A stretch of 55,463 bases of DNA, from the NCBI GenBank assembly GCA_039809465.1, contig JBDHVB010000003.1:1-55463 (forward strand). The letters are read 5' to 3'. The position numbers and the translations under genes were made by a program. This document shows, one piece after another, positions 1-55,463 of this stretch. Under the pieces are notes generated by a model that was not told the DNA's origin, made no database searches, and was given only the letters and a program-made list of their open reading frames with translations. The stretch's first letter is position 1. Each line of letters starts with the position of its first letter. The DNA comes from Myxococcota bacterium. GTDB lineage: Bacteria > Myxococcota > XYA12-FULL-58-9 > JALHOP01.

Positions 1-71
1 TGGGCGAGGGCCGACCACGGCGATGTTCATTCTTAGCCAAGAGAGATGGGGTGGCGTGTAGGTGTCTAGGA

Positions 72-1196
72 ATGGCGGTAGGCGCAGTCTCACACCAGAT
101 ACGCACCGCGCTAGGCCAGCGAAGCCTGGTTTCGGCGGGTCGTGGGAGCAGCCGTGACGTCTTGTTCGTGCGCCTGCTGCTCGGTCAGCCTGTTTCTCCG
201 GCGGTCCAACGGGTCATGCAGGGCGCGACGACACCGCGCGAGATGCTCGCTCGTCTCGATGACGCGATGAGCGTCGCGACTCAGGGCGATTTGATTAGGA
301 CGAAGGGGCTCGCGACAGCCATCACCGAGTGGCAGCAGCGCAACGGGCTGCACCGCGGTGGCTTTGGCCAGCAGTCCTATGCCTTCGCGATGTACGGCGC
401 CAGAATCGAGCCGGGGACGCGACTACTTACCAGCAGTAGGAGAGCTTCTCCTTCAGGTCGCGTCACGACAACCCGCGCCTCCGCAGCCCGTGTCCCCGCA
501 GAAAGGGCGGCGGGAGAGAGGCCCACCAGAGGGCTCCGGGCGGCCTTTGATAGAGCTGCCAGCGCGGTGAGTGATGCCGTTGATACGACTTTCAACGCAG
601 TCGGTAATGCCGTCAAAGCTGCGGGGGCGTTCGCTCGGCGTTTCGCCGGCAAGGTCGGCGACTACGTCTCCGGCGCCGTGCGCCACTGCACCGACGCAGT
701 GTACGCGCTCTTCTTTGGCGACAGCCGCCAAGCCATCAACAGGGGCTATGGGCTGCGCAGCACGTTCATCAATGAGAACCTCGTCGCGCGCGGGGTCGCA
801 GCCGGGCAATTCACCGGCATCTACAACAACTACAGCGCCAGGGCGCGCGCAGGTATCTTGCACGGCGCGCCGAACGCATCGGCGACTGACCCGAATACGC
901 TGCGCGCCGGCACGCATGTGGTCTTCTCCACGCGCGACCTGCATTCAGCGTATGCCGAGTCGGTTCAGCACGTGGGTTGGGTGACTCACGGTGGTGTGCG
1001 TTACCCCGTCTGGCGCATGCAAGAGATCTCTGCGTTCAGCAGCAGCGGGACCCGGTACGCCAGGAACACGCGCGAGATCACCACGGCACCAATCACCGGT
1101 AGCGGGCGGCACACCGGAACCGTCACCTACCTCGACGGTAGGGTCTCGCCCAGGAGCCTGCACGTGCTCGCCAAAGTTCAGTCCGCTCCGAGCTGA
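72..1196 (+). CDS. Hypothetical protein with a possible PG-binding-like motif and a C-terminal NlpC/P60/CHAP-like Cys-His domain
   Basis: ORF 51..1196, ATG at 72 chosen. Motifs AITEWQQRNGL..G.FG, HCTDAV and QHVGWV. Codon usage is less C/G-biased than in the core genes. Confidence 0.55.
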   Translation: MAVGAVSHQIRTALGQRSLVSAGRGSSRDVLFVRLLLGQPVSPAVQRVMQGATTPREMLARLDDAMSVATQGDLIRTKGLATAITEWQQRNGLHRGGFGQQSYAFAMYGARIEPGTRLLTSSRRASPSGRVTTTRASAARVPAERAAGERPTRGLRAAFDRAASAVSDAVDTTFNAVGNAVKAAGAFARRFAGKVGDYVSGAVRHCTDAVYALFFGDSRQAINRGYGLRSTFINENLVARGVAAGQFTGIYNNYSARARAGILHGAPNASATDPNTLRAGTHVVFSTRDLHSAYAESVQHVGWVTHGGVRYPVWRMQEISAFSSSGTRYARNTREITTAPITGSGRHTGTVTYLDGRVSPRSLHVLAKVQSAPS

Positions 1197-1342
1197 TCGA
1201 CCTGAGCTCAGGAGGCTTAGGCCGCTGCAGGGGCCGCGTCGAGCTTGCCGCGGTGGGTCTAGACGCCGAATAGGCGCGCGTATATACCGCGCGCCCATAA
1301 AATCCGTGGGCGCTGCCACCCATCGCCCCGAGGAGTTTGGTC

Positions 1343-2449
1343 GTGATCATCGGTGTGCCGAAGGAAGTCAAAGTCCACGAGTACCGTGTCGCCATCACCC
1401 CCGCCGGCGTGCGCATGTTGAAGTCGCGCGGCCATCAGGTCCTCATCGAGACCAACGCCGGTGTCGGCAGCGGCATCACCGACAAGCAGTACGAAGAAGC
1501 TGGCGCGACCATGATCGGCACGGCCGACGAGGTCTGGAAGCGCGGCGAGATGATCATGAAGGTGAAGGAGCCGGTCGTCTCCGAGCACGGCCGCATCCAG
1601 CCGAAGCAGACGATCTTCACCTATTTCCACCTCGCGGCGGTGCCCGAGCTCGCCCCGGTCCTCATCGAGAAGAAGGTCACCGCTATCGCGTACGAGACCA
1701 TCACCGCGCCCGACGGCACGCTGCCGCTATTGCAGCCGATGTCGATCGTCGCCGGCAAGATGAGCACTCAGATCGGCGCGACCCTGCTCGAGAAGGCGCG
1801 CGGCGGTAAGGGCGTTCTCCTTGGTGGCTTGCCGGGTGTCCGCCGTGGCCGCGTCGTCGTCCTCGGCGGCGGCACCGTCGGTCTCGCGGCCGCGAAGATC
1901 GCCATTGGTCTCGGCTCCATCGTCAGCATCATCGACATCTCGATCCCGCGTCTCGAGTACCTCGACGACATCCTGGGCAGCCGCGTGAACCTGCTGCACT
2001 CGAACCCCGACACCATCTCCGAGGAAGTGCGTCGCGCCGACCTGTTGATCGGCGCGGTGCTCGTGCCCGGCGCGCGCGCGCCGTCGCTCGTGTCGCGCAA
2101 GCTCGTGTCGGAGATGGAGGACGGCTCGGTCATCGTCGACGTCGCCATCGACCAAGGCGGCTGCATCGAGACCATCAAGGGCACCACCCACGAAGCCCCG
2201 ACCTACGTGGTCGACGGCGTCCTGCACTACGGCGTGACCAACATGCCGGGTGCGGTGGCCCACACCTCGACCTACGGCCTCACCAACGTGACGGCCCGCT
2301 ACGCCATGCAGCTCGCCGACCTCGGCGCCATCGAAGCCTGCAAGCGTGACCCGGGCCTCGCGGGTGGCCTGACCACGTACAACGGCGCGGTCTGCTACAA
2401 GGCCGTCGCCGACGCGCTGAAGCTCGAGTATCGCCCGGCGCTCGCCTAG
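1343..2449 (+). CDS. ald: Alanine dehydrogenase
   Basis: [19 protein letters not shown], Rossmann [32 protein letters not shown] at 1331, GTG at 1343. Confidence 0.96.
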
Positions 2450-2479
2450 GCGATCCTTTCAAAGCCCATGGACCTTACG

Positions 2480-2518
2480 GCCTCCAGGTGGGAATAATAC
2501 CCCCTGGAGGCACGTTGT
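2480..2518 (+). promoter_or_regulatory. ECF-sigma (SigR/SigH-type) promoter GGAAT-N17-CGTT inside an inverted repeat
   Basis: GGAAT at 2491-2495 and CGTTG at 2513-2517, directly upstream of the ECF gene. Inverted repeat GCCTCCAGG (2480-2488) / CCTGGAGGC (2503-2511). Confidence 0.6.
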
Positions 2519-2524
2519 AACGAC

Positions 2525-3178
2525 ATGGGCTTCTTAGGCTTTGGCAAAAAGGCCAAACAACTCGATGAGTTCCAAGCCCTCATCGAGCAACATCTAGACG
2601 GGATGTTCCGTGTCGCGCTGCGTTATACGCGCGACAAGACGCTCGCCGAAGACTTGGTCCACGACACCGTCGTCCGCGCCCTGCGCTTCCAGGACAAGTT
2701 CGAGCGCGGCACCAACTTCAAGGCGTGGATCTACACGGTCCTCACCCATACGTTCATCCACCGCTACCGCCGGCAGAAGCGTGAGCGGGAGATCCTCGAA
2801 GGCGCCACTCAAGAAGACGTGGCGTCGCAGCTGCGCAGCGAGGCGTCGCGCGAGCTCGCCGCCCACCCCGAGGCGGCTTATGTCGAGCACATGCTCTCCG
2901 ACGACGTGGTGAAGGCGCTCGATTCGCTCCCCGAGGATTTCCGCAGCGTCGTGGTGCTCTGCGACCTCGAGGGTCTCGCTTACAAGGACATCGCCGACGC
3001 GGTCGACGTGCCCGTGGGCACCGTCATGAGCCGCCTCTATCGCGGACGCCGCCTGCTCGAGCAGAAGCTCGCGGGCCTCGCGGTGGAGCGCGGTATCATC
3101 AAGCCGAGCGCGGCGCAGGCCGAAGAGCAACAGCAAGTGCTCGACCTTCAAGCCTTCAAACGGCGTAAGAGCGGGTGA
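2525..3178 (+). CDS. rpoE: ECF RNA polymerase sigma factor (RpoE1-like)
   Basis: Region 2 AEDLVHDT..GTNFKAWIY and region 4 YKDIADAVDVPVGTVMSRLYRGR. Lies downstream of ald, as recalled for Myxococcus aldA-rpoE1. Confidence 0.93.
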   Translation: MGFLGFGKKAKQLDEFQALIEQHLDGMFRVALRYTRDKTLAEDLVHDTVVRALRFQDKFERGTNFKAWIYTVLTHTFIHRYRRQKREREILEGATQEDVASQLRSEASRELAAHPEAAYVEHMLSDDVVKALDSLPEDFRSVVVLCDLEGLAYKDIADAVDVPVGTVMSRLYRGRRLLEQKLAGLAVERGIIKPSAAQAEEQQQVLDLQAFKRRKSG

Positions 3179-3963
3179 CCTGCATGACCTCTTCGCCCAA
3201 CAATCGCATGCAATGCGACGAAGTCACCCGCGCCATTCCTTGGCTTCTCGACGAAGAGCTCGACAGTCAACAGGCGGCCGAGGTCGAAGCGCACCTGCAT
3301 GACTGCGCCGAATGCCGCGTCGTGCTGCAGCGCGAGGGCCAGCTGCGGCTCGCCGTGCGTCGCGCCGGTGAGCTCGAGGAGTGTCCCGACAGCCTGCGCA
3401 ACAAGGTGAGCAGCGCCTGCACGCGCGAGAAGCGCCGTCACCTCGCTTGGCAGCGCACCTGGCCAGCGATGTCGGCCGCGGCCATCCTCGCGTCGTTCAT
3501 CTGGCAGGGCACGACCGGCAATGCCGAGGCGCAAGACCTCGAGGAAGCCGCCGTCCGCCACGCCCGCAATCTCCCGATGGATGTCGTCGCTGGCGACCTC
3601 GGCAGGGTCGAGCAGTACTTCGACGGCAAGCTCCCGTTCGCGGTGCACGTGCCAGACATCGTGCGCAACCAGCCCGCGTCCATCCAGCTGGGTGGCCGCG
3701 TCATCGACTTGTCGAACCGCGAAGCAGCGTACGTCCGCTATGACCTACCGGGTGGCCGCATGTCGATGTTCGTCTACCCGGATCCCAACCCCCGCTTCTC
3801 GGAGGTCATCCCGGGCTACCAAATAGGGGACCGCCGCGTGCTCATTCGCCAGGTGCGCGGCTATACGACGGCGCAGTGGCACTCGCAGGGTCTTGTTTAC
3901 TCGGTGGTTACAGATCTGCCGGAACGCGAGCTTTCGACGGTGCTGACAGCCAATATGCGGTGA
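3175..3963 (+). CDS. Zinc-binding (ZAS, zf-HC2) anti-sigma factor
   Basis: HxxxCxxC motif (HLHDCAEC) and a central hydrophobic helix. Start overlaps the sigma stop (GTGA). Confidence 0.9.
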   Translation: MTCMTSSPNNRMQCDEVTRAIPWLLDEELDSQQAAEVEAHLHDCAECRVVLQREGQLRLAVRRAGELEECPDSLRNKVSSACTREKRRHLAWQRTWPAMSAAAILASFIWQGTTGNAEAQDLEEAAVRHARNLPMDVVAGDLGRVEQYFDGKLPFAVHVPDIVRNQPASIQLGGRVIDLSNREAAYVRYDLPGGRMSMFVYPDPNPRFSEVIPGYQIGDRRVLIRQVRGYTTAQWHSQGLVYSVVTDLPERELSTVLTANMR

Positions 3964-3975
3964 GAGGGTAGGGCT

Positions 3976-4026
3976 TATCGGCTATCGGCTATCGGCTATC
4001 GGCTATCGGCTATCGGCTATCGGCTA
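3976..4026. repeat. Perfect heptamer tandem repeat (TATCGGC)x7 plus TA
   Basis: Read directly, between two convergent stop codons. Confidence 0.97.
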
Positions 4027-4034
4027 ATAGTCCC

Positions 4035-6272
4035 CTAACCCCTCGTCCTCCCCTCCATCACCCTCGCCAACACCTGCCGCAACGCCATACTCCGCGTAAA
4101 AAACATCTTACGCATCTCCCTCCCCGGAATCCTCACCACCCTCGCCGGCGTCACCGCCCGCGCAGTCGTCTCCCGCGCCTTGCTCGAATACACCGCCGTC
4201 ATCTCACCGAAGAAATTATCCCGCGAATCCGCCGCGACCTGAGCCACCACACGCTCCCCGCGCTTGAGCTCCACGTCGCCTTGCACCAGCACGAAGAAAT
4301 CGTCGGCCATCTGGCCCTGATGCATGATGATCTCACCCGCCGGATACCTCTCCTCGATACCGCTCTTCGCCAGCAACGAGCGGTCCGAGATCGACAAGCT
4401 CGCAAACAACGCCGAGCCATCGAGCAGGGGACGCAGCATCCGCATCCGCTCGACACTATCATCGGCCCCCGTCTCCGCGATCGCGGTGTCGACGAGCTCG
4501 CCTGGCAAATCCATCACGATCATCGGCGTCATCGCCGTGATGGTGGCGCTAGCGCGGCCCGAGCCATCCACTCCCTCGAAGACGCCGAAAAAGTCCCCAG
4601 GACGCAGCACCCGCGCGTGACCCGTGCCCGGATGCTTGTCGTGCGACGAGGACGACGCAGCCCCAGCCACGATGACGGTCAAGGCATCGCGCACCCCTGA
4701 AGCTTCACCCGCGGTCGCGAGCGCGGTGCCCGCGGCGACCTCACGCAGCCGGCCACGGAAGAGCGCCTCCGCCAGGAAGGCCGGGCTGAAGAAGCCCATC
4801 TCGCCAAGGGCCGCGACGATGCGCTGCGGAGCGAGCGCCGCCGGTGAGAGACCCTCGATGAGGGTATAGACCTTACCTGGCGTCCCGATCTCGTGACCGA
4901 AGCCGCGCGTGTGCTCGTTGTCGGGGCAGTGATAATAGACCACGTGATTGGCGCTCTTCTGCCAATCCTTCGGGTGGCCGTGGATCAACGCCTCGCCGAC
5001 GTCGGCGAAGAAGAGGCTGCGCGGCACCTTCTCGTCGGGGACGAGCTGGCTCAAGTGATCCGCCATCGCGGTCGGGACGGCGCCGGCCTCGCGCATCTTG
5101 GCGAGCCCATCGAGGTGCAACGTGTCGCCGCTGACGACGATGCGGTGGGTGAGGCCCTGGTCGTCGCGCAAGCTCACGTCGACGCCGAGCGTCGGGATGG
5201 GGTGCACCGTGTAGAAGAAGTCGAAGGTGGCGCCGGCGATCTCGACGGCCTCGCCAGGCGTGACGCGGTGATAGTCGACGAGCTTCGCCACCTCCTCGGG
5301 GGTGCTGTCGAAGTAGTTCGCGAGCTTCACCAGGGCGCTGCGGTAGATGGCTTCGGTGGTGTAGACGCGCGGGCGGTGGCCCGTGGTGGTCAGCTCCACG
5401 AAGCTGTTCATGTGATCCTCGTGGCAGTGCGAGAGGATCAACGCGTCGATGTCCGCGAAAGCGACACCCTGGCTGTCGAGCAAGGTGCGGGTGCGCGCCG
5501 GGCCGTCGAAGAGCACGCCGCGGCCGTTCACCCAGAAGAGGAAGCCGGTGGTCGGACCCGTGAGGTCGAAGCCGCTGCGCACGCCGAGCGATTGGATACC
5601 GAAGCGCAGGGGTAGCAGGGCGTCCTGTGGCGTCGGCAGCGTGTTGAAGGGCGTGATGTCCGCCGGAACGGTCAGGTCGACGAGCTCTTTCTGGCCGCCC
5701 GCGGTCACCGTCACGCCCGCGCCGGCATCGCGTGTCAGCTCGAGCCGGCCATCGAAGAGGCTGACGCTGCCATCGGCCGCGAACGGCACGGTGCGCACCA
5801 TGTCCTCGACCTGCATGATGGCGCCACCACGCTTCACCGCCATGTGATTGCTGATGGCGGTGAGCATGCTCATGTCGGCTTCGCTCATCGCTGGCCGGCC
5901 TCGGTTGTCGCGGTAGCTCTCGAGCTCCGCCGCGCTCGGGCCGAGCAGGGTCATGCGTAGGGCGTCGCGCTCGCCCTTTTCACGGTGGCCGTCGGTGACC
6001 AGGACCATGCGCTCGTTCGCGAGGTCTGGCTTGAAGGCGGCGCCGTAGATGAACAAGAAGTCGTAGAGGAAGAACTCGGGCACGAACTGTGGCGTCGCAT
6101 GCGCCAACGTCTGCCGTGGCGCGACCAAGACGCGCGGGAAAGCGATCTTGTGGGTGTTGCAGTAGGCTTTGACCGCCTTGAAGGCGTCGGCTGGAGCGCC
6201 CAGCAGGACCGAGCCGTCATCGGTCACGACCAGGGCAACGCCGGGGTACGGACGATGAATGGCGAGGGGCAT
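4035..6272 (-). CDS. MBL-fold metallohydrolase with two C-terminal cyclic-nucleotide-binding domains (putative cNMP phosphodiesterase)
   Basis: SHCHEDH (HxHxDH), TVHPIPT, SGDT and two cNMP-like segments (PGDFFG..RASATITA; NFFGEM..RETTARA). ATG at 6272 chosen. Confidence 0.8.
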   Translation of the reverse strand: MPLAIHRPYPGVALVVTDDGSVLLGAPADAFKAVKAYCNTHKIAFPRVLVAPRQTLAHATPQFVPEFFLYDFLFIYGAAFKPDLANERMVLVTDGHREKGERDALRMTLLGPSAAELESYRDNRGRPAMSEADMSMLTAISNHMAVKRGGAIMQVEDMVRTVPFAADGSVSLFDGRLELTRDAGAGVTVTAGGQKELVDLTVPADITPFNTLPTPQDALLPLRFGIQSLGVRSGFDLTGPTTGFLFWVNGRGVLFDGPARTRTLLDSQGVAFADIDALILSHCHEDHMNSFVELTTTGHRPRVYTTEAIYRSALVKLANYFDSTPEEVAKLVDYHRVTPGEAVEIAGATFDFFYTVHPIPTLGVDVSLRDDQGLTHRIVVSGDTLHLDGLAKMREAGAVPTAMADHLSQLVPDEKVPRSLFFADVGEALIHGHPKDWQKSANHVVYYHCPDNEHTRGFGHEIGTPGKVYTLIEGLSPAALAPQRIVAALGEMGFFSPAFLAEALFRGRLREVAAGTALATAGEASGVRDALTVIVAGAASSSSHDKHPGTGHARVLRPGDFFGVFEGVDGSGRASATITAMTPMIVMDLPGELVDTAIAETGADDSVERMRMLRPLLDGSALFASLSISDRSLLAKSGIEERYPAGEIIMHQGQMADDFFVLVQGDVELKRGERVVAQVAADSRDNFFGEMTAVYSSKARETTARAVTPARVVRIPGREMRKMFFTRSMALRQVLARVMEGRTRG

Positions 6273-6388
6273 CGAACGAATTTGGTAGCAAGGATCGGTT
6301 GACGTAGCAAATTCACCTGACAAAGCACCCGCGGCAGGCCCATGCGGGTTTCCTTGCCCCATGGTCGGGTGGGCGACATAATCGCGCC

Positions 6389-7561
6389 ATGTCCAATGTT
6401 CTGATCATCGACAGCGAGCCCTCCGTCGCCCAGGCTCTCAAGGACGCTCTGTCGGCCCGCGGCGTCGACAGCCACATCACCGCGGACGGCACCGACGGCC
6501 TCGAATATGTCCGTTCCAACAAGCCCGACCTCATCATCCTCTGCGTCGAGCTGACGCGCGGCAGCGGCTATTCGGTCTGCAACAAGCTCAAGAAGGACGC
6601 CGGCATGGCGGCGATCCCGCTCATCCTGACGTCCAGTCAGGCCACCGAAGAGACCTTCGAGCAGCACAAGAAGCTGCGCACCCGCGCCGAAGCCTACGTG
6701 AAGAAGCCCTTCAGCCTGGACGCGATGATGGGCACCGTGGGCCAGTACGTGGAGCTGGGTGCCGTGGCGCCTGGTCACCAAGAGGTCGAGGTCTCCATCG
6801 ACGAGATGGAGGTCGAGATCCCGAACAACGCGCCGCAAGGCCGTCGGGCCGCGCCAACCACGCCGGCCGAGGACGAAGAGTTCCTCGACGTGAGCTTCGA
6901 GGGCGAAGACAGCAGCCCCAAGTCCGCGCCGCGCGATACCGCCGTGGGTCGCGAGCTCTTCTCGTCGGACGAGAGCGTGACGGCCGCCGAGCCGGCGCGT
7001 GTGCAGTCCGCTGCAGCGGTCGCCTCGAGCCCAGCTGTCGGCGCCAAGCTCTCCCCGCAAAGCGATGCCGAGCTCAATGGCCTCCGCAACGAGGTGAAGC
7101 AGCTGCGCGCCCGCGTGCAGAAGCTCGAGCAAGAGGCGCAGGAAAAGGAGGTCGCCTTCAACGACCGCCTGCTCGCGGAGAGCGCCCGTGCCCGCGACGC
7201 CCTCGAGTCGAAGAAGAAGCTCACGCAAGTCGAGCGCGAGATCGCCAAGTATCAGCAGGACGCCCAGAAGGCCCAAGCCGACGCCGAGACCGCCCGCGCG
7301 CAGATGCGCGACATGCAGGCCAAGGCAGACAGCATGGGCGGTGAGCGCAGCGAGCTCGCCGACAAGCTCGCGCAGGTCGTCGACAAGCTCAAGCAGGTCA
7401 CGAACGAGCGCGACCGCCTGCAGAGCGAGGTCACGAGCCTCCACGACGAGCAGAAGAACGCGAGCGCCGGTGTCGAGACCGCCGACCGGATGCGCGAGAA
7501 GGCCAAGAAGGCCGTCGACATCGCGATGCAGCTGCTGGAAGAGACGCGCCTGGTCAACTAG
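6389..7561 (+). CDS. frzS: FrzS-like pseudo-receiver plus coiled-coil motility protein
   Basis: Receiver domain lacking the phospho-acceptor Asp (DLIILCVEL), GYSVCNKLKKD, QHKKLRTRAEAY, acidic linker, long coiled coil ending KAVDIAMQLL. Synteny with ald-rpoE-anti-sigma. Confidence 0.72.
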   Translation: MSNVLIIDSEPSVAQALKDALSARGVDSHITADGTDGLEYVRSNKPDLIILCVELTRGSGYSVCNKLKKDAGMAAIPLILTSSQATEETFEQHKKLRTRAEAYVKKPFSLDAMMGTVGQYVELGAVAPGHQEVEVSIDEMEVEIPNNAPQGRRAAPTTPAEDEEFLDVSFEGEDSSPKSAPRDTAVGRELFSSDESVTAAEPARVQSAAAVASSPAVGAKLSPQSDAELNGLRNEVKQLRARVQKLEQEAQEKEVAFNDRLLAESARARDALESKKKLTQVEREIAKYQQDAQKAQADAETARAQMRDMQAKADSMGGERSELADKLAQVVDKLKQVTNERDRLQSEVTSLHDEQKNASAGVETADRMREKAKKAVDIAMQLLEETRLVN

Positions 7562-7670
7562 CGTTGGTGGGGACTCGTGTCGAGACCTGGCGCTGGCTTC
7601 GCACGCCGGTGCGGATTCCCATTTCCGCGAGCGTGCGGCGCGAGACCGTAAAGACGCGCACGTGGTGCTC

Positions 7671-7711
7671 TTGACGAGCGCGCCCGTCATGGTCACAACG
7701 ATATGACCATG
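7671..7711 (+). promoter_or_regulatory. TA operon promoter with palindromic operator
   Basis: TTGACG at 7671. Inverted repeat CATGGTCA (7688-7695)-N8-TGACCATG (7704-7711) overlaps the start codon. Confidence 0.6.
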
Positions 7712-8164
7712 TCACGCTCACGCCGCACTATCTCGGCCGCCGACTTCAAAGCTCGCTGCCTAGCTCTGCTCGATCGCGTCGACGCCTCGGGTGAAGAGAT
7801 CATCGTGACCAAACGTGGCCGCGCGGTCGCGCGTTTGGTCCCCATGCAAGCGCAGCGGAAGGCTTCGCTGCGTGGCAGCGTGCGCGTCCTCGGCGACATC
7901 GTGGCGCCGCTCGGTGACGAGTGGGAGGCCATGAAGTGCTCCTGCTCGACACCCACGCTTGGATCTGGCTCGCGAGTGAGCCGGCAAAGCTGGGGCGCGC
8001 CGTGCGTAAGCGACTCGCTTCCTCGACTCCAAGGGCAGTCGCGGCCATCAGCTGCTGGGAGATCGCGACGCTCGTCGACCGCAAGCGCATCGAGCTCGAC
8101 CGAGGCTCGGCTCAGTGGATGGACGACACGATGCAAGAGCTACGGCTGGAGCTTCTACCGTTGA
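7703..8164 (+). CDS. Phd/YefM-family antitoxin with apparent stop-codon loss and read-through extension
   Basis: ISAADFKARCLALLDRV..IIVTKRGRAVARLVP. Family-like sequence ends at about EWEAMK (7936). Confidence 0.85.
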   Translation: MTMSRSRRTISAADFKARCLALLDRVDASGEEIIVTKRGRAVARLVPMQAQRKASLRGSVRVLGDIVAPLGDEWEAMKCSCSTPTLGSGSRVSRQSWGAPCVSDSLPRLQGQSRPSAAGRSRRSSTASASSSTEARLSGWTTRCKSYGWSFYR

Positions 8165-8322
8165 CTCCAGCTATCGCGGCCCGCGCCTTCCAGCTCGGCG
8201 ATGCCTTTCACGGTGACCCGGCTGACCGGCTCATCGTCGCCACAGCCCTCGTCCACGGCGCCACGCTCGCAACCAAGGACCGGCTGATCGGCAAATCCGG
8301 CACGGTACCCACTCTTTGGTAA
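7936..8322 (+). CDS. vapC: VapC-family PIN-domain toxin
   Basis: LLLDTHAWIW, AISCWEI, HGDPADRLIVATA, TKD. SD GGAGG at 7924, GTG at 7936. Confidence 0.92.
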   Translation: MLLLDTHAWIWLASEPAKLGRAVRKRLASSTPRAVAAISCWEIATLVDRKRIELDRGSAQWMDDTMQELRLELLPLTPAIAARAFQLGDAFHGDPADRLIVATALVHGATLATKDRLIGKSGTVPTLW

Positions 8323-8418
8323 CGCCGCTCCCAAACGCACGCGAGGAGCCGCCTACCTTGCTCGGATAGGCAGCTCCTCGGTGGTTTCACACATGCAGTT
8401 CAGGAGGGAGTGTCGTTC

Positions 8419-9522
8419 TTAGCGGACGACCGTCCACTGCGGCGGCGTCGCGTACTTGCCGGGGAACGGGTCGGCGTTGCGGCGGCGCTCGATGTCGCCG
8501 TTGTTGTAGCGGATGGCGTTCATCCGCTCCTGATAGGCCGCGAGGCGCGCGCGGTAACCTCGCTCACCGAAGGCGGCGGCGCCGATGACGCCGACGTTGC
8601 GGGCCTGACCCGTGCGGGCGGCGTAGGAGTCGCGGACGCTGCCGAAGCGGAAGGCGGCGACGGCGTCGTCGCTCTGGCGGAAGCCCTCGACCTCGAGGTG
8701 GCCGTAGGCGTCGATGAGGTAGCCGCGCTTGCCGTAGGCGGCTTCGCGGCCGTCGAGCACGTCCAGGCCGTCGACCGAGAGCACGACCTCGAAGCGCTCG
8801 TTGGTGTTGTTGTCGATGACGATGGTGTAGCGCTGTCCGTTTTCGCCGACGGCGACGGTGCGGCCGTTGCCACGGTAAGCGCTCAAGGCGTTGCCGTACT
8901 CGTCGCGGATCGACATGGTGAGGGCCGAGCCCAGGCCCATGGTGGCGCTGCGGCTGTAGCTCGAGCCGCCGGCGAGCGCCGAGGCGCCGCGGGGATCGTT
9001 GTAGTGCATGGTCGCGGTGTACGAGGGCGACTCGCTGTCGCGCTCGAAGCGGACCTCGGTCACCGACGAGTAGCGCGTCTCACCCCACGTGGTGCCGAGG
9101 CCGGGGCGGTCGTTGGGTTGCGCCACGCTGCGCTTGGCGCTGCTGTCTCCCTTGTCGAGGACGCGGCCACGTGACTCTGCTTCAGCGGACGAGCTGCCCG
9201 CCATGTCGCGGGCCGGAGCGTTCTTGTTGGGGCCGGTGGTGGGCGCGGGCGGCGGGGCCTTCTCGGCGCGCGGCTCGGCGGCGGGGCGCTCATCGAAGCC
9301 GTAGCCCTCCGACTTGCGGCGGGGAGCGTCATCGGCGTAGCCCGACGGGGCGCCTGGCGGGGGTTGGGCGTAGCGCCAGCTCGGCGCGGCTTCGTCGAGC
9401 TCCTGGGCGCCGTCGTTCTGGGCGAGCTCGTCGTTTGCGTCCCCGGCGTTGGGTGTCGCCGACGGGTGGTTACCGCAGGCAGCGAAGACGAACAGGAACA
9501 GGACACTGAGTAGGCGTTTCAT
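8419..9522 (-). CDS. Conserved hypothetical lipoprotein
   Basis: Lipobox FAAC, Pro/Ala-rich linker, conserved-looking domain EVVLSVDGLDVLDG..GY..EGFR..AAFRF..NVGVIG. SD AGGAGGAG. Confidence 0.8.
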   Translation of the reverse strand: MKRLLSVLFLFVFAACGNHPSATPNAGDANDELAQNDGAQELDEAAPSWRYAQPPPGAPSGYADDAPRRKSEGYGFDERPAAEPRAEKAPPPAPTTGPNKNAPARDMAGSSSAEAESRGRVLDKGDSSAKRSVAQPNDRPGLGTTWGETRYSSVTEVRFERDSESPSYTATMHYNDPRGASALAGGSSYSRSATMGLGSALTMSIRDEYGNALSAYRGNGRTVAVGENGQRYTIVIDNNTNERFEVVLSVDGLDVLDGREAAYGKRGYLIDAYGHLEVEGFRQSDDAVAAFRFGSVRDSYAARTGQARNVGVIGAAAFGERGYRARLAAYQERMNAIRYNNGDIERRRNADPFPGKYATPPQWTVVR

Positions 9523-9596
9523 GAGCAACTCCTCCTGACCTGCCATTCGTCGGAGGAGCCCCAAGAAATGGGAACCTCAACGTGGGAACGCCGCGC

Positions 9597-10250
9597 TCAA
9601 GTCCACTCGAGAATCGGCCAACCACGCGTTTTTGCTTCTCTTCTCAGGCGCGGATCGGGCGTCACGGCGACCGGCTCGCCGACCGCTTCCAGCATGGGTA
9701 GGTCCGAGTAGGAGTCCGAATAGAAGGCGCAGCGGGCGAGCGAGCCGCCGAGGCCCGCGACGTAGGCCTCGGCCATGCGCACCTTGCCGCCGCCAAAGCA
9801 GACGGGCTCGATGGCCTTGCCGGTGAAGCAGCCGGCCGCGTCCACCTCGAAGCGGGTGCAGAGGTAGTCATCGAGCTCCAGGTCACGGCTCGCCGCGCCC
9901 GCGAGGTAGGGCGACGAGGAGGTGAGCAAGACCACGCGATCTCCTTGGGCTCGCCGCCGCCGGATGGCGACCCGTGCGTCATGGCGGACGATGGGCTGGA
10001 TCTCGCGGTGATAGAACTCCTTCGCTAAAGCGGACATCTGCGCCTCGCTCTGCCCGCTGAGCGTCTGGATGCCGGCGCGCAGGGCGTCCTCGACGCCGGC
10101 GTAACCTACGCGGTAGGCCGCGAGATACGCGAGCCCCTTGAGGAAGGTCCGGTTGCGCAGCGCTCCGCGGCGCCACTCGTGACGCACCCAGAGGCGCGCC
10201 GAGTTGCCGTGCACCAGGGTCCGGTCCAGATCGAAAAATGCAACGCGCAC
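9597..10250 (-). CDS. HAD-IB (SerB-like) hydrolase
   Basis: FFDLDRT and YSDSYSDLPML motifs. Confidence 0.9.
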   Translation of the reverse strand: MRVAFFDLDRTLVHGNSARLWVRHEWRRGALRNRTFLKGLAYLAAYRVGYAGVEDALRAGIQTLSGQSEAQMSALAKEFYHREIQPIVRHDARVAIRRRRAQGDRVVLLTSSSPYLAGAASRDLELDDYLCTRFEVDAAGCFTGKAIEPVCFGGGKVRMAEAYVAGLGGSLARCAFYSDSYSDLPMLEAVGEPVAVTPDPRLRREAKTRGWPILEWT

Positions 10251-10254
10251 GGTA

Positions 10255-10827
10255 CTACTTCTTGTCGATGGTGATCCGGCTGGTCACGGGGCCGACCTGA
10301 CCGAAGTACTTGCTGCCGCGCTTCGGACCGTAGGGGCGCTCGGCGGGGCTGGTCATGGTGTGCAGGACGATCTGGCTGATGCGCATGCCGGGGTAGAGCT
10401 TCACCGGGACGCGTCCGAGGTTCGAGAGCTCCAGGGTGATCTGCCCCTCGAAGCCCGGGTCGATGAAGCCGGCGGTCGCGTGCACGACGATGGCCAGGCG
10501 GCCGATGCTGCTGCGGCCTTCGACGCGGGCCACGAGATCCTCGGGGATGCGCACCCATTCGACGGTCGAGCCCAGTGCGAACTCACCGGGATGCAAAATG
10601 AACGCCTCGCCTTCGGGCACGTGGTGCGTCTCGGTGATCTTGGCGAGCAGCTCGTTGTCGTTGGGGTCGAGGACGGGGACGTGCGGCAGGCGGTAGGTGA
10701 TGAAATCGCTCGCCAGGCGCAGGTCGATGCTCGCCGGCTGGATCTGCACCTCGGGGTCGCAGAAGGGCTTCACGACGAAATCACCCTTGGCGAGGCGCGC
10801 CTTCAAATCGCGGTCGGAGAGGATCAT
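10255..10827 (-). CDS. dcd: dCTP deaminase
   Basis: MILSDRD, QPASIDLRL, EGRSSIGR, HATAGFIDPGFEGQITLEL, KYFGQ. Confidence 0.95.
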   Translation of the reverse strand: MILSDRDLKARLAKGDFVVKPFCDPEVQIQPASIDLRLASDFITYRLPHVPVLDPNDNELLAKITETHHVPEGEAFILHPGEFALGSTVEWVRIPEDLVARVEGRSSIGRLAIVVHATAGFIDPGFEGQITLELSNLGRVPVKLYPGMRISQIVLHTMTSPAERPYGPKRGSKYFGQVGPVTSRITIDKK

Positions 10828-10887
10828 GGCGGCGGACATTACGCACGCGCTTACCGCGACGGCAAGGTGTTGCTATAGAGCTTGCGC

Positions 10888-12849
10888 ATGCGCCGTCTCG
10901 CCATGATCGCAGCTCTTTGCGCCTCTGCCTGCGCACCGGGCGCAACGCACCCCGAGGAGACCCCAATGGCCAACACCACCGTGACCAGCAGCGTCGCCGC
11001 GCCCGCCACCGACGCGGCCAAGTGCTACGACCCGCTGACGCCCAACCCCGACGCCGCCAAGCGTGATCCCATCGAGTACATCGTCCAGTTCAACGCCCCC
11101 GAGACCCACTACGTGGACGTCGCCGCGCACTTTCCGACCGGCGGTAAGGCTACCCTCGAGCTGATGCTCCCGGTCTGGACACCGGGCTCGTACATGCTGC
11201 GTGAGTACGCGCGTAACATCGAAGGCGCCGCCGCCGCGACCTCCGACGGCGCGACCCTGCCGATGACGAAGACCGCGAAGAACCGCTGGCAGGTGACCAC
11301 CAACGGCGCCAAGGTCGTGCTTGTCCGCTATCGCGTCTATGGCCACGAGCTCACCGTCCGCAACAACTGGATCGAGCGCGACTACGCGTTGTTGAACGGC
11401 GCCGCGACCTTCATGACCATCGCGGATGGCGAGTCGCGGCCGCACGACGTGCGCGTGGTGCCGCACAAGGGCTGGAAGGCCACGGTCACGGGCATGCCAC
11501 GGCATCCCGACGGCAGCTCGCTGCGTTTCCGGGCGCCGAGCTTCGACGTGCTCGTGGACTCGCCGATCATCAGCGGCGCGAACCTCGTGGTTCGGGAGTT
11601 CGAGCAGGGCGGCAAGAAGCACACGGTCGTCACGCAGGGCGGCGCCAACGTGTGGGACGACGACCGCTTCGTGGCCGACGTGCAGAAGATCGTCGCCAGC
11701 GAGCAAGCCTTCTGGAAGGTCATCCCGTACGACAACTTCACCTTCATCAACATCCTCAATCACGAGAACGGCGGCGGTCTCGAGCACGGCAGCTCGACGG
11801 TGCTCATGGGTAACCGCTGGGCGAGCCGTGACCGTGAGGACTACACCGGCTGGCTGTCCGTCGTAGCGCACGAGTTCTTCCACACCTGGAACGTCAAGCG
11901 CCTGCGGCCCATCGCGCTGGGGCCGTTCGACTACGAGCGCGAGAATCACACGCCGAGCTTGTGGGTCGTCGAAGGCGTGACCTCCTACTACGACGACATG
12001 TTCGTGCACCGCGCCGGCCTCACGACGCGCGACGAGTACTTGAAGTTCATGAGCAAGAACATCGAGCGCTTGCAGAACGGCCCCGGCCGCAAGGCGCAGG
12101 CGCTCGACGCCAGCTCGTTCGACGCCTGGATCAAGTTCTACCGGCCCGACGAGAACTCGAACAACTCGGGGGTCAGCTACTACACCAAGGGCGCGGTGGT
12201 CGCGTGGCTGCTCGACCTCGAGATCCGCAAGGCCACCAACGGCGCAAAGAGCATGGACGACGTCATGCGCGCCGCCTACGCCAAGTACGCCGGCACCTGC
12301 GGTTACACCGAGGAGCAGTTCCGCGCGCTCATCAGCGAGACCGCTGGAACGGACATGTCGACATGGCTCGCCAAAGCGGTCAGCTCGACCCAAGAGCTCG
12401 ACTACGAGTCGGCGATCGCCTGGGTGGGCCTGCGCTTCAAGGCACCGACTCCGCCCAAGAAGGGTGAGGGCGCGGCCGCCGGCGATCCGTGGATGGGCAC
12501 CGACCTGGGCTGGCTCGGCGCCGACTTCAAAGTCGACAACGGCCGCAACGTGGTGAAGTCGGTGCTACGCGATGGACCGGCGCACCAGGCAGGCCTGAAC
12601 GCCGACGACGAGCTGCTCGGCATCGATCAGTTCCGCGTGCGCGCCGGCGACCTCGAGAACCGCTTGAAGCGCTACCACGCGGGCGACGACGTGGAGCTGC
12701 TCATCGCGCGCCGTGATGCGCTCATTCGTTTGCCGGTGAAGCTGGGCGCCAAGCCCAACACCAGCTGGGAGCTCGAGGTCATCCCTGACGCCGACGCGGC
12801 GGTGGTGGCGCGCCGCGATGCGTGGCTCGCCGGTAAGACGACGCCTTAG
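10888..12849 (+). CDS. M61 glycyl aminopeptidase-family lipoprotein with C-terminal PDZ domain
   Basis: WTPGSY, GGLEH, HEFFHTWNVKRLRP, SYYTKG, PDZ (GPAHQAGL). Lipobox ASAC. Confidence 0.92.
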   Translation: MRRLAMIAALCASACAPGATHPEETPMANTTVTSSVAAPATDAAKCYDPLTPNPDAAKRDPIEYIVQFNAPETHYVDVAAHFPTGGKATLELMLPVWTPGSYMLREYARNIEGAAAATSDGATLPMTKTAKNRWQVTTNGAKVVLVRYRVYGHELTVRNNWIERDYALLNGAATFMTIADGESRPHDVRVVPHKGWKATVTGMPRHPDGSSLRFRAPSFDVLVDSPIISGANLVVREFEQGGKKHTVVTQGGANVWDDDRFVADVQKIVASEQAFWKVIPYDNFTFINILNHENGGGLEHGSSTVLMGNRWASRDREDYTGWLSVVAHEFFHTWNVKRLRPIALGPFDYERENHTPSLWVVEGVTSYYDDMFVHRAGLTTRDEYLKFMSKNIERLQNGPGRKAQALDASSFDAWIKFYRPDENSNNSGVSYYTKGAVVAWLLDLEIRKATNGAKSMDDVMRAAYAKYAGTCGYTEEQFRALISETAGTDMSTWLAKAVSSTQELDYESAIAWVGLRFKAPTPPKKGEGAAAGDPWMGTDLGWLGADFKVDNGRNVVKSVLRDGPAHQAGLNADDELLGIDQFRVRAGDLENRLKRYHAGDDVELLIARRDALIRLPVKLGAKPNTSWELEVIPDADAAVVARRDAWLAGKTTP

Positions 12850-13346
12850 AACACCAGCGCGATCCCGATCTCCGGATACCAGTACGAGCAGTTGCTGGTG
12901 CACTCCGAGACGATGCGCTCGTACGCCGCGCCGGCGTTCACGTAGGCGTGCGGGCCTTGCACGAAGATGAGACCGGCGCGGCCGCCGAGCGTGTCTTGAT
13001 CGCGGAAGCCGTCGCTGATGAACCAGTGGCGGTAGAACGTGCCGATGTACGGCTTCACCACGTCGATGACGTCGAGCACGTAGCGCAGCTCGGGGGCGAG
13101 GCGGGTGACGTTCGGTGAGTTGCCGAGCCAGGTGTCGGCGCTGACGCCGAGCTCGAGGCCTGGGAGCACGAAGAAGCCGGCGCTCGCGCCGAGCAGGAAG
13201 TAGGTGTGGTCGAACGAGCTGACCGCGCCGAGCTGTAGACCAAAGCGCAGACGCCCCTGGTCGAAGAGGCTCTGGGCGCGTGCTTGGCTGGCGAGCCCAA
13301 CGACCGCCAGCGCGAACAAGAAGGGCAGGGTGCGGCGTAGAAGCAT
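12846..13346 (-). CDS. Small outer-membrane beta-barrel protein
   Basis: Signal peptide (ARA-Q), alternating amphipathic strands, C-terminal Phe. Confidence 0.75.
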   Translation of the reverse strand: MLLRRTLPFLFALAVVGLASQARAQSLFDQGRLRFGLQLGAVSSFDHTYFLLGASAGFFVLPGLELGVSADTWLGNSPNVTRLAPELRYVLDVIDVVKPYIGTFYRHWFISDGFRDQDTLGGRAGLIFVQGPHAYVNAGAAYERIVSECTSNCSYWYPEIGIALVF

Positions 13347-13495
13347 GCGCCTGGATAATAGGTACGCGGGGGTCTTCGCGAGCCCTAAAACGCGTGGAAT
13401 TTATCAACGACCTGATGCGTTAAATACGCCATTGCCACGGGATTGTTGGCTTTCTCGGCGGTTCATCAGTGTTCACTTGTGGGTCATTATAAGCG

Positions 13496-13525
13496 TTGAC
13501 GATGGCCACTAATCCGTGCTAAATT
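13496..13525 (+). promoter_or_regulatory. SigA-type promoter of cdnL
   Basis: TTGACG (13496)-N18-TAAATT (13520) with an extended TG motif. Confidence 0.7.
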
Positions 13526-13769
13526 TCGCGCGCTTTCCTGGGGGTTCTGTCCCTCAACGACGCTCGAGTTTTTTGCGTCCACCTTTAGCCAGTACGTCAC
13601 GGGCAAAAAGTGGTCGCTATCTGGTCAAGCCTTCCACGGCATAGCCAGCGTGCAGAGAACGAGTCGCGTCGCGTAACCGACGCAGACCCGCATCTGCGCA
13701 TGTCTACGTTCGTGCAGGCCGCCACCCGTCCGGATCAGTCCGGGTGGGTTCTACAAGGAGAGATCTCGC

Positions 13770-14270
13770 ATGCAGCAGACAGCACAGACCTTCAAAGTCG
13801 GCGACAAGGCTGTTTACCCGGCTCACGGTGTGGGTGAAGTCACGGCCATCGAAAACCGCGAGATCTCCGGGATGAACCAGCAGTTCTACATCCTGCGCAT
13901 CCTCGACAACGGGATGAAGATCATGATCCCGACCAATAACGTTCGCCAGGTCGGCCTGCGCGAGGTCATTGGCAAGGACAAGGTCGAGAAGGTGTTCAAG
14001 ATCCTTCGCGAGAAGGATCTGAGCGTCGACACCACGACCTGGAATCGCCGCTACCGTGAGTACATGGAGAAGATCAAGACCGGCTCGGTCTTCGAAGTGG
14101 CCGAGGTCCTTCGCGATCTCTATCTGCTCAAGACCGACAAGGATCTGTCGTTCTGCGAGCTCAAGCTCTTGGACAACGCCCGCGGCCTGCTCATCAAGGA
14201 GCTCGCGGTCGCCAAGAACTGCGACGAGGAAGAGGTCGAGAACGAGCTCAAGAAGATCTTCAACCATTAA
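13770..14270 (+). CDS. cdnL: CarD/CdnL-family RNAP-binding transcription factor
   Basis: FKVGDKAVYPAHGVG, TWNRRYREYMEKIKTGS, EVAEVLRDL. SD AAGGAG. Confidence 0.95.
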   Translation: MQQTAQTFKVGDKAVYPAHGVGEVTAIENREISGMNQQFYILRILDNGMKIMIPTNNVRQVGLREVIGKDKVEKVFKILREKDLSVDTTTWNRRYREYMEKIKTGSVFEVAEVLRDLYLLKTDKDLSFCELKLLDNARGLLIKELAVAKNCDEEEVENELKKIFNH

Positions 14271-14293
14271 GATCTTCTCATCGTGAAACGACG

Positions 14294-14337
14294 CGGCCCG
14301 CGAGACTCGAGAGAGCTTCGCGGGCCGTTTTGTTTTT
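14294..14337 (+). terminator. Rho-independent terminator after cdnL
   Basis: Stem CGGCCCGCGA / TCGCGGGCCG followed by TTTTGTTTTT. Confidence 0.85.
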
Positions 14338-14406
14338 CACGCAGCGGTAGGCCATAAGTCACAAGCGTTGCGAGCCGCGTCCGCTTGAGGCAGGCTCGGC
14401 GGCCTC

Positions 14407-15150
14407 ATGTCCGCTGACGGAAAGCCCCCGATGAAGCCTTCTTCCATGAAGGACTTCGACTACTTCGACAGTCACGCGAAGCCAGCCAAGCACATCGACA
14501 TCGACGCGCTCCCCGAGAGCCTCGAGGAGCAGATGGAGCGCTACCGCGCCATGCGCTCGCGTGGCGTGCGCCAGATCTTCTTCGCCATGCTGTTCTTCGG
14601 CGTGTGCGGCTGGTTCCTCTGGGGCTACCGCGACCTCGTCGTCTACATGGTCGCTGGCCCGGAAGAGCCGATGGTGCTGGGCGATGTCGCCGAGATGGAC
14701 CCGTCGAAGATCCCGCACAACGCCTACGTGAAGATCACCGGCATCACCGAGCACCGCGGCATGCAGCAGAAGATCATCCGTGGCCTGAACTTCACCAAGT
14801 CGGAGTTCTGGTACTTCCGCCTCTTGGGCTCGCGCGGCGTGTTCATCGAGACCGAGCCCGACGCCACCAAGTACGGCCTGGTCACGCAGCTCACGGTCAC
14901 CGGCCGCGCCGTCGACCCCAAGCGCGAGCGCGCCTACGACGAGCTCATGGCGAGCTATCAGGCGAAGTTCTTCACCGAGGAGCGCCCCAACATGCGCATC
15001 ATCCAGGTGGGGGTGCGGCCGGGTGAGGGCCAAGGCACGTTGCTCGTCGTCGTGGTGCTCTTCTTCCTGATGAGCGCCTGGAACATCTGGACCATCGTGG
15101 GCTTCGTACGGCAGCTCAAGCAGAAGCCGGCTATTCCACAAGCGGCTTGA
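14407..15150 (+). CDS. Hypothetical membrane protein (two TM helices flanking an extracytoplasmic domain)
   Basis: Typical codon bias and two hydrophobic segments. Confidence 0.75.
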   Translation: MSADGKPPMKPSSMKDFDYFDSHAKPAKHIDIDALPESLEEQMERYRAMRSRGVRQIFFAMLFFGVCGWFLWGYRDLVVYMVAGPEEPMVLGDVAEMDPSKIPHNAYVKITGITEHRGMQQKIIRGLNFTKSEFWYFRLLGSRGVFIETEPDATKYGLVTQLTVTGRAVDPKRERAYDELMASYQAKFFTEERPNMRIIQVGVRPGEGQGTLLVVVVLFFLMSAWNIWTIVGFVRQLKQKPAIPQAA

Positions 15151-15178
15151 CCGGCGCACGACTCAGGGGGAATCCGCT

Positions 15179-16828
15179 ATGGCGTTCTTGCAAGGTGGGC
15201 ACATCGTTGCCCAAGCACTCGCGGCCGAGAAAGTCTCGCACCTGTTCACGCTGTGCGGCGGCCACATCCAGATGATCTACGACGGCTGCCTGTCACACGG
15301 CATCCGTGTCGTCGATACCCGTCACGAGCAGAGCGCCGCGCACGCCGCCGATGGTTGGGCGCGCGCCACGGGGAGGCCTGGTGTCGCGGCGGTGACCGCG
15401 GGGCCCGGCGTGACCGACGCCGTGACCGCTGTCGCGAACGCCCAGCGCGCGCAGGTGCCGATGATCCTCATCGGCGGCCAAGGCGCCCGCATGCTCTCGC
15501 AGTTCGGCGGCCAGGACCGCGGCTCGCTGCAGGACATGAACCACGTCGAGCTCATGCGGCCGATCACCAAGTGGTCGGTGTCGGTCCCGGAGACCCGCCG
15601 CCTGGGCGAGTACATCCAGACCGCCTTCCGCATCGCCACCACCGGCGTGCCCGGCCCGGTCTTCCTCGAAATGCCGCTCGACATCCTCATCATGGGCGCC
15701 GACGAGAACGACGTCATCCGCTATGACGGATATCGCACCGAGGCCAAGACCGGCGGCGATCCGGCGATGCTCGACCGCGCGGCCGAGGCGATCCGCGGCG
15801 CCGAGCGGCCGATGCTCATCGTCGGCTCGCAGTGGCGCTGGTCGCACAAGCACGAGGCGTTGGCGGCTCTTCTGAAAGCATCGCCGATGCCGACCTTCGT
15901 CAACGGCATGGCCCGCGGCGCCTTGCCGGTCGGCGACCCGTGCCGCTTCACCCGCTCACGCAAGGACGCGCTCGCTTTGGCGGACGTCGTGGTCATCTTC
16001 GGCACGCCGCTCGACTTCCGGCTGGGCTACGGCGAGGCCATCGGCAAGGACACGAAGCTCATCCAGGTGGATCTCGACGGCGGCGAGATTGGCCGTAACC
16101 GGCGCGTCGACATCGGCATCGTGGGTGACACGGGCCTGGTGCTCGAAGGTCTGGCGCAGCGTCTCGCTGGTAAGTCGCCCGACCGCGCGGCCTGGCTCTC
16201 GACGATGCGTGACGCCGAGGCGAAGCGCGTCGGCAAGGACAAGAGCGAGCTCGAGAACAGCGGCGATCCCATCAATCCGCTTTATTTGTGCTCGCGGCTC
16301 AACAAGCATCTCGGCCCGAAGAGCATCGTCGTCGGTGACGGCGGCGACTTCGTCGCGACCGCCGCGTACATCCTCGAGGTGCAGGGCGTGGGCTCGTGGA
16401 TGGATCCCGGCCCGCTCGGCACCTTGGGCGTAGGCCCCGGGTACGCGATGGCGGCCAAGCTCGCGAAGCCCGATCACAACGTGGTGCTGGTCTCCGGCGA
16501 CGGCTCGTTCGGCCTGAACGGCTTCGAGCTCGAGGCCATGGCGCGCCAGAACATCAAGGTCACCTGCATCATCGGCAACGACGGCGCCTGGACGCAGATC
16601 CGCCGCGGCCAGATCGACATGTACGGTGAGGAGCGCGCGGTCGCGACCGGCCTTGCGAAGACGCGCTACGACATCGTCGCCCAGGGCCTGGGCTGCCACG
16701 GCGAGCACGTCACCAAGGCGGCGGACATCGACGCCGCCTTGCAGCGTGCGTTTGCATCACCGCTGCCGGCGGTGGTGAACGTCGAGATTGGCACCTCGGA
16801 GTTCCGCAAGGGCGCGATTAGCGTCTAG
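15179..16828 (+). CDS. ThDP-dependent enzyme (acetolactate synthase-like / 2-hydroxyacyl-CoA lyase-like)
   Basis: TLCGGHI, RHEQSA, TAGPG, DPGPLGTLGVG, ThDP motif GDGSFG..GND. Confidence 0.88.
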   Translation: MAFLQGGHIVAQALAAEKVSHLFTLCGGHIQMIYDGCLSHGIRVVDTRHEQSAAHAADGWARATGRPGVAAVTAGPGVTDAVTAVANAQRAQVPMILIGGQGARMLSQFGGQDRGSLQDMNHVELMRPITKWSVSVPETRRLGEYIQTAFRIATTGVPGPVFLEMPLDILIMGADENDVIRYDGYRTEAKTGGDPAMLDRAAEAIRGAERPMLIVGSQWRWSHKHEALAALLKASPMPTFVNGMARGALPVGDPCRFTRSRKDALALADVVVIFGTPLDFRLGYGEAIGKDTKLIQVDLDGGEIGRNRRVDIGIVGDTGLVLEGLAQRLAGKSPDRAAWLSTMRDAEAKRVGKDKSELENSGDPINPLYLCSRLNKHLGPKSIVVGDGGDFVATAAYILEVQGVGSWMDPGPLGTLGVGPGYAMAAKLAKPDHNVVLVSGDGSFGLNGFELEAMARQNIKVTCIIGNDGAWTQIRRGQIDMYGEERAVATGLAKTRYDIVAQGLGCHGEHVTKAADIDAALQRAFASPLPAVVNVEIGTSEFRKGAISV

Positions 16829-16922
16829 CCACGACGTCGACGCAACTCTAGAGCCCGGCGCCCGATATCACCCGGCAACGTCGTTAACGTTTCGATGGGC
16901 TTTTGCCCAAAAGGGATTCGCC

Positions 16923-17306
16923 GTGGCTATTGAGAACAACGTCGATCGCGCTGGAACCATCATGCCGGACCTGGGCCCTATCAAGCCCTACACCGGTAAG
17001 AACCCGAACATCCGTCTCGCCGAGGTCAGCTACGATGCGAAGAGCGCGCAGTTGCAGGTCAAGTGGACCGCGACGAGCATCAGCCAGACGCTGAGCGCCA
17101 AGGTCGAGCAGCAAGGTAAGGAGCTCGTGGTGGTTTTGGATCGCAAGTCGCCGACTCTACAGAACGCCTCGGGCCGGCCGACGATCGGCGCGGGTGGCGC
17201 GGCGATGACCGAGCGCGACGACAAGGTGCAACTGCCGCACGTTGCCAAGGGCACGACCATCAAGGTGTGGAACGGCGACGTCCTCGCCGGCACTTTCAAG
17301 GCATGA
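16923..17306 (+). CDS. Hypothetical protein
   Basis: Coding-like codon bias from GTG at 16923. No recognisable family. Confidence 0.65.
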   Translation: MAIENNVDRAGTIMPDLGPIKPYTGKNPNIRLAEVSYDAKSAQLQVKWTATSISQTLSAKVEQQGKELVVVLDRKSPTLQNASGRPTIGAGGAAMTERDDKVQLPHVAKGTTIKVWNGDVLAGTFKA

Positions 17307-17332
17307 TGGGGATGACCCCAGCCGGAAACCCT

Positions 17333-17982
17333 TCAGCTCGCGCGTGAGCGCGGCACGAAGTGGTTGGTGCCGTGGGTCGCGCGCTTCATGGCGTCGACGA
17401 GGAGGTCGAAGTCTTCGTCGACGCGCATGTCGACGTCGCTGGTCTCGACGATGAGGAGCGGTGACTCGTCGTAGTGGAAGAAGAACTGGTTGTAGGCGCG
17501 TTGCAGGGAGTCGAGGTACTGCACCTCGACGGTGGCTTCCATGTCGCGTCCGCGTTTGCGGAGGCGCTTCATGAGCACCTCGGGGCGCGCTTGCAGGTAG
17601 ACCACGAGGTCGGGCTTGACGAGGCGCGGGCGCAAGAGGTCGTAGATGCGCTCGTAGAGCTGGAGCTCGGCTTCGGCCAGGTTCAGGTAGGCGAAGATGC
17701 GGTCCTTGGCGAAGAGATAGTCGCTGACGATGGAGCGCGCGAAGAGGTCGTGCTGGCGTAGCTCTTCTTGCTGCTTGAAGCGCGCCACCAGGAAGTAGAC
17801 CTGGGTCTGGAACGCGACGCGGTCCTTGTCTTGGTAGAACTCGCGCAGGAACGGGTTGTCCGAGAACTCCTCGAGGACGACCTTCGCGCCGATGTGCTCG
17901 GCGAGCTTCTGCGTCAGCGTCGTTTTACCGACGCCAATGGGGCCCTCGATGGCGATGTACCTGGGCAGCCCTGCAGCTTTGC

Positions 17983-17986
<4 letters not shown>
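17333..17986 (-). CDS. Deoxynucleoside kinase
   Basis: IAIEGPIGVGKTT P-loop, NPFL..FY, DYLFAKD, KPDLVVYL. Confidence 0.93.
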
Positions 17987-19407
<1,421 letters not shown>

Positions 19408-19456
19408 GCGATTACTTGAGGGATTAGCACGACTGTAGCCTCTTGGCCACAGTTAG

Positions 19457-19472
19457 TGGCCTGCGAATTGCT
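19457..19472 (+). promoter_or_regulatory. Sigma54 -24/-12 promoter
   Basis: TGGCCT-GCGAA-TTGCT with correct GG-N10-GC spacing, upstream of the M20 gene. Confidence 0.55.
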
Positions 19473-19546
19473 CCTGGGCCGCCCGGCTCGATCTGTCACG
19501 CAGGCGCCATATTGCGCCGCACGGGTGGCCTTGCTAGGCACCCCGC

Positions 19547-20941
19547 ATGTCGAATGCCTCGAAAGCCGCCGCACATTTTGATGCCAACAGCCGCGAGTAC
19601 TTGGAGGATCTGAAGGCGCTCGTCGCCATCCCCAGCATCTCGTTCCCTGGCTTCGATCACAGCTTCATGAAGGTGTCCGCTCAAGCGACCGCGGATCTCC
19701 TGAAGAAGCGTGGCTTCGACAACGTCGAGATCCTCCCCCTCGACGACGCGCACCCGTACGTTTTCGCGGAGGTCAAGGCGGACCCTAAGGCGCCGACTCT
19801 ACTTCTCTACGCGCACCACGACGTGCAGCCCGCGGGCGATGCGTCGCAGTGGACCTCGCCGCCGTTCACGCCCACCGAGCGCAATGGCCGCCTCTATGGC
19901 CGCGGTACCTCCGACGACAAGGTCGGCATCTCCATCCACGCCTCGGCCGTCGACAGCTGGCGCAAGGGGGGCGGCGGCAAGCTCCCCGTGAACTTGAAGT
20001 TCCTCATCGAGGGCGAGGAGGAGATCGGCTCCGCGCACCTGATGAAGTTCTTGCATAAGCACCTCGATAAGCTGAAGGCCGACGCCATCATCATCACCGA
20101 CACGGCCAACATCGACACCGGCATCCCGTCGCTCACCAACTCGCTGCGCGGCATGGCGGCGGTCGACGTCGAGGTGAAGGTCCTCAAGGGCCCGCTGCAC
20201 TCCGGCATGTGGGGCGGTCCGCTCCCCGACGCCGCGATGGCGCTCGCGAAGATGCTGGCGCGTCTCACCAACGACGATGGCAGCGTGAACCTCCCGGGCT
20301 TCTACGAGAAGGTCATGCCGATGAACGCCGCCGAGCGCGCCTCGCTCGAGACGCTGCCCATCGACAAGGCGGGCTTCCGCAAGATGGCCGGCATCCTCGA
20401 CGGCGTGCCGCTCACCACCGAGGGCAACCCGTACGAGGCGATCTGGCGCAAGCCGACCATCGCCATCAACGCCATGCAGGCGTCCTCGCGAGCGGACGCG
20501 CGCAACATCCTCGTCGAGAGCGCTTGGGCCCGCGTCGGTATTCGCCTCGTGCCCGATCAAGATCCGCAGGCGGCGCAAGACGCGCTGGTCACGGCGCTCG
20601 AGAAGGACCCACCGTTCGGCGCGCAGGTCACCGTCACCCGCCATCAGGCCTCGCCCGCCTGGCACTGCTCGACGGAGCACCCGGCCTTCAAGGCCGCCTC
20701 GCGCTCGCTCGAGCAAGGCTTTGGCCGCGCGCCGACCATCCTCGGCGCGGGTGGCTCGATCCCGTTCGTCGGTCCGTTCTGCGAGGCGCTGGGCGGGGTG
20801 CCGGCCATCATGCTCGGCATCGAGGACCCGTACTCGTACATCCACGGCATCGACGAGTCGCAGTCGATCAGCGACTGGGAGAAGGTCACGAAGTCGACCA
20901 TTCACCTCTACGAAGAGCTCGCGCGAACGCTCGCGAAGTGA
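19547..20941 (+). CDS. M20-family metallo-dipeptidase
   Basis: YAHHDVQP, GRGTSDDK, EGEEEIGS, LHSG, GGSIP, HGIDE. Confidence 0.92.
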   Translation: MSNASKAAAHFDANSREYLEDLKALVAIPSISFPGFDHSFMKVSAQATADLLKKRGFDNVEILPLDDAHPYVFAEVKADPKAPTLLLYAHHDVQPAGDASQWTSPPFTPTERNGRLYGRGTSDDKVGISIHASAVDSWRKGGGGKLPVNLKFLIEGEEEIGSAHLMKFLHKHLDKLKADAIIITDTANIDTGIPSLTNSLRGMAAVDVEVKVLKGPLHSGMWGGPLPDAAMALAKMLARLTNDDGSVNLPGFYEKVMPMNAAERASLETLPIDKAGFRKMAGILDGVPLTTEGNPYEAIWRKPTIAINAMQASSRADARNILVESAWARVGIRLVPDQDPQAAQDALVTALEKDPPFGAQVTVTRHQASPAWHCSTEHPAFKAASRSLEQGFGRAPTILGAGGSIPFVGPFCEALGGVPAIMLGIEDPYSYIHGIDESQSISDWEKVTKSTIHLYEELARTLAK

Positions 20942-21717
20942 AGCTCCTCTGCTGGAACGTCAACTCGGTGAAGGCGCGCGAGGAGCGCTTCTTCCTGGCG
21001 TTGGCGCGGCATCAGCCGGACGTCGTGTGCCTGCAGGAAACGAAGGTTCCCGACGGCGCCTTCCCGACGGCGCGGCTGCTCGAGCTCGGCTACCACGCGG
21101 CGCTGCACGGCCAGAAGGCCTACAACGGCGTCGCTCTGCTATCGAAGACACCCATCGAGGACGTGCGCATCGGCTTCGGGGACGGCAACGCCGATACGCA
21201 ATCGCGGTACGTGAGCGGCCTGGTGAACGGGGTGCGCATCGCCAGCGTCTACGTGCCGAACGGCAGCTCCGTCGACTCCGACAAGTGGCGCTACAAGATG
21301 GAGTGGCTGAAGCGCTTCGAGGCGTACCTCGCGGCGAACCACGCGCCGGCCGAGCCCATCTTGCTGTGCGGTGACTACAACATCGCGCCCGACGCGCGTG
21401 ACGTGGCGCGGCCGTTCGAGTGGGAGCACACCGTCCTCTATCACCCGGAGGCGCGCGCCGCCTTGCAGTCGCTGATGGCGTTCGGGCTCGTCGATGTCTT
21501 CCGCAAGGCGCGGGAAGAGGGCGGCTTGTTCTCGTGGTGGGACTACCGCAACCTCGGCTTCCAGCGGAACAACGGCCTGCGCATCGATCTGGTGTTGGGC
21601 ACGAACGCCATCGCGGAGCGCGTGCGCGCGGCTTCGATCGACCGCGACGAGCGCTATCCCAAGGCGCACACCACGCCGCCGAGTGATCACGCGCCGGTCA
21701 TCATCGAGCTGGCGTAG
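20938..21717 (+). CDS. xth: Exodeoxyribonuclease III
   Basis: WNVNS, LQETK, GQKAYNGVA, YVPNG, GDYNIA, SWWDYR, GLRID, SDHAPV. GTG overlaps the upstream stop. Confidence 0.95.
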   Translation: MKLLCWNVNSVKAREERFFLALARHQPDVVCLQETKVPDGAFPTARLLELGYHAALHGQKAYNGVALLSKTPIEDVRIGFGDGNADTQSRYVSGLVNGVRIASVYVPNGSSVDSDKWRYKMEWLKRFEAYLAANHAPAEPILLCGDYNIAPDARDVARPFEWEHTVLYHPEARAALQSLMAFGLVDVFRKAREEGGLFSWWDYRNLGFQRNNGLRIDLVLGTNAIAERVRAASIDRDERYPKAHTTPPSDHAPVIIELA

Positions 21718-21747
21718 CGGGACGCTTCCTCCTACGGTTGGGCATCC

Positions 21748-23196
21748 ATGATCGATACGTTGCTCGACCTCTGGCAGCGCTTCACGGCCATCCCGCATCT
21801 CTCCGGTTACCTGACCGGAGCCTGGACCGCGTACATCGTGGTGCTGTGCATCTGGGTCGTGCTGCAGAAGCGCGACCCGTCGGCGACGCTCGCCTGGATC
21901 ATGGTGTTGGGCCTGGTGCCGTACGTCGGCTTCGGCATCTACTTCGTGTTCGGCCCGCAACGCGTGCACCGGCAGCGCCTGCGCCGTGGCCGCTCGCGGC
22001 GCGGCTTGGAGGCCTACAGCGATGTGTGTCCGCCCGACGCCGACTGCGTCGAGCTCGCAAAGCTGGGACAGGCGACGACCGGCCTGCCGCCGAGCAGCGC
22101 GGCGCGCATCGACCTGCTCATCGACGGTGCCGCGACCTTCGACGCGCTGGTGGAGGCCGTGGCCGGCGCCAAGCATCACGTGCACCTCGAGTACTACATC
22201 TACGAGCCCGATGAGACCGGCCGCCGCTTGCGCGATGCGCTGGTGGAGCGCGCCAAGGCGGGCGTGAGCGTGAAGCTCCTCCTCGACGGCGTGGGCTCCT
22301 CGCGCCTCCATCACCGCTTCTTGAAGCCGCTGCTCGAGGCGGGAGGGCAGGTCGCCTGGTTTCATCCCATCCGCTTCCGCGGATTCCGCCGCCCGTGGGT
22401 CAACATGCGCTCGCACCGCAAGTTGGTGATCATCGACGGCATCCTCGGCTTCACGGGCGGCGTGAACGTCACCGATGACGAGAACGAGCGCATCAAGCCG
22501 GATGCTTATCGCGACCTTCACCTGCGCATCGAAGGCGCGGTGGTGCGCTCGATGCAGCTCACCTTCGTCGAGGATTGGGTCTACGGCTCCGGCTCGGGCA
22601 TCGAGGTCTTCGACAAGGTCGAGCTGTGGGGCGTCGATCAGGCTCCGACCGGCCCGGTGGCGGCGCAGCTCTTGGTGTCGGGGCCCGACTCCTCGTGGGA
22701 GTCGATTCACCGCCTGCACGTCGGCGCGATCTACGAAGCACGCAAGCGCGTGTGGCTGGTGACGCCTTACTTCGTGCCCGGCGAGGCGGCGCTCATGTCG
22801 CTGACGTCGGCGGCGTTGGGAGGGCTCGACGTGCGCGTGCTCGTGCCCAAGCGCAGCGACTCGCTGTTCGTCACCTGGGCCGCGCGCTCGTATTACGATG
22901 AGCTGCTCGCCGCGGGCGTGCGCATCTACGAGTATGGCCCGCGCATGCTGCACACCAAGGCGCTGCTCGCCGACGACGTGGCCATCGTCGGCAGCTGCAA
23001 CTTCGACTACCGCAGCTTCCGGCTGAACTTCGAAGCCTCGATGATGATCCGCGATGACGGCTTCACCAAGCGGCTCACGAGCTTCGTCGCGGGCGAGCTG
23101 CTGCACGCCAAGGAGGTCTCTCCGGAGCGCGAGGTCTCGTTGCTGCGCCAGCGCCTCCCGGAGGCAGCGGCGCGCTTGTTCTCGCCGCTGCTCTGA
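21748..23196 (+). CDS. cls: Cardiolipin synthase
   Basis: Two N-terminal TM helices and two HKD motifs (HRKLVIID, HTKALLAD). Confidence 0.94.
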   Translation: MIDTLLDLWQRFTAIPHLSGYLTGAWTAYIVVLCIWVVLQKRDPSATLAWIMVLGLVPYVGFGIYFVFGPQRVHRQRLRRGRSRRGLEAYSDVCPPDADCVELAKLGQATTGLPPSSAARIDLLIDGAATFDALVEAVAGAKHHVHLEYYIYEPDETGRRLRDALVERAKAGVSVKLLLDGVGSSRLHHRFLKPLLEAGGQVAWFHPIRFRGFRRPWVNMRSHRKLVIIDGILGFTGGVNVTDDENERIKPDAYRDLHLRIEGAVVRSMQLTFVEDWVYGSGSGIEVFDKVELWGVDQAPTGPVAAQLLVSGPDSSWESIHRLHVGAIYEARKRVWLVTPYFVPGEAALMSLTSAALGGLDVRVLVPKRSDSLFVTWAARSYYDELLAAGVRIYEYGPRMLHTKALLADDVAIVGSCNFDYRSFRLNFEASMMIRDDGFTKRLTSFVAGELLHAKEVSPEREVSLLRQRLPEAAARLFSPLL

Positions 23197-23199
23197 GCG

Positions 23200-23469
23200 T
23201 TACTCGCAGCGCGGCAAAGCGCGCCTCGCGCAGGTGCTGATGCGGAGGGCCGCGGCCGGGTGCACGTTCAGCGCGGCGGCCGTGCGGCGCTGGCTCGTCA
23301 TGTGGCTCTGCTCGTTGATCATGCGGTCGATGGTCGAGAGCGCCGCGAGGCCGGCCGTGGGCCCTTCGGCCGCCGCCTGCGCGTTGTAGGCGCGGATGAT
23401 CTCCTCGCCTTCGCTGTCGGAGATGGACGAGTCACTCAGGGCCGCGGAGATGGTTTCGATGAGTCGCAT
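23200..23469 (-). CDS. Small hypothetical protein or gene remnant
   Basis: Fills an intergenic gap. The N-terminal half is coding-like and the tail may be frameshifted. Confidence 0.4.
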   Translation of the reverse strand: MRLIETISAALSDSSISDSEGEEIIRAYNAQAAAEGPTAGLAALSTIDRMINEQSHMTSQRRTAAALNVHPAAALRISTCARRALPRCE

Positions 23470-23529
23470 GGTGCGGGATATCGGCCGGGCCGCGCACGCC
23501 GTCGTGAGATTGCGCGTGGAACGAGCCTG

Positions 23530-24642
23530 TCAAAACGTCAGGGCCAGCTCGATTTCGGCGCGCACGTCCGCGTCGCTCTCACCGCGCAACGCGTCTTCCA
23601 AAGCGGACTTCGCCGCGCGCTCGCGAGCGGCATAGCGGCCGAGCGCCCATGCGGCGTGGCCGCGTACGAGAGGAGAGATGTGCGTGGCCAACGCCTTGAC
23701 GAGCGGCGGGATGGCGCGGACGTCGTTGCAGTTGCCGAGCGCGATGCAGGCGTTGCGGTGCAGCTGATTGCGGCTGACGCGGCGCATGGCGGTGCCGTTC
23801 ACGAAGCGGCGGTGCGCCTTGGATCCGACCTCGAGCATGCCGGCGAGGTCGAGGCTCGTGAAGCGCGGCTGCATCTCCGGGGCGACGGCACGCTCTTGCT
23901 TGGAGGCGTTGAACGGGCAGACCTCCTGGCAGATGTCGCAGCCGTAGACCCAGGTGCCGATGAGCGGCCGCAGCTCGCGGGGAACGGCGCCGCGCAGCTC
24001 GATGGTGAGGTACGAGATGCAGCGCCGCGCGTCGAGCACCTGCGCGTCGACGATGGCGCCGGTGGGACAGGCCTGGATGCACTTGGTGCAGCTGCCGCAG
24101 CGTGACCGCTCGGGCGTATCGGGTGTGAGCGTGAGGTCGACGAGCAGCTCGCCCAGGGAAAAGTAGCTGCCGATGCCTGGCGCGATGGCCATGGTCGACT
24201 TGGCGATGAAGCCGACGCCGGCGCGCTCCGCGGCTTCACGCTCGAGGATGGCGGAGCTATCGACGCACGGGCGCGCCAGGACGGGGCCCCCGACGAGCTC
24301 GACCAGCTTGTCCGCGAGCGCGCGTAGCTTGTCGCGCATGACCGCGTGATAGTCGCCGCCGAGCGCATAGCGGGCGACCCGGCCGTGCATCGCGGGGGCC
24401 TCCGGCAACTCGCGGGTATAAGGCAGGGCGACGACGATCAGCGTCTTCGCCTGCTCGAGCAGGCTCTTGGGCTCGGCGCGGCTTGGGTGCTGCGCCATGT
24501 AAGCCATCTCGCCGTGGCGGCCGTGCTTGATCCAGTCCGCTAAAGCGTCTGCGCCGCGCACGAACGGCTCGACGGGCGAGAAGCCCACCCGCACGAAGCC
24601 AAGCTCGAGCGCCGCGTCGCGCACCTGGTCAGCCAAGGACAT
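23530..24642 (-). CDS. queG: Epoxyqueuosine reductase
   Basis: HGEMAYM, ARYALGGDYH, CGSCTKCIQACP, CISYLTIE, GCDICQEVCP, HEAT-like tail. Confidence 0.95.
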   Translation of the reverse strand: MSLADQVRDAALELGFVRVGFSPVEPFVRGADALADWIKHGRHGEMAYMAQHPSRAEPKSLLEQAKTLIVVALPYTRELPEAPAMHGRVARYALGGDYHAVMRDKLRALADKLVELVGGPVLARPCVDSSAILEREAAERAGVGFIAKSTMAIAPGIGSYFSLGELLVDLTLTPDTPERSRCGSCTKCIQACPTGAIVDAQVLDARRCISYLTIELRGAVPRELRPLIGTWVYGCDICQEVCPFNASKQERAVAPEMQPRFTSLDLAGMLEVGSKAHRRFVNGTAMRRVSRNQLHRNACIALGNCNDVRAIPPLVKALATHISPLVRGHAAWALGRYAARERAAKSALEDALRGESDADVRAEIELALTF

Positions 24643-24703
24643 TGTGCCGCATGTCTACGTGAGGCCTCGGCCTTTGTCAGCGACCCGTGGTAGCGGTCCG
24701 TCC

Positions 24704-25369
24704 ATGAGCATCCAGGGCCTGACCTTCGTCGAAGACCAAGTGAAGATGCCGGTGATGACGTTGCCCGTGCGGACCACCATCATCGACGTCAGCGGCGGCC
24801 GCGTCATGTTCTCACCCGGCTCGATGATGAGCGGGGAGCAGCTCGGGCGCGCGGGGGAGGTCACCGACATCGTGGCGCCGAGCTTCTGGCACACCGACGG
24901 CGGCCCGGTCGCCGCGAAAGCCCACCCCAACGCCCGGCTCTGGGGGCCGCCGGGCATGCGCGACAAGCATCCCGGCCACCAGTGGTCGGTGCTCGGCGAG
25001 GATCCGTGGCCGTACGGCGGGGAGCTGAGCGTCATCGCGGTCGGTGGCATGCCGAAGGTGCGCGAGCACTTGCTCTACCACGCGCCGTCGAGGTCGCTCT
25101 GCGTGGTGGACCTCTTCTTCAACCTCGTCGATGCGAAGGGCCTAGGGGCGCGGCTCTTCCTGGGCATGTCCGGCAGCTACCGGCGCTTCGCGCTCAGCCG
25201 CCTCTTCAAGATGCTCGTGAAGGATAAGTCCGCTTTCGTGGCCTCGATGAAGCCGCTGGCCGCGTTGGACATCGCGAACATCGTCCCCGCGCACGGCGCC
25301 GTCGTGTCCACCAACGCCAAGCAACAGCTGCTCGACGCATTCCGCGCGCGCAAGCTGCCGATTGACTAG
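24704..25369 (+). CDS. DUF4336-like MBL-fold protein
   Basis: LPVRTT, IVAPSFWH, E..LYH..SRSL...DL, IVPAHG. Confidence 0.75.
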   Translation: MSIQGLTFVEDQVKMPVMTLPVRTTIIDVSGGRVMFSPGSMMSGEQLGRAGEVTDIVAPSFWHTDGGPVAAKAHPNARLWGPPGMRDKHPGHQWSVLGEDPWPYGGELSVIAVGGMPKVREHLLYHAPSRSLCVVDLFFNLVDAKGLGARLFLGMSGSYRRFALSRLFKMLVKDKSAFVASMKPLAALDIANIVPAHGAVVSTNAKQQLLDAFRARKLPID

Positions 25370-25384
25370 ACCAAGCGCCGACCG

Positions 25385-26545
25385 TTATTGCGGCGTCGCC
25401 GGCGCGCCATCGCGGGTCTGCTTCGCCGGCACGGTCTCGCCGAGCTGGCCGCAGGCCGCCGAGATGTCGCGGCCGCGGGGGCGGCGGAGCAGGGCGTTCA
25501 TGCCGTGGTTCTTGAGCTCGCGCTCGAAGGCGAGGACGTCGTTCCACTCGGGCGGCGTAAGCTCGGTGCGGTCGTGCGCGTTGAGCGGCAGCAAGTTGAT
25601 CTTCACCGGGATGCCACGCAGCAGGTGCGGCAGGCGGCGCGCGTCCTCGATGCGGTCGTTCACGCCGCCGAGCAGCACGTACTCGATGGTGATGCGGCGG
25701 CGCGGCTGCAGCGGGTAGGCGCGCAGCGCGGCGATGAGCTCTTCGAGCGGCCACTTCTTGGTGATGGGCATCACCTGCTGGCGGATGGCGTTGGTCGAGG
25801 CGTTGAGCGAGATGGCGAGCTGCGTGGGGAGGTCGCGCCCCAGGTCGTAGATGCGGGGCACGATGCCGCTGGTGCTGACCGTGATGCGCTTCGATGGGAA
25901 GGCCGCGCCCATCGGGTCGAGCAGGATCTTGATGGCGCGCGTGACGTGCTCGTAGTTGAGCAGCGGCTCGCCCATGCCCATGAAGACGATGTTGGTGACC
26001 CCGGCCGCCTCGCCGAGCGGCGCAACGTCATCGCGGACAGCCATGACCTGGCCGACGATCTCCGCGGCCGACAGGTTGCGGTTCCGCTTGAGCGACGCCG
26101 TGAAGCAGAACTTGCAGCCGACGGCGCAGCCCGTCTGACTCGAGACGCAGAGCGTGTTGGTGCGTGAGCCGCGCGCGACCTCGGGGATGTAGACTGCTTC
26201 GAAGATCGAGCCGTCGGTCGCCTTGAGCTTGTACTTGCGGGTGCCGTCCGTCGACGCCTGCACCTGGTCGATCACCGGGCGGCCGATGTCGAAGGTCTCC
26301 TCGAGAGCGCCGCGCAGCTTCTTGCTGATGTCCGTGAGATCGGCGAACGATTGGACGCGGCGGTGGAAGAGGCCGGAGAAGATCTGACGCCCGCGATAGC
26401 GTGGCTCACCAGCCGCCTCGGCGAAGCGCTCGAGCTCGGCCATGGGCACGCCCATGAGGTTGGGCTTGCCGTCGGGCGGCGGGGCCGAGAGCGCGTCGAG
26501 CGACTCCAAGGCCTTCAGGACGAGCTCTGCGTGGATGGACGACAT
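25385..26545 (-). CDS. rlmN: Dual-specificity RNA methyltransferase RlmN
   Basis: CVSSQTGCAVGCKFC, MGMGEP, SLNA, EYVLL, RGRDISAACGQL. Confidence 0.95.
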   Translation of the reverse strand: MSSIHAELVLKALESLDALSAPPPDGKPNLMGVPMAELERFAEAAGEPRYRGRQIFSGLFHRRVQSFADLTDISKKLRGALEETFDIGRPVIDQVQASTDGTRKYKLKATDGSIFEAVYIPEVARGSRTNTLCVSSQTGCAVGCKFCFTASLKRNRNLSAAEIVGQVMAVRDDVAPLGEAAGVTNIVFMGMGEPLLNYEHVTRAIKILLDPMGAAFPSKRITVSTSGIVPRIYDLGRDLPTQLAISLNASTNAIRQQVMPITKKWPLEELIAALRAYPLQPRRRITIEYVLLGGVNDRIEDARRLPHLLRGIPVKINLLPLNAHDRTELTPPEWNDVLAFERELKNHGMNALLRRPRGRDISAACGQLGETVPAKQTRDGAPATPQ

Positions 26546-26616
26546 GGCGCGGCGGATTAAACCACGTTTGCGCGCGGCTCGGCTATTCCCCACGGACCGG
26601 CCAACCCGGCAGGCCC

Positions 26617-26662
26617 AAAAACGCGAAAACCCGGTGGCGCTCGCCTTCGCGTCGCCACCGGG
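26617..26662 (-). terminator. Rho-independent terminator after the SBP gene
   Basis: Stem CCCGGTGGCG / CGCCACCGGG followed by U-rich tracts on the minus strand. Confidence 0.7.
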
Positions 26663-26690
26663 CTTCGTACGTTGCTAGACGCTCGAGACC

Positions 26691-28004
26691 TTACTGGCAG
26701 GACGCGAAGGTCGACGTGAAGCAGCCAGTCTTCTCGATGGCGTTCGACGCGTTGACGCGCCAGGTGTCGATGTTGGCGATGATGTCGCCGTTCTCATCGA
26801 AGTCGACCGCGCCCGAGGCGCCGTCGTAGTCCATCGCGCCGGCCTTGCGGGCGTTCTTGGTGGCGGCCCAGTTGTCGCCCGAGAAGAGCGTGCCCGAGTG
26901 GGTGTTGGTCAGACCGACCTTCACCTGCTGGCGATCTTCCGGGTTCGCCGACAGCTGCATCGCTAGCGCGATCAACATGGCCGCGTCGTAGTGATTGGAG
27001 CCGTAGGTCTGGGGCGCCTCGCCGTAGGTGGCCGTGTAACGATCCACGAAGCTGTCGGCCGCGGCGCTGGTCGGCGTCGCGGGCACGGTGCCCTTCGCGG
27101 TGGTGAACACGCTCTTGTCGGCGACGCCGTCGACGAACGCCTGCTGGCGCAGAGCGTCGCCGTAGTACCAGCGCGTCGGCGCGTAGCCGTTCGTGTCGGC
27201 GGTGTTCATGAGGGTCGCGCCCTCCGGCGGGAAGCCGATGATGATACCGGCGCCGGCGCCAGCTTCGTTGTAGGTGTTCGCGGCGTCGATGACCGCCGCG
27301 GCGTTATTACCCGGGTTAAAGCCAGCCGCGAAAGCGGAGCTCGACGAGTTACCGCCACCGGCGCTGAAGGCCGCCGCGAACGAGTCCTTGAAGCCGGTGC
27401 CGTAGGCGTCGCTGAGGTTCATCACGAAGGCGCGGTCGAAGCCGTCGGCCTTCACGATGCCCGCGAGCACCGCGCCTTGCGCGGCGTCCGAGGGAGCAAC
27501 GCGGCTGACCCAGCCGTCGTCGTTGAGGGTGGTGAGGGCAGGGGAGGTGGCGCTACCTGCGATGAGCGAGACGCCACCCTGGGCGGCGACCGGCGCTTCC
27601 GCGAGGACCTCGGCGCTACGCGAGCCGCCGATGATGCCCGTGATAGCGGGTGTCACACCGAGGAGCTCGGTGACCGCTGCCGCGGCGTTGGCTTCCAAGC
27701 TCGCGGTGTCGCAACGGATCAAGCCGACCTTGCGGCCGTGGATGCCGACCTTGTCCTTGTTGATGTCGAGGATGGCCTGGTTGATCGCCTGTTCACGCGG
27801 AGTTCCGGTGGTGTTGGTACCGCTGAACGACAAAATGGCGCCGATGTAGTAATAACCTTGCGCGGCAACCGTGCAAGACGTGAGACCCTGGGGTTGCCGG
27901 ATCTCATCGAAATCAGGTTCATCGTCACCGCAACCGACCACGCCAACGGTAAGTGCGGCAGCCACTGCGACTGCACTAATACGATCCCACAAACGACTAC
28001 TCAT
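26691..28004 (-). CDS. Type I periplasmic-binding (LivJ/Venus-flytrap-like) lipoprotein
   Basis: Lipobox VVGC, SATSPALT..RVAPSDAAQG, DAYG, YDAAMLIALA, DYDGASGAVDFDENGD. Confidence 0.88.
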   Translation of the reverse strand: MSSRLWDRISAVAVAAALTVGVVGCGDDEPDFDEIRQPQGLTSCTVAAQGYYYIGAILSFSGTNTTGTPREQAINQAILDINKDKVGIHGRKVGLIRCDTASLEANAAAAVTELLGVTPAITGIIGGSRSAEVLAEAPVAAQGGVSLIAGSATSPALTTLNDDGWVSRVAPSDAAQGAVLAGIVKADGFDRAFVMNLSDAYGTGFKDSFAAAFSAGGGNSSSSAFAAGFNPGNNAAAVIDAANTYNEAGAGAGIIIGFPPEGATLMNTADTNGYAPTRWYYGDALRQQAFVDGVADKSVFTTAKGTVPATPTSAAADSFVDRYTATYGEAPQTYGSNHYDAAMLIALAMQLSANPEDRQQVKVGLTNTHSGTLFSGDNWAATKNARKAGAMDYDGASGAVDFDENGDIIANIDTWRVNASNAIEKTGCFTSTFASCQ

Positions 28005-28060
28005 GAATGGCAGCTCCTGGAGATTATGTTGCGCGAGTGATGCGGCGCTTGCACACTGCT

Positions 28061-28077
28061 AGCACGTGTTCGGCCAG
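28061..28077 (-). promoter_or_regulatory. Possible sigma54 promoter for the SBP gene
   Basis: Minus strand TGGCCG-AACAC-GTGCT (GG-N10-GC), with an AT-rich tract at about 28140-28160. Confidence 0.4.
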
Positions 28078-28219
28078 CGAAGCACGAATTCTCCTCTGCT
28101 ACATCACGCCTCGCCAGAATCTTTCGACGAATCACCACGTAAAAATATTCGTAAACAAAACTCTCACCACTCGATCTTGGTAGTCTGCTATAGGGGGCAA
28201 CCCCCGGAGCCGCGCGTTG

Positions 28220-30433
28220 ATGATGATACCCTCGTACCTTTCTCGTCTCGTCATTCCCCTCACAACCTTGACCGCTTCGGCTTTGGTGACCTCGATAGCG
28301 TTGCCGGCAGCCGCGGAGGAGCAATCGGCGGCCGCGCAGAGCGAGAGCTCCGGACAAATCGAAGGCGCGATCACGCTCGACACCGAGCTGCTGCTGAACG
28401 CGCCGGTCATCACCGCCACGGGGCGTGAGCAATCGCGCGCGCTGGCGCCGGCGAACGTCGTCACCTGGGAGTCGGACGAGCTCCGCCGCCACGGCTGGAC
28501 GACGCTCGCGCAAGTCCTCGCCAACACGCCCGGCTTGTACGTCATCGACGACATGGTCATCCCGTCGCTCGGCGTGCGCGGCGTCGGCGCCGGTCTTCGT
28601 GGTGGTACGCGCCTCGTGCGCATCATGATCAACGGCGTGCAGGTCAACTTCCGCCCCGACCTCACCGCGTTCCTCGGCTCCGAGTACATTCCCTTCTCGG
28701 TCGTCGAGCGCATCGAGATCGCCAAGGGCCCGCTGTCGGCGCTCTACGGCGCCAACGCCTTCCTCGCGACGGTCAACATCATCACCAAGAAGCCGGTGAA
28801 CGGCCTCGCCGGTCAGCTCGGCGGCAACGCGCAGATCGTCAACGGCAACGCGGGCCTCGGCTTCAACGGTGAGGCTGGCTTCGGCAACGAGATGTTCTCC
28901 GCGATGGCGGCCTACAGCAACAACACCATCGACCGCAGCGGCTTGGTGCTGCACCGCACCTTCGAGAACCAAGATCCGACGGGCGCGAACTACGCTGGGT
29001 TCTTCGATCAGAAGAGCCAGAACGACAAGACGAAGCCGCAGTCGCTCTACGCGCTGCTCGAAGGCCGCTTCGGCAAGGCCGGCATCCTGCAGCTGCAGGG
29101 CGGCCGTCAGGCGCTCGACGCGGTCGCCGAGTTCCAGCCCAACTCGGTGCTCACCCACGCGAGCCGTCAGAAGCTCGCCAACAACTGGGGCAGCGCCTCG
29201 TACATCTACGGTTACGGCGAGTCGATGACCTTGTCGGTCACCGGCGGCTTCTCGAGCGGCGGCCCGGGCGACGGCGACCGCTTGTTCGTCAGCAGCGACC
29301 CGCGCTTCAGCTACACGCGCAACGGTCTCAGCTACAACGCCTTCGACGTCGGCGCGGCGGGCGAGTTCAGCTTACCGGCGCACCTCGAGCTCAAGGTCGG
29401 TGGCGACTACACCTCCGAGTCGCACGACGTGCTCTTCTACACGCAGCGCTACGAGCAGCGTATCGGTACCATCAGCCCTGGCTTCGAGAACGAGCGTGGT
29501 GTCGCCCAGTCGCGTGACCTCACCAACCTCGGCATCTACGCGCAGCTCGGTGGTAACCCCATCGACGCGCTGCCCGACCTCTACGTCCTCGGTAACATCC
29601 GCTATGACGACCCGAACTTGTTCGACCAGCAGCTCAGCTGGCGCACCGGTCTCGCGTATCAGTGGAGCGACCGCGTCACCACCAAGCTGTTCTTTGGCCG
29701 CGCCTTCCAGGTGCCGTCGGCGGTGCAGCTCTTCGCGCAGCCCGGCTTCGGCTCGTCGTTCAACGTCATCGGTAACCGCGCGCTCGTCGGTCAGCCGGCG
29801 CTCAACCCGCAGTCGGTCATCTCGGCGGAGCTCGCGACCACCATCGCGGTCTCGACGACGCTCGCCATCGACAGCGCGCTCTACTACCAGCAGATCCGCA
29901 ACAAGATCGAGTTCGTCCAGCTCTCGAACAACTTCACGCCGCGCAACCTCTCGGACCAGGACTTCGTCGGTGGCGAGCTCGGTCTGCGTGGCAGCTCGAG
30001 CCGCTTTGGCGGTTACGCCTATGGCAGCGTGCAGCTCACCAAGAACGAGAACGAGCGTGAGTCGGGCGGCGGCTTCGGCTTCAAGGCGCCGGCCGAGTTC
30101 CCGCTCGCGACCTTGTTCGGCGGCGCGACCGTGCGCCTCCCCGAGGCTTACATGGCGGTGGACCTCACCGGGCGCATCGTCGGCCCGCGTGGCGCGTCGC
30201 AGAGCAACTACCTGCTCAACAACCGCACCAACTACAACTTGCGCTCGTACGCGACCTTCGATCTGACGCTGACGTCACTCGACCTCACGCCCTTCGGCGA
30301 AGGCTACGAGACCCGCATCACCGCCAGCGCCCGCAACTTGCTGGGCGTACGTTATAGCGAGCCGAGCCACGGTGGCTTCGACTTGCCGACGGTTGGCCGC
30401 ACGTTCTTCTTCTCGTTGGCTCAGACCTTCTGA
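28220..30433 (+). CDS. TonB-dependent receptor
   Basis: Signal peptide, plug motifs (VITATGREQ..APANV, ERIEIAKGPLSALYGANA), C-terminal RNLL..Y..GRTFFFSLAQTF. Confidence 0.93.
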   Translation: MMIPSYLSRLVIPLTTLTASALVTSIALPAAAEEQSAAAQSESSGQIEGAITLDTELLLNAPVITATGREQSRALAPANVVTWESDELRRHGWTTLAQVLANTPGLYVIDDMVIPSLGVRGVGAGLRGGTRLVRIMINGVQVNFRPDLTAFLGSEYIPFSVVERIEIAKGPLSALYGANAFLATVNIITKKPVNGLAGQLGGNAQIVNGNAGLGFNGEAGFGNEMFSAMAAYSNNTIDRSGLVLHRTFENQDPTGANYAGFFDQKSQNDKTKPQSLYALLEGRFGKAGILQLQGGRQALDAVAEFQPNSVLTHASRQKLANNWGSASYIYGYGESMTLSVTGGFSSGGPGDGDRLFVSSDPRFSYTRNGLSYNAFDVGAAGEFSLPAHLELKVGGDYTSESHDVLFYTQRYEQRIGTISPGFENERGVAQSRDLTNLGIYAQLGGNPIDALPDLYVLGNIRYDDPNLFDQQLSWRTGLAYQWSDRVTTKLFFGRAFQVPSAVQLFAQPGFGSSFNVIGNRALVGQPALNPQSVISAELATTIAVSTTLAIDSALYYQQIRNKIEFVQLSNNFTPRNLSDQDFVGGELGLRGSSSRFGGYAYGSVQLTKNENERESGGGFGFKAPAEFPLATLFGGATVRLPEAYMAVDLTGRIVGPRGASQSNYLLNNRTNYNLRSYATFDLTLTSLDLTPFGEGYETRITASARNLLGVRYSEPSHGGFDLPTVGRTFFFSLAQTF

Positions 30434-30446
30434 GCGAGGTTTCCCC

Positions 30447-31877
30447 ATGCGCATTCGTTCAACACTTTCAATTCTCGCCCTGGCGCTGACCGCCGCGTGC
30501 GGCGACGACGTTCAAGAGGGCCTCGTCATTGGCGCCCTCATCGACCAAACCGGCAGCAACTCCGAGACCTCGTGGGTGCAGGCGGCGCAGCTCGCGGTGC
30601 GGCAGGTGAACGAGGCGCTCGACAGCGAAGGCTCGTCGATGCACTTCGTGCTCCTACCGAGTGATTCGGAGAACAACCCCGTCAAGGCGCAGACCCGCGC
30701 GCTCGATCTCGTGAACGGGCGTGACGCCAAGGCGCTCATGGCCGACACCACGCAGGTCACCGAGGCCGTCGGCCGTCTCATCTACGCCAATCAGATCGAC
30801 GTGGCGGTGCAGTGCTCGAGCTGCGAGAGCCGCGACTTCCTGAATCCCGCCTACGTGAATCCAGGCGACAGTCAGCTGCAGCAGGTCCGCAACGACCCGC
30901 GCGGTACCTTGTTCCGCACCAGCTTGTCGACGGACCCGATGGCTTACGTCGCCTTCGATATCCTGAGGCAGCTCCAGGGGAGCCTCGACCGCAACAACGA
31001 CGGCTTCATCAAGCTCGAGTTCTACGGCAGCGACGAAGCCTACGGTCACGCCGCGGTGGCGTCGCTCGAGGACGCGGCCGCCGTGATGTTCGCGGACTAC
31101 AAGTCGGAGATCTTCGCGGACAACAAGTTTGCCTACGAGCGCGTCTTCCACGCCGCCGATGCGCCGACGCGCGTCAACTACGCGGCGGACCTCACCAACC
31201 TCACCAACACGAACATCACCGATCCGCCGACGCCCGATACGCACAGCCCGGACTGGATCATCATGGCGAGCTACGCCGGCAACGCGGCGTCGTTCCGTGA
31301 GACGTACGTGCAGTTCCAGAACCCCAGCTTCCCGGGCCTTCTGTTCTTCCCGACCTTCCGCCAGAGCAACACGCTCGCGCAGCTGGGCAGCGGCGTGAAC
31401 GCCACGCAGGGCCTGTCGATGCTGGTCACGGCGGACAATGATGCCGGTAGCGTCTTCGCCCAGGACTTTCAGCGCGAGTACGGCTTCGCGCCGCACTTCC
31501 TCGACGCCGCCTACTACGACAACGCGGTGACCCTCATGCTCGCCGCGGTGATCGGTGGTGGCGCGAACGGCACCTCCGACAACGTGTCCGCCGCGGCGAT
31601 CCGCGCGGCGCTCCCGAGCACCAGCGCGGCGGGTGGGGCACGCGCCATTCCTGGCGTCGACGGCTTGCGTACCGCGGTACGGAACATCCGCGCTGGCGCC
31701 GCCATCAACTACGATGGCGCCTCGGGGCCGATGGACTACGACGCGAACGGCAGCGTCAAGAACAAGCTGACCCGGTTCACCGGTGTTGGCGGTGAGTTCA
31801 TCGACACCGGCAGCAAGTACGACTGCATCGCCAACAGCGGTCCGACCTGTGGCGTGCAGCCGTTCGTCGCTCCGTAA
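30447..31877 (+). CDS. Type I periplasmic-binding (Venus-flytrap-like) lipoprotein
   Basis: Lipobox TAAC, IGALIDQTG, DEAYG, YYDNAV, INYDGASGPMDYDANG. Confidence 0.82.
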   Translation: MRIRSTLSILALALTAACGDDVQEGLVIGALIDQTGSNSETSWVQAAQLAVRQVNEALDSEGSSMHFVLLPSDSENNPVKAQTRALDLVNGRDAKALMADTTQVTEAVGRLIYANQIDVAVQCSSCESRDFLNPAYVNPGDSQLQQVRNDPRGTLFRTSLSTDPMAYVAFDILRQLQGSLDRNNDGFIKLEFYGSDEAYGHAAVASLEDAAAVMFADYKSEIFADNKFAYERVFHAADAPTRVNYAADLTNLTNTNITDPPTPDTHSPDWIIMASYAGNAASFRETYVQFQNPSFPGLLFFPTFRQSNTLAQLGSGVNATQGLSMLVTADNDAGSVFAQDFQREYGFAPHFLDAAYYDNAVTLMLAAVIGGGANGTSDNVSAAAIRAALPSTSAAGGARAIPGVDGLRTAVRNIRAGAAINYDGASGPMDYDANGSVKNKLTRFTGVGGEFIDTGSKYDCIANSGPTCGVQPFVAP

Positions 31878-31905
31878 GTCTCGCGAGGGTTTGGGGGGGG
31901 CCCGG

Positions 31906-33945
31906 CTACTTGTTGGCCGCGAGCGCCCCACCTTCCACGTAGGTGAAGGTGCGGGTCCCGGCGAGGATGCGGCGGACGTAGGCGCGCGTCTCTTCGTACG
32001 GGATCTCCTCGACGAAGATGTCGACCGGCAAGTCACCCTGCGCCTGGCGCCAGCGGGTGACGGCGCCAGGGCCGGCGTTGTAGGCCGCCAAAGCGTACTC
32101 GGAGCGGCCACCGAAGGCGCGTAGCATGCGGCCCAGGTACTTCAGGCCAATGCGCATGTTGAGCTCGGGGTCGTAGAGGTCGGTGGTGTCGAGACTGTTG
32201 CGCTTGTCCTCGCGGACGAGCTCGCGGGCGGTGGGGACCATGAGCTGCATGAGCCCCACGGCGCCGACGCCGGAGATGGCCTTGGGGTTGAATGCGCTCT
32301 CCTGACGGATGAGCGCGATGACCAGCGGGAAGTCCATCTTGGTCTCGGCGGTGACGCGGCGGGCGAGCTCGATGATGCGGCTCGGGAAGACGCGGCCCAG
32401 CACCTCGCGGCCATCGGGGCTCTCTGGGAAGCGTGATTGGCGCTGCCAGCGCACGCGCGCGAGCAGCTTGTCGGCGTTCAAGTCACGCAAGGCGCTCTCG
32501 AGCATGCGCAGCTCGTGTGGGCCGAGCTTCGAGAGCTTGGCGTCGATGGAGGGCAGGGCCTTCAGGGCGCGGCGGCTCATGCCGGCCTGCGTGAGCTGAG
32601 CGATGTAGTCGACGCTCTCGTCGATGGCGATGGGGCCGGACGGATAGACCGCGTCGCTGATGTTCGGGTGTTGCGTGAGACGGGCGGCGCGGTGCGCGTA
32701 GTAGTCGAGCGGGAAGGCGGCGACGAGGAACGCGAGCTCGTGGTTGGCGGTCGTGGTGTCGCCGATCTCCTGGGCGGCGCGCGCCCCCCAGTAGAGACTC
32801 TGCGCCGCGAAGGGACCGTACTCGGACTCGGTGAACAGCGTGCGGAAGAACTGCCGGGCCTTGGTGTAATCACCGGTGCGGAAGGCCACCCAGCCCAGCC
32901 CCCAGAGCGCCTGCTCGCGCGCGATGCCGGTGGGGTTGGCGACGAGCTGCGCTTCGAAGCGCTTACGGGCCTCGGGGTAGTGCCGGAACTCGATCGCGGT
33001 CTGGCCGGCGAGGGCTAAGGCCTCGTGCGCCAGGTGATCGTCCGCGTTGGCGGCCACGCTGTCGAAGTGGCGCATGGCGGCGTTGTAGTTGCCGCGGCGG
33101 CGCTCGGCCTCGCCCAGGCTGCGCGCGATCTGCCGCTTCAGCGGAGCGTAGCGTGTCATGCCGTACGCGGCGCTCAGGATACGTGCTGCTTCGTCGTGGG
33201 ATTCGCGGCGCAAGAGGCGCACACCACGGGCGTGACGCGCCTCGGCGGCGAGCATGCTGCCGCGCGGCGCCTTGGCGACGAGCCCGCCGATGAGCGTGTC
33301 GATGTCGGTCTGGGCGCGGGTGATGCGGTGGGTCGCTTGTGGCATGAGGCGCTCGATGACCGCGCGCTCGGCGCCACGGTAGGGACCCCCGGAGCCCGGT
33401 GGGACCGCCGCCAGCTCGCGCAAGGCATAGAGGCCCCAGATGCCGTCGCACTCACCCCACCACAAGCGGCGCAAGTCCGCGATAGCGGCGGCGTCACGGC
33501 CGGTCGCGAGGCTCGCCGCGCCGCGCAGGTAAAGGAGCTCGGGCTTCTCGATGCGGCCGATGTTGTCGTCGTCGTTCTGGTCCGCGTCGCCCAGCACGCC
33601 CAGGAGCTCGGCGTTGCGGCCAGCTTGGTGCAGCGCCCACGCCTGCAAGGTGCGGGCGGCGCTCGCATGTGGGCCCTCGGGGGCGAGGGTCGCGAGCAGG
33701 TCGGCGGCCGCGTCGGCGCGGCCCAAGTCGAGCAGGCCTTCGGCGCGGGCCAAGGTGCGCAGGCTCTCGTCGTCGTCACGCGGCGGCTTTTGCGGCTCGC
33801 CCTTGGGTTGGGTTTGTTTTGGCGGAGTGACGGCCGGCGACTGGGCGGACGACGGCCTGAACGGCACGAATACGCCGAGTAACCCGCCGATGAGCACCAT
33901 CGTCTTGATGGGCGGGGGAGCCTTTGGTGACCGAGCTTCCGTCAC
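31906..33945 (-). CDS. Soluble lytic transglycosylase (SLT domain) with TPR repeats
   Basis: IRQESAF, GAVGLMQLM, ALAAYNAGPG, EEIPYEETRAYV. The GTG start is supported by an upstream extended -10. Confidence 0.92.
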   Translation of the reverse strand: MTEARSPKAPPPIKTMVLIGGLLGVFVPFRPSSAQSPAVTPPKQTQPKGEPQKPPRDDDESLRTLARAEGLLDLGRADAAADLLATLAPEGPHASAARTLQAWALHQAGRNAELLGVLGDADQNDDDNIGRIEKPELLYLRGAASLATGRDAAAIADLRRLWWGECDGIWGLYALRELAAVPPGSGGPYRGAERAVIERLMPQATHRITRAQTDIDTLIGGLVAKAPRGSMLAAEARHARGVRLLRRESHDEAARILSAAYGMTRYAPLKRQIARSLGEAERRRGNYNAAMRHFDSVAANADDHLAHEALALAGQTAIEFRHYPEARKRFEAQLVANPTGIAREQALWGLGWVAFRTGDYTKARQFFRTLFTESEYGPFAAQSLYWGARAAQEIGDTTTANHELAFLVAAFPLDYYAHRAARLTQHPNISDAVYPSGPIAIDESVDYIAQLTQAGMSRRALKALPSIDAKLSKLGPHELRMLESALRDLNADKLLARVRWQRQSRFPESPDGREVLGRVFPSRIIELARRVTAETKMDFPLVIALIRQESAFNPKAISGVGAVGLMQLMVPTARELVREDKRNSLDTTDLYDPELNMRIGLKYLGRMLRAFGGRSEYALAAYNAGPGAVTRWRQAQGDLPVDIFVEEIPYEETRAYVRRILAGTRTFTYVEGGALAANK

Positions 33946-34280
33946 ACCGCGATCGTAGCAAGGGGACCCCGGCCCTCCCAAAAAACACACAAAGACTTGC
34001 ATGAAATTTTTGGCAGGTGGGCATGCGTGCCACCATCACCCACATGATTGACGTCGCGGTCTTGGATGTACCTCGCGCTCGCTTGTGGACGGCGATTGGG
34101 CTCACAGCAATCGTCGTCGCGCTCAATGTCTTTCTGGCAGTGACCTGAGAGACATGCGTCAACGTGGCGTCGGGCTTGGTGTTCCAAAACCCCAGCTTGA
34201 CGCACGGTAGACCTCGGGTTAGACCCGGGAAGCTGCGAAGTTTGATGTTTCCCTTCCGCGACAGACGGAGCCAACGGTTC

Positions 34281-34472
34281 ATGTCTCGTACCGATAAGCG
34301 CAAGCAGAGCCTTTATTTCCCAGAAGACATGCTGAAAGAGATTCAGATCGAAGCGAACCGGCAAGACCGCTCGCTTTCGTGGATCGTTCAGCAGGCTTGG
34401 CGCATTGCGCGCAACGAAATCATGCGTTTCCCGTCGGTCAATGATCACACCGACGGTGAGCGCAGCGAGTAA
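34281..34472 (+). CDS. MXAN_4361/MXAN_4362-family (TIGR04563) small protein
   Basis: TDKRKQSLYFPEDML.EI..EA.RQDRSLSWIVQQAWRIAR. SD GGAG. Confidence 0.92.
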   Translation: MSRTDKRKQSLYFPEDMLKEIQIEANRQDRSLSWIVQQAWRIARNEIMRFPSVNDHTDGERSE

Positions 34473-34547
34473 CCATCGACCACCAGCGTTGACGGCAGGG
34501 TCCTGACGGGGCTCCGCTTCAGCGTGTTCTCATGGGGAGTGATTCCA

Positions 34548-34760
34548 ATGGCCCAGGGCGAAACGCGACGTCAGAATCTTTATTTCCCTTCCGACATGCT
34601 CAGCGAGCTGCAGAAGGAATCGACCCGTCAGGACCGGTCGATCTCCTGGCTCATCCAGCAGGCCTGGAAGATCGCCCGCGCCGAATTGAAGCGCGTCCCT
34701 TCGACGACTGACTACTTGCCGTCCGACAACGCCGACGGCCAAGGCGAAGCCGAGCGCTGA
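34548..34760 (+). CDS. Second TIGR04563-family small protein (paralog)
   Basis: RRQNLYFPSDML..RQDRSISWLIQQAWKIAR. SD GGGGAG. Confidence 0.88.
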   Translation: MAQGETRRQNLYFPSDMLSELQKESTRQDRSISWLIQQAWKIARAELKRVPSTTDYLPSDNADGQGEAER

Positions 34761-34853
34761 AAGTCCGCTACAGCGGGCGTGACGCCATGATCTCTTCGCG
34801 TCACGCACCGCTTGTTTCAGCGGCGCAGAGTGGGCTATAGCGCTGCTCAACGC

Positions 34854-35480
34854 ATGAGCGTCTCACTCCGCACCCATATCTTCCTCGACGCGCTCCAGCC
34901 GCAGCTCACGGGTCACATCTGCTCGACCTGCCGAGGCTTCTGGCCGGTGCCGTACGAGGCTTGTTTGTTCGTCGAGGTCGCGCCGGGCATGGCGATTCAC
35001 CGCCTGCTCGACCGTGCCTTGAAGACCACCCAGGTCCACCCGGCGACCATCGTCGTCGAGCGCGCCTACGGCATGGTGATGCTGCACGCCGAAGACAAAG
35101 GCCAAGTGCAGCTCGCTGGCCAGGCGATCCTCGATGACCTCGGCGTCAAGGAGACCGACCGCGTGAAGCCGAAGATCGTGACCAACACGATCATCCGCTC
35201 CATCGAGCCCGACCACGCGCAGGTCATCAACAAGCTGCGCTTCGGCTCGATGATCAACCCCGGCGAATCGCTCCTCATCATGGAGACGGTGCCCGCGGCC
35301 TACATCGCCTTCGCGGCCAACGAAGCCGAGAAGGCCGCCAACGTGCAGCTGCTCGAGTGCACCAGCTTCGGCGCCTTCGGCCGTCTGTACATGGGCGGCA
35401 CCGAGGCAGAGATCGACGAAGCGGCGAAGGCGGCGAGCGCCGCCATCGCGACCATCACCGGCAAAGAACCGAAAGAATAA
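34854..35480 (+). CDS. BMC-T shell protein (CcmP/CsoS1D-like double-stacking trimer)
   Basis: LRTHIFLDALQPQL, EVAPG, VERAYG, AANEAEKAANV, FGAFGRLY. Resembles Haliangium BMC-T2/T3 as recalled. Confidence 0.92.
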   Translation: MSVSLRTHIFLDALQPQLTGHICSTCRGFWPVPYEACLFVEVAPGMAIHRLLDRALKTTQVHPATIVVERAYGMVMLHAEDKGQVQLAGQAILDDLGVKETDRVKPKIVTNTIIRSIEPDHAQVINKLRFGSMINPGESLLIMETVPAAYIAFAANEAEKAANVQLLECTSFGAFGRLYMGGTEAEIDEAAKAASAAIATITGKEPKE

Positions 35481-35514
35481 TTCGCTCCGCTAACGCGGAC
35501 ATGAGGTAGAGACA

Positions 35515-35820
35515 ATGGCAGAAGCGTTGGGCATGATCGAAACCAAGGGATTCACGGCGATGGTCGAGGCCGCCGACGCCATGGTGAAGGCGGCGCGCGT
35601 CGAGCTCGTGGGTTACGAGCGCATCGGCGGCGGTTACGTGACCGCCATCGTGCGCGGTGACGTCGCGGCCGTCAAAGCGGCCACCGACGCCGGCGCCCGC
35701 GCCGCGGAGCGCGTCGGCGAGATGGTCAGCGTGCACGTCATCCCGCGTCCGCACGTCAACATCGACGAAGTCCTGCCGCTCGGCCGTAAGGGCAGCGAAG
35801 GCACCGGCGGCAAGAAGTAA
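35515..35820 (+). CDS. BMC-H hexameric shell protein
   Basis: [42 protein letters not shown]. Confidence 0.96.
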
Positions 35821-35825
35821 CAGCC

Positions 35826-36152
35826 ATGCTCATCGCGCGCGTCATCGGTACCGTCGTCGCCAGCCGTAAGGAGGCCGAGCTCGAGGGCTTGAAGCTCCTC
35901 TTGCTGCAAGGCGCCGATCCCGACGGCCGCGCCAAGGGCTCGCACATCGTCGCCGCCGACGCCGTTGGCGCGGGTCTCGGCGACGTGGTGCTCTACTGCT
36001 CCGGCAGCTCGGCCCGGCAAACGGCGGTCACCAAGGACCGCCCGGTCGACGCCGTGGTCATGGCCATCGTCGACATGATCAGCGTCGAAGGCGCCGACAA
36101 GCCGATGGGTGACAAGCGCGGCATCGCCTACCACAAAGGTCATGACGGCTGA
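35826..36152 (+). CDS. BMC-P pentameric vertex protein (EutN/CcmL family)
   Basis: [34 protein letters not shown]. Confidence 0.95.
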
Positions 36153-37687
36153 TGCCGTACATCAGTGAAGAGAAGCTCTCGGAGCTGGTCGAAAAAGTCG
36201 TCGAGCGCCTCGCGAACGAAGGCGGCCGCGAGACGCAGCTGCGCAAGACGCCCGCGAGCGTCAATCCGCCGTTCGGCTGTGACCCGCTGAAGCGGGGCGA
36301 GCGCACGCAGAGCGAGCAGGGCGCCGCGCGTGTCGGTGGCATGCAGGGCGCGGCGTCTGGTAGCGGCGCGCGCGGTGGCTTGGGCCGCGGCGTGTTCAGC
36401 GACCTCGACAGCGCCGTCAGCTCGGCACAGCGCGCCTTCCAGTCGTACCAGGGCATGGGCTTGAAGGGCCGCTTCGCCGTCATCGCGGCCATGCGCGAGC
36501 GGGCTCACCGTGAGGTCGAGAACATCTCGCGTATGGCGGTCGAGGAGACCGGCCTCGGCCGCTACGACCAGAAGCTCATCAAGAACCGCCTGGTCATCGA
36601 CAAGACGCCCGGTCCCGAGATCTTGGACCCCTGGGCCCAGACCGGTGACGACGGCTTGATGATCGAGGAGTACGCGCCCTTCGGCATCATCGGCGCCATC
36701 GCTCCCACCACGAACCCGACCGAGACCGTCATCTGCAACGCCATCGGCATGCTCGCCGCCGGCAACGCGGTCATCTTCAACGCGCATCCGTCCGCTAAAA
36801 AGGTCAGCGCCTACACCGTTCAGTTCTTGAACGAAGCCATCGTGAGCGCTGGCGGCCCGGAGAACCTCATCTGCTGCACCGCCGAGCCGACCATCGAGCT
36901 CGCGCAGCAGCTCATGCGCCACCCGGGCATCCGCTTGCTCGTCGTCACTGGCGGCCCTGGCGTCGTCAAGGAGGCCATGAACAGCGGCAAGAAGGTCATC
37001 GCCGCCGGCCCCGGTAATCCGCCGGCGGTGGTCGACGACAGCGCCGACCTCGAACAGGCCGCCGAAGGCCTCGTCAAGGGCATCTCACTCGACAACAACA
37101 TCGTCTGCACCGCGGAGAAGGAGATCATCGCGGTCGCCTCGATCGCCGACGAGCTCAAGCGCGCGATGGCGCGTTACGGCGCTTACGAGGTGAAGGGCGA
37201 CGAGCTCACGCGCCTCGAGAAGCTCATCGTCGTCGATGGCCATCCCAACAAGAAGTTCGTCGGCAAGGACGCCGCGGTCATCTTGAAGGAGATCGGCGTC
37301 AACGCGCCGCAGAACACGCTCATCGCTTACGCCGAGGTGCCGGAGAATCACCCGTTCGTGCAGCTCGAGCTGCTGACGCCGGTGACCGGCTTGGTGCGCG
37401 TGCGCAACGTCGACGACGCCATCGCCATGGCGGTTCGCTGCGAGCACGGTAACGGCCACACGGCCTGCATGTACTCGCGTAACATCGCCGCGCTGCACGC
37501 GATGGCGTGCGTCATCAACACGTCGATCTTCACCAAGAACGCGCCGACCTACGCGGGGCTGGGCCTCGGGGGCGAGGGCTACACCTCGTTCACCATCTCG
37601 AGCCCGACCGGCGAGGGGCTCACCAACGCCCGTCACTTCTCGCGCCGCCGCCGCTGCACCTTGAAGGACTACTTCCGCATCGTCTAA
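36152..37687 (+). CDS. CoA-acylating aldehyde dehydrogenase (EutE/PduP family) with N-terminal encapsulation peptide
   Basis: EETGLGR, PTTNPT, VTGG, AGPGNPP, NNIVCTAEKE (catalytic Cys), GGEGYTSFTI.SPTGEG. Amphipathic helix EEKLSELVEKVVERL. Confidence 0.94.
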   Translation: MPYISEEKLSELVEKVVERLANEGGRETQLRKTPASVNPPFGCDPLKRGERTQSEQGAARVGGMQGAASGSGARGGLGRGVFSDLDSAVSSAQRAFQSYQGMGLKGRFAVIAAMRERAHREVENISRMAVEETGLGRYDQKLIKNRLVIDKTPGPEILDPWAQTGDDGLMIEEYAPFGIIGAIAPTTNPTETVICNAIGMLAAGNAVIFNAHPSAKKVSAYTVQFLNEAIVSAGGPENLICCTAEPTIELAQQLMRHPGIRLLVVTGGPGVVKEAMNSGKKVIAAGPGNPPAVVDDSADLEQAAEGLVKGISLDNNIVCTAEKEIIAVASIADELKRAMARYGAYEVKGDELTRLEKLIVVDGHPNKKFVGKDAAVILKEIGVNAPQNTLIAYAEVPENHPFVQLELLTPVTGLVRVRNVDDAIAMAVRCEHGNGHTACMYSRNIAALHAMACVINTSIFTKNAPTYAGLGLGGEGYTSFTISSPTGEGLTNARHFSRRRRCTLKDYFRIV

Positions 37688-37845
37688 TTCGCAGCGAGCC
37701 CGCCTTCCAACGCGGGGCCCTCCAGGGCGGGCACGGTCACCGGCTTCGGACGCATGGCGTCACGCAGGGCGCGGTAGAGCTCGCGGCTCTTGCCGTGGCT
37801 CTCGAAGCGATAGCGCGGCACGTCGTCCTTGAAGTACGTCTTCAT
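37684..37845 (-). CDS. 53-aa ORF or gene remnant (MKTYFKDDVPRYRFESHGKSRELYRALRDAM...)
   Basis: Hand-translated, with strong C/G third-position bias. The frame is open back to the stop codon of the upstream gene. Confidence 0.4.
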   Translation of the reverse strand: MKTYFKDDVPRYRFESHGKSRELYRALRDAMRPKPVTVPALEGPALEGGLAAN

Positions 37846-37905
37846 GAGCTCGGCGGCGCACTCGGGGCCGGCGGCGGCGTTGCTCTCGTCCCCGGTGTCA
37901 GCTCT

Positions 37906-38484
37906 TCACTTTTCGAGGATCTGCGCGAGGCCCAGGGCATAGCCGACGTCGCCGCTGACCTGGATGCGGCTGTGGAGGAGCTGCGAGAGCCGTCCGCCAG
38001 CTAGGAGGAGCTTCCAGAGCTCCGTGTCCGTGACGCGGATCTTGGTCGTGGGCCCGCTGCCGGCGCCGACCCGCAGCGTGACCTCGGCCTCGTCACCCGC
38101 GTCGTCCTCGTAGACGTGCACGAGCTTACCGGGCTTCTTGCGGAGGGCGTCCAGGTCGATGCGGCGCAGGTGCTCGACGAGCTTCACTCCGCCGAGCCGC
38201 GGCTCCACGGTCTTGAAGACGCGCGGCAGCATGGCGATGGCGATGCGCCAACTCGTAAGGTCGGTGTCGAAGCTGATGAGCGGGGACGTGGCTCGGCCGT
38301 CGCGCACCGCGAGGCCGGCGTCGCCGACGGACACCTCGTAGTCAGCATCACCGCCGACGTTGATGCCGACCGTGATCGCGGGCACGCCGGAGACCTGGCC
38401 GACGAGCGCCAGCCAGAGCTCCGGTACATAGGAATGGTAGAACTCACGCGGCGTGATGCCGCGCTTGGGCACCGGCAACTTCAC
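37906..38484 (-). CDS. Hypothetical protein, SCP2 sterol-carrier-like fold
   Basis: GTG overlaps the pfkB stop. C-terminal LLHSRIQVSGDVGYALGL is typical of SCP2 domains. Confidence 0.62.
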   Translation of the reverse strand: MKLPVPKRGITPREFYHSYVPELWLALVGQVSGVPAITVGINVGGDADYEVSVGDAGLAVRDGRATSPLISFDTDLTSWRIAIAMLPRVFKTVEPRLGGVKLVEHLRRIDLDALRKKPGKLVHVYEDDAGDEAEVTLRVGAGSGPTTKIRVTDTELWKLLLAGGRLSQLLHSRIQVSGDVGYALGLAQILEK

Positions 38485-39404
38485 CAGGGGATGCCGACCG
38501 TCTCGAAATTGGTGAGGGCGTGGAGCTGCTCGAAGCGCTTGCGGATCTCCGCCGCCTCGAGCGACTCGTAGCGCTCGAGCCCGAAGCCCTCGACCGCGAA
38601 CGAGCCGAGCGAGCTCCCCATGACGATGGCCTGGCGCAGGGCGCGCGGGTCGACCGAGTCGAGGCGGGCGACGTGACCTAAGAGGCCACCGGCGAACGAG
38701 TCGCCAGCGCCGGTCGGGTCGAGGGCGGTCTCGAGCATGTACGCGGGGGCGACGAAAATGCCGTCGCTGGTGAACAGCGTGGCGCCATACTCGCCGCGCT
38801 TCACGACGATGATCTTGGGACCCATGGCCGCGATAGCGACAGCGGCCTTGCGCAGGTTCCACTCGCCCGAGAGCATGCGCGCTTCGCCCTCGTTCACCGA
38901 GAGCATGTGCACGTGCTTGAGCGTCTTCCTGAGCTCGGCGTTGGCGTTCTGGATCCAGTAGTTCATGGTGTCGGCGGCGACCAGCTTCGGCGCGTCGAGC
39001 TGCTCGACCACGTGGCGCTGCAATTGCGGATCGAAGTTGCCGAGCACGACGTACGGGAGCGGCTTGTAGGCCGAGGGGATCTTGGGCTCGAAGCTCGCGA
39101 GCACGTTGAGCTGCGTCTCGAGGGTGTGCGCGACGTTCAGGTTCTCGTCGTAGCGGCCGCTCCAGAAGAAGGTCTTGCCGCCTCTCTGACGCTCGATGCC
39201 GGCGGTGTCGATGCCACGCGATTGGAACTTCTCGAGCACGTCCTCGGGGAAGTCGTCGCCGATGACGCTCACGAGGTGGGGCTTGGTGAAGTAAGAAGCG
39301 GAGTGCCCGAGGAAGCTCGCCGAGCCGCCAACGGTCTTGTCACGCTTGCCGAACGGGGTTTCGATGGCGTCGAACGCCACGGTGCCTACGACCAAAAGAC
39401 TCAT
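38481..39404 (-). CDS. PfkB-family sugar/nucleoside kinase
   Basis: GTVAFD, GGSA, DTMNYWI, NEGEA, KRGEYGA, DPTGAGDSFAGG. Confidence 0.93.
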   Translation of the reverse strand: MSLLVVGTVAFDAIETPFGKRDKTVGGSASFLGHSASYFTKPHLVSVIGDDFPEDVLEKFQSRGIDTAGIERQRGGKTFFWSGRYDENLNVAHTLETQLNVLASFEPKIPSAYKPLPYVVLGNFDPQLQRHVVEQLDAPKLVAADTMNYWIQNANAELRKTLKHVHMLSVNEGEARMLSGEWNLRKAAVAIAAMGPKIIVVKRGEYGATLFTSDGIFVAPAYMLETALDPTGAGDSFAGGLLGHVARLDSVDPRALRQAIVMGSSLGSFAVEGFGLERYESLEAAEIRKRFEQLHALTNFETVGIPW

Positions 39405-39485
39405 GGGGTCGCGGTCGTAGCATGATTGACGCTGGGGACGCCACCCGCGGGCCCAACCGGCGCCCTCCGCGCTGGAGCCGCTGGG

Positions 39486-40487
39486 TCAGTCGGTCGCGTC
39501 GGTCACGGCTGGCGAGGGTTCCGGCGCCTTCTTGCGGGCGAGCTCGCGGCGGGCCTCGTCCACCACCTTGCGGATCTTCGGCGACGTGAAGACCGGGTCG
39601 AGCTGCGCGTCGGGCTTCATCTCGATCCACTTGGAGAAGTAGTCGAGGGCCGGGCCGTTTTGATCGAAGGCGACGGCGCAGTACCCGCAGTACTCGATGA
39701 CCCGCGTGCGCTCGTCACGGTTCAAGCGAGGCTCGCCCAAGAGGCGCTCGAGGTCTCGGCACGACTCGTCGAACTCACCCGCGTGGTACTGCTTGATGGC
39801 GCGGCGGATGCGCGCCGCCGGCGTCTTGTCGTTGGCCTCCTCGGGGGGAGGGACGGCGGCGAGCGGTGGGTCGGCGGGTCTCTTCTCGGGGTCCACGGTC
39901 TCGTCGGGGGCGGGCGTCGTGGCCGCGCCCTTGGGCATGGGCGACTTCTTCTTGAGGTCGAGCGTGTCCTTGTCGACGATGGGCACGAGGAGCTTCGTGC
40001 CGGGCGTCACCGACGTCGAGGCGAGCGCGTTGTACTCCTGCAGCAGCTTCATCTGCTTGGTGCCGTGGAAGTAGAGCTTGGTGATCCCGGCCAGGCTCTC
40101 GCTGGCGGCGACCGTGTGCTTGAGCACGAAGGGCATGATCAGCTCGCGACCGACCTCGAGGTCGTTGATGTCGGTGATGCCGTTCGCCGTCATGATGAAG
40201 CGGTAGCGCTCCTTGTCACCGAGCTCGCGCTTGGCGATGGAGGCGAGCGAGTCACCCTTGCGGATCTTGTAGACCCAGCTGCCGGGTACGACGTAGCTCT
40301 TGCCCGGCTTTGCGTCTGCTTCAGCGGACAGTCCGTTGCGGCCGGTGATGTAGGAGGCCTTCCAGCTCGAGCCGTAAAAGTAGCGCGCGACCTGTTGCAG
40401 CGTCTCGCCGTCGCGCAGGGTGTGCGTCACCTCGGCGGCGCTCGCGGGCGCCGCGCTCAGCAGGGCGATGAAGGCGAGCGCTCTCAT
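39486..40487 (-). CDS. Secreted protein with three LysM domains and a C-terminal TPR-like region
   Basis: Signal peptide, HTLRDGETL, YKIRKGDSLASIA, HTVAASESL, Pro-rich linker, LDPVFTSPKI. Confidence 0.85.
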   Translation of the reverse strand: MRALAFIALLSAAPASAAEVTHTLRDGETLQQVARYFYGSSWKASYITGRNGLSAEADAKPGKSYVVPGSWVYKIRKGDSLASIAKRELGDKERYRFIMTANGITDINDLEVGRELIMPFVLKHTVAASESLAGITKLYFHGTKQMKLLQEYNALASTSVTPGTKLLVPIVDKDTLDLKKKSPMPKGAATTPAPDETVDPEKRPADPPLAAVPPPEEANDKTPAARIRRAIKQYHAGEFDESCRDLERLLGEPRLNRDERTRVIEYCGYCAVAFDQNGPALDYFSKWIEMKPDAQLDPVFTSPKIRKVVDEARRELARKKAPEPSPAVTDATD

Positions 40488-41767
40488 CGTTTTCTCGCGA
40501 GCTCCACGCGGACGCTCTGGGTCACGCCGGGCTCGACGTCGACGATCTCGCGCTGCGGCTCGAAGTAGTCGTTGCGGAACTCGATGGAGTGGCGGCCAGG
40601 CGGCAAGATGATGGGCTTGGCGAAGGGCGTGGTGTCGTAGGTCTCGCCGTTCACCAGGACCTCGGCCCACGGCACCGCGTTCACGCGCACGAAGCCGTTC
40701 TCGATGCCCAGGTCCGCGACGTCGACGATGCCCGCCCAGCCCGCGAACAAGGCGAGCAATGCCGCGTTGGCGATGAGCAGGGGCCGGAGCACGACGGCTG
40801 CCGGCGATAGCGTACCGGTGTCGACGGCCTTCGATACGAGCGACTTCAAGTCCTCTTCGCGGACGTAGGTGGACGCCTCGTTGGCGCTCATCAGCTCGCG
40901 GTTGAGCAAGAAGATGACCAGGCGGCCGGCGTAGTTGATGCGCACGGTGCTGGCGACGTAGCTCTCGAGGTCGCGCCGCAGGTGCTCGGTGGTGCGGTAG
41001 CGCTTGTTGGGATCCTTGTTGAGGCACTTCTTGACGATGCGCTGCAGGCGCCACGGGATGTCGGGGTAGAGCTTGCGCGGCCGCACGTAGGGCTCGTTCA
41101 AGATGCGCTGCATGACGCTCTTCGAGTCGTCCTCGATGAACGGCTTCTTCCCGGTGAGCATCTGGTAGAGCACGATGCCGAACGAGAAGATGTCGGAGCG
41201 GAAGTCGACGCGCTCGCCCATGATCTGCTCGGGCGACATGTACGCTGGCGTGCCGATGGCGGTGCCGGGCCGCGTGAGGTCGTCGTTCGCGAGATCGCGG
41301 GCGATGCCGAAGTCCATCAGCTTCACCTCGCCTTGCTTGGTGATCATCAGGTTCGACGGCTTGAAGTCGCGGTGGATGACTCCGCGATAGTGGGCGTATT
41401 CGAGGGCGCGCGCGGCTTGCAGCGCGATGATGGCGGCGATCTCGGGGGGTAAGCGGCCGACGCGGCCGATCAGATCGTAGACGTCGATGCCCTCGACGAA
41501 CTCCATGACGATGTACATGGAGGAGGAGCGCGGGATGAAATCGTAGATGTGGACGATGTTCTGGTGGGCGAGGGCGGCGACGCTCTTCGCCTCGCGCTCG
41601 AAGCGCGTGACCAGTGACAGATCGGTGGCGAGCTCCTTGCGCAGCTCCTTGATGGCGACCAGGCGGTTGAGCGCCGGCTGCTCGGCCTTCCAGACCACCG
41701 CCATGCCGCCCGAGCCAATCTCCGAAATCACGGAATAGGCTCCGATTTTCTTGCCCTCGATGGTCAT
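40484..41767 (-). CDS. Ser/Thr protein kinase with TM helix and PEGA-like domain
   Basis: GSGGMA, VAIK, HRDFKPSN, DFG, GTPAYMSPEQ, PWAEVLVNG..TTP. Confidence 0.94.
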   Translation of the reverse strand: MTIEGKKIGAYSVISEIGSGGMAVVWKAEQPALNRLVAIKELRKELATDLSLVTRFEREAKSVAALAHQNIVHIYDFIPRSSSMYIVMEFVEGIDVYDLIGRVGRLPPEIAAIIALQAARALEYAHYRGVIHRDFKPSNLMITKQGEVKLMDFGIARDLANDDLTRPGTAIGTPAYMSPEQIMGERVDFRSDIFSFGIVLYQMLTGKKPFIEDDSKSVMQRILNEPYVRPRKLYPDIPWRLQRIVKKCLNKDPNKRYRTTEHLRRDLESYVASTVRINYAGRLVIFLLNRELMSANEASTYVREEDLKSLVSKAVDTGTLSPAAVVLRPLLIANAALLALFAGWAGIVDVADLGIENGFVRVNAVPWAEVLVNGETYDTTPFAKPIILPPGRHSIEFRNDYFEPQREIVDVEPGVTQSVRVELARKR

Positions 41768-41844
41768 GGCGACACCCTACGGTAGCCGGAAGGGGCGTGT
41801 GGGTTCAACGCGAAGACAAGATGGTCAATGGTTGCTGTCCCCAT

Positions 41845-42294
41845 TTAGAGGGACGAGGGGCACGCGAGCGTTTTCGTGTCCATCTTGCGGGTTGCTTGGT
41901 CGACCATGACGGCCAGCTCGTAACGCCCGCCGCCACGGGTGGTCTTGGCGGTGACGCGGCACTCCCACCACATCTCGAGGAAGCGGGGCGGGTGCAGCTG
42001 GGAGCGCTTGGGATCGTAGGGTGCGCAGCTGCCTGTCAGGCTGCGCTCCTCGCCTTCGGAGCCATTGGCGATGAGCGTCGCGAGGTAGTCACCCAGGGTC
42101 TCGCTGGCGACGCAGCCATCGTGATGGACCGCGGTTCCGAGCTTCAGTGCCTGCTGCTTGAAGAGGATCTGCAGCAGCTCTTTGAAATCGGGCGGAGTGG
42201 GGTCTTCGATGATCTGAGGCTTGGCCAATGCCTCGCGGCCGCAGACACATAGGCCTGCCGCCGCGAGCATGATGATCAGAACAGTCGAGCGCAT
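41845..42294 (-). CDS. Secreted hypothetical protein
   Basis: Signal peptide and four Cys in the mature region. Confidence 0.6.
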   Translation of the reverse strand: MRSTVLIIMLAAAGLCVCGREALAKPQIIEDPTPPDFKELLQILFKQQALKLGTAVHHDGCVASETLGDYLATLIANGSEGEERSLTGSCAPYDPKRSQLHPPRFLEMWWECRVTAKTTRGGGRYELAVMVDQATRKMDTKTLACPSSL

Positions 42295-42321
42295 GCGCAC
42301 CGACTGTGTAGCGCAAGTTGG

Positions 42322-42756
42322 TTACGAGCGCTTGTAGTCGTTCAGCTCGAGGCCGCTGAAGAAGTGGCTGATCTCGAACTTGGCGGTCTCGGGGGCGTCG
42401 CTGCCGTGGGCGGCGTTCTTCTCGATGTTCGTGGCGTAGAGCTTGCGGATGGTGCCCGCGTCCGCTTTGGCGGGATCGGTGGCGCCCATCAAGGTGCGGT
42501 TCTTCTTGATGGCGTCTTCACCTTCGAGGACGCTGACGAAGCACGGGCCGCTGCACATGAAGTCGACGAGGCTCTGGAAGAAGGGGCGCTCGCGGTGCAC
42601 GCCGTAGAACTGGCCCGCCTTCTCGGGGGTCAGGTGCATGAGCTTGCCGGCCACGATCTTGAGACCGTTCTTCTCGAAGATGGCGAGGATGTTGCCGATG
42701 TTGCCGGCGGCAACGGCGTCGGGCTTGACGATGGAGAGGGTGCGTTCGATAGCCAT
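42322..42756 (-). CDS. ndk: Nucleoside diphosphate kinase
   Basis: [36 protein letters not shown]. Confidence 0.97.
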
Positions 42757-42902
42757 GGTTTTGCGTCCCTTTTGGAGAAAAGTTGGGGCGCTCAATGGCT
42801 CATGACGGGAGCTTGGTCAAGAGACGGTGAAGCGCCGGGTGTCCACGCGCGCGAATGCTGGGGCGCACAGGGCCCGGCGAGCTTCTGCCGTTCAGGCAAT
42901 CG

Positions 42903-43196
42903 CTACGGAACGATGCCGGCGCACTCATCGGCGCACTGGAAGACGGCTTCCGAGCACGAGGTGTCACCGTCGATGCACGACTCGCAGGCATCGGCGCGTC
43001 GCTCGTAACCAGAGACGTTGTCCGAGTTGTCTTCGCAGCGATCTTGGCAGGCGCTGACGTCGTAGCTCGAGTCGACGCAGTCATCGTACTTCTTGCAGAT
43101 CTTGAAGCAGTCGATCTTCTCCTCGGCCTCACCGCAAGCGAACGCCGAGAAACCCAGAGCAAGACAGGTGGCAACAGCCAACACAGCAAAACGCAT
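42903..43196 (-). CDS. Small Cys-rich lipoprotein
   Basis: Lipobox AFAC, multiple CxxxC/CxxC motifs, SD GGAGG. Confidence 0.8.
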   Translation of the reverse strand: MRFAVLAVATCLALGFSAFACGEAEEKIDCFKICKKYDDCVDSSYDVSACQDRCEDNSDNVSGYERRADACESCIDGDTSCSEAVFQCADECAGIVP

Positions 43197-43303
43197 TCTA
43201 AATATCCTCCATTGACCGCGTGAGCGGTCGTTGGATGGTGAAGCAAGCGGCGGGCCAACGCGCTGAGGCGCTTTATTTCAACGTCCGCTGTGGGGCGCAT
43301 GCG

Positions 43304-44494
43304 TTAGCGGGTGGGGAAACTTGCACCATGTGGGGCGCCGCTGCGCCTCTTCAGCTCCATGAGCGCGAGCTGATTGCGGTGTACTTCGTCGGGGCCGTCG
43401 GCGAGGCGGAGGGCGCGGGCGACGGCGTAGGCTTGGGCGAGGCCGAAGTCGTCGCAGAGGCCGGCGCCGCCGTGGGCTTGAATGGCCCAGTCGATGACCT
43501 GGCAGGCCATGCCGGGGGCGACGATCTTGATGGCCGCGATAGCGGGTGCGGCTTGCTTGTTGCCGAGCGCGTCGATCTGGCGGGCGGCGTCGAGGACCAG
43601 CAGGCGCGCTTGGTCGATGCGCACGCGTGACTCGGCGATACGCTCCAGCGTCACGCTCTGCTCGGCGAGCGGCTTGCCGAAGGCCTTGCGTGAGCTCACG
43701 CGGTCGCACATCCGCTCGAGCGCGCGCTCCGAAAGGCCAATGAGACGCATGCAATGATGGATGCGGCCGGGACCCAAGCGACCTTGCGCGATCTCGAAGC
43801 CGCGGCCTTCACCCAGGATGATGTGGTCCACGGGGACGCGCACGTTGGTGAAGCTGACCTCGGCGTGGCCATGGGGCGCGTCGTCGAAACCGAACACGCG
43901 CAACGCGCGGTGCACCGTGACGCCGGGCGCGTCGGCGGGCACGAGGATCATCGATTGGCGCCGGTGCCGGTCAGCGGCGGCCGGGTCGCTCTGGCCCATG
44001 AAGATGTAGAAGGCGCAGCGCGGATCGTTGGCGCCGCTGGTCCACCACTTGCGGCCGTTCACCACGTAGCTGTCGCCATCGCGGACAATCGAGCCCTCGA
44101 TGTTGGTCGCGTCGCTCGAGGCGACAGCCGGCTCGGTCATGGCGAAGGCGCTGCGGATGACGCCTTCGCGCAGGGGCGTAAGCCAGCGCTGCTTTTGAGC
44201 GTCGCTGCCGTAGCGGGCGAGCACTTCCATGTTGCCGGTGTCGGGCGCCGAGCAGTTGAAGACCTCGGCGGACCAGGGCACCCGGCCCATCAGCTCGCAG
44301 AGCGGGGCGTACTCGGCGTTGGCGAGCGTCTCGAAGAGGTTCCACAGGCCCTCGGCGCGGGCGGCCGCCTTCAACGGCTCCATGCCCGGCCATGGGGTCC
44401 AGCGCTGGTCGCTGACCGCGTGCCGGGCGAAGGCGTCCTCGTTGGGGTAGACATGCTTGTCCATGAAAGCGGACAAGCGCCGAATGAGCTCCAT
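43304..44494 (-). CDS. Acyl-CoA dehydrogenase
   Basis: [61 protein letters not shown]. Confidence 0.94.
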
Positions 44495-44517
44495 GTCTAC
44501 CTCCGCGGACGAGGTCT

Positions 44518-45393
44518 CTAGCGCGCCATCGCCTTCTTCAAGGTCTCGGCGAGCTTCGACGGATCGCGCGTGGTCATGATGCCAGCGGCCTCCATCGCGG
44601 CGAACTTGCCCTCGGCGGTGTCCTCGCCGCCCGAGATGATGGCGCCCGCGTGACCCATGCGCTTGCCTGGCGGAGCGGTGGCGCCCGCGATGAAGCCGGC
44701 GATCGGCTTCTTCATGTTCGCCTTGGCCCACTTGGCGCCCTGGATCTCGGCCTGACCGCCGATCTCGCCGATCATGATGACGCCGTCGGTGTCGGGATCA
44801 TCGTTGAACAGCTTCAGGCAGTCGACGAAGTTGGTGCCGTTGACCGGGTCACCGCCGATGCCGATGCAGGTCGACTGACCCATGCCCATCTGCGTGAGCT
44901 GATAGACGGCCTCGTAGGTGAGGGTGCCGGAGCGCGAGACGACGGCGATGCGGCCGGGCTTGTGAATGAAGCCGGGCATGATGCCGATCTTGCACTGCCC
45001 AGGCGTGATGATGCCGGGGCAGTTCGGTCCGATGAGGCGGACGGGCATGTCCGAGATGGCGCGCTTCACGCGGACCATGTCGAGGATCGGAATGCCTTCG
45101 GTGATGCAGACGATGAGCGGCACGCCGGCCTCGGCGGCTTCCATGATCGCATCGGCCGCGAATGGCGGCGGCACGTAGATGACCGTGGCGTTCGCGCCGG
45201 TGGCCTTCACCGCCTGCGCGACGGTGTCGAAGAGCGGCACCTTGCCCTCGAACTTCTCGCCACCCTTACCCGGGGTGACGCCGCCGACCACGTTGGTGCC
45301 GTACTCGATCATCTGCTTGGCGTGGAAGGAGCCAGCCTGACCCGTGATGCCTTGGATGAGGAGGCGGGTGTTCTTGTCGACCAGGACGCTCAT
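44518..45393 (-). CDS. sucD: Succinyl-CoA synthetase alpha subunit
   Basis: [27 protein letters not shown]. Confidence 0.97.
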
Positions 45394-46580
45394 TTCTTAC
45401 CTCCTGCCGCGGCCACGGCTTTCGTGGCGGCGTCCAGCATGTCGTTCGCCGGGGTGATGGCGAGGCCGCTCTCGGCCAGGATCTTCTTACCGAGCTCGAC
45501 GTTGGTGCCTTCGAGACGAACCACGAGCGGCAGCTTCAAGCCGACTTGCTTGGCGGCGGTGACGATGCCCTCGGCGATGACGTCGCACTTGGCGATGCCA
45601 CCGAAGATGTTCACGAGGATGGCCTTCACGTTCTTGTCGGCGAGGATGATCTTGAACGCCGTGGTGACCTGCGCGGCGGTCGCGCCGCCACCGACGTCGA
45701 GGAAGTTCGCGGGCGCGCCGCCGGCGTACTTGATGATGTCCATGGTGGCCATGGCGAGACCGGCGCCGTTCACCAGGCAGCCGATGCTGCCGTCGAGGGC
45801 GACGTAGGAGAGGTTTGCGTCCTTGGCGTCGCGCTCCTTCGGATCCTCTTCGTCGACGTCGCGGTACGCCGCGATCTCCTTGTGACGGAAGAGGGCGTTC
45901 TCGTCGAAGTTGAGCTTCGCATCGAGGGCCATGACGTCGCCGCTCTTGGTGATGATGAGCGGGTTCACCTCGACCATCGCGGCGTCGGTGCCCACGAAGC
46001 ACTCGTAGAGCTTGTTGAAGACCGCGGCGCCTTGCTTGGCGGTGTCGCCCGTCATGCCGAGCTCGTAGGCGAGCGAGCGGCCCGCGAACGGCATCATGCC
46101 GGTGGCCGGCTCGATGAACTGCTTCAAGATCTTGTCCGGGTGCTTCTCGGCGACCTCTTCGATGTCCATGCCGCCTTCGGTCGACGCGATGAGCGCGATG
46201 CGGCTGCTATCGCGGTCGAGGACGACGGCGACGTAGAGCTCCTTGGCGATCTCGCTGGCCTGCTCCACCAAGACTTGCTTGACCTTCTGGCCTTCGGCGC
46301 CGGTCTGCTTGGTCCGCAGGTGATTGCCGAGGAGCTGCTTGGTGTAGTCGGCGGCCTCCTGGGCGTTTCCGACGACCTTGACGCCGCGCACCTCGGGCTT
46401 CTCGATGAGCGTGCCCTTGCCGCGGCCGCCGGCGTGGATCTGCGCCTTGACGACGACCTTACCGCCCAGCTCGGCGGCGACCTTCTGCGCCTCTTCCGGG
46501 GTCTTGGCGGCTCCGCCCTTGGGGACCGGAATTCCGAACTTTCTGAAGATCTCTTTGCCTTGGAACTCGTGAATCTTCAC
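45390..46580 (-). CDS. sucC: Succinyl-CoA synthetase beta subunit
   Basis: [45 protein letters not shown]. Confidence 0.97.
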
Positions 46581-46669
46581 GTGACAGCCCTCGCGTCGTT
46601 CAAGTCGAATGCCATTACGCTCAAGGCGTCTTTCGGCGCAAGGGCACGTGGGCTAGATCGGGCAAAGCG

Positions 46670-47698
46670 ATGCAAGATGCCGACGCTTTTCGCAGTGTGC
46701 ACACCGCGAGCTTGCCTGCTCTGCTGCATGATCTCGGGGCTTCGGTCTTGGTCAGCACCTATCAGGCGGGCCGCGTCGTGGTGCTGCGCGGCGACGGTGA
46801 GCTCCTGGGGACGCACTTCAAGCCGTTCCCGAAGCCCATGGGCATGGCGGTGCAGGGGGCGCGCCTCGTCATCGGCACCGAGGTCGAGGTGCGCGAGCTG
46901 CACGACGTGCCGGCGGCGGGCGAGGGCCGGGTCGATGCGTGCTTCATGCCGATGCGCAGCTGGGTGACGGGCAACGTGCAGATCCACGAGGTCGGCATTG
47001 GCGCGACCATCTGGTTCGTGAACACGCGCTTCTCGTGCCTTGCGACCGTGAGCAGCGAGGGGAGCTTCATGCCGCGCTGGATGCCGCGGTTCGTGAGCGC
47101 GCTGGCGCCAGAGGATCGCTGCCACCTGAACGGCCTCGCGATGGCCGGGGGCGCGCCGTATTACGTGACCGCGCTCGCCGAGACCGACACGGCGCACGGC
47201 TGGCGTCCGCTCAAGCGGCATGGGGGAGTGATCATCGACGTGCGGTCGGGCGAGACCGTGGCGCGCGGGTTGTGCATGCCACACGCGCCGCGCTGGCATG
47301 ACGGCAAGCTCTGGGTGCTGCAGTCGGGGCTCGGCGCGTTGGGTGTCGTCGACACGCGCAGCGGCGCTTACGACGAGGTCGCGCGCTTCCCGGGCTTTAC
47401 GCGGGGGCTCGACTTCATCGGGCCGTATGCCTTCGTGGGCCTGTCGCAAGTCCGCGAAAGCGTCCATTTTGGCGAGCTCCCCATCACGGAGCTGCCGCTG
47501 GAGCAGCGCGCCTGTGGCGTTTGGGTGGTGGACACGCGCAGCGGCGAGACGGTCGGATGGGTGCGCTTCGAGGGCGCCGTCCAAGAGGTCTTCTCGGTGC
47601 TGGCGCTGCCGGGCCGGTGCTTCCCGGAGATGGGCCACGACGCCCCCGAGCTGGTGGCGCGTACATTCGTGATGCCGCAAGGTAGCGACCTGCGATAA
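46670..47698 (+). CDS. TIGR03032-family (DUF4915) protein
   Basis: STYQAG, TGNVQIHE, FVNTRFSCL, PEDRCHLNGLA, GLCMPHAPRW, PGFTRGL, GLSQVRE. Confidence 0.88.
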   Translation: MQDADAFRSVHTASLPALLHDLGASVLVSTYQAGRVVVLRGDGELLGTHFKPFPKPMGMAVQGARLVIGTEVEVRELHDVPAAGEGRVDACFMPMRSWVTGNVQIHEVGIGATIWFVNTRFSCLATVSSEGSFMPRWMPRFVSALAPEDRCHLNGLAMAGGAPYYVTALAETDTAHGWRPLKRHGGVIIDVRSGETVARGLCMPHAPRWHDGKLWVLQSGLGALGVVDTRSGAYDEVARFPGFTRGLDFIGPYAFVGLSQVRESVHFGELPITELPLEQRACGVWVVDTRSGETVGWVRFEGAVQEVFSVLALPGRCFPEMGHDAPELVARTFVMPQGSDLR

Positions 47699-47718
47699 TC
47701 AGCGCAAAGGGGGCATCG

Positions 47719-49308
47719 ATGTTCGTCACACCGGTTCTGCGCGGCGGCGTTACCCGCTTCGTCATCTCGACCGCGTTCGGCGCCTTGCTCGCGTCGCGTG
47801 TCGCTAAGGCCGCGACCTTCGAAGTCGTCAACGTGAACCCCGACGGCGCCGGGAGCCTCGCGCAGGCGGTCATCGACGCCAATGCCGCCGCTGGAGCGGA
47901 CGTCATCACCTTCGCGTCGGGCGTCACTGGCACCATCACGCCCTCGGCGACGCTCGCCATCACGGACTCCGTGGAGATCCAAGGGCCAGGCACGGCGGCG
48001 CTCGCGGTCAGTGGCGGCAACGCGCGCCGGGTCTTCGAGCTGGGAAAGGACGACACCTCGCTCGCCGTGACCATCCGTGGGCTCACCGTGACGCAAGGCT
48101 TCTCGGAGGACGACGGCGGTGGTCTCGCGTCACGGGGCACGGCGCTGATGCTCGAGGACGTCGTGTTCTCGGACAACCGCGCGTACTCGGGCGGCGCCAT
48201 CTATGCGACTGGCCGCACTCCCGAGTCGCTGGTCATCCGCCGGGCCCGCCTGTCCGGCAACCGCGCCGAGTCGATGGGTGGCGCCGCGTACTTCGAGTCA
48301 ACGGGCGGCGCCATCCTCGTCGACGCCTCCATCATCGCGGACAACGTGGGTCGGGCGGGAGGTGGTGTGGCCGCGCTCGACTTCGGCCGCGTCTTCGAGG
48401 TCCGCGATAGCGTGGTGACCGGCAACGTGGTGCGGGACGGCGGGGGTGGTCTCTATGCGGGGTATGTCAACGGGGTCCGTGAGTTTCGCGTGGTGCGCTC
48501 GGAGATCTCTCACAACGTGGCGGGGAGGGGCGGCGGGATCGGCGCCCTTCTCGAAGGCTTCGTGGTGGACCGGTCGACGATTCATGGCAACACGGCGGGC
48601 AAAGGTGGTGGGGTATGGCTCTCCGGCGCGCGGGCGAGCGTGCGCAGCTCGACCATCACCAACAACCGCGGCATCGAGAGCGGCGCGGCCGCGCTCTTGG
48701 AGTCGTGCATCGGTGTCGCGTTGGAGCACACGACCATCGCCGACAATCTCGGGCCCGCCGCCGACGGCTTCGCGGGCGTGGTCGTCACGGGCAACCCCGA
48801 GAGCATCGCCACCGCGGCGAGCTCCGTCTTGGCGGGTACGACGCCCGACACGGCGGACGTGTTGCCGCCGGTCAAGAAGTACCTGAACGCCCGCTTCACG
48901 TTCCTCGGCGCGAGCGACGCCAAGTACTGGAACGATGAGGGTGGCAACGTCATCGGCGCCGATCCCAAGCTGCGCGCCCTCGGCAACTACGGCGGCCCCA
49001 CGCCGACCCGGCCGCCCGAGAGCGGCAGCCCGCTCATCGATGCCGGCGATCCCACGTTCGCGGATGCCGCCGCCGTCGATCAGCGCGGTGAAGCGCGTGT
49101 CGCCAATGGGCGCATCGACATCGGCGCGGTCGAGCTGCGCGATTGCGACCGTAACGACGCGTGCGAGGGGGATGGCCCCGCCGACCCCGGCCCGACCGGC
49201 GAAGGTGGCGGCAAGAAGGACGGCGGAGGCTGCGCGGCGACGACGCCGGCGAGCGCGGGCTGGATGGCGGCCCTCGCCGCGCTCACGCGCTGGTGGCGGC
49301 GCCGCTAG
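47719..49308 (+). CDS. Beta-helix / choice-of-anchor Q surface protein with MYXO-CTERM
   Basis: GAGSLAQAV..AN, GG[AG][IVL] repeats, DPKL..L..YGGPTPT..GSPLIDAG..DQRG..DIGAVE, C-terminal GGGC-TM-RRR. Confidence 0.85.
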   Translation: MFVTPVLRGGVTRFVISTAFGALLASRVAKAATFEVVNVNPDGAGSLAQAVIDANAAAGADVITFASGVTGTITPSATLAITDSVEIQGPGTAALAVSGGNARRVFELGKDDTSLAVTIRGLTVTQGFSEDDGGGLASRGTALMLEDVVFSDNRAYSGGAIYATGRTPESLVIRRARLSGNRAESMGGAAYFESTGGAILVDASIIADNVGRAGGGVAALDFGRVFEVRDSVVTGNVVRDGGGGLYAGYVNGVREFRVVRSEISHNVAGRGGGIGALLEGFVVDRSTIHGNTAGKGGGVWLSGARASVRSSTITNNRGIESGAAALLESCIGVALEHTTIADNLGPAADGFAGVVVTGNPESIATAASSVLAGTTPDTADVLPPVKKYLNARFTFLGASDAKYWNDEGGNVIGADPKLRALGNYGGPTPTRPPESGSPLIDAGDPTFADAAAVDQRGEARVANGRIDIGAVELRDCDRNDACEGDGPADPGPTGEGGGKKDGGGCAATTPASAGWMAALAALTRWWRRR

Positions 49309-49461
49309 ACATTCGCGCCTACGCGGGGTTGTCGGTGGGGGACGGATTGTCCCCATTCTTCCCGAGGACGCGTGGCCTGCAGTGGGCAGACTGAGGCGTT
49401 CATTCTACATGTCACGCTGTCCGCGCTAGCGTATTTCGCTCCGTTGCGCGCCGAACCGCGC

Positions 49462-49478
49462 TTGGCATGCCGCTCGCA
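49462..49478 (+). promoter_or_regulatory. Sigma54 -24/-12 promoter candidate
   Basis: TTGGCAT-GCCGC-TCGCA (GG-N10-GC), 14 nt before the ATG at 49493. Confidence 0.5.
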
Positions 49479-49492
49479 AAAGCGCTCGGCAA

Positions 49493-51136
49493 ATGAAGCA
49501 CCGTACCCTCACTGCCTGCGCCGTGCTCGGGCTGTCCGTTATGGCGTGTGACGGCGTCATTGGCGACACCGGCACGCTCGGGGTGCTTGGCGAGGAGCGC
49601 CAGTCGCTGTGCACCGGTACGCCCAGCGTCGCCGCTTCTCCGATGCGCCGCCTGAGCAACACCGAGTATCGCTTCACCGTCGCCGATCTGCTCGGCATGC
49701 CCGAGCTCGCGGCGCGGGTCACGGCGGACTTCGTCGAAGACACCGAGTCGCTTGGCTATCGCAACGCCGCGGAGTTCTTGAACATCTCTTCCGATACCGC
49801 GCGCCAGTACAGCGACGCCGCCGACGTGCTGTCCGTCGAAGCGGTCGCGAGCCGTTGGAACGATCTGGTGCGCTGCAATAGCGGTGAGGCCGAGCGCGAC
49901 TGCGCCCGCCGCTTCATCACCAGCTTCGGCGAGCGAGCCTATCGCCGCCCGCTCACCCAGGCGGAGGTCAGCGAAGTGCTCACCAAGAGCTACGACGCGG
50001 CCCGTAGTGGTGGCTACGACTTCCGCAGCGGCATCGAGTGGGTGATCTTCGGTGTGTTGCAGTCACCACAGTTCCTGCACCGCGTCGAGCTCGTGCGGAG
50101 CGACGGCCAGGCTGTCCGCGTTGGCGGATACGAGATGGCGTCACGTCTGTCCTATCTCATCTGGGGCTCGATGCCGGACGAGGCCTTGCTTACGGCCGCC
50201 CGCAATGGCGATCTGGACACCGACGAAGGCGTGGCGATGCAAGCCGACCGCCTTCTCGCGGACGAGAAGTCGCGCCGCATGTACGACTTCTTCGTCGAGT
50301 GGCTCGACCTCGACCGCTTCAAGGTCGGTAACCGCAGCTCGGGTGTCTACGGCGCGCTCGACGCCAATCTCACGACGCTCGTCCGGCGTGAGACCGAGGA
50401 GCTCGTCAACCACGTCATGTGGGAAGAGAACGGCACGCTCGAGGATCTGCTCACCGCGCCCTACACGTACATGAACCAGGCGCTGGCGCGGCACTACGGC
50501 GTCTCTGGTGTGAGCGGCGACGCTTTCGTGCGCGTCGAGCTCGATCCGACGAAGCGCATGGGGCTGCTGATGCAGACCAGCATGCTCACCGCGCATGACA
50601 AGGAGGCGCGAACCTCCATCGTGCGCCGTGGCGTGAAGATCCGGACCGACGTCTTGTGCGGCACCGTCGGCGCGCCGCCGGACGACGCCGTCCTGGATCT
50701 CGCGCCGACCACCCCTGGGCAGACGCAGCGCCAGATGCTCGAGGAGCACCGCACCAACGTGACTTGCAACGCCTGTCACACGCTCATGGATCCGCTGGGC
50801 CAGGTCTTCGAGAGCATCGACGCGGTGGGCCGTCTGCGCAGCCACGACGAAGCCGGCAATCAGGTGGACACGAACAGCGAGCTCACCTTCACCGACGTGG
50901 ATGGCCCGGTGAGCAGCCCGGTCGAGCTGGTGGAGCGCTTGGCGCAGTCCGACGAGGTGCGGGCGTGCTTCACCAAGCAGCTGTTCCGTTACGCGTATGG
51001 CCGCCAAGAGACCAAGGCCGACGGCTGCTCGCAGGAGCGATTGCTCGAGGATTTCGTGGCCAGTGGCTACAGCCTGCGCGGGGCGATCTCGGCCCTGACC
51101 CGCACCGACGCATTTCTGTACCGCGTGGCGAAGTGA
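49493..51136 (+). CDS. DUF1592-family (DUF1587/1595/1592/1588/1585) lipoprotein with CxxCH
   Basis: Lipobox VMAC, RRLSNTEY, RAYRRPL, MASRLSYLIWGSMPD, TSIVRRG, CNACH..DPLG. Confidence 0.9.
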   Translation: MKHRTLTACAVLGLSVMACDGVIGDTGTLGVLGEERQSLCTGTPSVAASPMRRLSNTEYRFTVADLLGMPELAARVTADFVEDTESLGYRNAAEFLNISSDTARQYSDAADVLSVEAVASRWNDLVRCNSGEAERDCARRFITSFGERAYRRPLTQAEVSEVLTKSYDAARSGGYDFRSGIEWVIFGVLQSPQFLHRVELVRSDGQAVRVGGYEMASRLSYLIWGSMPDEALLTAARNGDLDTDEGVAMQADRLLADEKSRRMYDFFVEWLDLDRFKVGNRSSGVYGALDANLTTLVRRETEELVNHVMWEENGTLEDLLTAPYTYMNQALARHYGVSGVSGDAFVRVELDPTKRMGLLMQTSMLTAHDKEARTSIVRRGVKIRTDVLCGTVGAPPDDAVLDLAPTTPGQTQRQMLEEHRTNVTCNACHTLMDPLGQVFESIDAVGRLRSHDEAGNQVDTNSELTFTDVDGPVSSPVELVERLAQSDEVRACFTKQLFRYAYGRQETKADGCSQERLLEDFVASGYSLRGAISALTRTDAFLYRVAK

Positions 51137-51145
51137 GGAGCGTCC

Positions 51146-52537
51146 ATGATCAAACCACTCAATCGACGCGCTTTTCTCCGTGGAGCCTCGGGTGTGGCGA
51201 TGGCGCTGCCGTTCCTCGACGCCATGACGCCCTTGTCCGCTAGCGCGGCCGTCGACCCCGGGCGCCCGCGCCGCATCATCTTCGTGTTCAAGCCGAACGG
51301 CGACGACCCGTCGGCGCGCATGAGCAACAGCAGCGAGACCGGCTTCGCGTTCAACGCGGTGCGTGGGGCGCTCACGCCGTACCGCTCCGACCTCATCGTC
51401 ATGGAGAACGTCGACAAGCGCCACGGCCGCCTTCCCAACGGCGAGCGTGCCGACGGCCATCAGCAGGGCGGCAGCGCCTTGGGACCGTGGAAGTCGGGCG
51501 AGGGCTCGTTTCCCATTGGTGGCGCCGATGGTCAGTTCATCGGCTACATCAAGGGCCCGACCATCGACGTCGAGCTCGGCCGCCGCGTGCGCGAGCAGGT
51601 CCCGTCGATGCCGCGCAGCCACCTCTACATGCGCGTCGGCGACACCGGGAACAACATCTGGAACGTCCACTCGCACAACGGTCCGGTGGGCAGCCAGGCT
51701 CCGGCGAACCCGTCCACCAATCCGTACACGCTCTATCAGTCGCTCTTCGGCAACCTGCAGGCCGGCGAGGAGCCGGATCCCGCCATCGTCCGCCGCGTCG
51801 CCAAGCAGCAGTCGGCGCTCGACTTGGTGAGCAGCGAGCTGACCAGCTTGAAGACGCGCCTCGGCGCCGCCGACCGCGCGCGCCTCGACCGTCACACCGA
51901 AGCGATGCGCGACATCGAGCGGTCCTTGGTGATGCCCGAGGTGACCAACGCTTGCGCGCCGTTCTACGTGGGCACGCAGCGTGACCCCTACGCGGGCGCG
52001 AACTACGCGGCCATCGGTGAGCTCTTCTTCAAGATCTCCGCTTTAGCGTTCGCTTGTGACACGACGCGCGTCGTGAACTTCAACTGGAGCGGCAACACCA
52101 ACAACCGCAGCTACGCGCACCTCGGGCTCACGAATCCAGGCTCGGGCCACCACGACCTGTCGCACCTCAACAACGAGCCGGCTTTCGCGGACATCCGCAA
52201 GATCAACACCGAGCTGTGGACCCAGACGGTGAAGCTCTACGATCTGCTCAAGAACACCGATGACGGCGACGGCACGTTATGGGACCACACCTTGGTCGTC
52301 CACTGGAACGAGCTGGGCCGCGGCTACAGCCATAGCAACAACGACAACATGGTCATCTTCGCCGGGGTGGCGCACGATTACTTCCGGCGTGGGCGGTATT
52401 TGAACCTGCAGAGCGCCGCGACCCGTGGCTTCAGCGACGTGTTGGTCTCCTGCATGCATTACATGGGTTACGAGGACGTCCGCACCTTCGGCGAGCCGGA
52501 GCTCGCGACTGGCGGACCGGTCACCGGCCTCACCTGA
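51146..52537 (+). CDS. DUF1552-family Tat-exported protein
   Basis: NRRAFLRGA..ALPFLDAM, TID, DRARLDRH, ACDTTRV, HHDLSH, HSN. Confidence 0.9.
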   Translation: MIKPLNRRAFLRGASGVAMALPFLDAMTPLSASAAVDPGRPRRIIFVFKPNGDDPSARMSNSSETGFAFNAVRGALTPYRSDLIVMENVDKRHGRLPNGERADGHQQGGSALGPWKSGEGSFPIGGADGQFIGYIKGPTIDVELGRRVREQVPSMPRSHLYMRVGDTGNNIWNVHSHNGPVGSQAPANPSTNPYTLYQSLFGNLQAGEEPDPAIVRRVAKQQSALDLVSSELTSLKTRLGAADRARLDRHTEAMRDIERSLVMPEVTNACAPFYVGTQRDPYAGANYAAIGELFFKISALAFACDTTRVVNFNWSGNTNNRSYAHLGLTNPGSGHHDLSHLNNEPAFADIRKINTELWTQTVKLYDLLKNTDDGDGTLWDHTLVVHWNELGRGYSHSNNDNMVIFAGVAHDYFRRGRYLNLQSAATRGFSDVLVSCMHYMGYEDVRTFGEPELATGGPVTGLT

Positions 52538-52582
52538 CGTTGGGGTTGCGGCGCCGCATTCAGGGCGATAGGTTCCGGCCCC

Positions 52583-53056
52583 ATGTCGAGCTTCCCGATT
52601 ACGCCTGATGGCCTCGAGCGCATGAAAAGCGAGCTGCACAACCTCAAGACGCACGAGCGCCCGAAAATCAGCAAAGAGATCGGTGAAGCGCGCGAGCTTG
52701 GCGACCTGTCGGAGAACTTCGAGTACCACGCCGCTAAAGACCGCCAGGGTCTGGTCGAGGCGAAGATCCGCGACCTCGAGGACAAGGTGGCGCGCGCGCA
52801 GGTGATCGATCCCACGAAGCTGGGCGGTGAGCGCGTCGTGTTTGGCGCTACCGTGACCATCGAGGATGTCGAGGACGGCTCGGCCAAGCAGTACACCATC
52901 CTCGGCGAGTACGAGGCTGATGTAGAGAACGGGAAGATCAACGTCAATTCGCCATTGGCGCGCGCCCTCATCGGTAAGGAAGTCGGTGACGAGGTGAAGA
53001 TCCCCGGTAAGGGCGGGCAGCGTACCGTCGAGATCAGCGCGATCAGCTTCAAGTGA
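52583..53056 (+). CDS. greA: Transcription elongation factor GreA
   Basis: GDLSENFEYHAAK, VFGATV, SPLARALIGK. Confidence 0.96.
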   Translation: MSSFPITPDGLERMKSELHNLKTHERPKISKEIGEARELGDLSENFEYHAAKDRQGLVEAKIRDLEDKVARAQVIDPTKLGGERVVFGATVTIEDVEDGSAKQYTILGEYEADVENGKINVNSPLARALIGKEVGDEVKIPGKGGQRTVEISAISFK

Positions 53057-53060
53057 CGGC

Positions 53061-55463
53061 GTGAGTAACGAGAAGGCGACGGAGCTAGAGACGCTCCTCG
53101 CACCCTTGCGTAACCCGCTGACCTTCGCGGCTCGCAATGACTTCGAGAACGTCGAGCGCATCAAGGATCTGGAGAAGACCTTGCTGGCGGCCGCGCGGCG
53201 GTTGGTGGGGGTTGTGCGCGATGGCGGAGTTAGGGCGAGGCTTGGGAGTATCGTGGAGGTGTTGGAGGGGAAGGGGGGGCGGAAGGAGAAGGTGAGGAGG
53301 GTGTTGGAGGAGGTGGAGGCGATTGCGGAGGGGAGGGAGCCGATTGCCGATAGCCGAAGGCTGATAGCCGATGGCCGAGGACCGATAGCCGAGAGCCGAT
53401 TGCCGAAGGCCGATGACCGAAGGCCGATCGCCGATGGCCGAAAGCCGATTGCCGATAGCCGACCGCCGATCGCCGATGACCGAGCGCCGCCCGCCGAGCG
53501 CCGTGTCTCGAAGAAGCCCGAGTCCCTCTCGCTCAAGTCCGAGGTCCAGTACGTCAAGGGTATTGGGCCGGGGATTGCCAAGCTCTTGAACGACAAGGGC
53601 ATCGCGACCGTCGAGGATCTCATCCGCTTTCTTCCCCGCCGTTACGAGGATCGCTCCCTCCGGGGCAGCATCCGCGATCTGACTCCCGGGGAAGGTGCGA
53701 CGATTCAAGGGACCATCCTCGCCAAGTCCGCCAAGAATTTCCGCGGCCGCCGCTCGCTCGAGGTGGCGATTGGTGACGATACCGGGACGCTGCGGCTCAC
53801 TTGGTTCCGCTCGCTGGGGGCTGACTGGGCGGAGCGCTTCGCGAAGGGGAAGCGTGTCCAGGTCTCGGGGGTGGTCAAGGTGTTCCGTGGCCAGCTGCAG
53901 ATGGCGCATCCCGAGACACGTATCCTCGACGACGATGGCCCCGCTCCCGAGGCGCCCACCGAGCTCGTTCCTATTTACAGCGAGATCGAAGGCCTGCGCC
54001 CGCAGCAGCTGCGCCGCGTGCTCGACAACGTGTTGCCGCTCGCAAGCCACCTCGACGACTGCATCCCGACCGCCATCGCGGAGCGCCACCACCTCCCGGA
54101 TCTCGGCACCTCGGTGCAACTCCTGCACCGCCCGCCGCGCGCGACCGACCTCCAAGCGCTGCTCGACATGGCCACGCCCTGGCACAAGCGCCTCATCTAC
54201 GAGGAGCTCTTCCTGCTCCAGCTCGTCGTCCTGCAGCGCAAGGCCAAGGCCGCCGCCGAAGCGGGCAGGGCGGTGAGCTTCGGCGCGTCTCTCGCCGACG
54301 AAGCCGTGAAGCTCTTCCCGTTCGCGCTCACCAAGGCGCAGAGCCGCGTCCTGCGTGACATCGAGCACGACATGGGCAAAGCCGTGCCGATGCATCGCTT
54401 GCTGCAAGGCGACGTCGGCAGCGGTAAGACGGCCGTCGCCATGTCCGCTGCGGCGGCCATCGCTCATGCCGGCATGCAGGTCGCCATCATGGCCCCGACC
54501 GAGCTCCTCGCCGAGCAGCACGCCCGCACCGCGCTCGCCAGTCTCCCGAAGGCCGGCATCCGCGTCGATGTGCTCACGGGCTCGGTCACGGCGGCCGAGC
54601 GGCGGCGCATCCTCGGTGGTCTCGCGAGCGGCAACATCCAGGTCGTCGTCGGCACCCACGCGCTCATCCAGGCCGACGTGCGCTTCCACAAGCTCGCCCT
54701 CGGCATCATCGACGAGCAACACCGCTTTGGCGTACTGCAGCGCGCCCGCCTGCTCGAGCAGGGTCGCGAATCCCTCGGGGCCACGCCGCACGTGCTGGTC
54801 ATGACCGCGACGCCGATCCCACGCACGCTCGCGCTCACGGTGTACGGCGACCTCGACGTCTCGATCATCGACGAGCTGCCCCCGGGCCGCACGCCGGTGA
54901 AGACGGTGCTCTACCGTGAGAAGCAGCGCGACCAAGTGTACCGCCGCGTCCGCCACGCCGTGGAGCAGGGCCGCCAAGCCTACGTCGTGTTCCCGCTGGT
55001 CGAGGAGTCGGACAAGGAAGGCATGGCGGAGATCCGCGCGGTCACGAGCGAAGCCGAGGACCTCGCGAATGGCGCGCTCCACGGTCTGCGCATTGGCCTC
55101 TTGCACGGCCGGCTCGACGCCGCCGCCAAGGAGCAGGTGATGCGCGCCTTCCTCAACAAGCAGATCGACGTGCTGGTGGCGACCACCGTCGTCGAGGTCG
55201 GCATCGACGTCCCGAACGCGACGGTGATGGTCATCGAGCACGCCGAGCGCTTCGGTCTGTCGCAGCTCCATCAGCTCCGTGGCCGCGTCGGCCGTGGCGC
55301 GCACGCCAGCGAGTGCTTGCTGCTCACCTCGGGCACGTCGAGCGACGACGCGTGGCGCCGCTTGGGCGTCATGGAGGAGACGGCCGACGGCTTCAAGATC
55401 GCCGAAGCGGACCTCGAGATCCGCGGCCCCGGCGACTTCATCGGCACGCGCCAGTCCGGCTTG
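53061..55463 (+). CDS. recG: ATP-dependent DNA helicase RecG (3' end truncated by the window)
   Basis: Hand-translated from GTG at 53061: VKGIGP, FLPRRYEDR, RLLQGDVGSGKT, DEQHRFG, MTATPIPRT, QLHQLRGRVGRG, DLEIRGPG. Absent from the ORF track because there is no stop in the window. Confidence 0.95.
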   Translation, partial: MSNEKATELETLLAPLRNPLTFAARNDFENVERIKDLEKTLLAAARRLVGVVRDGGVRARLGSIVEVLEGKGGRKEKVRRVLEEVEAIAEGREPIADSRRLIADGRGPIAESRLPKADDRRPIADGRKPIADSRPPIADDRAPPAERRVSKKPESLSLKSEVQYVKGIGPGIAKLLNDKGIATVEDLIRFLPRRYEDRSLRGSIRDLTPGEGATIQGTILAKSAKNFRGRRSLEVAIGDDTGTLRLTWFRSLGADWAERFAKGKRVQVSGVVKVFRGQLQMAHPETRILDDDGPAPEAPTELVPIYSEIEGLRPQQLRRVLDNVLPLASHLDDCIPTAIAERHHLPDLGTSVQLLHRPPRATDLQALLDMATPWHKRLIYEELFLLQLVVLQRKAKAAAEAGRAVSFGASLADEAVKLFPFALTKAQSRVLRDIEHDMGKAVPMHRLLQGDVGSGKTAVAMSAAAAIAHAGMQVAIMAPTELLAEQHARTALASLPKAGIRVDVLTGSVTAAERRRILGGLASGNIQVVVGTHALIQADVRFHKLALGIIDEQHRFGVLQRARLLEQGRESLGATPHVLVMTATPIPRTLALTVYGDLDVSIIDELPPGRTPVKTVLYREKQRDQVYRRVRHAVEQGRQAYVVFPLVEESDKEGMAEIRAVTSEAEDLANGALHGLRIGLLHGRLDAAAKEQVMRAFLNKQIDVLVATTVVEVGIDVPNATVMVIEHAERFGLSQLHQLRGRVGRGAHASECLLLTSGTSSDDAWRRLGVMEETADGFKIAEADLEIRGPGDFIGTRQSGL
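53339..53485 (+). repeat. Degenerate heptamer array (consensus GCCGATA/GCCGANN) x21, in frame inside recG
   Basis: Read directly. It is the reverse complement of the unit at 3976-4026, and 147 nt equals 49 codons. Confidence 0.95.

Follow-up and report, generated by a model that had tools for sequence, protein, structure and literature searches.

Strand-specific cytosine depletion around GCCGANN heptamer arrays in a Myxococcota genome

The array locus and its cytosine-depleted flank

The window analyzed here, the whole 55,463-nt stretch from contig JBDHVB010000003.1 of a Myxococcota draft genome (GCA_039809465.1), contains a heptamer array located between two convergent genes. The features at this locus are the following.

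2525 to 3178, plus strand: ECF sigma factor gene with a 4-nt overlap with the anti-sigma gene (context only).
3175 to 3963, plus strand: anti-sigma gene with a zf-HC2 domain (Pfam), convergent with the MBL-cNMP gene.
3871 to 3960, plus strand: last 30 sense codons of the anti-sigma gene, with a mild drop in C-ending codons (C3) and more T and A endings.
3976 to 4026, minus strand: perfect heptamer array, (GCCGATA)x7.3, between the two convergent genes (Tandem Repeats Finder and our own array scan).
4027 to 4530, minus strand: full gradient of cytosine loss, about 500 nt on the 5' side of the array and strongest in 4027-4260 (substitutions and composition profile).
4035 to 6362, minus strand: MBL-cNMP gene, encoding 775 aa with a metallo-beta-lactamase fold plus two cyclic-nucleotide-binding domains; the cytosine-loss zone is at the 3' end of the gene.
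4038 to 4181, minus strand: core of the depleted zone, comprising the final 48 sense codons of this gene, of which none ends in C.

Tandem Repeats Finder reports a period of 7, 7.3 copies and 100% matches at 3976-4026, with the unit TATCGGC (GCCGATA when read on the minus strand). No intrinsic terminator, i.e., a G+C-rich hairpin followed by a T run, was identified at 3964-4034 between the convergent genes, and the sole terminator-like match (4221-4237) is inside the MBL-cNMP gene. Searches for a promoter at the array and for inverted repeats within 3900-4120 found none, and Rfam 15 gave a single chance match at the array locus (19.3 bits against a gathering score of 60). The MBL-cNMP protein, which has orthologs in 30 of 31 related genomes, matches the Pfam family cNMP_binding in two stretches (E 1.1e-22; 80.2 bits against a curated cut-off of 27.5), the best of which covers residues 671-755 of 775 and reaches into the cytosine-loss zone; Lactamase_B_2 was also matched. 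The start codon of this gene is uncertain, and our own gene caller prefers 6272.

A preliminary description of the window had stated that C-ending codons are missing from the final 48 sense codons of the MBL-cNMP gene. This is confirmed for 4038-4181, where 41 codons end in G, 7 in T and none in C or A, and the last C-ending codon of the gene is AGC at 4182-4184. The otherwise rare codons listed in that description are likewise present in the run, which contains AGG (7 times), TTG and TTT (twice each), ATT, AGT, ACT, CGT, GGT and GGG. Per 1000 codons in our 4,780 gene calls, AGG is used 1.65 times as compared to 49.7 for CGC, AGT 1.7 versus 22.1 for AGC, TTT 2.7 versus 30.3 for TTC, ATT 3.1 versus 40.1 for ATC, and GGG 9.5 versus 56.7 for GGC. 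With a genome-wide C3 of 0.519, the probability of a C3-free run of 48 codons is 6e-16 under independent and identical draws, and the run is the second longest of its kind among the 4,780 called genes. The count of only 10 G on the plus strand in 4031-4140 was also correct (C=56, skew -0.70), and 35 of 557,346 windows of 110 nt genome-wide are equally extreme. Across 4027-4260, with 111 C, 37 G and a skew of -0.50, the corresponding number is 71 of 552,347 windows.

Both the composition profile and the substitution counts demonstrate that the depletion fades with distance from the array, as had been proposed. The change had also been called largely synonymous, which is mostly the case, but several amino acids have been replaced (L to M, N to S, H to R, T to V, D to E, and E to G) and the final residues are also unlike those of the relatives. 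As for the milder version suggested for the 3' end of the anti-sigma gene, the composition agrees, with C3 in 4 of the last 30 codons versus 16 of the preceding 30 and 104 of the remaining 202. The codons named as examples are present but non-contiguous, and the private changes within 120 nt (C>N 5/25, G>N 6/38) are not clearly C-specific.

A second array is located in the same window, inside a RecG-like ORF.

53166 to 53338, plus strand: G-rich, C-poor zone 5' of the second array.
53339 to 53506, plus strand: degenerate GCCGANN array of about 24 units, in frame in the N-terminal extension of the RecG-like ORF.

This array is translated as P-I-A-D-x-R-x repeats and occurs in each of the four species of the genus. 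In the zone that precedes it, the skew over 110 nt peaks at +0.83, more extreme than anywhere else in the genome. Alignment with the relatives identifies it as conserved coding sequence that has been C-depleted stepwise, and most so in this genome.

Heptamer arrays and skewed flanks across the genome

In total, 84 GCCGANN arrays were identified by our own scan of the 5.6-Mb draft genome, which consists of 403 contigs. On both sides of an array, the strand that enters it in the 5' to 3' direction is rich in G and poor in C. On the 5' side, the mean skew over 120 nt is +0.37, with 51 of 81 measurable flanks above 0.3 and none below -0.3. On the 3' side of the same strand, the mean is -0.18, equal to +0.18 on the inward strand, with 20 of 75 flanks below -0.3 and none above 0.3. 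It takes about 300 nt on the 5' side and about 100 nt on the 3' side for the skew to decay. The loss of C from both sides of the repeat that had been suggested for the locus in the window is thus seen in the mean over arrays genome-wide, but the anti-sigma side is weak at this locus.

The last 50 nt before the arrays contain G at a frequency of.46, C at.17, A at.185 and T at.18, and non-coding flank positions have G.42, C.22 and T.20. The lost C has been replaced mainly by G, with almost no gain of T, non-coding flanks included; plain deamination of cytosines in single-stranded DNA (ssDNA) predicts T enrichment, unlike this net C to G outcome. All classes of 5' flanks display a 3-nt rather than a 7-nt periodicity. 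The GCCGA core is invariant among arrays that differ in the sixth and seventh bases, and 21 of the 25 intragenic arrays read as P-I/M-A/T-D/E-x-R-x repeats.

The expectation that other arrays should be skewed was borne out with equal polarity on both sides, and also in sister genomes, with values of +0.27 and -0.21 for the 13 arrays in G003 and +0.11 and -0.16 for the 11 arrays in G001. Apart from a few in a second genus (G009 and G014; about 50% G+C), the arrays are confined to a single genus; in the second genus, the flanks of the 4 arrays examined are mostly further repeat units and gave no usable skew estimate. A search of article texts for 14-mers of the array units returned only an unrelated match in sugar beet, and a search for heptanucleotide tandem repeats with GC skew in myxobacteria found nothing relevant.

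We compared the array flanks to several sets of control sites. The 2,209 gene 3' ends without an array have a mean skew of -0.02 and 0.05% of them have a skew of at least 0.5, as compared to a mean of +0.26 for the 32 gene ends with an array within 100 nt; equally strong C-free stretches are thus not common at gene ends where arrays are missing, and a gene-end effect independent of arrays is rejected. The convergent-skew index is -0.002 for 3,000 random sites and -0.008 for 183 other tandem repeats (TRF score of at least 60; 0.5% above 0.25), a comparison that tests skew and not the total rate. Since these other repeats are flat, a general repeat-induced skew is also rejected. Among 20 sites with the convergent type of pattern, 10 are near arrays, versus none of the 10 sites with the mirror-image pattern. 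Among the 54 most skewed loci, 30 have an array no more than 300 nt away, and 9 are equally close to a contig end.

Only 1-2 sites are strongly skewed but array-less. The clear case (contig C41, near 21115) lies between convergent genes with a 4-nt spacer, at a position where the relatives have neither skew nor array, and the second (contig C1, near 44976) contains two decayed units; our reading of these two sequences is that they may represent lost arrays. Unit purity is negatively correlated with skew (rho -0.24, p 0.03), and the arrays with little skew are mostly pure. Because array-less skew is rare, low-skew arrays are mostly pure and array-less orthologs are normal, as described below, we suggest that the array comes first and the skew later.

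The positions of the arrays relative to genes bear on a role for transcription. If RNA polymerase stalled at the array, R-loops behind it could expose the non-template sense strand of genes that run into the array, and this strand would then lose C. Such an explanation, which we consider unlikely, agrees with the location of most arrays at gene 3' ends: flanks facing a gene end make up 34/50 (5' side) and 32/50 (3' side) of the flanks of intergenic arrays with a neighboring gene, and 16 arrays are located between convergent genes, many with spacers of tens of bases. It also agrees with the higher skew of flanks facing a 3' end than of flanks facing a 5' end (0.38 versus 0.29 on the 5' side, 0.19 versus 0.10 on the 3' side), and with the intra-ORF arrays, of which 21 of 25 lie on the coding strand and whose upstream skew is the highest of all (0.46). 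However, the skew has the same sign where the inward strand is the template, as in the flanks that face a 5' end (0.29 and 0.10) and downstream of intra-ORF arrays (0.23). Furthermore, array orientation (0.37 versus 0.18) explains more of the asymmetry than gene orientation, and arrays in tandem gene pairs are found either way without preference (10 versus 12).

Alternatively, the skewed strands could be kept by selection as a two-way terminator or insulator with Rho-loading-like RNA, as an R-loop terminator or as a G-quadruplex, an idea that we find doubtful. A transcript crossing one of the many arrays between convergent genes would meet a C-rich, G-poor stretch, and the lack of an intrinsic terminator at the array in the window makes another mode of termination plausible. 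Yet the skew is also present at flanks facing 5' ends and within ORFs, positions at which termination would do harm, and the orthologous gene pairs in sister species do without the skewed zone. An explanation by rut sites only is rejected by the C-rich outward composition at these same 5'-facing and intra-ORF positions. G-quadruplex motifs (G3+N1-7 x4) were identified in 11 of 78 flanks as compared to 18.1 +/- 3.0 in shuffled sequences, which is not above composition and rejects this variant, and the observed to expected ratio of GGGG is 0.68 in flanks versus 0.24 in the genome, so that G-runs are less avoided near arrays. A hairpin with the array as its loop is likewise rejected, since the 5' and 3' flanks of one array pair no better with each other than with those of other arrays (mean duplex energy of -71.3 for 68 arrays versus -70.2 for non-cognate pairs; Mann-Whitney p=0.8).

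Substitutions relative to same-genus orthologs

The array is absent at the orthologous site in three genomes of the same genus, one of which (locus L002) keeps single GCCGAT motifs. The three array-less orthologs have C3 in 16-21 of the 48 codons, a skew near 0 and normal codon use; the bias at this locus is thus a lineage-specific change, and the view of the zone as repeat-linked and strand-specific is upheld by the orthologs, the controls and the arrays genome-wide. Within 4027-4530, there are 400 sites at which the three relatives agree, and 57 of these carry a private change, with the polarity set by parsimony with three relatives. No less than 48 of the changes are from C (22 C>T, 17 C>G and 9 C>A), versus 2 from G.

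These alignments also bear on the possibility that the G-rich sequence arrived with the array, as a mobile element or as decayed units, and was not mutated in place. Some array-proximal flanks do not align to the relatives, such as about 300 nt 5' of the array at position 20234 of contig C28, and array edges contain decayed units such as GGCGATT; the shared GCCGA core speaks for the arrays themselves having one origin or one generating mechanism in common. Against this, the flanks at the locus studied here and at the RecG-like site align base by base with conserved coding sequence, the differences are point substitutions that mostly keep the protein, the 5' flanks have the 3-nt and not the 7-nt periodicity, and no inverted repeats flank the array. 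Judging from the alignments, arrival with the array is already refuted at this locus, and for the arrays in general we regard it as very improbable. A MITE- or REP-like mobile element is rejected by the lack of inverted repeats and of cognate complementarity, and by the identity of the flank as orthologous coding sequence.

It could be argued that the zone is a sequencing or assembly artefact near a repeat, given that the draft is in 403 contigs that often end in arrays. We consider this extremely improbable. Contigs assembled from two further public runs, belonging to two separate studies, contain the cytosine-loss zone with 1-3 differences, and it is therefore not an artefact of assembly; the changes respect codon position, with C loss of 0.52 at third positions versus 0.12 at first and second positions; and the pattern recurs in three independently assembled sister genomes. 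In a comparison of public contigs of four runs to 2800-5800, which has very low power, there was 1 difference in 226 nt of the zone versus 8 in 470 nt further in, which is no enrichment of strain-level differences in the zone. The public contigs break at the array, and in one of them the array is 47 nt longer. Reads piled on 3911-4112 are cross-matches from other arrays.

The substitution spectrum was taken from 30 flank alignments at 17 array sites. These sites were chosen on contigs with strongly skewed arrays, with every array per stretch kept, and thus describe the changes rather than prove the association. At the 17 sites, the loss per ancestral C is 0.20-0.32 within 100 nt of the array and 0.12 at 450-700 nt, i.e., about 2-2.5-fold higher near arrays, whereas G>N stays at 0.05-0.10 across distances. 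Neither C gain nor G loss changes significantly near the arrays, and changes of A and T display no significant or consistent rise. The spectrum of C changes has the same shape near arrays (C>A 23, C>G 56, C>T 55) and far from them (12, 49 and 40), with no distinctive mutational signature in the near versus far spectra of these sites. A deaminase of the APOBEC/AID or bacterial toxin type is rejected as the source, since C loss has no preferred 5' neighbor (A.25, C.16, G.19, T.23) and C>T, with 55 of 134 near-array C changes and a share equal to that at far positions, is not the main product.

The ratio of C gain near to far is 0.82 for 5' flanks and 1.21 for 3' flanks. A fixation-bias model fitted to the excess of C loss predicts ratios of 0.49 and 0.27, respectively, and is rejected (p=0.002 and p=3.5e-14). 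Because C loss rises without a significant change in C gain, extra mutational input fits these sequence comparisons better than fixation bias. The same result counts against a selected function of the skewed strands, as C gains are not lowered in the manner that fixation bias predicts. At third positions of the 5' flanks, on the other hand, C gains are somewhat lower than expected under pure input (16 observed versus 27.4 expected, ratio 0.58, p=0.013), which would favor a selected function, and fixation bias may contribute in part at these positions.

A mutational reading and its relation to known systems

With moderate confidence, we interpret the zone as a mutational footprint of the heptamer array. 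The GCCGANN array would serve as the start site of a recurring DNA transaction that spreads about 100-500 nt outward on both sides, candidates being a nick or break followed by 5' to 3' resection, or outward repair or gap-filling synthesis. The strand with its 3' end pointing into the array would be left single-stranded or used as a template, and its cytosines would change to T, G or A two to three times as often as in the background. The changes let through by purifying selection would be mostly at third positions, and the preference of the genome for G- or C-ending codons would leave G where this is synonymous and T elsewhere; combined with C loss, this preference would account for the AGG, TTG, GGG, TTT, ATT and AGT codons and for the G-rich sense strand. 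The process appears to sense the orientation of the array, because the effect is about twice as strong 5' of the GCCGANN strand.

We infer ssDNA, a nick or break, and a polymerase as the agents. The preliminary description had proposed recurrent nicking or breakage with mutation of exposed ssDNA cytosines, or error-prone repair synthesis, at the repeat. The comparison of C loss and C gain favors the extra mutational input that this entails, but deamination of ssDNA cytosines is an ill-fitting source, with G as the net product and no deaminase-like context. Replication of bacterial chromosomes also leaves a GC skew, with G over C on the strand thought to be longer single-stranded, and each array resembles a miniature terminus at which the skew switches from plus to minus. 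The array skew differs in that it extends over about 100-500 nt rather than megabases, reaches 0.4-0.8 against a background of about 0.03 here, follows array orientation and has no clear excess of T over A. Chromosome replication is rejected as its cause: the skew is 0.26 versus 0.27 when split by fork direction, as inferred only from weak local skew in this fragmented draft, unlike the 0.37 versus 0.18 for array orientation, which agrees with the sign of the background skew (absolute value 0.027) in 30 of 74 cases.

Immunoglobulin class-switch regions and the GC-skewed, R-loop-forming ends of vertebrate genes combine tandem repeats with a G-rich non-template strand and cytosines in ssDNA as targets. 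Both of these rely on transcription and a dedicated deaminase, unlike the arrays, which are without deaminase context and skewed also where the inward strand is the template. Dispersed heptamer arrays (STRR) are known from cyanobacteria. Tandem repeats that create disordered protein regions are described for Borg elements (PMC9879509). Like both of these, the GCCGANN arrays form a genome-wide family of short repeats that are intergenic as well as in frame inside genes, but the unit and the host are different, and neither system is known to have a strand-specific gradient of C loss in its flanks.

In yeast and in cancer genomes, ssDNA at resected double-strand breaks accumulates strand-coordinated mutation clusters with cytosine as the main target, according to three studies (PMC6786661, PMC3521656, PMC3799438). 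The meta-profile of the 84 arrays and the 17 substitution sites are similar in that changes along one strand are C-type to one side of a central point and G-type to the other, the geometry expected if 3'-ended tails persist on both sides of a break. Break clusters are, however, single events on one molecule in experiments or tumours, whereas the array flanks show a fixed evolutionary gradient filtered by purifying selection, in a bacterial host, without a deaminase motif, with G and not T as the net product, tied to one heptamer family and extending over hundreds of bases rather than kilobases. Mutagenesis at a distance from repeats has been attributed to error-prone polymerases recruited after stalling at the repeat (PMC3114760, PMC4928981). 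The array effect differs in being specific for C and for one strand and in switching sign across the repeat. It also differs from repeat-induced mutagenesis generally in its specificity for GCCGANN, with the 183 other tandem repeats being unskewed. According to a review (PMC3901139), ImuB and ImuC are required for G:C>C:G transversions in Caulobacter, and this type of bacterial gap-filling polymerase may serve as a precedent with a fitting spectrum.

The invariant core, the dependence of the effect on orientation and the confinement of the arrays to one genus and a few members in a second leave room for a dedicated, sequence-specific system. A strand-specific nickase, recombinase or templated polymerase could recognize the GCCGA core, seed and maintain the arrays, and direct strand-specific C>G/T/A mutagenesis to a few hundred bases of their flanks. 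We put this forward only as a speculative possibility. If true, it would be a natural, localized and orientation-aware mutator that rewrites gene ends and builds new disordered linkers, namely PIADGR-type repeats with G/E/R-rich and P/S/T-rich shoulders.

Whatever its agents, the array process alters codon usage as well as amino-acid composition, and conserved genes are affected even at their C-termini; it also accompanies in-frame repeat insertions in a RecG-like helicase and in a polyketide or non-ribosomal peptide synthase. The resulting islands of extreme GC skew could pass for foreign DNA, origins or termini. Local heterogeneity in mutation rate is usually small and hard to see in bacteria, and the genome studied here offers a strong signal in about 84 natural replicates, with a central repeat, a switch in sign, a decay length of about 100-150 nt and orientation dependence. 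If mutational, this signal would record which strand is exposed or resynthesized around a fragile repeat, and mutation at a distance from repeats would therefore be testable in bacteria with simple reporters.

Cytosine loss beside the array at the MBL-cNMP gene

The draft genome comprises 403 contigs (5.6 Mb, 66.6% G+C), of which contig C3 is the window. Two convergent genes of this contig are separated by a spacer of 71 nt, which holds a heptamer array:

2525..3178, +: ECF sigma gene, upstream of the anti-sigma gene
3175..3963, +: zf-HC2 anti-sigma gene, converging on the MBL-cNMP gene
3976-4026, −: heptamer array of 7.3 perfect units, reading GCCGATA (TATCGGC on +)
4035..6362, −: MBL-cNMP gene, 775 aa, with a metallo-beta-lactamase fold and two cNMP-binding domains

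The central observation of the preliminary description, a cytosine-depleted 3' end of the MBL-cNMP gene, is confirmed. None of the last 48 sense codons (4038-4181) ends in C (41 end in G and 7 in T), and the final C-ending codon is AGC at 4182-4184, as read on the − strand. Overall, C at third codon positions amounts to 0.519 in the 4,780 called genes, among which this C-free run ranks as the second longest. The run contains AGG seven times, TTG and TTT twice each, and ATT, AGT, ACT, CGT, GGT and GGG, among them the rare codons described from the zone, and in the same gene set AGG is used 1.65 times per 1000 codons as compared to 49.7 for CGC, ATT 3.1 times as compared to 40.1 for ATC, and TTT 2.7 times as compared to 30.3 for TTC. 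The + strand contains 10 G, as originally counted, and 56 C in 4031-4140, and only 35 of the 557,346 windows of 110 nt genome-wide are equally skewed. The milder version claimed for the anti-sigma gene holds for its composition, with 4 of the last 30 codons ending in C versus 16 of 30 and 104 of 202 farther upstream, but its private substitutions are not clearly C-specific.

Orthologs of the MBL-cNMP gene were identified in 30 of 31 related genomes. No array is present at this site in any of the three same-genus genomes (82-84% identity in the C-terminal part), two of which retain the convergent anti-sigma gene. Contrary to the outcome named beforehand as refuting the link to the repeat, these array-less orthologs lack the codon bias (21, 18 and 16 C-ending codons in the last 48; skew of G over C from -0.03 to +0.04), and 14 farther orthologs are likewise unskewed (-0.22 to +0.15). 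In a four-way alignment restricted to the sites where the three relatives agree (400 in the last 497 nt), 57 changes private to this genome were recorded. Of these, 48 were from C, and G, A and T were the starting base in 2, 4 and 3, respectively. The changes from C comprised 22 C>T, 17 C>G and 9 C>A. Private changes affected 20% of the sites in the last 147 nt versus 6.5% at 1,800-2,300 nt, while the other three lineages showed balanced changes of 3-8% in the same alignment. An assembly artefact is excluded, since the changes respect codon position, the sequences of 4032-4257 and 4034-4992 recur, with 1 and 3 differences, in assembly contigs of two further public runs that belong to two separate studies, and a like pattern is seen in the sister genomes.

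The array at 3976-4026 is about 47 nt (6-7 units) longer in one assembly contig from the public run X1, which suggests that it differs in length among strains. A distant ortholog (L009, genome G015) has a different repeat at the matching position, a tandem repeat of GAGCCACC-type units just 3' of the stop. Elsewhere in the window, an ORF of 490 aa without Pfam match (6224..7696, −) overlaps an ORF of 390 aa on the opposite strand (6389..7561, +), which is preferred by the codon-usage caller, and the A-over-T skew is unusually high, up to +0.5, in 7100-7500.

Arrays and flank skew across the genome

Scanning the whole draft genome for period-7 runs with a GCCGA core identified 84 GCCGANN arrays; the true number is probably higher because many arrays sit at contig ends. 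With every array oriented to read GCCGANN, the 5' flank is G-rich and C-poor, with a skew of +0.46 in the nearest 50 nt, followed by +0.33, +0.23, +0.15 and +0.13 per 50-nt bin and a level of about 0.05 past 350 nt. The 3' flank is rich in C, with -0.24, -0.15 and -0.06 in successive bins and then about 0. Among the measurable flanks, 51 of 81 on the 5' side exceed +0.3 and none falls below -0.3, and 20 of 75 on the 3' side fall below -0.3 and none exceeds +0.3. Thus, the suggestion that C is lost from both sides extends to the profile of all 84 arrays, in that the strand running 5' to 3' into the array (the inward strand) is C-poor at both flanks. Read off the 50-nt bins, an e-fold decay takes about 100-150 nt 5' of the array and about 70 nt 3' of it. 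The main replacement for the lost C is G: the composition near arrays is G.46, C.17, A.185 and T.18, compared with about.34,.32,.165 and.17 in the background, and flank positions outside called genes have.42,.22,.17 and.20, against a non-coding background of.315,.314,.186 and.186.

Strongly skewed gene ends are not common away from arrays. At the 3' ends of 2,209 genes of at least 900 nt without a nearby array, the skew over the final 120 nt is -0.02 +/- 0.12, and 0.05% of them attain 0.5. The 32 genes whose stop lies within 100 nt of an array have a mean skew of +0.26, which fades by 200-300 nt. The convergent-skew index was -0.008 for other tandem repeats (n=183) and -0.002 for random sites (n=3,000). 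An absolute skew of at least 0.55 in 110 nt was found at 54 loci. A detected array lies no more than 300 nt away from 30 of these, and a contig end from another 9; several of the 15 left over are degenerate arrays missed by the scan. Of 20 sites with the convergent type of pattern, 10 are near arrays, and the 10 sites with the mirror pattern, in which a C-rich stretch precedes a G-rich one, all lie away from arrays.

The 59 intergenic arrays mostly adjoin gene 3' ends; 16 lie between convergent, 22 between tandem (in either orientation) and 3 between divergent genes. Another 25 are located within called ORFs, on the coding strand in 21, where they translate in frame to seven-residue repeats of the type P-I/M-A/T-D/E-G/S/D-R-x, with shoulders rich in G/E/R/V on the N-terminal side and in P/S/T/A on the C-terminal side. 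The second array in the window is of this kind:

52583..53056: greA
53061-55463, +: RecG-like ORF, with an N-terminal extension of about 150 residues that begins directly after greA
53339-53506, +: array within this extension, encoding in-frame P-I-A-D-x-R-x repeats

The extension and its array are kept in all four species of the genus, and the 5' flank consists of conserved coding sequence with a progressive depletion of C, strongest in this genome and weakest in the sister G001. On contig C1 (33883-40611, −), a synthase-like ORF of 2,243 aa, of polyketide or non-ribosomal peptide type, has two arrays (35482-35607 and 37482-37558), one on the coding strand and one opposite. A ketosynthase-like motif was read from the translation beside one of them, and the arrays look like occupants of interdomain linkers.

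Skew on the 5' side is 0.38 where the array faces a gene 3' end, 0.29 where it faces a 5' end and 0.46 inside ORFs, and the corresponding 3'-side values are 0.19, 0.10 and 0.23. Since the sign is equal in every context, gene direction modulates the effect without setting its sign, and array orientation (0.37 on the 5' side versus 0.18 on the 3' side) outweighs gene direction. Splitting by inferred replication direction had no effect (0.26 versus 0.27). That the skew keeps its sign inside ORFs and at gene 5' ends is difficult to reconcile with a role as terminator or insulator. No intrinsic terminator, promoter or inverted repeat was found at 3976-4026 and no Rfam family was matched; the flanks lack specific complementarity, and G4 motifs are not enriched beyond composition.

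Substitutions in related genomes and order of events

Arrays of at least five GCCGANN units are carried by each of the four genomes of the genus and by two genomes from a second genus; none was found in the other 25 relatives searched. Sister arrays have the same polarity, with skews in the nearest 100 nt of +0.27 and -0.21 in G003 (13 arrays) and +0.11 and -0.16 in G001 (11 arrays). At two loci of the second genus (L123 and L126 in G014, about 50% G+C), (G/A)CCGAT(G/A) heptamer runs and a repeat unit of about 75 nt, which has a T/A-rich, hairpin-like core, follow each other in alternation, a composite repeat not seen in the window's genome.

We aligned 17 array sites of this genome to the syntenic regions of the three sisters, which yielded 30 flank alignments. 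Because the contig stretches were picked for strongly skewed arrays (all arrays therein were kept, weakly skewed ones included), the alignments characterise the changes and are no proof of the association.

Table. Changes private to this genome in 5' flanks by distance from the array (C>N per ancestral C; G>N per ancestral G)
0-50 nt: C>N.20; G>N.067
50-100 nt: C>N.32; G>N.061
100-200 nt: C>N.18; G>N.054
200-300 nt: C>N.18; G>N.10
300-450 nt: C>N.14; G>N.073
450-700 nt: C>N.12; G>N.086

On the inward strand of the 3' flanks, C>N was.25,.17,.16,.11,.09 and.07 outward from the array, with G>N at about.10-.13. Array presence varies between species at these sites: sisters that carry the array show a weaker bias of the same kind (C>N.11-.13 versus G>N.02-.075 within 300 nt), and array-less sisters show no C-loss bias.

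Low-skew arrays exist and are mostly pure, such as those on contigs C29 (12 perfect units; +0.10) and C36 (13 units; +0.08); these are presumably young. Skew correlates negatively with unit purity (rho -0.24, p 0.03), and arrays unique to this genome are already strongly skewed on the 5' side. Strong two-sided skew in the absence of an array is rare, with one clean case on C41 near 21115 and a second on C1 near 44976, where two decayed units are left. On C41 (20950-21300), the genes converge 4 nt apart and both sense-strand 3' ends are strongly G-rich (+0.65 and -0.64); no array is present at this locus or at its counterpart in the three sisters, all unskewed, and the locus may be the footprint of a lost array. 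Our reading is that the array precedes the skew and that the skew is able to outlast the array.

Mutational input, fixation and mechanism

Loss of C falls mainly on third codon positions (0.52 near versus 0.23 far from arrays) and is raised at second positions as well (0.12 versus 0.04). Loss of G does not change by codon position, and no 5'-neighbour preference of C loss was seen. Selection or biased conversion against C should cut C gains as much as C losses rise. We fitted this fixation-bias model to the hit-corrected C-loss ratio.

Table. C gains near arrays, observed and expected
5' flanks, all sites: near/far ratio 0.82 observed, 0.49 under fixation bias; 37 gains versus 22.0 by fixation bias (P=0.002) and 45.2 by pure extra input (P=0.12)
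3' flanks, all sites: ratio 1.21 observed, 0.27 under fixation bias; 39 gains versus 8.6 by fixation bias (P=3.5e-14) and 32.1 by pure extra input (P=0.9)
5' flanks, third codon positions: ratio 0.58 observed, 0.26 under fixation bias; 16 gains versus 7.3 by fixation bias (P=0.003) and 27.4 by pure extra input (P=0.013)

From the third-position figures, some fixation bias may contribute. On balance, these sequence comparisons speak for additional mutational input that hits C on one strand.

The excess substitutions are repeat-centred, orientation-aware, strand-specific and C-specific. Events would start in the array, and the strand with its 3' end toward the array would be left single-stranded or serve as template for outward resynthesis. 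Nicking of either strand would suffice for this, as would a break, given subsequent 5' to 3' resection. The stronger 5' side could arise if one array strand were nicked, or folded into a structure, in preference to the other. The flank geometry matches the strand-coordinated C/G switch described at resected yeast breaks (PMC6786661), and cytosine is described as the main target in yeast single-stranded DNA (PMC3799438). The spectrum does not fit simple deamination, since G accumulates instead of T. Two explanations of the G outcome remain, which are non-exclusive: a strong genomic G/C preference converts the product, or the process itself makes C>G. In Caulobacter, ImuB and ImuC are needed for G:C>C:G transversions, according to a review (PMC3901139). 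A dedicated array-making, mutagenic system behind both the arrays and the flank mutation seems unlikely.

Dispersed heptamer (STRR) arrays occur in cyanobacteria, and the arrays studied here resemble them. They are also reminiscent of the Borg tandem repeats described as creating disordered protein regions (PMC9879509). Mutagenesis near repeats is of a kind already described (PMC3114760, PMC4928981), as is mutational strand asymmetry, and the closest geometric analogues are replication GC skew and strand-coordinated clusters in single-stranded DNA (PMC6786661, PMC3799438). In a literature search that covered few subscription journals, no dispersed heptamer family was found to be described whose flanks show a gradient of cytosine loss that switches sign. 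The underlying phenomena are known, and what we rate as new is a sign-switching cytosine-loss gradient that is tied to a dispersed heptamer family.

Follow-up and report, generated by a model that had tools for sequence, protein, structure and literature searches.

A cytosine-poor zone in recG of a Myxococcota bacterium as the possible 5' shadow of a heptamer array, with comparable strand-polar zones beside arrays across the genome

What emptied a stretch of a bacterial recG gene of cytosine, and why does that stretch end exactly where a tandem heptamer array begins? The window analysed here, 55,463 nt of contig JBDHVB010000003.1 from a Myxococcota bacterium (assembly GCA_039809465.1), closes inside this gene, which occupies 53061-55463 on the plus strand as an open reading frame that runs past the window's 3' edge. 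Pfam domains of the product were RecG_wedge (3e-23, residues 161-325, encoded 3' of the array), DEAD (3.9e-22), Helicase_C (1.5e-21) and, as the gene runs off the window, the start only of RecG_dom3_C, an arrangement that matches the RecG architecture of a wedge followed by superfamily-2 helicase domains. The N-terminal extension of the gene contains a C-poor, G-rich zone at 53190-53338 (plus strand) and, directly 3' of it and in frame, the array at 53339-53485 (plus strand; 21 GCCGANN-type units, 49 codons). Decayed units continue past 53485 to about 53503, and the tandem repeat as a whole was scored at period 7 with 23.6 copies over 53339-53503; a two-unit pattern matched 27 times against 4.59 expected, a count reached in 0 of 100 shuffles. 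The zone encodes a low-complexity, charged peptide adjoining the repeat linker, and an Rfam search of the window returned no match at gathering score.

The original prediction, made from the sequence of the window, was that C is depleted here and that this reflects a mutational process tied to the repeat. Its counts were reproduced exactly: the 86-nt core at 53253-53338 contains A18 C3 G54 T11, and the nearest C-ending codon 5' of the array is the ATC at 53250, leaving 29 codons with no third-position C. Over 53190-53339 there are 14 C and 88 G per 150 nt, and GC skew in 90-nt windows reaches its maximum for the gene, +0.86, at 53230-53319, compared with about -0.36 to +0.31 in the windows listed over the remainder of recG. 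The zone is the most C-poor stretch of the 5.6-Mb assembly. Among 11,162,708 windows of 86 nt on both strands, 19 hold three or fewer of the counted base, and windows with five or fewer merge into six regions, the longest of which is the recG zone; four of the six adjoin an array by an automatic rule, and the other two, judged by eye, are contig ends running into heptamer units. Logan contigs, which are built independently, matched the window without a difference over 52891-53361 and 53284-53464 and with a single one over 53146-53273; the runs behind them came from different studies, four of which yielded contigs showing the zone. Independent assemblies therefore agree with the sequence, and the zone is not an assembly artefact. 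One contig from another run carries an array 42 nt (6 units) shorter. Within a single run there was 1 difference per 128 nt of the zone versus 7 per 299 and 23 per 739 nt of its surroundings, such that in the few contigs compared the zone is no more polymorphic than its neighborhood; having been emptied of C, it may have little left to mutate.

We read the recG zone as the 5' shadow of the GCCGANN array, one of about 90 array-adjacent zones in the genome that would have been rewritten base by base, and we give this reading a probability of roughly one half. The most likely cause, as judged from substitution patterns, would be array-anchored, strand-polar, biased DNA resynthesis, which appears to fit the data better than selection or plain cytosine damage.

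The zone has many counterparts. About 95 merged GCCGANN loci were found in the assembly, of which 81 could be classified by placement: 17 lie within an open frame on the same strand, 7 within a frame on the opposite strand, and the remainder are mostly wholly or partly intergenic. With 7-nt units repeated in tandem at numerous sites both between and within genes, the arrays conform to the description of dispersed heptanucleotide repeats. Read on the GCCGA strand, the 100 nt 5' of the array have more G than C at 93% of 87 scorable loci, and skew exceeds 0.3 at 67% of them, versus 0.9% of random windows. Upstream skew in successive 100-nt bins is 0.405, 0.203, 0.087, 0.075, 0.053 and 0.019, then about 0, indicating a zone that fades over about 500-600 nt. 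On the 3' side there is a weaker zone of about 100 nt in which C exceeds G (skew -0.186 in the first 100 nt, then about -0.03), which had gone unseen in the original prediction. Both A and T are flat across the meta-profile. Across loci the upstream and downstream skews are uncorrelated (rho -0.06, n=61). The association is specific to the heptamer: left-minus-right skew is +0.57 at 67 heptamer arrays found by TRF and 0.00 at 390 other tandem repeats of the same genome. Separately, the more varied the units of an array, the stronger its skew on the 5' side (rho 0.40 for unit entropy, p=1e-4).

The sign of the skew is set by the orientation of the array and not by the gene strand, being +0.40 where the flank gene lies on the array strand (n=39), +0.28 where it lies on the opposite strand (n=13) and +0.37 where no gene was called (n=25). 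The argument that a terminator or gene-end effect is not responsible is thus borne out at about 90 loci in either gene orientation and in non-coding flanks, and the gene-transcript form of the suggested R-loop is disfavored, since gene direction does not set the sign. Array orientation agreed with the local 20-kb GC skew at 30 of 64 loci (p=0.71), a weak proxy in a 403-contig assembly; contigs of at least 20 kb have a mean absolute skew of 0.022. In same-strand genes, from far to near the array, C at fourfold third positions falls from 0.47 to 0.14 while G rises from 0.40 to 0.72 and T stays at 0.09 and 0.10, C in Y-ending twofold codons falls from 0.82 to 0.42, and the AGR share of arginine codons climbs from 0.04 to 0.38. 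Opposite-strand genes show the complementary pattern near arrays, with G-ending K/E/Q codons dropping from 0.84 to 0.38, Pro up and Gly down. The compositional shift is greatest at synonymous third positions.

Structure in the flanks was also considered. The G-quadruplex potential suggested for this stretch found no support: 53150-53345 contains no G3+ motif, allowing loops of up to 12 nt, and genome-wide both G3+ runs (325 versus 423.5 +/- 12.3 in shuffles) and G4 motifs (9 versus 16.4) fall below shuffle expectation, on which ground selection for G-quadruplexes was rejected. A hairpin between the two flanks was likewise rejected, as duplex energies were -59.0 kcal/mol for own and -57.7 kcal/mol for swapped flanks (Wilcoxon p=0.30, 61 loci); the own flank was the best partner at 7 of the 61 loci versus 6.8 expected, indicating no locus-specific complementarity.

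The same polarity is seen in relatives within the genus, with skews of +0.35 upstream and -0.24 downstream in congener G003 (20 arrays) and +0.18 and -0.20 in congener G001 (19 arrays). In other phyla the same heptamer had no shadow among 88 listed arrays, mostly short, from which it follows that the heptamer sequence alone is not the cause and that a lineage-specific factor is required. In G014, a member of another family with 50% GC in the DNA fetched, arrays alternate with a conserved 72-74-nt element; because this element fills the array flanks, flank composition there is not comparable. An Rfam search of five G014 loci returned only two sub-threshold archaeal snoRNA matches, taken as chance.

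A companion locus in the window, predicted to have the same polarity on the opposite strand, proved real. Its array, (GCCGATA)x7 at 3976-4024 (minus strand), lies between convergent genes, 10 nt past the stop of a 775-aa gene, and its C-poor zone at 4027-4160 (minus strand; 17 C and 67 G per 134 nt) spans that 10-nt spacer and about the last 41 codons of the gene, which encodes a metallo-beta-lactamase plus cNMP-binding protein. The cNMP_binding Pfam domain extends to residue 755 of 775, and the zone overlaps it. A weaker C-rich, G-poor flank follows 3' of the array at 3886-3975 (minus strand; 32 C and 19 G per 90 nt). Array purity was tried as an age clock and rejected, as this perfect 7-unit array has a strong zone.

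Comparison with relatives indicates where such zones came from. Residue for residue, the recG zone can be aligned with the N-terminal domain found in array-free relatives, and it is homologous across the order; on this alignment, it is ancestral coding sequence. Its C and G fractions are 0.07 and 0.59 here and 0.18-0.25 and 0.42-0.50 in the three congeners. Array-derived heptads are present at this site in all four genomes of the genus, and C depletion is weakest in G001, which carries the most decayed array. The concern that array-free recG might be equally G-rich was not borne out in 14 outgroups, where the N-terminal segments (C 0.23-0.41, G 0.16-0.42) are not C-poor and G-rich. Changes specific to the present genome comprise 17 C losses versus 3 C gains, and 14 of the 17 losses fall at codon positions 1 or 2, confirming that the protein itself was altered. 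Aligned to G003, the 7-mer directly preceding the array falls on an intact unit, and for this reason the 5' edge of the array appears eroded; two further in-phase 7-mers upstream resemble units.

At the companion locus the array is absent from the orthologous site in all three congeners (G001, G002 and G003), and C in the zone is 0.10-0.20 here versus 0.29-0.40 in those genomes. In the last 135 nt of the gene C was lost 27 times and gained once, and G was gained 17 times and never lost; the gradient with distance is visible even within this one locus. Composition is also normal at the orthologous sites of three array-free congeners at a further locus, C112, where an inverted repeat downstream of a stop codon has been destroyed in the zone. 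At both loci the zones have the same length and frame as their congener orthologues and differ from them by point substitutions. At a third locus, C151, the one array-free congener is normal and congeners with short arrays are intermediate. By this comparative evidence (three congeners each for the companion locus and C112, one for C151), flank change depends on the presence of the array, and the C-poor zones, judged from their orthologues, arose in place.

The substitution spectrum was compiled from five pooled loci (647 zone sites versus 3756 control sites) and polarised by taking the state shared by most of three related genomes, without an outgroup, as ancestral; multiple hits are likely at 72-87% DNA identity. 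Of the loci searched, C24 had an orthologue in one congener only, C148 was left out as only its distal 300-400 nt matched, C9 and C28 gave no substitution counts as their alignments were too repeat-rich in relatives, and a search for orthologues of the C5 locus found no match at E<=1e-30. C was lost at 57.1% of sites in zones versus 17.8% in controls (x3.2, p=6e-26), with G (43), T (33) and A (21) as the replacing bases, the excess of C to G, T and A changes that the original prediction had anticipated. This is not simply C loss, however. G gain was raised x2.9 and A/T-to-G changes x3.1 (p=5e-7), and G-to-C changes fell to x0.25 (6 of 280 in zones versus 106 of 1247 in controls; 6 observed versus about 16 expected, allowing for re-loss of new C). 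G-to-A/T changes were about equally frequent in zones (13 of 280) and controls (66 of 1247), A/T-to-C changes stood at x0.74 (9 of 197 versus 76 of 1230), and zones overall showed C gain of x0.43 and G loss of x0.49. As for the context of the lost C, GCG was kept and CC was lost most, which is largely expected from composition and codon structure and was taken as uninformative.

The link to the array, the polarity, the fading with distance, the in-place origin and the spectrum are established by these data; from them we infer biased repair synthesis as the cause. Some DNA transaction, whether a break, a stall or a nick, would recur at the array and lead to resynthesis of tracts of variable length beside it. 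During copying, too little C and too much G would be put into the strand that runs into the array, equivalent to the reverse bias on its complement, so that on this strand, read 5' to 3', C would be converted progressively to G, T or A, and A/T to G, in any adjoining DNA, coding in either orientation or non-coding. One bias of nucleotide choice in one-strand synthesis would account for the rates of C loss, A/T-to-G, G-to-C, G-to-A/T and A/T-to-C change together. Several observations count against resynthesis: the G-to-C deficit is also expected from selection, the zone is no more polymorphic than its surroundings in the few contigs compared, the flank skews are uncorrelated, whereas a single two-sided event predicts correlation, and the lack of a shadow at like arrays of other phyla calls for a lineage-specific factor. 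Of the original claim, the link to the repeat stands and the spectrum favors mutation over selection, while the mechanism itself is deduced.

Selection or another fixation bias on strand composition is an unlikely explanation. Here some function at the DNA or RNA level would require the array to be preceded by G-rich sequence lacking C and followed by C-rich sequence, and alleles would be fixed to suit; examples are control of Rho loading (RNA running outward from the array in either direction is C-rich and G-poor), pairing of G-rich and C-rich arms, or protection of the array. Such a need would explain why gains and losses both shift, with C gain, G loss and G-to-C changes all reduced, why the recG zone is kept in four species and is not hypervariable among strains, and why conserved protein residues are overridden. 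It does not explain why G-to-A/T and A/T-to-C changes are not suppressed though their reverses are up about threefold, as a fixation bias of such strength predicts about 3 and about 1 events, respectively. The smooth decay over about 500 nt, repeated within a single locus, is unlike a bounded element, and zones occur in every context, even at the cost of the inverted repeat past the stop codon at C112. Nor do the flanks bear marks of the structures proposed, lacking locus-specific complementarity and having under-represented G-runs and G4 motifs.

Rather improbable is plain cytosine damage in exposed single-stranded DNA, a kataegis-like process following break resection, a stalled fork, or an R-loop behind a stalled RNA polymerase, in which the exposed strand loses C through deamination and abasic-site bypass. 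In yeast, abasic-site bypass changes C to G, T and A, and the zone losses to these three bases (43, 33 and 21) are as expected from it. The geometry is suitable as well: whichever side is resected, the strand that stays behind unpaired is the one whose 3' end lies at the array, and on both sides this is the C-poor strand. Yeast genes to either side of a fragile repeat likewise mutate more often (PMC3681665). Damage to C does not account, though, for the x3.1 rise in A/T-to-G or the fall in G-to-C changes, and T is enriched neither at fourfold third positions near arrays nor in the meta-profile. The R-loop form meets the further difficulty that skew sign is independent of gene direction, and none of the RNA runs searched contains the recG stretch.

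That the zone arrived with its array, as a mobile or duplicated element, or consists of decayed array units, is very improbable. The unit-like 7-mers 5' of the recG array and the conserved element alternating with arrays in G014 would suit such an origin. Against it are the residue-by-residue alignment of the recG zone with array-free relatives, the descent of the companion and C112 zones from normal congener sequence of equal length and frame, and the overlap of the companion zone with a Pfam domain, and on these alignments it seems largely refuted for the three of three loci so examined. Protein-level selection for a Gly/Arg/Glu/Lys/Val-rich linker, suggested by the charged peptide beside the repeat linker, and a sequencing or assembly artefact, suggested by the frequency of arrays at contig ends, are hardly credible given that the skew recurs in non-coding flanks and opposite-strand genes and peaks at synonymous positions, and that contigs from four studies and three other species show the zone at recG.

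A bolder form of the resynthesis reading, which we regard as doubtful, is that the arrays are loading or recognition sites of a lineage-specific DNA-processing machine that repeatedly resynthesises a few hundred nt on the 5' side with a G-for-C bias and no reverse transcriptase. If true, ordinary genes, among them recG, a putative ligD and the cNMP-binding enzyme, would have their ends and linkers rewritten by a natural hypermutation system that is targeted by sequence, acts with strand polarity and leaves about 90 mutational shadows in each genome.

Known systems share some of these features. Asymmetric mutation during replication and transcription leaves G in excess of C on one strand, with a sign that switches at a defined point, and chromosomal skews of this kind amount to a few percent; array flanks, in contrast, reach 0.4-0.86, their sign is not set by gene strand or 20-kb skew, and T is not raised. 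In kataegis, the changes on a given strand affect C to one side of a break and G to the opposite side, with C going to both T and G, unlike the array flanks, where A/T-to-G changes are raised, G-to-C changes are lowered and T is not enriched. Diversity-generating retroelements (DGRs) produce base-specific, polar substitution tracts of about 100 nt that end at a 3' marker sequence, often at the 3' end of a gene, and target adenine. The array zones are likewise polar, base-specific tracts ending at a marker on their 3' side, but they are unique orthologous sequences with no template repeat, and C rather than A is affected. RVT_1 (PF00078) was found in none of the four genomes of the genus (completeness 85-97%), nor in G009 or G014, and was present in 14 of the 41 genomes searched, all of other genera; DGR-like retro-conversion was rejected, as array-bearing genomes have no RVT_1.

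Cyanobacterial STRR sequences are dispersed heptamer repeats. In Geobacter metallireducens, elements with four copies of GGGACCG occur at 49 intergenic and intragenic sites (PMC2700814), and flank composition is not mentioned in the part of that account used here. Both resemble the present arrays as tandem 7-nt units within and between genes, read in frame inside genes; the GCCGANN unit differs in sequence, making this an analogy and not membership. In yeast, point mutations in genes flanking GAA/TTC and inverted repeats depend on the repeat and occur on both sides, the cause given being breakage, long single-stranded regions and faulty synthesis by translesion polymerase (Saini et al., 2013; PMC3681665). 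Flank changes here likewise need the array, fade with distance and are two-sided, but unequally so. What was seen in yeast, a eukaryote, is a change of rate in the laboratory that extends as far as 8 kb from repeats able to form structures (PMC3681665), in contrast to an evolutionary footprint of a few hundred nt at about 90 loci per bacterial genome, with fixed strand polarity, a G-for-C spectrum and inverted codon usage.

A literature search found no description of such array-linked shadows. If the resynthesis reading is true, short tandem repeats in a bacterium surround themselves with a local field of mutation strong enough to invert codon usage and to replace CGN by AGR codons for arginine. 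Conserved residues of proteins for repair and signalling would be altered by it, and a hairpin downstream of a gene lost. As far as that search shows, bacteria would here offer their first evolutionary footprint of mutagenesis induced by repeats, and with it a natural system, with a strand- and base-specific read-out, for studying the recruitment of error-prone synthesis to repeats. In practice, the zones will mislead gene finders that rely on composition as well as measures of codon adaptation, GC-skew plots will show spikes at them, and short-read assemblies break at the arrays; contigs C60, C64, C112, C168, C193 and C233, for example, all start or end in one.

Immediately 5' of the heptamer array in recG (53339-53485, plus strand; 21 GCCGANN-type units, in frame, with periods of 7 and 21) we found the predicted shortage of cytosine: positions 53253-53338 contain 3 C, 54 G, 18 A and 11 T, and none of the 29 recG-frame codons preceding the array ends in C. 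GC skew in 90-nt windows peaks at +0.86, against about -0.36 to +0.31 in the other recG windows listed. The array is enclosed in the N-terminal extension of RecG, the wedge domain of which starts at residue 161. Across the order and phylum, RecG has a conserved N-terminal domain of ~90 residues (residues 1-93, 53061-53340, in this genome), followed by a variable linker and the wedge domain; the N-terminal domain has no Pfam family match, the first match beginning at residue 161.

Of 20 RecG N-terminal regions gathered within the order and phylum, 18 could be anchored and aligned. Forty-five codons of the C-poor zone align with the conserved helical domain, which array-free relatives also have, and array-derived heptads are confined to the genus, whose four genomes all have them at the identical site. 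Over these codons the C and G fractions are 0.07 and 0.59 in this genome, 0.18 and 0.50 in the congener G003, 0.19 and 0.50 in the congener G002, and 0.25 and 0.42 in G001, the congener bearing the most decayed array; 14 outgroups have C of 0.23-0.41 and G of 0.16-0.42. Equally G-rich array-free homologues would have spoken against the original prediction, and the outgroup composition is ordinary, so this comparison does not refute it. The final 7-mer 5' of the array aligns to an intact unit in G003, and thus C loss seems to eat into the array itself at its 5' edge.

The zone also recurs, as claimed, at a companion array, (GCCGATA)x7, at 3976-4024 on the minus strand, 10 nt past the stop of a gene for a 775-aa metallo-beta-lactamase/cNMP-binding protein, where the last 134 nt preceding the array contain 17 C and 67 G. 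The pattern proved far stronger and more general than could be seen from the sequence at first reading. Requiring at least three [GA]C[CT]GANN units, and joining stretches no more than 60 nt apart, yielded 141 stretches at 95 loci in the 5.6-Mb assembly (403 contigs, of which the window is one entire contig; 66.6% GC). Many contigs begin or end in an array (C60:3-79, C64:7-125, C112:16-85, C168:1-77, C193:1-154, C233:3-107), and the count of 95 is a lower bound; the arrays are probably a main cause of assembly fragmentation. In the 100 nt upstream of GCCGA-oriented loci, G is 0.41-0.46 and C 0.17-0.24, with A and T flat; G exceeds C at 93% and skew exceeds 0.3 at 67% (n=87 loci), compared with 0.9% of 20,000 random windows. 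Downstream, C exceeds G at 83%, and skew is below -0.3 at 30%. Successive 100-nt bins around the 75 arrays of at least 42 nt have upstream skews of 0.405, 0.203, 0.087, 0.075, 0.053 and 0.019, then about zero, and downstream skews of -0.186, then about -0.03. Flipping the strand leaves the order of G-rich flank, array and C-rich flank the same. The effect on the 5' side of the GCCGA strand is about twofold larger and reaches about fivefold further, and this inequality bears out the polarity relative to the repeat that had been claimed. Upstream skew climbs with unit diversity (rho 0.40, p=1e-4) and unit number (rho 0.31); across loci it is not correlated with downstream skew. Array orientation is unrelated to local 20-kb GC skew, a weak proxy for replication direction (30/64).

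Such zones are rare. Only 19 of 11,162,708 86-nt windows, counting both strands of the whole assembly, have three or fewer of the counted base, and merging those with five or fewer gives six regions, of which the recG zone is the longest; four adjoin an array by an automatic rule, and the other two, judged by eye, are contig ends running into heptamer units. Logan contigs from four runs, each belonging to a different study and labelled activated sludge or wastewater, were compared over 52700-54200. Those spanning 52891-53361 and 53284-53464 have zero differences, and one spanning 53146-53273 has a single T>G; because these contigs (not reads) come from separate runs and match, the zone is not an assembly artefact, a possibility the original prediction had raised. 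The fourth joins 53422 to 53465, an array form 42 nt (six units, 14 codons) shorter and still in frame, so the array is polymorphic in length, and the RecG linker varies accordingly among strains. Among these few contigs, polymorphism in the zone is not above that of neighbouring sequence, as would also be expected of a zone already emptied of C.

Other tandem repeats of at least 40 nt in the same genome (n=390) have a left-minus-right skew of 0.00 (sd 0.19; 1% above 0.4), compared with +0.57 for the 67 heptamer arrays found by TRF (73% above 0.4). A cross-phylum scan with four perfect GCCGATN units, one genome per species, returned at least 119 stretches in many phyla, among them MAGs labelled Chloroflexota (several Oscillochloris bins), Acidobacteriota, Planctomycetota, Verrucomicrobiota, Gemmatimonadota and others. 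Their flanks lack a shadow (88 arrays, at 80 loci among the matches listed; skews +0.04 and -0.04), and the heptamer sequence by itself is therefore not the cause. Within the genus, skews were +0.35 and -0.24 for 20 arrays of G003 and +0.18 and -0.20 for 19 of G001, chosen non-randomly from a BLAST hit list and some perhaps orthologous to arrays of this genome.

Genes were called crudely, an open frame qualifying by its length and GC3 signature. The calls span 83% of the first 40 contigs and allowed 81 of the 95 loci to be classified. Upstream skew is +0.40 where the flanking gene lies on the array strand (n=39), +0.28 where it lies on the opposite strand (n=13) and +0.37 at loci without a called flanking gene (n=25). 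Codons within 120 nt of arrays were compared with those 400-900 nt away (1431 near and 4758 far in same-strand genes; 340 and 1360 in opposite-strand genes). From far to near in same-strand genes, fourfold third positions shift from 0.47 to 0.14 C and from 0.40 to 0.72 G, with T at 0.09 and 0.10; the C-ending share of Y-ending twofold codons falls from 0.82 to 0.42, and the AGR share of Arg codons rises from 0.04 to 0.38. In opposite-strand genes, the G-ending share of Lys, Glu and Gln codons drops from 0.84 to 0.38, Gly from 0.088 to 0.041, and Pro rises from 0.050 to 0.097. Skew sign and codon shifts follow the array on either gene strand, and therefore the constraint acts on the DNA strand that the array defines. 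This dependence excludes selection at the protein level, as well as terminator and gene-end effects, which had been argued against from the outset.

Orthologues lacking the array show that the zones arose in place. At the companion locus, none of the three congeners carries an array past the stop, and all show the usual C-ending codons; array and zone are found in this genome alone of the four, with the gene's length and frame the same. At a locus on contig C112 the congeners again have no array, and an inverted repeat past the stop codon is overwritten in this genome. At one on C151, composition is normal in the array-free congener and intermediate in those whose arrays are short. A further array and C-poor zone (C284:1451-1499) lie in an open frame, in the putative linker of a DNA ligase D-like gene, a name read from the flank only, so that recG may not be the only DNA-repair gene with such an insert. 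Arrays also occur at this site in G002 and G003 and are absent from G001.

Substitutions were pooled over five loci (recG, the companion locus, the putative ligD linker, C112 and C65), a site being counted when two or more of the three congeners differ from this genome, with polarisation by majority and no outgroup. Zones comprised the nearest 135-150 nt (647 aligned sites); the 3756 control sites lay farther out, starting 271 or 301 nt upstream, or elsewhere in recG. The anticipated excess of C>G/T/A changes was found: C was lost at 97/170 zone and 228/1279 control sites (x3.2, p=6e-26; 43 to G, 33 to T, 21 to A). G gain (74/367 versus 177/2509, x2.9) and A/T-to-G change (31/197 versus 62/1230, x3.1, p=5e-7) are raised as well, and C gain (15/477 versus 182/2477, x0.43) and G loss (19/280 versus 172/1247, x0.49) are lowered. 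By breakdown of the same table, G-to-A/T is about equal (13/280 versus 66/1247) and G-to-C is x0.25 (6/280 versus 106/1247), so the fall in G loss is entirely G-to-C; A/T-to-C is x0.74 (9/197 versus 76/1230), and exchange between A and T does not differ significantly (6/197 versus 20/1230).

That the zones are tied to the repeat and to its polarity is established; the mutational origin of the zones, also part of the original prediction, is favoured but not proven. We favour, at a probability of about one half, array-anchored tracts of biased, error-prone resynthesis, in which too little C and too much G would be placed in the strand reading into the array or, equivalently, the reverse on its complement. 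This reading rests on five loci with outgroup-free majority polarisation at 72-87% DNA identity. A single synthesis bias accounts for every rate except part of the G-to-C deficit, and neither a fixation bias nor damage to C does. Fixation bias, whether selection or biased conversion shaping strand composition, is unlikely: tripling A/T-to-G and C-to-A/T should lower the reverse changes five- to ten-fold, and they are not so lowered. Plain damage to C, slightly less probable again, would fit the C loss but leaves the A/T-to-G rise unexplained, and the T increase it predicts is not seen at free sites. A skew sign that follows the array and not the gene strand speaks against R-loops formed by the genes' own transcripts.

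The suggested G-quadruplex potential did not materialise: no G3+ quadruplex motif lies in the recG zone, and genome-wide both G-runs and G4 motifs fall short of the number expected from composition. Complementarity between the two flanks of a locus does not exceed that with the flanks of other loci. A DGR-like route is unsupported, since PF00078 reverse transcriptases, found in 14 of 41 genomes searched, all of other genera, were not found in the four genus genomes or in two genomes outside the genus (G009, G014).

Cyanobacterial STRR heptamers, kataegis and chromosomal GC skew invite comparison. A full-text literature search turned up no account of GCCGAT arrays, nor of shadows in base composition next to tandem repeats in bacteria. 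Dispersed heptanucleotide elements occur within and between genes of Geobacter metallireducens, and the text on them does not mention flank composition (PMC2700814). The nearest described phenomenon is in yeast, where breakage, extended single-stranded DNA and Pol zeta cause inverted and GAA/TTC repeats to raise mutation in reporters to either side (PMC3681665); the shadows, an evolutionary footprint, differ from it in organism, scale, fixed polarity and spectrum. They fit best as a new bacterial form of repeat-associated mutagenesis, set apart by a strand- and base-specific signature.

Other elements were also seen. In G014, from another family of the order (~50% GC in the fetched DNA), GCCGANN-type arrays alternate with a conserved 72-74-nt element (e.g., L055:71-788, L068:551-1143, L063:692-846) that has no Rfam family match. 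Its 27 distinct copies carry a variable hairpin between conserved ends, with compensatory changes at 11 of 19 predicted pairs (17 copies aligned). In the source genome, a 12-base motif, TCCGC-Y-WW(W)-AG-M, likened to a highly iterated near-palindrome, occurs 519 times on both strands, mostly within genes (window positions 52036, 24535, 10023 and 15973, for example), against ~47 expected by a rough composition-based estimate; just 14 of these are within 200 nt of an array (4.2 expected). Tandem repeats of 75 and 83 nt, at C203:9863-10129 and C133:3422-3635, contain an 18-nt perfect palindrome in each unit.
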